Shown piece by piece: positions 1 to 26,480 of a DNA stretch of 26,480 bases. This stretch comes from Promethearchaeota archaeon. GTDB taxonomy: Archaea > Asgardarchaeota > Lokiarchaeia > Sigyniarchaeales > SOKP01. The notes below the pieces were generated by a model. The model saw nothing but the letters and a program-made list of their open reading frames with translations. It searched no databases and was not told the origin of the DNA. The position numbers and the translations under genes were made by a program. Location of the stretch: NCBI GenBank assembly GCA_008080735.1, contig SHMW01000066.1, forward strand, positions 1 to 26,480. Direction: 5' to 3'. Each line of letters begins with the position of its first letter. Positions within the stretch are counted from its first letter, which is position 1.

Positions 1-122
1 AATTCTTGATATATAAAAACATTAAAGTATTGATTTTCGACCGCCCATGCAAGTTCACCAGAGAAACTGAGCATTATTATGGACCATAATGTCCGCCTTG
101 AAACTTCATTCTTTTTTGACAT
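1..122 (-). CDS. MFS transporter, N-terminus only (runs off the window)
   Basis: Manual translation from ATG at 122: MSKKNEVSRRTLWSIIMLSFSGELAWAVENQYFNVFIYQE. The 'G-x-LAWAVENQYFN' first helix is typical of an MFS family. Not in the ORF track. Confidence 0.75.
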   Translation of the reverse strand, partial: MSKKNEVSRRTLWSIIMLSFSGELAWAVENQYFNVFIYQE

Positions 123-220
123 AATATCATCTTCGTTGAAGTGAAATATAAAACTAACTATGTATGTTAAAAAAGATTTAAAATTATAAAGGTTTGTTAA
201 TAAGAATAAGGAATATAGAA

Positions 221-550
221 GGACAGCTGAGATTTATACCCACCTTTCTGTACAGTCTCCGTCGCCAGAACACTGTTGAGGCATCAAACTAAGCGACCTA
301 CCTAAAGCTGGCTCCAAGTCCCTATGCTTTCATTTGGTCTTGCACCAAGGTTTCAGCTCGTTTCAACCACTCCTTCACATCATTTCATTGGCTTAATTCC
401 AAATCATTAATATCGATATGAAGGCGGTGCCGTTTCTATTACTGAAATATGGTTTTCACCATCATGGATTCCTCCATGCCTTGCTTGGAGTGTGAGGTGA
501 GGTTCCTCAGCGAGTCATTGCCCACCGTCAGCCCCAAATCTCATCTGTCA
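221..550 (-). ncRNA. rnpB: RNase P RNA, archaeal type A
   Basis: Minus strand shows P1 (GACAGAUGAGAUUU / AAAUCUCAGCUGUC), P2 (GGGGC/GCCUC), P3 (CGGUGGG/CUCGCUG), CR-I GAGGAACCUCACCU and CR-V ACAGAAAGGUGGGU forming P4 with a bulged U, CR-II AUAGAAAC, CR-III UUGAAACG, and a P19-like hairpin with a GCGA tetraloop. The region is GC-rich relative to its flanks. Confidence 0.93.
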
Positions 551-676
551 ATTGAATATAATTTTAGATAAAATAAATTTTTTTTCATACGAAGATTCTT
601 TCGATAAAATTTTAAATTGATTCTATAATTATTAGTTTTATTATTTTGGATATACACACAATTGGGGATTAATTTA

Positions 677-1546
677 ATGAAGGGAGAAACAATTTCTTTT
701 TTGGTCATTTTACTCACCTATGCGGTAGCTTTTATTTCAGCGTTTCTAGCTGGGATTTATATACAATTTTTACATCCTTTAATAATTGTACTGATCTGTG
801 ATGTAGTAGCAACTTTAGTGGTATATATCTTTAGCTCGATTTATGATAACGCGAGCCTTTACGATCCCTATTGGAGTGTCGGACCTATCTTCATTGCATT
901 TTATTTTTTCATCATTAATCCATTTTCTGGAAGCTTAATCAGAAAAATTTGGGTCCTATCATTAACTTTTTTATGGGGAATGCGATTAACCTGGAACTGG
1001 GCAGAGAACTGGCAGGGTTTAGAAGACGAAGATTGGAGATATCGCATGTACAGAAATAACAATCCCAAACTTTTCTGGCTAGTTAACCTTTTCGGAATTC
1101 AACTAATGCCAACTATATTGGTTTATTTAGGATGTTTGTCGTTATATCCATCCTTAGTTGAGAGTGGGAGTTATTTCTCCTATTTAGATGTATTTGCAAT
1201 TTCAATAACATTATTAGCGATACTCGTTGAAAGTGTGGCAGATAAACAGCTCAAGAAGTTCATTGAAGAACGAGAAAGCCACAAAAAGATTATGAAAGAA
1301 GGGATATGGAAATATTCAAGACATCCGAACTATTTTGGAGAGATTTTATTTTGGTGGGGTTTATATTCCTTTGCGCTTGCTTCAAATTTAAATTTCTGGT
1401 GGACTATCATCGGCCCAATCTCTATCACTCTCTTATTTATTTTTATAAGCATTCCTCTTATGGACGAAAGAAATCTTAATCGTCGTCCCCAATATAAGGA
1501 GTACATGGAAAAAACATCTAAACTTGTTCCATGGAGAAAAAGATAA
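677..1546 (+). CDS. DUF1295 / steroid 5-alpha-reductase-like membrane protein
   Basis: Multi-TM protein with YDPYWS, EDWRY, ADKQL and WKYSRHPNYFGEILFWWG motifs. ATG at 677 preferred over TTG at 662. Confidence 0.9.
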   Translation: MKGETISFLVILLTYAVAFISAFLAGIYIQFLHPLIIVLICDVVATLVVYIFSSIYDNASLYDPYWSVGPIFIAFYFFIINPFSGSLIRKIWVLSLTFLWGMRLTWNWAENWQGLEDEDWRYRMYRNNNPKLFWLVNLFGIQLMPTILVYLGCLSLYPSLVESGSYFSYLDVFAISITLLAILVESVADKQLKKFIEERESHKKIMKEGIWKYSRHPNYFGEILFWWGLYSFALASNLNFWWTIIGPISITLLFIFISIPLMDERNLNRRPQYKEYMEKTSKLVPWRKR

Positions 1547-1589
1547 TGTTTCCGTAAAAGTAATTTCAAATTCAGTTACAGTCATGATT

Positions 1590-1934
1590 CTACTCAAACC
1601 ATTCATAATATCCTAAGATATTTCTTTCTGAATCCCGAACCGCGATTAAATACGCCGGTTTCCCGGTTTCGTCTGAATTGTAAATATAGACCCGGTCTTT
1701 ACCTTTCTTTATTTCATCATATGCGTTTTGGATAATCTGATGACTTTTTTCGTTTTTATGGCATGCAAATATCGAATTTCCCTCTCTTAATTGAGGGGAG
1801 GAATTTGAGTACTTTTCTCGAGCAAATTTGTTTGCTAAAAGGATTTTATGATTATTATCAATAATAACTATTTCTGCCGGTATGGATTCAATAATCCCTC
1901 GAAAAAATTCAATATTTATGTTATTTTTTCCCAT
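1590..1934 (-). CDS. Stand-alone PAS-domain protein
   Basis: 114 aa with PAS-like N-terminus (IIESIPAEIVIIDNNHKILLAN), G-x-S-I-F-A-C-H, and C-terminal 'VRDSERNILGYYE' strand. Confidence 0.8.
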   Translation of the reverse strand: MGKNNINIEFFRGIIESIPAEIVIIDNNHKILLANKFAREKYSNSSPQLREGNSIFACHKNEKSHQIIQNAYDEIKKGKDRVYIYNSDETGKPAYLIAVRDSERNILGYYEWFE

Positions 1935-2049
1935 GAAAGCATTAATATAAGAAGAGATATATTATTTTTGCGAATATCATATAAAAATAGAGAAATAAAA
2001 AGAAAAAGATATTGAGATTTCAAGTTTATATTGATTTTTAGTACAATTT

Positions 2050-4152
2050 TTAGAAAAATGCTCCTAATAGACCTGCTCCTTCCCCAATGACTAAGAATAA
2101 TCCAATAAAGATACTGGCAGTTAAAGACATTACAACCAATAAGGTGTTAATACTAGGACCTGCTGTATCTTTAAAAGGATCTCCTACTGTATCTCCGGTA
2201 ATGGATGCTTTGTGTGCATCGGTGCCTTTGCCTCCTAAATTTCCATCTTCAATCCATTTTTTCGCATTATCCCAAGCACCTCCGCTATTTGCCATAAATA
2301 TCGCAAACACGAACCCTGAAAGAATAGAACCTGCTAAGAACGCACCTAAAGAGGCAACTCCGAAAATTAATCCAACTGCTAGAGGAATTGCGATTGAAAT
2401 AATACTTGGAATTATTAGCTCCTTAAGGGCACCTTTTGTTGCAATATCAATGCATTTATTAAAATCTGCGGCAGTTTCTCCTTTTAATATTCCAGGATCT
2501 TCTTCAAATTGTCTTCGAATCTCATCGACCATCAATGCTGCGTTTCTTTGGACTGCTAAAATTAAAACGGCAGAAAATAACGCCGGAGCAACTACTCCAA
2601 TAAAAGCTCCGATTAACACTGATACATTCAATAGATTAATGTTGTTAGTAATTGCAGCACCAGCATCTTGTGAGAACGAAAATAGTAATGCTAAAACTGT
2701 GAGATTTGCTGCTCCAATTGCGTAGCCTTTTGTAATTGCTTTAGCCGTATTGCCTGCCATATCTAACCTATCTGCTTCCCGAATAACCTCTTCTCCTAAA
2801 TCGCCTTGCTCAGCAATTCCTCTGGCGTTATCACAAATAGGACCATAGGCATCATTCGAGACAATTGTTCCCACTATGGATAACATTCCAACTGCAGCAA
2901 TAGAAACACCAAATACACCCGCGGTAAATGTTCCAACTAATATAAATGGAATCAAATATGAGAAAGCCATAGCAGCTACAATCCCTAAAGCAGGGGGAAC
3001 AACACTCACGAGACCATAAGAAAATCCACTTAGAATTACAACAGCATCTCCTTCTTGAGCAGCGTGGGCCATTTCTCGAGTTGGTTTCTTATCTTCTCTT
3101 GTGTAATAATCACTCGTAAATCCAATAACTATACCACTAAAAAGACCAATCGCAGCACAAGCCCATAATGCCCATAAGAATATCACATCTTGGGGATCTG
3201 TGATAAAAATTGACAAGATTCCTACACATACAAGCGCCAAAAGAATAAATGAAATTGTGGCAATATAAGTTCCATTATTCAATAATTTGCTCGGATCTCC
3301 AGTTTTCCACCGTTTAATCGCATATATTCCAATGATAGAGGCAAATAGACCAAATGCGGAGAGAAGGATCGGTAATATCGTAAAATATATTCTATTTGTT
3401 GAGTCGTTTAAAGTAAGAAAGATAGATAAAAGCATTGCTGCCACAATAGAGGCAACATAGGAGTCAAATAAATCGCTTCCCATACCTGCGATATCTCCAA
3501 CATTATCACCAACGTTATCGGCGATAGATGCGGGATTACGTGGATCATCCTCAGGGAGATTATACTCCGCCTTTCCAACTAAATCAGCACCTACATCTGC
3601 GGTTTTCGTATAAATACCACCACCACATTTCATAAATAAAGCGATACTGCTTGCACCGAAACTAAAACCTAAAACATAAAGAGGACCTTCTGTTGGTTCA
3701 CCAAGGATCCAATATATTGCTGAAATTCCTATAAGGGCAACTCCAACAACTGCAAGACCCATGACTGTACCTCCAAAAAAGGAGATGTCAAAACCTTTTT
3801 TTGTACTAACAGTACATCCTTGTGCGGCTCTAGAGTTTGATTTTACACCAATTATCATGCCAAACCATCCAGCCCACATTGATCCAGCACATCCTATTAA
3901 ATAAGATATAACGTGTCCTATGCCCAATTCTGGAACAAAATATAAAGCAACGGCAAGAGCAATAACGAATAAAGCAAGTACTTTATATTGAACTTTTATA
4001 AAGGTTTTTGCTCCACTTTCGATGTACCCAGATACTTCTTGCATTCTTTCATTTCCTGGATCTTCTGCCATAACTAATTTGGCAAAATATAACGCAAGTA
4101 AAATTGCGACTACTCCAGATATCAATGGTAGTAATAATAATAATTTTTCCAT
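2050..4152 (-). CDS. hppA: Membrane-bound ion-translocating pyrophosphatase, predicted K+-independent
   Basis: GGGIYTK, DVGADLVGKAE, DNVGDNVGD, GGAWDNAKK and GDTVGDPFKDTAGPS motifs. GNTAKAITK has Lys at the K+-dependence position. Confidence 0.97.
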   Translation of the reverse strand: MEKLLLLLPLISGVVAILLALYFAKLVMAEDPGNERMQEVSGYIESGAKTFIKVQYKVLALFVIALAVALYFVPELGIGHVISYLIGCAGSMWAGWFGMIIGVKSNSRAAQGCTVSTKKGFDISFFGGTVMGLAVVGVALIGISAIYWILGEPTEGPLYVLGFSFGASSIALFMKCGGGIYTKTADVGADLVGKAEYNLPEDDPRNPASIADNVGDNVGDIAGMGSDLFDSYVASIVAAMLLSIFLTLNDSTNRIYFTILPILLSAFGLFASIIGIYAIKRWKTGDPSKLLNNGTYIATISFILLALVCVGILSIFITDPQDVIFLWALWACAAIGLFSGIVIGFTSDYYTREDKKPTREMAHAAQEGDAVVILSGFSYGLVSVVPPALGIVAAMAFSYLIPFILVGTFTAGVFGVSIAAVGMLSIVGTIVSNDAYGPICDNARGIAEQGDLGEEVIREADRLDMAGNTAKAITKGYAIGAANLTVLALLFSFSQDAGAAITNNINLLNVSVLIGAFIGVVAPALFSAVLILAVQRNAALMVDEIRRQFEEDPGILKGETAADFNKCIDIATKGALKELIIPSIISIAIPLAVGLIFGVASLGAFLAGSILSGFVFAIFMANSGGAWDNAKKWIEDGNLGGKGTDAHKASITGDTVGDPFKDTAGPSINTLLVVMSLTASIFIGLFLVIGEGAGLLGAFF

Positions 4153-4454
4153 TTTTTTTCACGTTTTCAATAAAGTTTTTTGTATTATTTTTTTGTTATA
4201 AAAATGTAATATTTAAACTATTAGCGAACTTCATTTAAATATTATTCATTTTTTAGTAGATATTATATAACATTTAATAAGCCAAAGTTTATAAAGTAAA
4301 TGAGATACACCCAGACTCACCCAATCTGTGTTAGGTTTTGCTAAAAAGATATTAACTGAGTATTTAAAGGAATCTGTTTTTTCCAAAAAGAGAATATGTA
4401 TTCTTCATAAAAAAAAGAAATATGGATATTAATATTGGTTAAGCATATTGAAAT

Positions 4455-5882
4455 TTATGGAGTAATACTTAGCTGATCTCTTACCTTTTTCAACTCTTCG
4501 CCGTGTAAATCATAGAAATACATAAATATCAGTGCGATAAAGCAAGCAATTGCCGGACCGACGGAAAATAATAGCTTTAATGGAAGTGAAACTAAGCCTG
4601 GATCTGTAATTCCGAAACTACTAGACCAAGGTGTATATTGAAAGGTGAAAACTACAGAGGAAATAAAGAGAATTATCGAAAATCTATGCACAAACGCATT
4701 TGTGCCGTAGAAACTAGCCGATCTCTTCATACCGCTTTCAAGCTGATCTTGATCAATAACATCACCCATAAGGATATCAAAATAAAATAGAATTCCTGAA
4801 AGTCCAAATCCAATTGCACCAGCAATTACGATTCCGAGTATATGACTTATTACGTTGTTTGACAGTAGTAAAAACAAAAGGAACGTTGATCCCATTATCA
4901 CCATCGTCAGAATAAAGCCATTTCGCATTCCATATTTTGTTCCGAGTTTTTTATGTATAGGCATGCATATTACAGCCACCAAGAAAGCAAGAATTATCGA
5001 GAAACCATAATAGAAAAAAGTCTTAAAGATTCCGAACGCGGGATTAAGGTCTGTTATACCTAAAACATATTGAACATAGAATTGGAAAATTGATGTCATT
5101 ATAGTAAGAACATACCATGTCATCATATTTGCAAGTACCAATAACAAGAAATTTTTATTTTTTAAGGTTATTTTTAGAGATTGGAAAAATTTTGGTCTGT
5201 TTTCTAATTGATCTTTTGTCTCTTTATCCTCTTTAATACCATTGAGAATGAAAAATGCTCCGATAAATAGCACTATAGCACCTACTATTGCCCCATTAAT
5301 TATATAAGTTAACTGTGCATTTTGCGGATAGAGTTGAGCTTGTTCAAAATCTGGATTAATTGGGGGTATAATAGTGGGAATGAGAAAAGCCGCCAAAATA
5401 GCGACAATCGTCAGAATTCTCAACATAATGTTAGTCTTAGACCGTTCTTCTTCTGTTGGCCACATTTCAGGGAATAAAGCTTTTACATTTACATCAAAGG
5501 CGGTATAGATTAATTCAAATAACATCATTATACCAAGAAAATAGAAAAATCTCCATTCTATGCCGATTGGTTCGAGAGGTGAGGTGAATAGGAAAATCAT
5601 CATCAGACATAATGGGATGAATGCCACCATTATAAAGAACTTTCTTTTTCCAAATTTTCCAAATTTCTTTCTATCAGAGAGATATCCCATAAGGGGATCA
5701 TTAAAGGCATTCCATAATCCCCAGATAGTATAGCCAATCCACATATATGGTGTAGGAATTCCTACAACTGCGAAATAAAAACCAAATATGGTTAGCGTAA
5801 AAAATTGATATGTCATTTGGTCTGGGAAACCATTTAAGCTAAAAAAAAGACGTAATTTTTTTGTAGATCTATCTTCACTCAT
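4455..5882 (-). CDS. MFS transporter, GPH/MelB-like family
   Basis: About 12 TM segments, WNAFNDPLMGYLSD and MGDVIDQD motifs. Confidence 0.9.
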   Translation of the reverse strand: MSEDRSTKKLRLFFSLNGFPDQMTYQFFTLTIFGFYFAVVGIPTPYMWIGYTIWGLWNAFNDPLMGYLSDRKKFGKFGKRKFFIMVAFIPLCLMMIFLFTSPLEPIGIEWRFFYFLGIMMLFELIYTAFDVNVKALFPEMWPTEEERSKTNIMLRILTIVAILAAFLIPTIIPPINPDFEQAQLYPQNAQLTYIINGAIVGAIVLFIGAFFILNGIKEDKETKDQLENRPKFFQSLKITLKNKNFLLLVLANMMTWYVLTIMTSIFQFYVQYVLGITDLNPAFGIFKTFFYYGFSIILAFLVAVICMPIHKKLGTKYGMRNGFILTMVIMGSTFLLFLLLSNNVISHILGIVIAGAIGFGLSGILFYFDILMGDVIDQDQLESGMKRSASFYGTNAFVHRFSIILFISSVVFTFQYTPWSSSFGITDPGLVSLPLKLLFSVGPAIACFIALIFMYFYDLHGEELKKVRDQLSITP

Positions 5883-5987
5883 TAAAATCTCCTAAATTAA
5901 TTTAGATAATAATTAAGAATGGATTTTTCACTATTTAAGGTTTATTTTTTCCCTATTGGAATTAGATATTTTCTGTTTTGGAAATTA

Positions 5988-7049
5988 TCAAAAGAGTGAG
6001 TAATTTTTGTTATCTTGATACCAATTAACCATTTTATTGATTCCTAATTTAGGGCTTATTTTAGGCTTCCATTTAAGCATCTCTTTGGCTTTTGATATAT
6101 CAGAAATATAGATCTTTTGGTCTGCAATTCTCCAATTTTCAAATGAATAGGGAATATTCTTATCTAAAATTTGTTCTAAAAATTTTATTAATTTAATAAT
6201 TGAAATAGCGTTATTTATTCCACCTCCGATGTTAAAAATCTCTTTTACTACATCTTTTTCCAATGTTAACTCAATAAATTTTAAAAGATCAGTAATATAG
6301 AGAAGGTCTCTTACTTGTTTGCCATTCCCAAATATTATTATTGGTTCATTCCTAAGGGTCTTTTTTATGATATGTGAGACCCATCCTTGGGCTTCCCCAC
6401 CACATTGGCGTGGTCCATATATACAGGACATTCTCAAAATTAAATAATCTATATCATAGGTGTAAGCATATTCTTGGATGTATAATTCTGAACATAGCTT
6501 AGAAGTTCCGTAGGGGGTATGTTGAGTATTGATAACCGGAAAGCTCTCAGATATTCCCTGAAATGTTGGATCTCTAAATAAATATCGAGTTTCCCCTTGG
6601 GTTATATCCAGTTCGTTCACACTCCTTCCGAAAACTTTATTGGAGGAAAAATAAAAGAATTTGGGATTTGAATTCGATAACTTGAGAGCTTCCAATAGAT
6701 TTATTGTTGCTCTTAAATTATGTTCAAAGTCCATAATTGGGTTTTTTATCGAAAAATTTACTCCTGTCTGCCCAGAAGCATGAAATATATAGTCAAAAGT
6801 ATTTTTTCGAATTAAATTTTTTATAAATTCATAATCCCTTAAATCTTTTCTAATAAATCTAATATTGGCATAACCCTTAAGAACAGTGAGATTATTCTCT
6901 AATTCTTTTTCAGAGCAATGATGAAATATGTTATCTCGTGCTAAATTATCAATAATAGTAATGTTATTTGCCTTTGTCTTAGAGGCGAAATATTCAGCTA
7001 AATAGGATCCAATAAAACCCGCTCCGCCTGTGATTAATATTTCAGTCAT
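5988..7049 (-). CDS. NAD-dependent sugar epimerase/dehydratase, CDP-paratose 2-epimerase-like
   Basis: TGGAGFIG Rossmann motif, SSNKV, YGTSK (YxxxK), RMSCIYGPRQ...QGWV, GKQVRDLL. ATG at 7049 preferred over the 7073 start. Confidence 0.88.
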   Translation of the reverse strand: MTEILITGGAGFIGSYLAEYFASKTKANNITIIDNLARDNIFHHCSEKELENNLTVLKGYANIRFIRKDLRDYEFIKNLIRKNTFDYIFHASGQTGVNFSIKNPIMDFEHNLRATINLLEALKLSNSNPKFFYFSSNKVFGRSVNELDITQGETRYLFRDPTFQGISESFPVINTQHTPYGTSKLCSELYIQEYAYTYDIDYLILRMSCIYGPRQCGGEAQGWVSHIIKKTLRNEPIIIFGNGKQVRDLLYITDLLKFIELTLEKDVVKEIFNIGGGINNAISIIKLIKFLEQILDKNIPYSFENWRIADQKIYISDISKAKEMLKWKPKISPKLGINKMVNWYQDNKNYSLF

Positions 7050-7197
7050 AATCTTAAATAATTCAGATTTCACTCCAGATTAAATTTATTGGTAAACGAA
7101 TTATTTTTCTTCAAATAGCTAAAAATTTATATCTATTTAGGTATTAGTTCTAAATCAATTACCAATAAAAAATCAAAATTCAATAAAACTTATAAAA

Positions 7198-7923
7198 ATG
7201 AGTGAATCCATCAATATAGACTTTTATAAAAAGCTCTCTTATATAGGTGGTATCCTAACTATTGCGTTTTACTTAGGTTTTTTGATTATAGCGTGGATCT
7301 TATTCCCAAACGATGCAACACCATTAGATCATTGGCTTTCCGATTTTGGAAGATATTTAGTTCCTGATGATGGAGGGGCCGTTTGGAGATGGGATGATAT
7401 CTTAGGATGGCAATCATATACCGAGTTAGGAATTGGATCCATACCTAATCCGGGAGCAATCTTTTATAATTTAGGATGTATTTTAGGAGGAGTTGGTATG
7501 GTTGCTTTCTTTACTGGTTTTCTTGCTTATAAAAACCTTAATGACAGAATTCCTAAATTAGGGACTTATGCTCTTATTATAATCGGAATCATCGGAGGAT
7601 TTGGCCTTATTCTTATTGGTATTTTTGCCGAGGATGGAATTTTCTTCTATATCAACGAGGAATTAATTAATCCGATACATCATACTGCGACTATTGTATT
7701 CTTCCTAATGTTAATTATTATTAAAGGAATAGCGGGATATTGGACTTGGAAAGTTGGATTAAATCGATTTATAGCGGTTTATGCATGGGTAATAATAATT
7801 TTAGATATTATTCTTGTTGCGACTGGTAATAATTATGCGATAATCGAATGGCTAAGCGTGTTATTAAGTCTTGCGTTAATCGGTATAATCGCTTCAGGAC
7901 TATATCTTAAAGACAAGAAATAA
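7198..7923 (+). CDS. DUF998-like membrane protein
   Basis: Hydrophobic protein with HWLSDFG, NPGAIFYNLG, IGIFAED...H and IEW patterns of the DUF998/Frag1-like family. Confidence 0.7.
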   Translation: MSESINIDFYKKLSYIGGILTIAFYLGFLIIAWILFPNDATPLDHWLSDFGRYLVPDDGGAVWRWDDILGWQSYTELGIGSIPNPGAIFYNLGCILGGVGMVAFFTGFLAYKNLNDRIPKLGTYALIIIGIIGGFGLILIGIFAEDGIFFYINEELINPIHHTATIVFFLMLIIIKGIAGYWTWKVGLNRFIAVYAWVIIILDIILVATGNNYAIIEWLSVLLSLALIGIIASGLYLKDKK

Positions 7924-7964
7924 CTCACAATTGAATTTATAATTTTTTTATTTTCTATTTTGAT

Positions 7965-8828
7965 TTATGTCAATCCAAAAGATTCGAAAATTAATTCGGA
8001 ATCTCTTATCAATTTACTTAAATACTCTTTTAAGGGTAATATATGAATCTGATGAGCAATCGCGGTTGAAGGTGCCATAAAACTTTTAGTATTATATTTA
8101 TATATCTTTTTATGAACGTTCTCACTAAAAATATCTAATTCAAGCCATTTTTTCTTAATATCTTCCGAGACGGGACATTCTCTGGTACTCATAAGTGCAG
8201 TTCCAAGACATACAGCATCGGCTCCCATTATTAATGCGCCAAGGAAGCCTCTGGCATCTCCAATTCCTCCAGCCGCGATAATTGGAATATCTAATAGTTT
8301 CTTCGCCATTGTAATGTTGATTAATGTTGTTTGGGTTAATGGATTCTTAAATCCTGTACCTTCTAAGCCTACGAGTGTCACAGCATCTGCACCTGATTCT
8401 TGAGCGGATATTGCATGCTTTAATACAACACATTTATGAAACCAAATCGCTCCAGATTCCTGAATTCGCTTTCCTATAAATTTTGCCTTATATCCCGAGG
8501 TTGTAAAGATACCTACATTTTCTTCTAAGGCAGTATTAACATATTTAAAATATCTTTTTTTTGCTTGATTTTTTTCATGAGAATTATTTAGTCTATGATG
8601 TGGGAGAGAGAGATTCACTCCAAATGGTTTATTTGTAAGGGTTTTCATTTTTTGAATCTCTTCTTTAAATTCATTTATATCTGGAAAATTGAGTGCTGCA
8701 ATAATTCCTAATCCCCCAGATTCCGAAAATTGGGAAGCAAACTCTGCTTTACCCCAGCCTCCAAAGGCAGCCATAATGAGGGGGTATCTTGTTTTAGTTA
8801 AATGAGTAAATCTCGTATTCCAGTCCAT
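7965..8828 (-). CDS. Nitronate monooxygenase / FabK-like FMN oxidoreductase
   Basis: T-N-K-P-F-G-V-N and PIIAAGGIGDARG...GADAVCLGT motifs of the FMN TIM barrel. Confidence 0.88.
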   Translation of the reverse strand: MDWNTRFTHLTKTRYPLIMAAFGGWGKAEFASQFSESGGLGIIAALNFPDINEFKEEIQKMKTLTNKPFGVNLSLPHHRLNNSHEKNQAKKRYFKYVNTALEENVGIFTTSGYKAKFIGKRIQESGAIWFHKCVVLKHAISAQESGADAVTLVGLEGTGFKNPLTQTTLINITMAKKLLDIPIIAAGGIGDARGFLGALIMGADAVCLGTALMSTRECPVSEDIKKKWLELDIFSENVHKKIYKYNTKSFMAPSTAIAHQIHILPLKEYLSKLIRDSELIFESFGLT

Positions 8829-8978
8829 AAGCTCGAATTTAATAAAAAGATAGTTATCTTTAATAGATAGTTAAATTTTAGGATAAAAAAATATAAAAGG
8901 AATACTATGTGATCTCGAAATAACATTTTATTATTGTAAGCTCTATATTAATTCTTAACAATCGTAATTCAGAATAAG

Positions 8979-9116
8979 TTAATCGTTTTTTTTCTTGATA
9001 TAATTGGGTTTATGAGTTTTTTCACACATCCGCCTTGAAGACCAATTCTCCCATATTTTATCTAAGTAATCTTCTACCTCATCATCTGATGGATCTTCCT
9101 TACTTTCCTCCTTCAT
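8979..9116 (-). CDS. Putative small protein (45 aa)
   Basis: Manual translation: MKEESKEDPSDDEVEDYLDKIWENWSSRRMCEKTHKPNYIKKKND. Purine-rich coding-like composition and a TTTTTAAA box ~25 nt upstream. Confidence 0.5.
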   Translation of the reverse strand: MKEESKEDPSDDEVEDYLDKIWENWSSRRMCEKTHKPNYIKKKND

Positions 9117-9405
9117 ATTACAATTTTAAGAATATTCATTTAAAAATAAATATATTCATTTTAATTCTCATTTTCTTGGTTTTGATTATAAACATTAACC
9201 AAATTGCTCTTCTTTCCCTCCTTACGATCAAAAATTGAGAAAAACTACAACATTTAAGTTGTGATTGAAATTCTTGATAAGTTTATAAAATTAATACACA
9301 ATTTTTATTGCCATTATTATATTTGGTAGAGTAAAATTATAAAAACCGAATAAATAGGGGATATGTATTACAAATTCAAAACAAAATGAAGAATATACTA
9401 AAGAG

Positions 9406-10422
9406 ATGGACTTGAAGGATGCGGTTAAGGAATATGTTCAAGACGACGACATGTTAGCACTTAGTAATTTTTTACACTGCAATCCCTATGCAACCATACA
9501 CGAAATCGTAAGACAGAAGATAAAAAATTTAACTGTAGCAGTATGTTCTGCTATCGAAGAAATCGATCTTTTGTTATCTGGAGATTGTGTTTCAAAAATT
9601 ATCACTTCTTATTATCATCGCGCTGGTGGAAGAAGATATAAAAGGGAATTAGACAGAGCTCTATTTGAAGATCGAATTGAATATGAGGATTATTCCAATT
9701 TTACTATGTGTTCTATGTTTATGGCGGGGGCATTGGGATATGATTTTCTACCCGTTATGAATTCAGTCAAAGAATCAGATATCTATGATAAACGAACCTT
9801 TTGCAGCACGAATAAAATGTCGACCATTAAATCCCCATTTACAGATAAAGAAACAGTGCTTGTTCCGGCACTCAGACCAGATGTGGCGATCGTTCACGTT
9901 CAGAGAGCAGATAAGTATGGAAACGCTCAACTCTGGGGCACCGAGGGAACCGTAAAATGGACGGCGTTATCTGCTCAAAAAATCATAGTTACTTGTGAGG
10001 AAATTGTGGATCATGAGAAAATAAAGCGTTCTCCATTTTTAACAGTAATTCCTTCATTCAGGACAAGCGCCGTTTGCGAGGTTCCTTGGGGTGCTCATCC
10101 GAGTCCTGTTGCAGGGTACTATAACACAGACATAATCTTCAGATCAATGTTTTTCGGAAAGGCAATCAGTAGTTTAGGTAATCAAGAATTTATGAAAGAA
10201 TGGGTTTATAACAGAACAGATCGTCAAGATTACATCGATCATTATCAGGAAAGATTTGGGGAAGAACCATTAGATTATTTGAAGGTACATGAATATAAAT
10301 CTGATACAATCAATATGGGATATAAGAAAACCTATTGGCAAGATGACTTCGTAATGAATCTCGCACTGACAAAAGAAGAATATAATAAAAAAGCAGAAGA
10401 TGAGGGTGAATTAGAAATATGA
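9406..10422 (+). CDS. Family I CoA-transferase, alpha subunit (glutaconate CoA-transferase GctA-like)
   Basis: AGALGYDFLP, VPALRPDVAIVHVQRADKYGNAQ and PWGAHPS motifs. Confidence 0.92.
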   Translation: MDLKDAVKEYVQDDDMLALSNFLHCNPYATIHEIVRQKIKNLTVAVCSAIEEIDLLLSGDCVSKIITSYYHRAGGRRYKRELDRALFEDRIEYEDYSNFTMCSMFMAGALGYDFLPVMNSVKESDIYDKRTFCSTNKMSTIKSPFTDKETVLVPALRPDVAIVHVQRADKYGNAQLWGTEGTVKWTALSAQKIIVTCEEIVDHEKIKRSPFLTVIPSFRTSAVCEVPWGAHPSPVAGYYNTDIIFRSMFFGKAISSLGNQEFMKEWVYNRTDRQDYIDHYQERFGEEPLDYLKVHEYKSDTINMGYKKTYWQDDFVMNLALTKEEYNKKAEDEGELEI

Positions 10423-11258
10423 AATATAGAAGAGTCGAACTAATGGTTTTGGAAACGAGCAAAGAGATTAAAGATGGGGAAGTATGTGTCATCGGACAAG
10501 GAATCCCAATGACGGCAGGGGCAATCGCAAAACGCTCTCACGCTCCTAATGCGATCATACTCACAGAGGCAGGCATGGTTGATATTGACCCATTTCAAAA
10601 TTTGGAAGATATTGCTGATCCTGGATGTTCTAAAGGATTTTCCTATTCAATAGATTTGTTTGATGTATTCACTACAGTAGTGAATCGAGGTTATTGCGAT
10701 CTTTGCATCTTAGGTGCGGCCCAAATTGATAAATACGGGAACGTGAATACCACTGTTGTGGGGGATTATGAAATAAATACTCGATCGGATATGAAGCTTC
10801 CGGGTAGTGGCGGTGCAAATGAATTCGCGGGACATAGTAACAAAACCATTTTTACAGTTGTAGGGGGAAAATTCGTTGAAAAATTAGATTACCTAACGAG
10901 TCCTGGTTGGTTGGATGGCGGAGATTCTCGTCGAAAAGCTGGTCTTCCAGGAGGTCCATCGGCTGTATTTAGTAAATATGGGGTCTTTAGATTTGCCGAG
11001 GAATCAAAAGAAATGTATCTTTCAGCAATATTTCCAGATACAACGGTCGAGGATATTAAAAAACAAATTCCTTGGGATTTAAAAACAGCAGAGGATTTTG
11101 GAGGTGAGTTCCGGAAAATAGAAGATCCCACACCAGCACAGTTAAAATTTATGAGATCTTTTGAGCCTTTCCTTGGAATTTCCGGACATGAAGGAAGATT
11201 ACTACAAGTTCGTGCTTTACCCAATTATTATGAAAAGAAGGCTCATGAAAATCTATAA
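10419..11258 (+). CDS. Family I CoA-transferase, beta subunit (GctB-like)
   Basis: G-x-G-I-P, catalytic Glu in LTEAG, LGAAQIDKYGNVNTT and LPGSGG. ATG overlaps the alpha-subunit stop (ATGA). Confidence 0.92.
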   Translation: MKYRRVELMVLETSKEIKDGEVCVIGQGIPMTAGAIAKRSHAPNAIILTEAGMVDIDPFQNLEDIADPGCSKGFSYSIDLFDVFTTVVNRGYCDLCILGAAQIDKYGNVNTTVVGDYEINTRSDMKLPGSGGANEFAGHSNKTIFTVVGGKFVEKLDYLTSPGWLDGGDSRRKAGLPGGPSAVFSKYGVFRFAEESKEMYLSAIFPDTTVEDIKKQIPWDLKTAEDFGGEFRKIEDPTPAQLKFMRSFEPFLGISGHEGRLLQVRALPNYYEKKAHENL

Positions 11259-11373
11259 TAAGGATTATTCTCAATTTTTTTCTTTTTTGAGAAAATGATT
11301 CCATTGAACCAAATCTAACTATACTATAAGAAAAAAGTTATTATAAAAGAATGATATAATCTAATATAATAGA

Positions 11374-12309
11374 ATGTCAGTTCAAATGAAGGAATATGAA
11401 TGTGAGATATGCATCATCGGGGCGGGGCCAGCGGGACTAAGTGCGGGTGTATATTGCGGGCGTGCTGGTCGTGACACCATTATTCTTAAAGGAAAAGAGA
11501 AAGGCGCTCTCGAAAGAACGAAAGCAATAGAAAATTGGCTAGGAGAGCCAAAAATACAAGGAGATAGCTTATTACAGAAATTTAAGGATCACGTCAAAAG
11601 TATTGAAAATGTTCGCATAATCGAAGGTGATGTTATTTCATTAATGCTCGGAATGGGTAAAAATATGATCTCAACTAGAAATGCGAACCTCACTGCAGAT
11701 GCGGTTATAATTGCTACGGGGATGGGTAATCGTGAAGAAATTATAGAAGGTGAGTCCAAACTTGTAGGATATGGAGTATCTTATTGTGCACTCTGTGATG
11801 GACCTTTATATGTTGACAAAAAAGTGTTCCTTTATGGAGAAGACGAGGAATTAATTGAGGATGCGCTCATACTTGATCAAATGGGATGCCATGTAAATAT
11901 CATCACTCCTAAATCTCTCAATGAATTACCTAATGAAATTAAACAAGCTCAAGAAAAAGGAATTGATGTGATTCCTAACGCGGAAATTCTCGAAGTGGAA
12001 GCAAATTCTAATGGATTACTAGATAAAATAGATTATAAATTAGAAAATGATCAAGTTAAGGAAGCGGAATTAGACGGATTATTTATTTTTTCTCATGTCC
12101 CTTCAAATTCTATATTTAAGAAAGCGGGAGTAGAATTAGATGAAAACGGTAATATTAGTGTCAATGCACATCAAGAAACTAATCTAAAAGGGGTATTTGC
12201 CGCGGGGGATGTGACAGGTGGATTATATCAAGTGATTTTCGCTGTAGCTGAGGGTGGGCGTGCTGGAATTAATGCTGCAAAATATGTACGACACCTTCAA
12301 AAAGAATAA
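11374..12309 (+). CDS. trxB: Thioredoxin reductase-like flavoprotein with a degenerate NADPH-binding site
   Basis: GAGPAG FAD motif, IIATG, GVSYCALCDG redox CxxC, GVFAAGD. Confidence 0.9.
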   Translation: MSVQMKEYECEICIIGAGPAGLSAGVYCGRAGRDTIILKGKEKGALERTKAIENWLGEPKIQGDSLLQKFKDHVKSIENVRIIEGDVISLMLGMGKNMISTRNANLTADAVIIATGMGNREEIIEGESKLVGYGVSYCALCDGPLYVDKKVFLYGEDEELIEDALILDQMGCHVNIITPKSLNELPNEIKQAQEKGIDVIPNAEILEVEANSNGLLDKIDYKLENDQVKEAELDGLFIFSHVPSNSIFKKAGVELDENGNISVNAHQETNLKGVFAAGDVTGGLYQVIFAVAEGGRAGINAAKYVRHLQKE

Positions 12310-12315
12310 CTTTTC

Positions 12316-12356
12316 AGCTCACTCTTAAAGCTTAATTTTATACATATCTACAAATC
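12316..12356. repeat. Left copy of a 41-bp direct repeat (putative att / dif-like site)
   Basis: AGCTCACTCTTAAAGCTTAATTTTATACATATCTACAAATC matches 16749-16789 at 38/41 positions, with a 22-bp perfect core at 12331-12352. Confidence 0.9.
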
Positions 12357-12430
12357 TTATTATCTTAAATCCTTAGACATTTCAATTAAAATAGAGTTAT
12401 AATAGAACCAACTAATTGAATTCCAGGTTG

Positions 12431-12928
12431 TTATTTCTTTAGACTTATTTTCGTTTTAAATTCAATCCAAGGAATTACTGGTAAATTCTTTGTTTCTGGA
12501 ATTTTCTTCAAAATGTTTTTCAAATCGTTATCTTCACTCAAAAGAACCCCATTTAATGCTGCTGCAGTTGCAGCTATCCAACAATCCATGAGATCAATGT
12601 GTCCAGAATGTCTGATAATTGAGGCAATCATGCTTGCTTTTGGATTTAATTCACAATTAAAGATGTTGATAGGTAAACCAATCAAGGTTGGAAGAATCTT
12701 TTGATATCTATCTAGAACGTTAAAATCATTAGTTTTTCTATACACATTTAATAATTTATACATCGTTTCAATGAGACATATAGATGGTAAATAGACAAGA
12801 TATCCTTCAATCTCATTTTTCCAAACTCGTTTAAGATCACTTTCAAACTCATTATCCATCTTAATCTTTATACCAAATAAAGGTAAGATAAAACTTGTGT
12901 CAAGTATGAGAGGTTTAGTGTTCTTCAT
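12431..12928 (-). CDS. vapC: PIN-domain (VapC-like) toxin
   Basis: LILDTSFIL, ICLIET, DLMDCWIAATA and LLSED acidic PIN residues. Overlaps the upstream antitoxin gene. Confidence 0.88.
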   Translation of the reverse strand: MKNTKPLILDTSFILPLFGIKIKMDNEFESDLKRVWKNEIEGYLVYLPSICLIETMYKLLNVYRKTNDFNVLDRYQKILPTLIGLPINIFNCELNPKASMIASIIRHSGHIDLMDCWIAATAAALNGVLLSEDNDLKNILKKIPETKNLPVIPWIEFKTKISLKK

Positions 12929-13175
12929 TAGTTAATTTCTCCTGCAATATCCTTTCTTCTTCAATATCCTTTTCAATCTTTGTAGGCGTTCCCGTGTCAA
13001 TCACCGGCATACTTAATGCTTCTTCGATCGAATAGATCTTTTTGATGATTAACTCCCCCTTAAAAGCTTCTATTAGTACTTCATCTCCTGGATTAATACC
13101 CGCCATATCTCTTAAAGGCTTTTTAGGAAGAATTTCTCCCTTTTTCCCAACAATAGTTTTATCTTGAATGGTCAT
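12915..13175 (-). CDS. vapB: AbrB/MazE/SpoVT-family antitoxin
   Basis: VGKKGEILPKKPLRDMAGINPGDEV swapped-hairpin motif, directly upstream of the PIN gene. Confidence 0.88.
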   Translation of the reverse strand: MTIQDKTIVGKKGEILPKKPLRDMAGINPGDEVLIEAFKGELIIKKIYSIEEALSMPVIDTGTPTKIEKDIEEERILQEKLTNEEH

Positions 13176-13240
13176 ACAGATAGTATGTTTTTCGGAATAT
13201 TTAATTTTTGTCAGAAAATCTCAAAATGAAAATAATTTTA

Positions 13241-13265
13241 GGGGGAGACACTACGGGGGAGGGAG
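13241..13265. repeat. G-rich inter-module motif, copy 1 (variant)
   Basis: GGGGGAGACACTACGGGGGAGGGAG in a very AT-rich intergenic context. Confidence 0.85.
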
Positions 13266-13290
13266 CGTATAATTAATGAAGAAAAAAAAC

Positions 13291-13398
13291 TTAATCCTCT
13301 TTCTTGAAATTTTTATAATGAGTTTTTTCTAAATAATCTTCAAATTTGACCAGACTCTTATATAGCTTTGCCTTCTTAAGCTTTACCTTCTTAAGAAT
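13291..13398 (-). pseudogene. Remnant of the 3' end of a paralog of the 130-aa ORF (14385-14777)
   Basis: 13291-13380 matches 14385-14474 at 82/90 nt and encodes LKKAKLYKSLVKFEDYLEKTHYKNFKKED*. Contains a 15-bp tandem duplication (13366-13395). The frame is closed by a TGA just upstream. Confidence 0.85.
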
Positions 13399-13580
13399 CT
13401 TATTTTCCAAGGAATTTCATAGAATATGAGACGAAAAATTTACCTTTCCATCAAAAATTCCAATCTAATTCAAAGAAAACTATCGAAAATTGCCATCTAA
13501 ATGTATTTAAGAAAATATAGGGGATATTTGAAAAAATAGAATTTAGTTATTTGATTTTCTAATGAAAAATTTTTACAGGA

Positions 13581-13602
13581 GGGGGCACCACAAGGGAGGG
13601 AG
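13581..13602. repeat. G-rich inter-module motif, copy 2
   Basis: GGGGGCACCACAAGGGAGGGAG, flanked by TTTTACAGGA and ATAA. Confidence 0.9.
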
Positions 13603-13615
13603 ATAAAAGGATAAT

Positions 13616-13969
13616 TTAGGGTGATTCGAATCTAATCTCGTTTTCAGAAAGTATGATTTTTCCTGGGTTATTAAGTTTATTTACTGCATTATCTAAGTAT
13701 TTTTGAACTATACTAGCAATAATTTTTGGATCTCTTGGATGTAATTTTATATAAATAATCTTACACCTTTCTAGAAGTTCTTTTTTTATTGATAGGAAAT
13801 CAGAATCTAATGTGATGATTATGGCATTCTTTTTTATTGATAACTCTGCTACTTCACCATTCTTTATCCCAAGTTTATTTTCATCTTTCAAAGTGATTGT
13901 TTCATAGCCAAGCTTATTTATAATTTCTTTAATAGAAAGAGGTACATTTTCATCCAATAGAAATTTCAA
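13616..13969 (-). CDS. DUF5615 / Mut7-C PIN-like toxin (VapC45-like)
   Basis: MKFLLDENVP start and IIITLDSDF motif. Confidence 0.88.
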   Translation of the reverse strand: MKFLLDENVPLSIKEIINKLGYETITLKDENKLGIKNGEVAELSIKKNAIIITLDSDFLSIKKELLERCKIIYIKLHPRDPKIIASIVQKYLDNAVNKLNNPGKIILSENEIRFESP

Positions 13970-13972
13970 ATT

Positions 13973-14218
13973 CTATTGTACCTCCTTACTCAATATATTA
14001 TCTAAATTAACTTGAGAAAGGTTTTTTAATGCATCATTCCCTAATTCTATGACTTTGAGAAGAATTTGTCGATCAAGATGAGGATATTCTTTTTGAATTT
14101 CATCAATAGCATAATTCAAACCAACTAATTCATAAATTAAAGCAACAGGGATTCTCGTGCCCTTTATGACGGGCTTTCCTCCAAGGATTTCTGGGTTTGA
14201 TTCAATTAGATCCGACAT
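13973..14218 (-). CDS. DUF433 antitoxin (VapB45-like)
   Basis: NPEILGGKPVIKGTRIPV...EYPHL signature, 3 nt upstream of the DUF5615 gene. Confidence 0.92.
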   Translation of the reverse strand: MSDLIESNPEILGGKPVIKGTRIPVALIYELVGLNYAIDEIQKEYPHLDRQILLKVIELGNDALKNLSQVNLDNILSKEVQ

Positions 14219-14337
14219 TTTCTATGAAATAATAAAGAGATTCAGATATAAATATTTAATCGATAAATATGAAAAAACTCTTTATAATTAATGAAGAAAA
14301 ACGAAAATAAATTTTTTTTCTAAATTTCTTTTCAGAA

Positions 14338-14359
14338 GGGGGCACCACGGGGGAGGGAG
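14338..14359. repeat. G-rich inter-module motif, copy 3
   Basis: GGGGGCACCACGGGGGAGGGAG, flanked by TTTTCAGAA and ATAA. 20/22 identical to copy 2. Confidence 0.9.
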
Positions 14360-14384
14360 ATAATAATAAATGAAAAAAAAAAAC

Positions 14385-14777
14385 CTAATCTTCTTCCTTG
14401 AAATTTTTATAACGAATTTTTTCTAAATAATCTTCAAATTTGACCGGACTCTTATATAATTTTGCCTTCTTAAGAATTAAAGCTCCTTTTTCGGTTGTTA
14501 TAATCTCTTCAGGATCAAGATCAGTAAATAAAACTGTTTTTGATGAATCTACTAATTTTAACTCAAACATTTTTTCCATTGTTTCCTTCTCATAAGTATA
14601 TGTTGTTATGCCTGCAATTACTTCACTTTTATTACCAAATACTCTTCCATCTTTTAAAGTGAGAAATCCATCAATAATTATATAACTTCCAAGATGTAAA
14701 TCACGATATTCTGCTATTGTATTCCAAATATGATCATAAGATTCTTTTGAATCAATAATATGAATCCAGCTATACAT
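14385..14777 (-). CDS. Hypothetical protein (130 aa), candidate immunity protein
   Basis: Intact ORF directly downstream of the nuclease-domain gene, with an AAGGTAG SD-like and TTTTTAAAT TATA-like sequence upstream. No family recognised; function inferred from context only. Confidence 0.7.
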   Translation of the reverse strand: MYSWIHIIDSKESYDHIWNTIAEYRDLHLGSYIIIDGFLTLKDGRVFGNKSEVIAGITTYTYEKETMEKMFELKLVDSSKTVLFTDLDPEEIITTEKGALILKKAKLYKSPVKFEDYLEKIRYKNFKEED

Positions 14778-14864
14778 TTTTTTCTACCTTTAATAAAAAA
14801 GTATATTTAAAAATTTAGTTTATATTTTTAGTTTAACAATCAAAATTTATTTTCCTTCCATTAT

Positions 14865-16436
14865 TTAAAAAGTCCTCCAATCTCTATATGGAATTTTAGA
14901 TAATGTAATTTTTGTCAGTTCTTCAAATTTACTAATGATAAAATCCAGTCTATCTTCAGGATCAACATTATAATCTACTACGATCAAATAATATCCATCT
15001 TTATTATTCTTCTCAAAATGATCAACTTTATCTTCATCTCTAGTTATTAAATCTCGCCACGGTTTATATACTTTTGAATATTTTTTAGTCCCTTCAACTA
15101 CATCTAATTGTTTAGAAACAGCCTTATAAGCTTCAAATCCTATTTTTGGATCAGGATCATGTTGTTGACCTTGATACTCAATTGCTAATTTAATTAAATT
15201 TCCATTTTTATCTTCTATATTTAATTCTACATATCCATCAACATGAACATTTGCATGAATAAGTCCTTCTAATTCTGGAAATATTTTTGTAAGACCATAT
15301 TCGATTTGATAATTATTTTCTATATATCCTAATTCTTTAAATATATATTCACATATCTCATTGGTGATTTTCTGATTTATATACTGTCCGTCGCACTTTG
15401 GGCAATTACCCACATTCCTTTTAATATTATTATACGTATTTTCCCATACATGACCGCAGTCTTCATGTTTCCATGTTAATATTGCATCACCATAGAATTT
15501 GTTTTTACCATTATAAGATTCTATACATGCCAGAGTAAATTCCTCAAAGCTCAATTCCTTATTAGGATCATTTGGTGAAACTAATTTCAATCCTCTACTA
15601 GTTGCTTCATCCTTTGCGTTTTTTAAAGCATTTCGTAAGTATGTACTCTTTTCTCTAAAAAAATCTTCTAATATTTTTGCGGATTCTAAGGTCATTCCAA
15701 AAGCGGTTATGAACGCTACATATCTCCTTGCCATCATTTCATTAAGTTCTAGGTATGCCTCTTTAGACAAATCAACAATTCTGATAACATCATTTTGGGA
15801 AACGAGGTCACTATCTACATATTGGTTGGTTTCGGTATTAACTCCTGTAGTTATGTAGAAGGTTTCACCATTAGATTCGTGGACATACTCAATTTGATGG
15901 ACGATTTTAATTTCATCTCGATAAAATACAATGATATCTCCTTTTTTATAATGTGTGCCTTCTGGCATTAATCTCATAGGTACTTCAGCACCAGCTTGTA
16001 GCCCAAGTATGCCAGACATCGATTCACTCAGTACTTTTAATCTTCTTACATTCTTGTCCGTTTTTTCAAAGGAATTTTCATTGGAACGAGACGGAAAATC
16101 TACCTTTTCGGCAATATCCCGTTCAAATCTCAAGGGGAGGTCACTCATTAGGTATGCGCCTACACAGAGGACTAGCTGCTCGATGTGGCTTAGTAATTCC
16201 CCAGAGGTACGTTTCTGATTAATCCTTGTTAAGACTTCTTGTCTAACTTCTAAAATTTTACCGTCAGAGGATTCAATTATATCCATTCCATCATAGGACC
16301 GACCGGCAAGTGTCTCGACGGCATACCGAAGCTCTTCTACAGGAAAATGAAGTGTGTCCAGCGTTTCTTTGGGTGATTCGGATATGGGTTTCTGGGGGTC
16401 GAATAGTCGCGAATAAAGAGCTTTGATTTGGTTCAT
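14865..16436 (-). CDS. Multidomain protein: S26-like (Ser-His) peptidase + Zn ribbon + REase-like (DUF559/Vsr-type) nuclease; probably the C-terminal remnant of a larger gene
   Basis: aa ~133-222: VLSESM, GDIIVF, IVHQI, YITTGVN...D (cf. Sec11/SipW VxSGSM, GDIIVF, IVHRV, TKGDN..D). aa 322-348: WKHEDCGHVW...CPKC. aa 398-426: HVDGY...LAIEYQGQQH. Confidence 0.78.
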   Translation of the reverse strand: MNQIKALYSRLFDPQKPISESPKETLDTLHFPVEELRYAVETLAGRSYDGMDIIESSDGKILEVRQEVLTRINQKRTSGELLSHIEQLVLCVGAYLMSDLPLRFERDIAEKVDFPSRSNENSFEKTDKNVRRLKVLSESMSGILGLQAGAEVPMRLMPEGTHYKKGDIIVFYRDEIKIVHQIEYVHESNGETFYITTGVNTETNQYVDSDLVSQNDVIRIVDLSKEAYLELNEMMARRYVAFITAFGMTLESAKILEDFFREKSTYLRNALKNAKDEATSRGLKLVSPNDPNKELSFEEFTLACIESYNGKNKFYGDAILTWKHEDCGHVWENTYNNIKRNVGNCPKCDGQYINQKITNEICEYIFKELGYIENNYQIEYGLTKIFPELEGLIHANVHVDGYVELNIEDKNGNLIKLAIEYQGQQHDPDPKIGFEAYKAVSKQLDVVEGTKKYSKVYKPWRDLITRDEDKVDHFEKNNKDGYYLIVVDYNVDPEDRLDFIISKFEELTKITLSKIPYRDWRTF

Positions 16437-16748
16437 ATCTAGGGGAGCAAACAGACCTTCATAGGGGTCTCCTATCGCAATATCGGAGAGCTGGACATCA
16501 AAGGCAGTCTCGAGGTGCCCCGATGAAAGAGATTGCTCTGAAATTATAGTGAACTCTTGAGGTTCTGAGATTCTGTTTTAAAGGCTTCCTTCAACAGTAG
16601 ATACTCTCGTTTGTCCATAAGTTTGAAGCAAGTCGGTCTCTATTTCAATTTTATTACAGATTCGAGAGGTTCGCAAATTCAGTCTTCGATCCCGAAATGG
16701 GCAGTCCTATAGGTTGTTCCGAAATACTCGGTGATTTGCTTGATGGTT
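16437..16748 (-). pseudogene. Decayed 5' extension of the 523-aa gene
   Basis: The same frame stays open for 47 codons upstream of the ATG (to 16577), hits TAA at 16578-16580, then is open again to 16706. GC-rich, coding-like sequence continues up to the right direct repeat. Confidence 0.6.
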
Positions 16749-16789
16749 AGCTCATTCTTAAAACTTAATTTTATACATATCTACATATC
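16749..16789. repeat. Right copy of the 41-bp direct repeat (putative att / dif-like site, in the xer promoter region)
   Basis: AGCTCATTCTTAAAACTTAATTTTATACATATCTACATATC, ending 38 bp before the xer ATG. Confidence 0.9.
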
Positions 16790-16826
16790 ACACCATTTTT
16801 TGTAAGATTTCACGAATAATTGTAAT

Positions 16827-17750
16827 ATGAACGATTTTAAAATATCTGATTTTATCGATGATTTTCTTATAGCGAAAGAGGTTGAAGAAGGTTGTCGTCC
16901 TTCAACAATTCGAGCTTATAGATATGATTTAGAGAAATTTATGAAAATTGTTGGAGATGTGGAAATAAATCATAAATTAATGCGTCAAAAAGTGCGCTTT
17001 TTTCTGAAAAAGCTCAAAGATAAAGGATATACCAAACGGTCTATCAGCCGGAAAATCGCTTGTTTACGTTCATTTTTTAAATTTCTTAGTCTAAATGAAT
17101 ACGTTGAAAAAAATCCAATGAATACGATAAAAAGCCCGAAAATTAGAAGTGAAGAAAGCCTACCAAAATTTTTAGATTTGAAAGATATGAAAAAAATCTT
17201 TGAGGATCTTAAGAATCGCAAGAAGTTTAATTCAAAAAAAAGCAAACGCTACTATTTAATGGTAAGGTTGTTATATGCGACAATGGCTAGAGTAAGTGAA
17301 TTATGTAATATTCGAATTCGAGATGTGAATTTCGAGAAGGGATATATACGATTGCGGGGCAAAGGTAATAAAGAAAGAATAGTTCCAGTGGATAAAAAGA
17401 CGCTTTATTTTATTAAGGAACATTTAGATAATAGGCTCGTTTATGAACCAGATGATTTTTTGATCGTAAATACGCGAAATGAGCAACTTCATCCGAGAGT
17501 AGTACAAAATGATATTAATATCATAAAGGAAAAATGCGGATTTCCTGAATCTAAAGATATCACTCCCCATGTCTTTCGGCACACAGGAGCCACACACTTG
17601 CGAAGGTCTGGTATGGATATAAGTGAGCTCCAAGATATTCTTGGGCATTCCTCACCAAATACCACTCGAATATATGCTAAGAATGATATCACGAAACTTA
17701 AGGAGTCTTATAATGTAATGCATCCTCTTAGTAATTCAAGAGAACTCTAA
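16827..17750 (+). CDS. xerA: XerA/XerC/D-type tyrosine recombinase
   Basis: SAM-like N-domain (STIRAYRYDL, SISRKIACLRSFFKFL) and a full catalytic set: R (MARVSE), K (GKGNK), HxxR (HVFRH), LGH, Y (TTRIY). 307 aa, with no IntI-specific insertion. Confidence 0.9.
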   Translation: MNDFKISDFIDDFLIAKEVEEGCRPSTIRAYRYDLEKFMKIVGDVEINHKLMRQKVRFFLKKLKDKGYTKRSISRKIACLRSFFKFLSLNEYVEKNPMNTIKSPKIRSEESLPKFLDLKDMKKIFEDLKNRKKFNSKKSKRYYLMVRLLYATMARVSELCNIRIRDVNFEKGYIRLRGKGNKERIVPVDKKTLYFIKEHLDNRLVYEPDDFLIVNTRNEQLHPRVVQNDINIIKEKCGFPESKDITPHVFRHTGATHLRRSGMDISELQDILGHSSPNTTRIYAKNDITKLKESYNVMHPLSNSREL

Positions 17751-17882
17751 TTATATTATACTTTTTCTATAATGTCTGCTTTATTCTTTAAATTTTATAT
17801 CTAAATCTAATTAAAAGTTTGATTGTTTTAACAAAGACTGGACTAATAAATTATTTTGAACCAAAAGAGATATTTGATAGAT

Positions 17883-18578
17883 ATGGAAAAAATTATTAGA
17901 CTCATCTGTTTAAATGGAAGTCCAAATAAAAATGGGAACACTGCAACTGCTATGGCTTGGGTTGCTGCTGGAGCTGAAGAATTAGGAGCTAAAGTTGAAT
18001 GGCTTCATATAGCTGATCTAGATATTAATTATTGTAAAGGTTGCAATAGTTGTCTTAAAACTGGGAAATGCGTTCTTTCCGATGATTTGCAAATAGTTTT
18101 GGAAAAGATCCGCGATGCCGATGGAGTGATCTCTGGATCGCCAGTTTATGGAGGAAGACCGACTGCTCAGTTAAAGACTTTATTGGATCGTCTTACTTTA
18201 TTGAAACTTTATGCTGGGATTCTTGGAGACGGTTTTAGCGTGGGTGTAGCAACAAGCGGAATAGCCCCGACAAAGAGAGTCGCAAAAGATTCGGCTAATA
18301 TGTTTGGGAAAAGGATAGGTGTGATGGGGATAAAAACCGCGAGTCTTAATGGTGAGTTTACCTCACTTCAAATCAATTCTGATCACAAAAAAAAGAAAAA
18401 TGCAAAAAAATTGGGAAGAAAATTAGTAAAGAAATGTCGGCAAGGAGGGAAAACTTGGTCCTTAAAATCAGCATGGATAGGATTTCTAAGGAAATATTTT
18501 CTAAAACGATTATTAAAGAAAAATAGGGTAAAATTCGCGGGAGTGATCGAAATTTGGAAAGAAAAGGGCTGGTATTAA
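17883..18578 (+). CDS. Flavodoxin-family / iron-sulfur flavoprotein (NADPH-dependent FMN reductase family)
   Basis: GSPNKNGNT, CKGCNSCLKTGKC and GSPVY motifs. ATG at 17883 preferred over TTG at 17856. Confidence 0.9.
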   Translation: MEKIIRLICLNGSPNKNGNTATAMAWVAAGAEELGAKVEWLHIADLDINYCKGCNSCLKTGKCVLSDDLQIVLEKIRDADGVISGSPVYGGRPTAQLKTLLDRLTLLKLYAGILGDGFSVGVATSGIAPTKRVAKDSANMFGKRIGVMGIKTASLNGEFTSLQINSDHKKKKNAKKLGRKLVKKCRQGGKTWSLKSAWIGFLRKYFLKRLLKKNRVKFAGVIEIWKEKGWY

Positions 18579-18736
18579 GAAGCGCTAAAATTATTTAAAT
18601 TTCAAGAAGGATAATTTACTGAATGCTTAAATTTCTAAACATTTGATACATTATTATTAAACAATAATATAAGAAAATTTAAGTTAGAGAGTTCTATATT
18701 AAAATAAACCCGAATAAGAACAAACTATGCGTTTTT

Positions 18737-19927
18737 ATGGATGAGAATAAATTTCGCGCGGAATTTAGTAAAAAATCAGTATTCCGACAAGCTAGCTCGT
18801 TAGATTTTAGTTATGTGCCCGACACACTTTATTGCCGTGATGAGACTATCAAAGAATTGATACATAACTTCCGAAGAATCATTGAGGAGGACATGCAACC
18901 CACAATCAATATTCTAATCACCGGAAAAGGAGGTGTGGGTAAAACGGTCACGGCACGCTATTTTGGAAAGAACTTCCGCACGATCGCATTGGAAAATAAT
19001 GTGAAAATTTTCATAGAATATTTCAATTGCATCAATTTTCGCTCTAAGAGTAAAATAATTCGTGAGCTCTTGGCGAAATATACTCATGGTTCGGGAAGAG
19101 GGTTTTCAGATGATGAGGCAATTAAATTAATTTTATCCAAGCTCATTCGGGATAAAGGCTATATATTACTTATTATTGATGAGATACATCTACTGAAACC
19201 AAAAGAGGTTTGGGCTCTATTAGACATTGCAGAATCCTATGGCCATCAAAACGCGAAATTATCTATCTTGCTTATTTCAAGAACAAAAGATTGGATGCGG
19301 ATTGAAACAGAAAGGATTCTTAGCAGGCTAAATTCAAAAATAAAATTAAGTCCTTATAACTATGAAGAATCCTTAAAAATTCTAAAATACCGCACTGAAA
19401 TCGCATTTAAAGATGGTGTGATAAGTGATGATATTGTTGAGATGATTGCCCAAATAGTCGTACAACATGGGAATATGAGACATGGGATTGAAATTCTTCG
19501 AAAATGTGGGCTATATTCAGATAAAGAGGGATTTGATCACATTACAGCAGATATGGTACGAGAAGCCTCAGATCAAGTATATCCAACATTCCGAGGAGAT
19601 ATAGTAGATAAATTGAATGATCAGGAGCTATTTGCACTTTATGGTATTGCCCAATCTCTATTAACCAGGGAGGAGCCCTACACGATTGTAGATGACGCGT
19701 TTGAACAGTATAATATCATATGTGAGACGTATGATATGGATTCTCATGTTAAAATGTCATTTAGGAAATATGTGCGCCAACTGGATGAGTTAAAAATCAT
19801 CGCGACCAAAACTGTACGAATTAATGAAAATAAACGAGGAAGGCACCTTGAGATTACGATGCTAGATATCCCTCCAAAAAAATTGTTGGAATTATTAGAT
19901 AATATCTTCGAGAAAAAATTCCAATAG
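18737..19927 (+). CDS. cdc6: Orc1/Cdc6 family replication initiator
   Basis: LDFSYVPDTLYCRD, Walker A GKGGVGKT, Walker B LLIIDE, PY...IL..R, G(N)MR sensor 2, and a C-terminal winged helix with RGR. Confidence 0.93.
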   Translation: MDENKFRAEFSKKSVFRQASSLDFSYVPDTLYCRDETIKELIHNFRRIIEEDMQPTINILITGKGGVGKTVTARYFGKNFRTIALENNVKIFIEYFNCINFRSKSKIIRELLAKYTHGSGRGFSDDEAIKLILSKLIRDKGYILLIIDEIHLLKPKEVWALLDIAESYGHQNAKLSILLISRTKDWMRIETERILSRLNSKIKLSPYNYEESLKILKYRTEIAFKDGVISDDIVEMIAQIVVQHGNMRHGIEILRKCGLYSDKEGFDHITADMVREASDQVYPTFRGDIVDKLNDQELFALYGIAQSLLTREEPYTIVDDAFEQYNIICETYDMDSHVKMSFRKYVRQLDELKIIATKTVRINENKRGRHLEITMLDIPPKKLLELLDNIFEKKFQ

Positions 19928-20028
19928 AGGGTTAGTAGAAAGGGATCCTTCATACTCTAAATTAAAAAATTTCTATAAACTGATTTGAACTGACTTAATC
20001 TCCAAACAAGAAAAATTCCATGTGAGAA

Positions 20029-20262
20029 TTAATATCTTTCCTTATCAGACTTCGATTTACTATACCAATCTAACCAATCTTTTTTTCGCTGTTTTTTCTT
20101 TTCTGATTCATCAGCTTCGCTTAAATTCTGTTCCTTGATTTTCTTCCAGTAATTATCTAGTTCGTATCTTGTGAGAGATAAGCCACAAGAATTACAGACC
20201 ATCGATTTTAGATTAGGATTATATGTCATCTTCCCAGCACATTCAGGACATCTATGAGGCAT
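20029..20262 (-). CDS. Small Zn-ribbon protein
   Basis: CPECAG...CNSCG followed by a charged helical tail. Confidence 0.8.
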   Translation of the reverse strand: MPHRCPECAGKMTYNPNLKSMVCNSCGLSLTRYELDNYWKKIKEQNLSEADESEKKKQRKKDWLDWYSKSKSDKERY

Positions 20263-20346
20263 TTGTTTAAATTATTATTATTATTTTTAGTTAATTAAGA
20301 TAAAAATTTAATTTTTATTATTACTTTTTGTATATTAAGATAAAAT

Positions 20347-20937
20347 ATGTTCAATTTAAAAGAATTCAAAATTAATAAATATATTATCTTAAAGCTTGAA
20401 AACGGAATCACTAATATTTATATTAATGGAAAATTCTTTCGAAAGTGTAAATCCTTATTATTTGAAATCTATCCAAAAAACTTTAATAAATATAATTCGG
20501 TAAACTCTATTGATGAAGCCCTATCAATATATGGAAATGAAGAAAGAAAAAAAATAGTTGAGCTGGAACCCGAAACAGAATTTTGGGGGCATTTACTTCA
20601 TTCAAATCTATCCTTTCCTTTATTAAAGGAGTTATATAAGTGTGGGGACATTAAAGCTAGAAAACAATTTATTGAAGAGATAATTTCAAGACTGAAATCG
20701 AATTATTTACCCGTAAAAAAATACCTAATGTTAGGGGAATTCCTAACGGTTTTTAATGTAGAAGAAATTAATCAACTCTTTCAAGACGATCAAATAGGGT
20801 TTCTTAATATTCTAATAGATATAATAGAAGTAGAAATTAAAAATGCCATAAAAAAAGATAATTCTGCTATAGAAATTATTCCCTTGTTGGAAAAATTAAA
20901 AAAGGAGTCTAGGAAATGGAAAATTGCTAAGATATAG
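20347..20937 (+). CDS. Hypothetical protein of an expanded Lokiarchaeia family (often N-terminal to LRR domains)
   Basis: EFKINKYIILKLENGITNIYING, SIDEA, PETEFWGH, LLHSNLSFPLLKEL and GD..A...F.EEI patterns, recognised from memory of Loki proteins. Confidence 0.65.
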   Translation: MFNLKEFKINKYIILKLENGITNIYINGKFFRKCKSLLFEIYPKNFNKYNSVNSIDEALSIYGNEERKKIVELEPETEFWGHLLHSNLSFPLLKELYKCGDIKARKQFIEEIISRLKSNYLPVKKYLMLGEFLTVFNVEEINQLFQDDQIGFLNILIDIIEVEIKNAIKKDNSAIEIIPLLEKLKKESRKWKIAKI

Positions 20938-20968
20938 TTTAGAACTATTTATTTGATGTGGTATAATT

Positions 20969-22180
20969 ATGAAATCAGATGTATATTATTTATCAGCACG
21001 GGCAAGTCAATATCAGCAGAGTATGTCTCGTTTTAAAGGACCATTGGCACTGAAGCAGATTGGGGTTGAAAACAAAATAAAAACCCACGATAAAGTCGTT
21101 ATCAAAACCCATTTCGGTGCTTTAGAAAATACCCGGTATATCCGACCAAGTTATATCAGGTTTTTATGCGATTATGTGAAAAGTTTAGGTGGATATCCCG
21201 CTGTTGCAGAATCTTGTGGTTGGGGGATACCGGGAGCAACGGGAGAATATGGTGGAAGAGCGAATGAAGAGGAATATTTAGAAGTAGCATTAAAGCACGG
21301 ATTCACTGCAGAAACTATGGGAGCCCCTATATTTATGCTTGATGGTCCAGAAGGACTTGATTATATTCTCCACAATTTTGGTGGAAGATATTTCGATGAA
21401 GTTAGAGTCGCGGGAAGATTACGGGAATATGACTACATGATTTTGGCATCTCATTTCAAAGGTCATTCTAGTGCGGGATTTGGTGGAGCAATTAAAAATC
21501 TAGGAATTGGATGTGTGGCAAAAGGGGGAAAAGTAGAAGCCCACACGGGTAAAACCTTCGAATTTGATTTTGACAAATGCCCTCTTGATTGTAATGCATG
21601 TATAGAAATATGTCCAACAGGGGCACTCCAGCGAAATAAAAATAATAAAATGGAATTCTATGAAGGAAAATGCCGATATTGTTATATGTGTAAATCAGTA
21701 TGCAAACATAAAGCTGTAGACATTGGGACTGTGCCTCGGGAACAATTTATATATCAAATGGTTGACAATGCCAAAGGTGTTGTAGACTATTTTGATAATG
21801 ACCGCATTTTTTATATCAATTATGCAATTGATATAACTTGGCAATGTGATTGTTCTGGGAGTTCAGATGTGCCCTTCGTCAGCGATATTGGGATACTTTC
21901 TAGTAAAGATCCAGTCGCCCTTGATCAAGCGTGTGTCGATTTGACTCATAAATCCTATATGAATCAAAATTCGATTCTTGGGGAGATTAACTCATTAAAT
22001 TCTTCTGAAAAGGACACATGGTTCTCATATATTCCTCGTTATGAGGGAGATGAGCTCTCTTTAAATAAGAAAGGAATCTCCTCCGATCATTGGAAAATTC
22101 AGTTAGAAGCTGCAGAGAAGATAGGACTTGGCATGCGTGAATATAAGTTAATACCAGTAGAAGTTGAATTAGAAGAATAA
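20969..22180 (+). CDS. DUF362 Fe-S protein with a 2x[4Fe-4S] ferredoxin insert
   Basis: IKTHFG, SHFKGH..AGFGGAIKNLGIGC, CNACIEICP and CRYCYMCKSVC, CDC, and DPVALDQAC. Confidence 0.9.
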   Translation: MKSDVYYLSARASQYQQSMSRFKGPLALKQIGVENKIKTHDKVVIKTHFGALENTRYIRPSYIRFLCDYVKSLGGYPAVAESCGWGIPGATGEYGGRANEEEYLEVALKHGFTAETMGAPIFMLDGPEGLDYILHNFGGRYFDEVRVAGRLREYDYMILASHFKGHSSAGFGGAIKNLGIGCVAKGGKVEAHTGKTFEFDFDKCPLDCNACIEICPTGALQRNKNNKMEFYEGKCRYCYMCKSVCKHKAVDIGTVPREQFIYQMVDNAKGVVDYFDNDRIFYINYAIDITWQCDCSGSSDVPFVSDIGILSSKDPVALDQACVDLTHKSYMNQNSILGEINSLNSSEKDTWFSYIPRYEGDELSLNKKGISSDHWKIQLEAAEKIGLGMREYKLIPVEVELEE

Positions 22181-22218
22181 ATTCATTTTTTTTTCCAATA
22201 TTATGAATATGAATTAAT

Positions 22219-23550
22219 TTAAGAGGAAACATTCAATTTTGAGAAGGCAATATAAGGCAAATAACTATTTCCTGAGAACTCTCTTTCTTTTGAAATATAT
22301 TCACAATTTTTAATCATATCTAATACATTCCCGCTTAGGTTTCCTCCCTTTATTGGAGTTCCAAGGGCACCATCCTTAATGTAATTTCCATTTCTAATTT
22401 CAGTTCCAAAAAAACCCGAATATTTGTCCGGATTTAACCAAGAACATTTTTGGATGAGATAACCCTCTTTAATATTTGAAATGATCTCGTTTAATGATAA
22501 TTTTCCCGGTAAAATCTCCATGTTAGTTACTGTGTTTTCGATTGTTCCATTGGAGGTTCTAATACCATTTCCTGTCGATTGAGTTTTTTCGAGAATTGCA
22601 TACTTTTGATCATATAAACGATTTTCAAAAATTCCATTATTTATGATTACAGTTCTTTTTTGTGGATTTCCCTCTCCATCCCATGGACTTGTCCTCAAGC
22701 CACCATCCAATAAACCATTATCTATAATTTTTATCTTCGAATCTGCCACTTTTTCTGATCTTTTGAAAAAGGATTGTTCTTCGTAAGAAGCTTTTCCCGA
22801 AGCATGAAATCCAATCACGGGAATTAGCGCATCCTTCAATAAACTTGGAGAAAATATAACAATGGCATTATTATTTGATTTAGGCTTTACGGCGTTGATA
22901 CTTGCCAAGGCAAATTTATTCCATTTATCTAATCTTTGTTCTATTTTGACATCAGAAAAACTTCTAATATAATCCACATCCCAGAATTCTGATAACTTTT
23001 TATCTTGTTTAGCTTTAATAGCAAACTCTAAGTAAAAATATGATCTTTTAGTATCTAAATTCAACCCTGTTGAATTATTTAAGAATTTATGATCAATATG
23101 TATTCTAATCCTTCCGAATGTGGGTGTTGTTTTCTTAAATTCAGATAATTTCCTCTTGATTTTGTCAGTTAACTTCTGAATTACAATTGAGGGATTTTTC
23201 AACACTTCATTAGAATTTGGTTGTATTTCAGAATATGATTGAGGAGAAGGGAAAGAATAGTCTGAGCTTTCGTTAATTTGCGATAATTTTATACAATTAT
23301 CCACCATCTGACTTATTCTATTCTCCTCTAACTTGTTTCCTTTAGCTATTCCCATTCCCGATGTTTCATCTTTTTGATCTAATAACCGGATAAAATAATC
23401 CAAATCATTAACTTGTCTTTCTGAGGCTACTTTTGCGTTTCTGAATTCTATTTCATAAATTTCTGATTCTATTAAATAAATTTCATAATCCGAAATCCCT
23501 TTAGATTTGATTACTTTTTCAATTAACTCTAACTTTTCATAATCCTTCAT
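22219..23550 (-). CDS. pmbA: TldE/PmbA family protein
   Basis: PWDGEG, STGNGIR and GGNLSGNV motifs, no HExxH, directly downstream of tldD. Confidence 0.88.
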   Translation of the reverse strand: MKDYEKLELIEKVIKSKGISDYEIYLIESEIYEIEFRNAKVASERQVNDLDYFIRLLDQKDETSGMGIAKGNKLEENRISQMVDNCIKLSQINESSDYSFPSPQSYSEIQPNSNEVLKNPSIVIQKLTDKIKRKLSEFKKTTPTFGRIRIHIDHKFLNNSTGLNLDTKRSYFYLEFAIKAKQDKKLSEFWDVDYIRSFSDVKIEQRLDKWNKFALASINAVKPKSNNNAIVIFSPSLLKDALIPVIGFHASGKASYEEQSFFKRSEKVADSKIKIIDNGLLDGGLRTSPWDGEGNPQKRTVIINNGIFENRLYDQKYAILEKTQSTGNGIRTSNGTIENTVTNMEILPGKLSLNEIISNIKEGYLIQKCSWLNPDKYSGFFGTEIRNGNYIKDGALGTPIKGGNLSGNVLDMIKNCEYISKEREFSGNSYLPYIAFSKLNVSS

Positions 23551-23593
23551 CTATATTCTCCTCACATTTTTTTTTGAAAGCTTGAGATTTTAA

Positions 23594-24970
23594 TCAACCC
23601 GGGCTTATGAGAGCATTTTTTACTCTTATATAACTTCCTCCACTTGTGACGGGAACAAAATCTTCATAACCTTTTCCACAAGTTCCAGGTTTCAATTTCC
23701 TCTTATCATTACTTATCGCATCAATATTTTTCAACAATTTTAAAACTGAACCACTCAATGTAATCGCTTTTAATAATTTGGATTTTTTTCCATTTTCTAT
23801 GAGATACCCTTTTTTCGAAGTTACTTGTAAACCTCCTCCGAGAGGATCTTCCATTCCAAAATAACCTCGATTTAATAATACACCTTTATCGATTTCAGAA
23901 ATCATCTCCTCTAAATTATAATCCCCTGGAGCAAAATACGTATTACTCATTCGCACATTGACAGGATGAGCAAAACTTTCTCTTCTCCCATTTCCTTTTG
24001 GTTCCTCACCTAATTCTGAGGCTGTGATTCTATTGTGAATGAAATTTTTAAGAACTCCATTTTCTACTAAAACGTTCTCTTGGGCTTTTATACCCTCATC
24101 ATCGAAAAAGTAGGATCCGTATTGTGATGAAATTGAGGGATTATCATAGATATTGGATATTTTTGACGCAACTTGCTTGTTCAGTAAATGTTTCAAATAA
24201 CTTCTTTCTCGTAGAATCTGATCTGCTTCTAAACCATGCCCAAAAGATTCATGTGCTATCAAGCCCGCCATGTCGGGATCAAGAATTATAGGAAAACGCC
24301 CTGATGGAGGATTTTCTGCTTTTAACATATCCAATGAATTTTGAGCGACTTCATCCAATCGATCTTCAATTTCGTTAAAAATTTCAAAACCCATCTCACC
24401 CCCAAAAGAGGCATAATCAAAATCCGTTCTACCTTCTTCCTTTGCTATAGGCTGAATAAAAAGTCTACATCTGGGAATTACTTGCCTTAATTGACTTCCT
24501 TCATTATTTACAAATAATCGCGTCGTATTTAATTCAGAATACCCTATGATTGGATCAATCCTTTCATCAAATCTTTTAAGATAATCAAAAATAGAACGTA
24601 TTTTATCTATTTTTTGTTTTATGGGAATTTCTTCTGGATTAAAAGCGACTTTCACTTCTTTGTTAAATTCCCATCCATTTCTTATATCTAATTTGTTATT
24701 TTTGTTTTTAACTCTTGGGAGATGTTTTTTTATTAATTCTATATCTGATATATTAGTAATGGCAAATTCTATCCACTTGTCAATATACGTTCTAGCCACA
24801 ATACCCGATTTGTTATCACTTATGGAAGTTGATTCCTCAGAAGGTGTTTTCTTGATACTTAACGAAGAGATAGAATCATACAATATATCAAAATATTGAT
24901 TTTCTCTTCGATATTCTTGGGCAATTTCATTAAGTATTAAGAATAATCTTTCATAGGATTTTTGTTCCAT
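23594..24970 (-). CDS. tldD: TldD metalloprotease
   Basis: HESFGHGLEAD, FDDEG, GNGRRES, RMSNTY and GTCGKG motifs. ATG at 24970 preferred over the 24982 start. Confidence 0.93.
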   Translation of the reverse strand: MEQKSYERLFLILNEIAQEYRRENQYFDILYDSISSLSIKKTPSEESTSISDNKSGIVARTYIDKWIEFAITNISDIELIKKHLPRVKNKNNKLDIRNGWEFNKEVKVAFNPEEIPIKQKIDKIRSIFDYLKRFDERIDPIIGYSELNTTRLFVNNEGSQLRQVIPRCRLFIQPIAKEEGRTDFDYASFGGEMGFEIFNEIEDRLDEVAQNSLDMLKAENPPSGRFPIILDPDMAGLIAHESFGHGLEADQILRERSYLKHLLNKQVASKISNIYDNPSISSQYGSYFFDDEGIKAQENVLVENGVLKNFIHNRITASELGEEPKGNGRRESFAHPVNVRMSNTYFAPGDYNLEEMISEIDKGVLLNRGYFGMEDPLGGGLQVTSKKGYLIENGKKSKLLKAITLSGSVLKLLKNIDAISNDKRKLKPGTCGKGYEDFVPVTSGGSYIRVKNALISPG

Positions 24971-25116
24971 AAAATAAATCACTTAAATCATTATTTGCTT
25001 TTTTTTGATTGTATTTTTTATATTAACTATATTTTTATGGGCAATTTAAAGTTCATTTCTCTAAATAATAAAATTTCCTTGAAAAAATTTCCTAAAAGAA
25101 TTACTTGATATTCGTT

Positions 25117-26001
25117 TTATTTATTTTCTTCGAGTTTTGAGATACGCTTTTCTAAAAATGTTATAGTTTCAATTAAATTATTTATCTTCTTGTTATTTTT
25201 AAGGATTTCGTCTTCTAAGGATGAAATTTTTTCCAATGCCCAATCTATTGTATCGGATTCTTCATTTGGCTTTATCAACCAATTAAAGAGATTAGTAATG
25301 AATTTTCTATTTTCCAGCTTATTTATCCCGAAATTAGGATCTTTTGAAAATATATCAATATCACCCAATGCCACTACTTTTCCTTTACCAAAGATGGTGC
25401 ATGCTGAGACGGTATAGGTAGTTTTCTTAACCTCCCTATCCCAGTCGTTTATTGAGGAATTATATTTTTCCGCCCACCCATTATCATTTAAGGATAATAA
25501 AATTGTCGCATTACCCTTTATTAGTAAAGAACAAGAGCCACCTATAACAACTTCTCTTAATTGTGTTGTAATCTCATGATCAGAAAAAGATGTAATTTTA
25601 ATGATGTTTGAAGAATTATTATCTGATGGATCTCTTTCTTTCAAAATATTTTTTTCGAAAAAAATATTGAAATATTTACCCGATATATCATTTATATTTG
25701 TTTTTTGGAGAGCATCTCCACCATATTCACTAATTAATAATAAAGATCCTCCATGCTTTACAAAATTTATGATATTAACAATTTCCTTAGTAGAAAAAAA
25801 ATCATTTATAGGGTTGCCAATTACCAATACATCAATTTCCCTCAAAACTTTTTTAGTGATATCAGAACTTTCATTTTTAACAAGATCTTGATTTAAGGTA
25901 TCTAATAAGCTTAAAAATTCAGAATATTCAGCCTCAGAGAAATTAAGCATCTCATTATGAGCTAAATCAAATAGAATTTTTTTTTTTTTTGAATATGGCA
26001 T
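25117..26001 (-). CDS. GldG/IFT52 (GIFT, DUF4350-like) domain protein with a C-terminal coiled coil
   Basis: ILFDLAHNE, DVLVIGNP, FVKHGGSLLLISE, GKGKVVALGD..IF and N..FITNLFNWL, followed by a heptad-like tail. Confidence 0.72.
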   Translation of the reverse strand: MPYSKKKKILFDLAHNEMLNFSEAEYSEFLSLLDTLNQDLVKNESSDITKKVLREIDVLVIGNPINDFFSTKEIVNIINFVKHGGSLLLISEYGGDALQKTNINDISGKYFNIFFEKNILKERDPSDNNSSNIIKITSFSDHEITTQLREVVIGGSCSLLIKGNATILLSLNDNGWAEKYNSSINDWDREVKKTTYTVSACTIFGKGKVVALGDIDIFSKDPNFGINKLENRKFITNLFNWLIKPNEESDTIDWALEKISSLEDEILKNNKKINNLIETITFLEKRISKLEENK

Positions 26002-26147
26002 TACTAAAAATATCTACTAATATTTATCAATTTAAAGAAAAAGCAAATATAAAAATGATTCTATCGTAAATAGAGAATTTGAGGCTCAAAATCTTATCAT
26101 TGCTCAAAGGTTATTTTTAATTTTAATAAATAATATTTATAGTTATA

Positions 26148-26480
26148 ATGAAGTTTAAGGAGTTCAAAGCAATCTTCAAGTTACTGATTTCTCAAAGATC
26201 CATTAGAATTGCTTTTGTGATTAATTTTGTATTTTTTGTTATTGGTATTATGTCTTTCATCGTACAATCTTTTATACCTGGAATCGGAAATGATTTCAGC
26301 GTTTATTATAAAGCGGGACAGATAGTGTTATACGATATTGAAAATTTGTATAATTACTCTTTATATCCTCAAGTATTTCGTTATTTGCCCTCTATTGCGT
26401 ATTTATTCTCAATAATGACTATTTTTCCAGAACTCATTTCCTTTTTAATTTTTGAAACTTTTTTATTTTTGATAAATATT
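26148..26480 (+). CDS. GT87/DUF2029-like membrane glycosyltransferase, partial (runs off the window)
   Basis: Manual translation MKFKEFK..., one TM segment, then NDFSVYYKAG...LY...FRYLP. Confidence 0.75.
   Translation, partial: MKFKEFKAIFKLLISQRSIRIAFVINFVFFVIGIMSFIVQSFIPGIGNDFSVYYKAGQIVLYDIENLYNYSLYPQVFRYLPSIAYLFSIMTIFPELISFLIFETFLFLINI

Follow-up and report, generated by a model that had tools for sequence, protein, structure and literature searches.

The window, a stretch of 26,480 nucleotides from a Lokiarchaeial assembly labelled G000 (other G-, L- and C-numbers are labels of the genomes and contigs compared with it), carries a 4.4-kb insertion between trxB and xer, just upstream of xerA. 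The left flank is formed by a host gene for a trxB-like thioredoxin-disulfide reductase (11374-12309, plus strand; Pfam Pyr_redox_2, 8.7e-32), which lies directly upstream of xer in relatives. The host tyrosine recombinase gene xerA (16827-17750, plus strand) encodes a Phage_integrase domain (Pfam, 3.2e-42) and a SAM-like N-terminal domain, and is followed, as in relatives, by the host replication initiator gene orc1/cdc6 (18737-19927, plus strand; Pfam Cdc6_lid, AAA_22 and Cdc6_C). A second extra segment, an FMN reductase gene (17856-18578, plus strand; Pfam FMN_red), separates xer from cdc6; it is absent from this position in L042, G005 and six other relatives.

The earlier note on this DNA had taken the recombinase to be the host's own, and that assignment stands. 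The protein scored 241.2 bits against the NCBIfam model NF040815 (recomb_XerA_Arch; cut-off 220), and homologues 47-93% identical to it were found in 38 of the 40 relatives searched, with trxB-xer-cdc6 synteny conserved. Integrases of mobile elements related to the island, which are described below, are only 24-28% identical to XerA and reach only 82-90 bits on the same model. Apart from xerA, the assembly (93% complete) contains no intact PF00589 gene, and searches of it for serine recombinases and archaeal phage integrases were negative. Being above threshold, chromosomal, single-copy and vertically inherited, the recombinase is the host XerA.

The insertion is enclosed by two copies of a 41-nt direct repeat, attL (12316-12356, plus strand) and attR (16749-16789, plus strand). 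These are identical at 38 of 41 positions (93%), with mismatches at repeat positions 7, 15 and 38 and an exact core of 22 nt. The core occurs exactly twice in the window, where none is expected (100 shuffles), and nowhere else in the 4.15-Mb assembly. Inside the repeats lie six minus-strand ORFs (PIN, AbrB/MazE, DUF5615, DUF433, a 130-aa ORF and a 523-aa ORF), none of which contains a recombinase domain (PF00589 or other), and xerA begins 38 nt outside the right copy. The arrangement that had first drawn attention to this locus, with repeats bracketing accessory genes, xer outside them and an island devoid of a recombinase, is therefore real.

Both copies align to the trxB-xer spacer of relatives with an empty site, where the sequence is single-copy. 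The repeats thus correspond, as attL and attR should and as in classical integrative elements, to one copy of a host attB, which favors a decayed integrated element. DNA to the right of 16789 is host-like and continues a palindrome conserved in the family, but DNA to the right of 12356 is not host-like, which places the crossover within the 41-nt repeat, left of 16789 and no less than 4 nt from the central region of that palindrome. Inspection of the island ends by eye showed no terminal inverted repeats, on which ground a transposon that had made a long target duplication was rejected, and an Rfam search of 12000-19000 gave no relevant match. The core had no match in genome contigs, nor did a 20-nt sub-string of it in viral contigs, so that these searches revealed no free element carrying the attP.

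Empty sites, which the earlier note had predicted, do exist, as trxB and xer are about 100 nt apart in approximately 13 related genomes or contigs. The spacing was 82-150 nt in 10 related genomes and two of three metagenome contigs and 227 nt in the third contig; among the 24 family genomes and three metagenome contigs, about half had a gap of up to approximately 150 nt between the two genes. The accompanying proposal of an integration hotspot with variable cargo was not supported, in that none of these 24 genomes and three contigs showed a second repeat-flanked insertion at the spacer. Wider trxB-xer gaps in G002, G007, G018 and G001 were considered as further cases and proved to hold single unrelated genes with no repeats. 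G000 also carries a 196-aa gene as well as the FMN reductase gene, both of which the closest long contig lacks, and G006 has a peptidase S41 gene inserted straight after the xer stop, where the apparent repeat is merely a T-run. The trxB-xerA-cdc6 neighborhood seems to be plastic locally and to accumulate accessory genes.

This variability (the two extra genes of G000, the G006 peptidase with no real repeat, and the single unrelated genes without repeats in other relatives) lends something to the idea that the island arrived by Campbell-type homologous recombination or another non-site-specific route, in which a circle carrying about 41 nt of host spacer, for example from an earlier imprecise excision, joined a plastic locus. 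The repeat's want of dyad symmetry fits as well. However, a stretch of 41 nt offers little length for homologous recombination, the cargo is of a kind typical of mobile elements, and the other local insertions have no repeats, so that the island insertion differs from them in kind. We consider this route quite unlikely.

The cargo begins on the left with a PIN-domain (VapC-like) toxin gene (12431-12928, minus strand; Pfam PIN, 1.4e-9), which is overlapped by an AbrB/MazE-type antitoxin gene (12915-13175, minus strand) whose Pfam match (MazE_antitoxin, 2e-4) is below the curated cut-off and whose call is backed by the gene arrangement. A DUF5615 (PIN-like) gene for a putative toxin (13616-13969, minus strand; Pfam, 2.1e-19) and a DUF433 gene for its putative antitoxin partner (13973-14218, minus strand; Pfam, 2.2e-17) follow. 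The 130-aa protein (14385-14777, minus strand), which had no match in Pfam, NCBIfam, PADLOC or PHROG, is encoded beside its partner, a 5'-truncated nuclease-like gene (14865-16577, minus strand) with an open frame of 570 codons. In its conserved short form (14865-16019, 384 aa), the nuclease-like gene is predicted to encode a signal-peptidase-like fold, a Zn ribbon and an endonuclease-like C-terminus, and the protein matched archaeal signal peptidase I (NCBIfam), endonuclease PHROGs and DUF4379 weakly. Residues 140-515 of the 523-aa ORF are 78% identical to the 376-aa protein P0002, and residues 18-281 of the open frame align to residues 336-603 of a 1009-aa protein in G003.

Two signs of decay are evident, and both speak for a worn-out element. 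The nuclease-like gene lacks its 5' end, breaking off about 170 nt short of attR, and part of its partner is duplicated at 13236-13385 (minus strand), where the 3' end of the 130-aa gene and its G-rich motif are repeated over 150 nt (86% identical to 14330-14479) and tblastn recovered the last 17 residues of a 131-aa homologue (13297-13347). The truncated gene could instead be an "orphan" toxin-tip cassette and not a deletion scar, which would count against this reading. So does the result of a tblastn search of the island and its ends, including 16020-16748 beside attR, which yielded no integrase remnant or split integrase; the own integrase that a classical integrative element has beside its att site is absent here.

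Related elements do have one. The Lokiarchaeial contig L037 carries homologues of the nuclease-like gene (78%) and of its partner (a 131-aa gene following the nuclease-like homologue, 55% identical to the 130-aa gene), and this pair occurs there twice, each time with a tyrosine integrase as its immediate neighbor and a D5-type primase close by. A long form of the nuclease-like gene lies near an integrase in G003, and searches of viral and genome contigs with the nuclease-like protein returned only contexts of these L037 and G003 types. Elsewhere in Lokiarchaeial DNA, then, the gene and its partner belong to integrase-bearing elements; an integrase is present in the related elements of L037, L057 and contig C44 of G000 itself. 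The C44 integrase is decayed, with several stops (61-66% identical to the L037 integrase), and sits in a remnant of 2.3 kb between the copies of a 78-nt direct repeat. Members of the element family have therefore inserted and degenerated in this lineage, and long repeats were left behind at sites other than tRNA genes. When the att regions of L037 and of the C44 remnant were compared with the window repeat, no similarity rose above shuffled controls, which counts against the decayed-element reading where C44 is concerned.

Three co-oriented 53-nt G-rich motifs (repeat family D2; 14311-14363, plus strand, with others at 13217-13269 and 13554-13606) separate the toxin-antitoxin modules, and every island gene points away from xer. 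Together with the annotation of the NCBIfam XerA model as "recombinase/integron integrase", this could suggest an integron-like platform, with xerA as a cassette-capturing integrase and the island as a cassette array delimited by the motifs. XerA, however, scored 98.9 bits on the integron integrase model TIGR02249, far below the cut-off of 265, and the roughly half of family genomes with closely spaced trxB and xer are cassette-free. The motifs have their G-richness on one strand and are neither inverted repeats nor hairpin-forming like attC, and a 41-nt repeat at both ends is no integron feature. The same motif follows 131/132-aa genes in L037, in unrelated contexts, and so belongs to the 131-aa gene module. 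An integron-like origin is very improbable.

The palindrome that attR adjoins, here called the U site (16783-16810, plus strand; ACATATCACAC-CATTTT-TTGTAAGATTT), has an 11-6-11 structure and is a candidate XerA binding site, either dif-like or an operator. Its family-wide form is a 28-bp palindrome, AGATATTACAC-N6-inverse, upstream of xer, which was found in at least 13 genomes or contigs with an arm symmetry of 6-10/11 and keeps its link to xer where another gene lies upstream; according to the review PMC5357621, some archaea have a xerA/dif module. In the window the arm symmetry is 7/11 (P ~0.016 for at least 7), and the site ranks third of 8.3 million genome positions on a weight matrix derived from relatives alone. 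In G016 the exact pattern occurs just once, and an exact match on contig C11 of G000 was taken as chance, lying inside a TPR-like coding frame. With two mismatches allowed, the pattern gave about 120 matches family-wide against about 66 in the control (summed per genome) and is too loose for AT-rich genomes. Extra half-sites flank the palindrome in the xer spacer. The U site could be an operator, since it overlaps the likely xer promoter. A second conserved palindrome-like site, the D site (18662-18689, plus strand; motif TATAAGAAAnTTTAAACTTAA), lies upstream of cdc6; 5-6 relatives have its motif between xer and cdc6, the copy in G000 can be aligned to the L042 spacer, and its weight-matrix score is weak (8.8 bits). 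The pair offers a testable candidate XerA target in a Lokiarchaeial family, and no description of Asgard dif sites was found in the literature searched.

It is this conserved palindrome, and not the repeat, that is the candidate dif-type site. The earlier note had parsed the repeat itself as 11-6-11 and proposed it as the dif site of the lineage, and neither proposal survived. Under that parse the arms match each other at 3/11 positions in the left copy and 4/11 in the right, equal to the average of random genome 28-mers (3.03), so there is no dyad symmetry, and the best matches to the proposed 28-mer upstream of xer in relatives differ at 8-13 of 28 positions. The likeness of the repeat to the Thermococcales dif arm covers one arm only. 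The 41-nt repeat, judged by its sequence, is not the lineage's dif-type site, which makes the island more like a worn-out integrated element than a Xer-hijacker.

XerA may nevertheless have made the joint. In this account, IMEX-like in a broad sense, XerA bound to a half-site array joined an integrase-less circle at a non-canonical site in the 41-nt repeat beside its cognate palindrome, an event that we regard as possible but doubtful. The island has no recombinase, and XerA is the only intact tyrosine recombinase in an assembly that yielded no serine recombinase or phage integrase of archaeal type. The insertion lies in a spacer with a xer-linked palindrome and extra half-sites, and the repeat takes in the outer-left ATATC element and overlaps the palindrome itself by just 7 nt of its left arm. 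Pyrococcus XerA also binds unrelated att structures, at lower affinity (PMC8371274). Against this, the crossover falls outside the central region, and 34 nt of the repeat are spacer without palindromic character, whereas the attP of known IMEX mimics dif. At the left junction neither type of xer-linked palindrome has a half-site above background, with none of at least 6 bits in 12300-12450, attL scored -14 bits on the full U-site matrix, the earlier-proposed 28-mer lacks symmetry, and the spacer shows no recurrent use in the 24 family genomes and three contigs. That Lokiarchaeial XerA, bound to a multi-half-site array before its own gene, captured an integrase-less circle in this way is unlikely. 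If true, this would be the first Asgard and the first archaeal Xer-exploiting island, would imply that the U palindrome is the Asgard dif in a xerA/dif module, and would mean that Xer hijacking, known in bacteria, also occurs in the archaeal relatives of eukaryotes. The evidence favors an ordinary decayed integrative element.

We therefore prefer, with about even confidence, to read the 4.4-kb segment as a decayed integrative mobile element that either has lost its integrase or relied on one acting in trans. Conservative site-specific recombination would have joined a 41-nt attP to the matching host sequence (attB) in the trxB-xerA spacer, with the crossover presumably inside the 22-nt identical core. 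We infer that the joint was probably made by such a tyrosine integrase, from the element family itself, and not by XerA. What remains would be addiction and conflict genes, namely the VapBC-like pair, the DUF433/DUF5615 pair and the 5'-truncated nuclease-like gene with its small partner. Two further considerations weigh against this reading. To land before the host's only intact tyrosine recombinase, beside a conserved palindrome, would be an unlikely coincidence, of the order of 1 in a few thousand spacers. It is also unusual for a 41-nt attP to match a spacer that evolves fast and is species-specific, as such elements normally target conserved genes.

Among known systems, XerS/difSL, XerH/difH and archaeal xerA/dif modules resemble the U site in having a 28-bp 11-6-11 palindrome immediately upstream of a single Xer gene. 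The U-site arms (AGATATTACAC) differ from those of Thermococcales dif, and unlike XerS/difSL-type modules there is a second palindrome upstream of cdc6; the U site is a candidate dif and possibly an operator. IMEX at XerCD/dif (CTX-phi, VGJ-phi and TLC-phi of Vibrio cholerae; the gonococcal genetic island), of which the reviews PMC8371274 and PMC5357621 mention no archaeal example, share with the island repeat flanks, the lack of an own recombinase (here from the six ORFs and tblastn) and a position adjoining a probable site of the host Xer system. Each of their two junctions, however, has a dif-like 28-bp site, and crossover takes place in the central region of a dyad-symmetric core, whereas here there is a single palindrome (16783-16810), no dif-like site in the island along its whole length, a crossover outside the palindrome and a repeat of non-palindromic spacer. 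Class II (pNOB8-type, lambda-like) archaeal elements, their integrase-less remnants and bacterial CIMEs differ in that the island has no integrase or integrase fragment and targets a fast-evolving intergenic spacer before host xerA, not a tRNA or other conserved gene. Like the island, they consist of a foreign segment between direct repeats of tens of nucleotides equal to a single host site, carry toxin-antitoxin and conflict cargo and decay by deletion, and the island's related elements carry, in the class II manner, their own tyrosine integrase near one end.

The segment between trxB and xer is an insertion. A repeat search of the window identified a two-copy, 41-nt direct repeat (12316-12356 and 16749-16789, 93% identical) whose 22-nt core, CTTAATTTTATACATATCTACA, has exactly two copies in the window and no others in the whole assembly (G000; 4.15 Mb, 140 contigs, the window being C66); none of 100 shuffles contained a match, even at three mismatches. 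Between the copies lie six ORFs, all on the minus strand: overlapping genes for a PIN toxin and an AbrB/MazE-type antitoxin, a DUF5615/DUF433 pair, a 130-aa ORF of no family, and a 523-aa ORF with only a weak Zn-ribbon match. None of the six encodes a recombinase, and the tyrosine recombinase gene (16827-17750) starts 38 nt beyond the right copy. The earlier note had thus correctly described accessory genes bracketed by the repeat, with xer outside it and no recombinase within. No tRNA gene was found anywhere in the window. The island also carries three co-oriented copies of a G-rich motif, GGGGGCACCACGGGGGAGGGAG, between the toxin-antitoxin modules (13217-13269, 13554-13606 and 14311-14363); the motif comes after the 130/131-aa gene in several elements, including copies at 4487-4530 and 10865-10908 of contig L037.

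Empty sites, for which the note had proposed a search, are present in relatives. Ten family genomes and two of the three metagenome contigs have 82-150 nt between trxB and xer; in the third contig the gap is 227 nt. When both junctions were aligned with two empty sites, the repeat was homologous to a single host spacer, so that its two copies act like attL and attR formed from a single attB. Flanking proteins 88-93% identical to those of the window are encoded on L042, the closest of the long contigs, in the order g9406-g10419-trxB-xer-cdc6-g20969. Relative to this order, G000 has three extras: the island, an FMN reductase gene between xer and cdc6 (17856-18578) and a gene for a 196-aa protein after cdc6 (20347-20937), the latter two without counterpart in L042. 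In another relative (G006 contig C116, 2702-4274), a peptidase S41 gene is inserted directly after the xer stop codon, without a true repeat. The xerA-cdc6 neighborhood is plastic in general, which weakens the argument for XerA from position. The proposal that the trxB-xer site is an integration hotspot found no support, as none of the 24 family genomes or three metagenome contigs examined uses it in the same way. One xer-bearing contig (L008, which is C693 of G001; positions 1-60) ends in GC-rich, hairpin-like sequence, CCCCGTCC..GGGCGGGG, possibly a repeat element at which the assembly broke off upstream of xer.

The tyrosine recombinase of the window is the host XerA, as the note had proposed. 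It scores 241 bits against the NCBIfam equivalog recomb_XerA_Arch, above the curated cut-off of 220, and the assembly has no other intact PF00589 gene. A match was found in 38 of 40 related genomes (47-93% identity), and trxB immediately upstream and orc1/cdc6 immediately downstream of xer form the synteny of the family.

The 41-nt repeat had been put forward as the dif site of the lineage, parsed as an 11-6-11 28-mer, but the evidence did not support this. Upstream of xer in 29 relatives the 28-mer has no counterpart, the best matches having 8-13 mismatches, and its two arms agree with one another at 3/11 and 4/11 positions, near the average of 3.03 for random 28-mers of the genome. The xer-upstream regions of relatives instead share a 28-bp 11-6-11 palindrome, AGATATTACAC-N6-GTGTAATATCT (the U site; consensus half-site AGATATTACAC), with an arm symmetry of 6-10/11. 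About 20-30 nt separate its end from the xer start codon in the Lokiarchaeial family (L004-L017). It is flanked on each side by additional ATATCAC/ATATTAC half-sites, and stays linked to xer even where trxB is not the upstream gene. With a weight matrix built from relatives only, 16783-16810 of the window ranks third of 8.3 million positions in G000. The U palindrome may represent a xerA/dif module or an autoregulatory operator. A perfect intergenic palindrome of this type, GATATTAC-N9-GTAATATC, with an outer ATATCC element, was seen in G023 (contig C283, 1656-1680) on a different contig from xer, which hints that such sites can occur apart from the xer promoter.

A second palindrome of the canonical ATAA-N6-TTAT type (the D site), ATTAAGTATAA-GAAANT-TTAAACTTAAA, is kept in the xer-cdc6 spacer, upstream of orc1/cdc6, of several relatives (L012, L015, L016, L020 and L021) and is weaker in the window (18662-18689). 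It could be a dif site, an origin recognition element or a promoter element of cdc6. The 41-nt repeat holds arm-like pieces of the D palindrome, at background score and with the wrong spacing.

Integration of the island by XerA would explain why it lies next to the one intact tyrosine recombinase of the host and a conserved palindrome, otherwise a rare coincidence, and no other recombinase was found in either the island or the assembly (93% complete). The crossover, however, maps outside the palindrome. The last base of the repeat, 16789, falls seven nucleotides inside the left arm of the U palindrome; to the right of this point attR continues as host-type arm end and spacer (..CACAC CATTTT TTGTAAG..) matching relatives, whereas attL continues as unrelated element DNA. 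The attL equivalent of the U site comes to -14 bits with the full-site matrix, positions 12300-12450 contain no half-site scoring 6 bits or higher, and there is no U-type site within the island. Crossover was therefore inside the repeat and outside the central region of the palindrome, and the island is not flanked by two dif-like sites. The absence of a Xer-type site from attL, the lack of dyad symmetry in the repeat, its extension 34 nt into species-specific spacer, and the absence of the same use in any relative examined also count against XerA, making this route rather unlikely. We favor, with about even confidence, a decayed integrative element that would have inserted at the trxB-xer spacer, its integrase lost or acting in trans. 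The assembly is a 93%-complete MAG, and a helper element may be absent from it.

The cargo has relatives beside integrases. Homologues of the 523-aa ORF match it from residue 140 onward (the 376-aa P0002 at 78% identity), its frame stays open further upstream to 16577, and residues 18-281 of the extended frame align to 336-603 of a 1009-aa protein of G003. The island gene is thus the 3' portion of an originally longer gene, the truncation being about 170 nt from attR. Its 130-aa partner is 55% identical to the gene next after the homologue in L037. That contig has two copies of the pair, both of them next to a divergently oriented tyrosine integrase preceded by a small ORF, and near a D5-type primase. 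In G003, the distance between the long form of the truncated gene and a related integrase is 1.3 kb. These integrases are only 24-28% identical to XerA, and other copies of the pair have no integrase in their surroundings. Contig C44 of G000 carries a decayed L037-type integrase (8368-8839; 61-66% identity, several stop codons) in a 2.3-kb segment inside a 78-nt direct repeat (6659-6736 and 8952-9028), the left copy of which overlaps the 5' end of a 371-aa host gene. The L037-type family has thus integrated in the G000 lineage by its own enzyme, and decayed there. A search of the window's island found no integrase trace, and the att repeats of C44 and the window are unrelated. Insertion by homologous recombination or some other route is improbable, and an integron-like platform even more so.

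Proteins of ~1000-1100 aa at L057 4929-7958, L058 7034-10366 and L059 6761-9856 share with the island gene a central region and a signal-peptidase-like domain. Their C-termini differ, one having a LAGLIDADG domain, and the ORF that follows each is at least 145 aa long (275-278 aa in L058 and L059), an arrangement reminiscent of polymorphic toxins with exchangeable tips.

The literature searched yielded no account of an Asgard dif site, and neither IMEX nor Asgard archaea come up in Badel et al. 2021 (PMC8371274). Castillo et al. 2017 (PMC5357621) describe a xerA/dif module in some archaea and list IMEX elements only from bacteria. In Thermococcales, the dif site and xerA are not neighbors (Cortez et al. 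2010, PMC2958812); the U palindrome, upstream of xer, is a directly testable candidate for an Asgard dif site.

Follow-up and report, generated by a model that had tools for sequence, protein, structure and literature searches.

Three copies of a G-rich motif, all in the same orientation, lie behind unrelated genes in an archaeal accessory island and raise the question whether they mark junctions at which gene packets are joined and exchanged. The window, i.e. the whole 26,480-nt stretch analysed, originates from Promethearchaeota archaeon (GCA_008080735.1, SHMW01000066.1:1-26480), the assembly of which comprises ~4.15 Mb in 140 contigs with 33.6% G+C. According to the original prediction, the motif represents a conserved cis element dividing the island into cassette-like modules.

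Searching the window for the 22-mer with up to three mismatches returned exactly three matches, all on the plus strand (13244–13265, 13581–13602 and 14338–14359), and none in 100 shuffles of the window, in agreement with the predicted three co-oriented copies. No fourth copy emerged when the complete 4.15-Mb assembly was searched by pattern, Hamming distance and profile. The extended copies and the features surrounding them are compiled in Table 1. Copies 2 and 3 end 13 and 25 nt, respectively, from the stop codons of two minus-strand genes, the DUF5615 gene (13616–13969) and the gene for a 130-aa protein (14385–14777), at the distances given beforehand. The module earlier termed a remnant is explained by a direct duplication of 150 nt (13236–13385 versus 14330–14479, 86% identity), which contains copies 1 and 3 and also takes in the 3' end of the 130-aa gene; within the remnant, 13270–13385 duplicates this 3' end plus spacer (14364–14479). 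The flanks common to copies 2 and 3 (T-run..CAG.A before, ATAA after), already noticed at the outset, are part of the extended consensus in other genomes. Likewise, the gene calls PIN, AbrB/MazE-like, DUF5615, DUF433 and Xer-type recombinase agree with Pfam.

Table 1. Features of the motif-bearing island and its surroundings (positions in the window)
Feature	Position	Strand	Evidence and remarks
44-nt direct repeat, left copy (attL-like)	12314–12357	+	Alignment, 40/44 identical; flanks whole island
Cargo: AbrB/MazE-like (12915–13175) and PIN (12431–12928) pair	12431–13175	-	Pfam; left of copy 1
Junction motif copy 1, decayed	13231–13270	+	25.1 bits; 3-nt insertion and one substitution (GGGGGAGACACTACGGGGGAGGGAG)
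Decayed cassette remnant	13266–13566		Repeat family D1 and alignment
Junction motif copy 2	13567–13608	+	34.9 bits; two substitutions (CACCACAAGGGAGGGAG), 2 mismatches to 22-mer
Packet with DUF433/DUF5615 pair	13571–14377		Bounded by copies 2 and 3
Cargo: DUF433 (13973–14218) and DUF5615 PIN-like (13616–13969) toxin-antitoxin pair	13616–14218	-	Pfam
Junction motif copy 3	14321–14365	+	nhmmer profile 45.9 bits; 0 mismatches to 22-mer
Core of copy 3 (best copy)	14338–14359	+	GGGGGCACCACGGGGGAGGGAG, with TTTTCAGAA directly before
Cargo: 523-aa protein and 130-aa partner of no known family	14385–16436	-	
44-nt direct repeat, right copy (attR-like)	16747–16790	+	Alignment; just upstream of xerA
xerA, housekeeping tyrosine recombinase (context gene)	16827–17750	+	NCBIfam recomb_XerA_Arch, 241 bits (cut-off 220)

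The motif forms part of a longer, nearly invariant consensus of ~32–37 nt, which reads CTTTTTTAGGAGGGGGCACCACGGGGGAGGGAG and then ATAAT-like bases; CCTA often stands before it and ATAATA-like bases after it, the outer flanks being unrelated between copies. In total, 249 distinct copies were gathered from Promethearchaeota (Loki-type) MAGs and sediment metagenomes, with the 22-nt core identical in 162 of 247 copies. Matches to a 17-nt pattern (1 mismatch allowed) were present in 15 of 100 related genomes, mostly from the same family and often as one-strand clusters, leaving 85 relatives without the motif, and the reversed control pattern produced almost no matches in the same 100 genomes. Within a species-representative genome collection, the exact 18-mer was detected in 71 stretches, 37 of which are titled Promethearchaeota or Promethearchaeia, 11 'uncultured archaeon' and one Hermodarchaeota; the remainder, mostly from G+C-rich bacteria, are taken as chance matches. 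Among metagenome contigs, more than 120 contain the exact 25-mer. Motif-bearing genomes contain 1–9 copies (3–9 each in four other genomes searched whole), and arrays are also present in CP070831.1, a record titled complete chromosome. Since copies per genome are few and the motif is absent behind housekeeping genes, it is neither a generic terminator nor a MITE, the two trivial explanations considered from the start.

No paper was found to contain the motif sequence on either strand, and an Rfam scan of positions 12000–17000 with a permissive threshold yielded chance-level matches only. A single match in a viral contig was discarded as chance, the contig being GC-rich with ORFs in all frames. 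Inspection by eye for a C/D-box sRNA, a tRNA 3' end (GGGGGCACCA) or a Shine-Dalgarno/mini-ORF was likewise unproductive, as the boxes, T-arm and start codon needed are not conserved across copies. The near-invariance of the motif across genera points to sequence recognition by a factor rather than to loose structure.

Across 173 non-redundant loci, adjacent copies within 6 kb of each other form 66 co-oriented and 2 opposed pairs, and the median spacing of neighbouring copies is 1,236 nt; 121 of these loci are single-copy and may represent short contigs or places where partner copies have decayed. With the G-rich strand read from left to right, 53 of 72 right neighbours are encoded on the opposite strand, their stop codons lying mostly 11–60 nt off. 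Among the left neighbours, 35 same-strand genes end mostly 14–55 nt before the motif, and opposite-strand genes start at least 65 nt from it in all but one of 38 cases. As gene ends are close and gene starts almost always at least 65 nt away, the motif occupies the space that follows gene ends and precedes promoters; with respect to the packet on its left, it stands before promoters as often as after stop codons. T-rich tracts at the motif face incoming transcription on both strands, formed by the T-run before it on the G strand and by the A-rich stretch after it, which is T-rich on the other strand. Several packets possess a promoter-like GGAAAAAGATATATTT box 25–35 nt right of the motif and separate from it. 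According to the array maps, packets of a given type always have the same polarity relative to the motif, although the direction of transcription differs between types. The rule that a motif follows, and belongs to, a minus-strand module had to be abandoned, because elsewhere modules of either direction occur on either side and crossovers fall inside the motif.

The breakdown of homology at the motif was analysed by blastn with 600 nt on each side of every copy. Thousands of motif-only matches were obtained, besides many matches with long one-sided homology, and two-sided flank homology was restricted to the same or nearly identical locus. Among the copy pairs of the larger set, 97 share the left flank only, 59 the right only and 9 both; the flank-sharing families comprise 23 left-sharing and 24 right-sharing ones. 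Homology begins at the T-run and ends at the last G of GGGAGGGAG. When internal ends of cross-locus alignments (≥80% identity, ≥300 nt) were evaluated, 213 of 599 were located no more than 50 nt from a copy, versus 25 expected at random (never more than 42 in 500 random trials). Locus pairs of 99–100% identity part exactly at one or other motif edge, which indicates crossovers inside the ~29-nt core; most of the data being MAGs and metagenome contigs, some of these high-identity breaks could be assembly joins.

Whole packets are also shared between otherwise unrelated loci. A motif-to-motif segment of 877–906 nt, coding for a pair of 74- and 139-aa proteins, is the sole homology between the 8-kb loci L085, L068 and L066, as is a segment of 861 nt with a VapBC-like pair between L094 and L113. 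The window and locus L072 are homologous solely from 13571 to 14377 against 1452 to 2272 (823 nt, 85% identity), again from motif to motif. In the array maps, the order and the neighbours of recurring packets vary, and one contig contains a 355-nt non-coding segment plus motif three times. Neither circular contigs of cassettes nor collinear insertion/deletion variants between near-identical loci were found. Co-orientation, position at gene ends, homology breaks and recurring packets together argue for the motif being a cassette junction, most likely a recombination site; module boundaries elsewhere coincide with it, as expected for an element dividing the island into cassette-like modules.

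Mapping of the crossover by motif variants revealed a weak trend to left-flank linkage, left-flank-sharing copies differing by 6.7% mismatch as compared to 12.9% for right-only and 13.8% for neither. Against this trend, the motif clearly accompanies the right flank in the pair L062/L165 (100% identity) and in the 150-nt duplication of the window.

The cargo across loci is dominated by type II toxin-antitoxin pairs, defence-type genes, LRR proteins and small unknowns. It encompasses PIN, ParE, DUF433/DUF5615, AbrB, AbiTii, SIR2, Schlafen/AlbA_2, AAA_21/AAA_15, HNH and GNAT proteins, and furthermore methyltransferases, numerous LRR proteins and a large number of proteins without family assignment. 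Such kinds of cargo (PIN, ParE, AbiTii, SIR2 etc.) are typical of cassette arrays. In the window, the 523-aa protein harbours an S26 signal-peptidase-like domain (residues 131–219; NCBIfam TIGR02228, E 4e-10) and a Zn-ribbon/REase-like tail. Its Atlas structure neighbours, at low TM-score, are DUF4379, DUF723 and DUF2726 proteins. Relatives of this protein adjoin the motif in several other genomes. Considered as the recombining enzyme, it was rejected, since it displays no recombinase signal and its relatives recur as cargo beside the motif.

The tyrosine recombinase gene divergent from the array had suggested an integron-like link, which was not sustained. The gene is a XerA equivalog, and its product, at 99 bits, falls far short of the cut-off of 265 for the integron-integrase model TIGR02249. 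In four genomes of the same genus and one of another genus, all devoid of an array, a trxR-like gene (11374–12309 in the window) likewise adjoins xerA. The gap measures 98–147 nt except in G002, where it is ~740 nt, and is free of the motif in all five genomes. The ~740-nt gap was dismissed as an array, as it contains only a 65-aa ORF, no motif and no repeat. The 4.4 kb separating the two genes in the window are, therefore, an insertion, and all three motif copies reside in this one island absent from relatives. It is flanked by the 44-nt direct repeat, the 22-nt core of which occurs in two copies only in the genome, and the empty trxR-xerA sites of relatives carry a single stretch related to this repeat. 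Repeat and empty site are the signature of integration at an att-type site distinct from the G-rich motif. With xerA synteny conserved and the island inserted, the position of the array beside xerA reflects the landing place of the island.

Searches for an enzyme acting on the motif were extended to other arrays and genomes. Near other arrays, tblastn with XerA of the window detected no Xer homologue apart from one weak match of 25%. xerA is the only clear Phage_integrase (PF00589) gene in this genome (G000), and among 60 relatives surveyed, the 99% complete genome G016 with its 4 copies likewise possesses XerA as the only clear tyrosine recombinase, encoded on another contig. No serine recombinase was identified in 11 genomes of the motif-rich genus. 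The 150 neighbour families were scanned with Pfam, and the 25 Pfam families listed, i.e. those with the largest numbers of matching members, comprise no integrase, resolvase or transposase; no recombinase or transposase was recognized by Pfam among 10 further recurrent neighbours.

The structure of the site was analysed by repeat search and single-strand folds, which detected no dyad symmetry, inverted repeat or hairpin in the motif. Folds of single-stranded DNA (121 nt around three copies, both strands) were no better than those of shuffles (z +0.15 to +1.3). Lacking a hairpin, the motif is neither attC-like nor dif-like, and the view that it is non-palindromic was upheld. The conserved part of the site is its centre, not outer boxes, and no GTTRRRY box is present in the consensus. 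The purine-rich 22-nt core forms a perfect mirror repeat and no inverted one (GGAGGGGG-CACCAC-GGGGGAGG), this perfect symmetry being present in 162 of 247 copies. Mirror symmetry is not kept among the motif variants, which show 6 compensated positions versus 7.2 expected. A two-layer quadruplex in the G strand was predicted by ViennaRNA with G-quadruplex terms.

On balance, the motif is probably the recombination or junction site of a Loki-type gene-cassette system, and the factor that reads it is most likely encoded at another locus. Co-oriented copies of the site part small packets, which comprise one to three genes each and apparently possess a promoter and a T-rich terminator of their own. 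Exchange of DNA inside the site would allow the packets to be gained, lost and reordered and to move between genomes as whole units. The site would be recognised by a trans-acting recombinase not encoded beside the arrays, and a packet would leave as a circle and re-insert at another copy, as at integron attC/attI or dif module sites. Site specificity of this exchange, as opposed to homologous recombination, is inferred, and so are circular intermediates. A recombination site read in trans accounts for strict co-orientation, sharp junctions, unit-wise movement of packets and confinement to accessory DNA. The arrays are, however, linked to no recombinase and the site has no dyad or hairpin as in known tyrosine-recombinase and attC sites, both of which count against a cassette site; furthermore, 30–40 bases of identity could permit homologous exchange without a dedicated enzyme. 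A more specific version, i.e. a Loki-specific cassette capture in which the non-palindromic G-rich mirror repeat is read by an enzyme belonging to neither of the classical recombinase families (tyrosine or serine), or by XerA in an unprecedented way, is possible but tentative; the site might in this case be recognised as a single-stranded or quadruplex structure, and cassettes would be exchanged in a manner for which no counterpart has been described.

The strongest competitor, though rather unlikely, is that the motif represents another conserved element, such as an insulator or terminator acting in both directions, or a roadblock formed by a protein or a G-quadruplex/triplex structure, which travels with accessory genes, with shuffling as a by-product of homologous recombination or of transformation-driven double crossover between 30–40-nt identical copies. 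Its position between gene 3' ends, the T-run and A-rich stretch on its two sides, the predicted quadruplex, the purine-rich mirror repeat and the missing link to a recombinase would all agree with such an element. Yet ordinary genes do without the motif (3 copies per 4 Mb, none in 85 of 100 relatives), and a general signal is not expected only in mobile packets; moreover, variants do not preserve the mirror symmetry, the motif lies upstream of promoters as often as behind stops, and near-invariance across genera speaks for a sequence-reading factor. Improbable, and more so than an insulating element, is an origin as the end of non-autonomous, one-ended transposable cassettes, the transposase of which (e.g. 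of the HUH/rolling-circle type) is encoded elsewhere and which insert preferably beside an existing copy, so that arrays grow. The closer similarity of left-flank-sharing copies hints at inheritance of the motif with the left packet, and the large share of single-copy loci (121 of 173) as well as the triplicated 355-nt segment fit one-ended insertion. On the other hand, the motif goes with the right flank in L062/L165 and in the duplication of the window, single copies may equally reflect short contigs or decayed partners, and neither target-site duplication nor terminal inverted repeat, hairpin or transposase was seen at the motif.

Mis-assembly, by which contigs would be wrongly joined at a short repeat and shuffling only simulated, has to be considered since nearly all loci derive from MAGs or metagenome contigs and some breaks separate sequences of 99–100% identity. 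Motif-bounded packets, however, recur at 84–92% identity, hence in different species and independent assemblies, and arrays are contained in the record titled complete chromosome (CP070831.1), which together render this explanation very improbable. In addition, the motif (~37 nt) should be shorter than the final k-mers of common assemblers.

As a recombination site, the motif may be compared to several known systems. Ghaly et al. (2022, PMC9668308) reported classical attC clusters from Archaea, with enrichment in Asgard genomes; neither the text nor the searched supplements of that paper contain the motif. Like integron arrays and integrase-less attC clusters (CALINs), the arrays described here consist of small unrelated accessory packets, rich in toxin-antitoxin, defence and acetyltransferase genes and parted by co-oriented short sites; the same packets occur in different orders by genome, and most arrays have no adjoining integrase. 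In attC sites, structure is conserved and sequence variable, these being imperfect palindromes that fold as hairpins and carry RYYYAAC and GTTRRRY boxes, whereas the motif is nearly invariant, G-rich and non-palindromic and forms no hairpin and has no R''/L''/L'/R' boxes. Also in contrast to integrons, no IntI (a tyrosine recombinase with an IntI-specific insertion) is encoded beside the array, and the packets carry genes in either direction, apparently with their own promoters.

A further parallel exists to the pdif modules of Acinetobacter plasmids and to IMEX, where modules, often of toxin-antitoxin genes, are bounded by short sites and have no recombinase of their own. Both employ the host Xer, and XerA would be the only classical site-specific recombinase available here, its action on the motif being putative. 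While pdif sites alternate in orientation, the copies of the motif are co-oriented (66 versus 2 pairs). Dif-type sites are composed of two ~11-bp inverted arms around a central region of 6–8 bp (PMC2958812); the motif, in contrast, has no dyad, its core being a mirror repeat. Tandem accretion at one att site also leaves directly repeated sites between successive insertions, and the island of the window as a whole bears this signature with its 44-nt flanking repeat and the empty site in relatives. The internal sites differ in that they part packets of 0.3–2 kb without integrase, and the motif is shared across genera, where it occurs at many positions in the chromosome and not at a single target of the tRNA type.

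The pilE G-quadruplex of Neisseria is likewise a G-rich, strand-specific, non-palindromic cis element that stimulates recombination of cassette-like DNA; it exists only once, ahead of a single expression locus, and promotes gene conversion that depends on RecA, whereas the motif repeats at every junction and its quadruplex is only predicted. MITE and REP repeats differ from the motif by their inverted repeats and its low copy number (3 here, 3–9 in four genomes), and the generic archaeal oligo-T terminator, in spite of the T-run in the consensus and the nearby gene ends, by the absence of the motif elsewhere in the genome. Aloposons were also considered and found unrelated to the motif arrays.

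Gene-cassette arrays as such are already known; new is an array with a new type of junction site. The motif provides a simple sequence handle for finding the exchangeable packets of Loki-type genomes, including toxin-antitoxin, defence, LRR and many unknown genes, and can serve to follow the flow of packets between species. Should a dedicated enzyme read it, the integron principle would have been invented twice, independently and on the basis of wholly different sites, and the motif might lend itself as a tool for site-specific recombination in archaea. If no such enzyme is involved, a conserved element of 35 nt would be enough to organise modular gene exchange. In the genome studied here, copy 3 alone is intact, the other two having decayed, which would fit an array that is no longer active.

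The 4.4-kb island located between the trxR-like gene and xerA, a housekeeping tyrosine recombinase gene, is read from its sequence as an att-type insertion immediately upstream of xerA, because it is flanked by a 44-nt direct repeat and because the distance between the two genes is only 98-147 nt in four relatives, with a single stretch related to this repeat. Genome-wide, just two copies of the 22-nt repeat core were detected, which are the two island flanks. The order of the trxR-like, xerA and Orc1/Cdc6 genes is kept within the genus and beyond, and this region may represent a replication-origin neighbourhood.

Features of the window and of motif-bearing loci (L numbers) from other Promethearchaeota MAGs or sediment metagenomes
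Feature	Coordinates	Strand	Remarks
44-nt direct repeat, two copies	12314-12357 and 16747-16790		brackets entire island; 40/44 identical
trxR-like gene	11374-12309
xerA	16827-17750	+
Orc1/Cdc6 gene	18737-19927
Motif core, window example	14335-14356		copy 3
523-aa protein gene	14865-16436	-	S26 signal-peptidase-like domain, Zn-ribbon/DUF2726-like tail
42-codon open stretch	16578-16706		upstream of 523-aa gene
18-codon mini-ORF	13274-13330 and 14370-14426	+	MKKKNLI...FF; behind motif copies 1 and 3
355-nt segment, copies including partial	L031 4824-5179 and 14154-14507; L032 12482-12837; L033 11690-11952
GGAAAAAGATATATTTCT box, example loci	L086 5400-5440; L071; L202; L148

The consensus core of the G-rich junction motif, GGAGGGGG-CACCAC-GGGGGAGG, is a mirror repeat of 22 nt with purine arms; its symmetry is perfect and is not that of an inverted repeat. 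Each window copy deviates from this consensus by at least one base (the left arm of copy 3, for example, is GAAGGGGG), and the mirror symmetry is not preserved by variants among other motif copies. A BRE/TATA-like GGAAAAAGATATATTTCT box, common to several families of packets (small motif-bounded gene cassettes) and situated 25-35 nt right of the motif, is probably the promoter of the right-hand packet.

Within the 523-aa protein, the S26 signal-peptidase-like domain comprises residues 131-219. Several other genomes encode relatives of 400-1030 aa as the first gene of small operons that terminate at the motif. The reading frame is open for 47 codons 5' of the ATG and, beyond a single stop, resumes in the 42-codon stretch, which stops before the right 44-nt repeat.

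The mini-ORF, absent behind motif copy 2 of the window, starts 10-12 nt past GGGAGGGAG of copies 1 and 3 and runs antisense to the 130-aa gene at its 3' end; it probably arose incidentally from the duplication that includes these two copies. In another genome, one contig harbours three copies (97-99% identical) of a 355-nt segment lacking an obvious ORF and ending with the motif; a second genome contains a partial copy from which the motif is missing.

Follow-up and report, generated by a model that had tools for sequence, protein, structure and literature searches.

Organization of the locus

The window that we analysed is a stretch of 26,480 nt from a Promethearchaeota archaeon (GCA_008080735.1, contig SHMW01000066.1, positions 1 to 26,480 of the forward strand), placed by GTDB in the lineage Archaea; Asgardarchaeota; Lokiarchaeia; Sigyniarchaeales; SOKP01. 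On its minus strand lies the ORF P0001 (14865..16436), which encodes 523 residues and is composed of an N-region, a predicted S26-like peptidase domain, a junction, a linker, a Zn-ribbon and a putative nuclease domain. The N-region (aa 1-105, 16122..16436, minus strand) is a conserved alpha/beta module that also precedes the peptidase domain in full-length relatives. The motifs listed in the preliminary description of this DNA were all located at the residues it gave: VLSESM (135-140, including S139), GDIIVF (166-171), IVHQI (178-182, including H180) and YITTGVN (194-200) in the peptidase part, and HEDCGH (324-329), CPKC (345-348), HVDGY (398-402, including D400) and EYQGQQH (420-426) in the tail.

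The neighbourhood is archaeal, with an Orc1/Cdc6 gene near P0001, and has the appearance of an island. It contains an Xer/phage-type recombinase, a PIN/AbrB pair, a DUF433/DUF5615 pair and, directly downstream of P0001, a gene for a 130-aa protein (14385..14777, minus strand) without Pfam or PHROG family, our candidate for a cognate immunity protein. The 3' end of this gene and its adjoining downstream sequence (14330-14479) recur at 13236..13385 as a decayed duplicate with 86% identity. Two copies of a 41-nt direct repeat (12316..12356 and 16749..16789, 93% identity) bound a 4.4-kb island that holds the P0001 gene fragment, the 130-aa gene, the decayed 3' duplicate and two toxin-antitoxin pairs. 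The right copy of the repeat lies 38 nt before the gene for a tyrosine recombinase of the Xer/phage-integrase family (16827..17750, plus strand), which is divergent from the truncated toxin gene.

The ORF is not a complete gene, as its homology to full-length relatives runs past the ATG. The homology to the relative P0025 continues for 27 codons upstream of the start of P0001 and, more weakly, to about position 16655, crossing an in-frame TAA at 16578-16580. This decayed upstream continuation (16437..16655, minus strand) is homologous to residues 287-365 of P0025. We thus take the window copy to be a 5'-truncated and displaced fragment of a much larger gene that has lost its N-terminal body, and it may not be expressed. 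The same genome carries a fragment of an N-terminal body at the edge of another contig (C23) and a second, frameshifted copy with another tail on contig C31; a search of this genome with the body of the relative P0063 found nothing. Other truncated spare copies, for example those at the loci L003 and L044, start at one common motif.

A predicted S26 peptidase domain with a Sec11-type active site

The region of aa 131-219 is matched by TIGR02228, the NCBIfam model of archaeal signal peptidase I (E 4e-10). The score of 39.6 bits is below the curated cut-off of 51.85, and the domain therefore stands outside this housekeeping equivalog. Searching PDB sequences with P0001 as a single sequence gave chance matches only. 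A profile built from 56 relatives matched human SEC11C (E 6e-10) and SEC11A (E 2e-9) with the S-M box, the GD-I-VF box, the IVH box and a distal Asp all in register. In this profile alignment, S139 falls on the Ser of SGSM in SEC11A/C, H180 on the His of SEC11 IVHRV, and D208 on the second Asp of NAVDD in SEC11A.

In the first model of the whole protein, aa 101-256 remained below pLDDT 50, and Foldseek returned nothing for that model at E <= 0.001. Because of the poor model in this part, we refolded the peptidase region with a deeper alignment. The AlphaFold model of aa 106-295, based on the alignment of 56 relatives, reached pLDDT 83 and pTM 0.72, and its top Foldseek matches were SpsB, the LexA C-domain, SEC11A, UmuD' and lambda repressor. 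Structural superposition by VIA-align gave SpsB at Z 10.1 (96 aligned, rmsd 3.1), followed by SipA (Z 9.5), LepB (Z 9.0), UmuD' (Z 8.6), LexA (Z 8.2) and SEC11C (Z 8.1, 27% identity). The superposed part was always model residues ~20-124, corresponding to aa 125-229 (15750..16064, minus strand), in which S139, H180 and D208 are encoded at 16020-16022, 15897-15899 and 15813-15815. The S24/S26 fold proposed from the motifs is thus borne out by the predicted structure.

We examined the active site in 80 non-redundant domains. The position of Ser139 was occupied by Ser in all 65 relatives that cover the column, that of His180 by His in 79 of 79, and that of Asp208 by Asp in 79 of 80. In place of the Ser-His dyad suggested for this domain, the three residues appear to form a Ser-His-Asp triad. 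The Ser-Lys dyad of the S24 family is absent, as the position of the base is an invariant His. In the canonical GDN box, most domains have another residue in place of Asp (Val 38, Leu 19, Ile 9, Thr 6), and only four have Asp. That Ser, His and Asp are preserved in essentially all members, at identities of 25-85%, speaks for the domain being an active enzyme.

As had been noticed earlier, there is no adjacent transmembrane anchor: no hydrophobic segment was detected in P0001, where the highest Kyte-Doolittle mean over 19 residues is 1.13. The full-length relatives do have hydrophobic helices, the nearest of which lies several hundred residues upstream of the peptidase domain. We therefore regard aa 125-229 as a divergent, anchor-less S26 peptidase domain with a Sec11-type active site.

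A conserved junction as a putative self-cleavage site

A helix and a beta-strand are appended to the core (aa 230-247, 15696..15749, minus strand). In the model, the helix spans aa 225-236 and is followed by a confidently predicted strand at aa 242-246 (pLDDT 85-89), and neither falls within the region superposed on known peptidase cores. The strand ends with A245-F246-G247 and the next residue is M248, which places the predicted cleavage between G247 and M248 (nt 15696/15695). We also asked if the VP[F/Y]I strand that precedes the junction could correspond to the VPYIG segment of SEC11A. This was ruled out, since the structural alignment already stops at model residue ~120-124, before the strand, and the strand is thus an added element.

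Among the 80 non-redundant domains, the residue corresponding to P3 of this junction is Ala (56), Val (12), Gly (4) or Ile (2) in 74 of 75 sequences, and P1 is Gly (55) or Ala (17) in 72 of 73. Type I signal peptidases classically require small residues at -3 and -1, a rule that the P3 and P1 residues of the junction fit, and the diversity of the tails starts exactly there. The conservation between otherwise unrelated proteins ends at the junction or, in many tails, a few residues past it. This stop of conservation is the main argument from which we infer cleavage in cis between [A/V]-x-[G/A] and the following residue, here after G247. This residue, P1', is Met in 51 of 73 sequences, and the conserved Met could alternatively be an internal translation start or mark a module seam.

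A Zn-ribbon and a Vsr-like nuclease fold in the tail

The tail of the window copy begins with the helical linker of the nuclease-type tail (aa 248-314, 15495..15695), continues with a Zn-ribbon or treble-clef-like element (aa 315-350, 15387..15494) and ends with a predicted Vsr-like PD-(D/E)xK nuclease domain (aa 351-523, 14868..15386), all on the minus strand. In Pfam, P0001 gave only a sub-threshold match to the treble-clef Zn finger DUF4379 (PF14311; 19.6-21 bits against a gathering threshold of 24.5). AlphaFold folded the tail with high confidence. Residues 348-514 matched the RAP domain of FASTKD4 (Z 8.5), Vsr (1cw0, Z 8.4, 114 aligned, rmsd 2.8) and I-Bth0305I (Z 8.0), with Z-scores that are only moderately above the background of the tool, and the list of matches was dominated by the restriction-endonuclease-like fold, including many restriction-type nucleases.

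An alignment of 27 nuclease tails showed that C327, C345 and C348 of the Zn-ribbon and G423, H426, D467 and K470 of the nuclease domain are invariant, and that D400 and E420 are nearly so. The usual third position is occupied by Gln, or by Asp in the relative P0010. The fold matches lend support to the restriction-type nuclease recognized in the preliminary description, and aa 315-523 are predicted to form a Zn-ribbon followed by a Vsr-like PD-(D/E)xK nuclease.

One peptidase domain, many tails and their partner genes

An exhaustive HMMER search collected 142 relatives, some of which match the peptidase part only and some the nuclease part only. Complete relatives are 800-2224 aa long and keep the peptidase domain with unrelated C-termini. 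Common to them is a long N-terminal body that contains one to three hydrophobic helices; neither Pfam nor PHROGs assigned it to a family, and Atlas gave nothing usable. When 49 tails of peptidase-bearing proteins were clustered with BLAST, they fell into 10 clusters, and 26 further tails cut from genomes showed the same pattern of unrelated groups. Ten tails other than the nuclease gave only sub-threshold hints in Pfam, such as a Toxin-deaminase match (E 0.003) in P0081; the tail of P0025 contains an HExxH motif. Large proteins with this domain conserved and variable C-termini had been named beforehand as the support to look for, and a C-terminus that is always the same as evidence against. 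We found proteins of up to 2224 aa and at least 10 unrelated groups of tails.

The gene directly downstream changes with the type of tail. It encodes LRR proteins or members of families of 150 aa (often in tandem arrays), 184 aa or 215 aa. Directly after the nuclease tail, the 130-aa family was present in seven of seven independent loci. In two of these, the nuclease follows another partner, namely a ubiquitin-like segment in P0014 and an unrelated N-terminus in P0021; Pfam gave only a weak ubiquitin match for such alternative N-terminal partners. Among the 1397 ORFs of the first batch of loci, the 130-aa family occurred elsewhere once, standing alone just upstream of the gene for P0025 (the loci L070-L072 were screened separately). 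The prediction of a complex between the nuclease domain and the 130-aa protein returned no answer (score 0.00), which counts neither for nor against binding. The constant linkage between the nuclease tail and the 130-aa family is the pattern expected of toxin/immunity pairs and, more broadly, the diversity of the tails with their specific downstream genes is the genetic signature of a polymorphic toxin/immunity system.

We searched 400 genomes of the phylum. Strong matches to the full profile, junction included, were confined to the family to which the window belongs, with up to five per genome. The other Asgard genomes gave one weak match each, limited to the core and located in ORFs of ~190-390 aa, which we read as the ordinary signal peptidase. 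A narrower search for related loci with a narrow alignment retrieved three Asgard loci only.

Proposed function

We consider it probable that P0001 is a cassette, displaced and truncated at its 5' end, from a polymorphic toxin/immunity family specific to Asgard archaea, in which the S26-type peptidase domain cleaves its own chain after Gly247 and frees the nuclease tail, with the 130-aa protein providing immunity. The full-length members, of 800-2200 aa, would consist of an N-terminal body with one or few hydrophobic helices, the N-region and the membrane-free S26 domain; a short helix-strand ending in [A/V]-x-[G/A] would then lead to Met and an exchangeable C-terminal effector, which in the window copy is the predicted DNase composed of the Zn-ribbon and the Vsr-like PD-(D/E)xK domain. 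The strand with small P3 and P1 residues would lie in the substrate groove of the peptidase itself, where Ser139, His180 and Asp208 would cut after Gly247 and release the nuclease tail. In the producer cell, the co-transcribed 130-aa protein would neutralise the nuclease. We infer catalysis, toxicity and immunity, as well as any route of export or delivery. An intercellular role can be proposed by analogy only, as searches of Pfam, PHROGs and Atlas revealed no signal peptide, known secretion domain or delivery apparatus. The earlier proposal of a soluble S26 domain that acts as a pre-toxin release protease for a nuclease is supported by the predicted folds, the conserved catalytic residues and the unrelated C-termini of large relatives, to which the conserved junction and the tail-specific downstream genes add.

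Alternative explanations

The alternative that we take most seriously, while holding it to be unlikely, is a triggered system that acts inside the cell. A mobile element would carry an addiction or abortive-infection module in which the tethered nuclease is inactive until signal-regulated, LexA-like self-cleavage frees it, and the 130-aa protein would be its antitoxin. The mobile elements in or beside which the cassettes reside do carry toxin-antitoxin pairs, integrases and a D5-type primase. LexA, UmuD and lambda repressor, which are cleaved under the control of a signal, have the same fold, and no export signal or delivery apparatus was found. However, a conserved N-terminal body of 800-2200 aa with hydrophobic helices, many exchangeable tails and arrays of spare downstream genes are features that one meets in delivered polymorphic toxins and seldom in toxin-antitoxin modules. 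The active site is, moreover, of the Sec11 type with His and not of the LexA type with Lys.

Somewhat less probable is that the peptidase-like domain leaves its own chain uncut. Instead, it could act on another substrate in trans or serve as a peptide-binding or adaptor module, like the signal-peptidase homologue SipA in pilus assembly, and the AxG-M junction would then be a structural seam, a recombination boundary or an internal start codon. SipA, at Z 9.5, is indeed among the best structural matches, and both the Met conserved right after the junction (51/73) and the conservation that runs a few residues beyond it in many tails could be so explained. Against this, the catalytic Ser, His and Asp persist in essentially all members at 25-85% identity, and small residues that fit the -3/-1 rule sit at P3 and P1 exactly where the diversity of the tails begins.

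It is very improbable that the C-terminal module is a selfish homing-type endonuclease or a restriction-like part fused by chance and that the 130-aa gene is unrelated cargo. I-Bth0305I and restriction enzymes are among the best fold matches, and PHROG families annotated as endonuclease match the Zn-ribbon region. Yet the 130-aa family accompanies the nuclease in 7/7 loci whatever lies upstream, and the same junction is followed by at least 10 interchangeable tails, of which the nuclease is one. Finally, a housekeeping signal peptidase wrongly fused during assembly or gene calling would agree with the sequence similarity to archaeal signal peptidase I, but we rejected it: the domain has no membrane anchor and scores below the TIGR02228 cut-off, the same fusion recurs in many independent assemblies, and the genome contains two other Sec11-type genes above that cut-off, so the domain of P0001 is not the housekeeping enzyme.

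Relation to known systems

With Sec11 and the archaeal type I signal peptidases (MEROPS S26B; human SEC11A/C, PDB 7P2P/7P2Q), the Asgard domain shares the fold and the ordered Ser, His and distal Asp motifs, and the small residues that Sec11 prefers at -3 and -1 recur at the junction. Unlike Sec11, the Asgard domain has no adjacent membrane anchor and is embedded in a large multidomain protein, has G-[V/L/I]-N in place of GDN, carries an additional helix-strand and scores below the TIGR02228 cut-off; its presumed substrate is its own chain. The superfold is also common to LexA, UmuD and lambda CI (MEROPS S24), whose self-cleavage beside a small residue serves as the precedent; LexA cleaves itself between Ala and Gly. 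In S24 the base is Lys (Ser-Lys) and the cleavage site is N-terminal to the core, whereas the Asgard domain has His and a predicted site C-terminal to the core. The Asgard protein also lacks the DNA-binding domain of the S24 repressors.

The tail belongs, by its fold (Z 8.0-8.5), beside the PD-(D/E)xK branch of Vsr, DUF559, RAP and I-Bth0305I with DUF4379-type Zn-ribbons, with which it has in common the D...E-x-[Q/D]-G-x-x-H motif and the Zn-ribbon in front. In contrast to that branch, it reaches no Pfam cut-off, the third position, elsewhere acidic or Lys, is usually Gln, and the domain serves as an exchangeable tail with a dedicated partner gene.

A conserved N-terminal part followed by a peptidase just before an exchangeable toxin is also the plan of the bacterial polymorphic toxins with releasing peptidases, which share the tail-specific downstream genes and truncated spare cassettes as well (Zhang et al. 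2012, PMC3482391). The releasing peptidases in that survey are HINT, ZU5, PrsW, caspase-like, MCF1-SHE, PVC-metallopeptidase and papain-like domains, and it makes no mention of signal peptidase, LexA, S24 or S26 (Zhang et al. 2012, PMC3482391). The Asgard peptidase differs in being of the S26/Sec11 type. Further differences are that the hosts are Asgard archaea and that no known trafficking domain was found in Pfam, PHROGs or Atlas. Our full-text literature searches retrieved no description of toxin release by a peptidase of the signal-peptidase type, and a 2019 survey of archaeal polymorphic toxins could still contain one. The novelty would therefore be the predicted releasing peptidase of the S26 type, the architecture of polymorphic toxin and immunity being already known.

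If our reading is true, a serine peptidase of the signal-peptidase clan joins the known toxin-releasing autoproteases and provides an example of a Ser-His-Asp signal peptidase that operates off the membrane with its own chain as substrate. Asgard archaea, whose conflict systems are to our knowledge almost unstudied, would also possess a rich, family-restricted toxin/immunity system with at least 10 types of effector and their partner genes. The self-cleaving module could then double as a compact tool for protein engineering.

Exchange of cassettes

More tentatively, we propose that the membrane-free Sec11-type domain could be a cis-acting release device that cuts between A-x-G and Met to free interchangeable effectors, and that the cassettes may be exchanged by tyrosine-integrase elements with an attachment site within the toxin gene, at the KVNSESDSNE-coding motif just before the peptidase domain. 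Many truncated copies begin at the motif N-G-K-V-N-S-E-S-x-x-N-E-N in this position, and several adjoin genes for a 300-aa integrase and a 170-aa NikA-like protein. The 5'-truncated, promoterless orphan toxin-immunity cassettes of Rhs and CdiA likewise keep part of the conserved region ahead of a tail and an immunity gene. In contrast to Rhs and CdiA, exchange in at least one Asgard genome appears to proceed via a tyrosine-integrase element and not by homologous recombination alone. An integrase-bounded cassette would, if confirmed, represent a route of toxin-tip exchange unlike the homologous recombination described for Rhs and CDI.

This arrangement is seen at the locus L044 of another genome, where a 45-nt direct repeat with a core of ~31 identical nt is present in two copies. 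The first lies at the N-G-K-V-N-S-E-S-x-x-N-E-N motif inside a gene for 1494 aa and the second at the first codons of a truncated copy of 608 aa, 9.3 kb away, with the integrase between them. The layout fits an element that integrates into a toxin gene, supplies a new unit of peptidase, tail and immunity gene and displaces the old one, and a 9.3-kb integrase element with repeats inside the toxin gene suggests that tails are swapped by integration. The core of the L044 repeat was found again at another truncated copy in a different genome.

Genomic setting of the putative toxin genes

The truncated toxin gene lies within a 4.4-kb island in the window, bounded by 41-nt direct repeats of 93% identity (12316-12356 and 16749-16789), which also holds the 130-aa gene for the candidate immunity partner and two toxin-antitoxin pairs. 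A Xer-type recombinase gene is located 38 nt beyond the right repeat. A 150-nt segment spanning the 3' end of the 130-aa gene and the G-rich motif downstream of it is duplicated with 86% identity (13236-13385 vs 14330-14479). The G-rich motif is 53 nt long and occurs in three copies in the window, at 13217, 13554 and 14311. The same genome (G000) carries a second member of the toxin family, frameshifted and 5'-truncated, at positions 207-2188 of contig C31 (L002), a stretch that includes masked bases; its tail differs from that of the window copy, and a gene of the 150-aa family lies downstream.

Locus L044 also contains direct repeats, 45 nt long with about 31 identical positions (4237-4281 and 13557-13601). 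The first repeat is located at the KVNSESDSNE-coding motif inside a 1494-aa toxin gene, and the second lies 9.3 kb away, where a 608-aa truncated copy of the gene begins. With a tyrosine integrase gene between them, the layout looks like that of an integrative element with its attachment site within the toxin gene. A 21-nt core of this repeat is also present in L049/L019 and L023.

On the contig of locus L003, a D5_N/DUF5906 primase-helicase gene (11167-12447) occurs together with a conserved pair of 88-aa and 492-aa genes and two nuclease-type cassettes. The recurrence of this pair (88/490 aa) beside a full-length toxin gene in L045 hints that the toxin system is carried on a plasmid- or virus-like element.

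Relatives with other domain orders

In the relative P0014 (L070, 4001-5248), which begins with an N-G-R-V-N motif, the nuclease tail is the one found in the window copy, but the position of the peptidase domain is taken by a ubiquitin-like segment (weak PF00240 match), which may serve as a different kind of release module. The same partner gene, here of 128 aa, accompanies the tail, and the P0014 gene adjoins the pair of integrase and 168-aa genes, as in other cassettes. In two further relatives, P0092 (1110 aa) and P0066 (1059 aa), the N-terminal body and N-region are present, and no peptidase domain was detectable; the C-terminal part is a LAGLIDADG-type endonuclease in P0092 (PF14528; phrog_4645 at E 3e-24) and the Vsr-like nuclease in P0066.

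Partner genes

The full-length 1009-aa relative P0025 (L005, 4929-7958), with an HExxH motif in its tail, is directly followed by an LRR protein gene (7983-8405). Because several further tail types likewise have an LRR gene downstream, this arrangement suggests that LRR proteins are partners of the tails. A family of ~150-aa genes (N-termini like MKVLIKEV...) forms tandem arrays in L048, L051, L055 and L045, downstream of or near several toxin-family members, in a layout similar to that of arrays of spare immunity genes.
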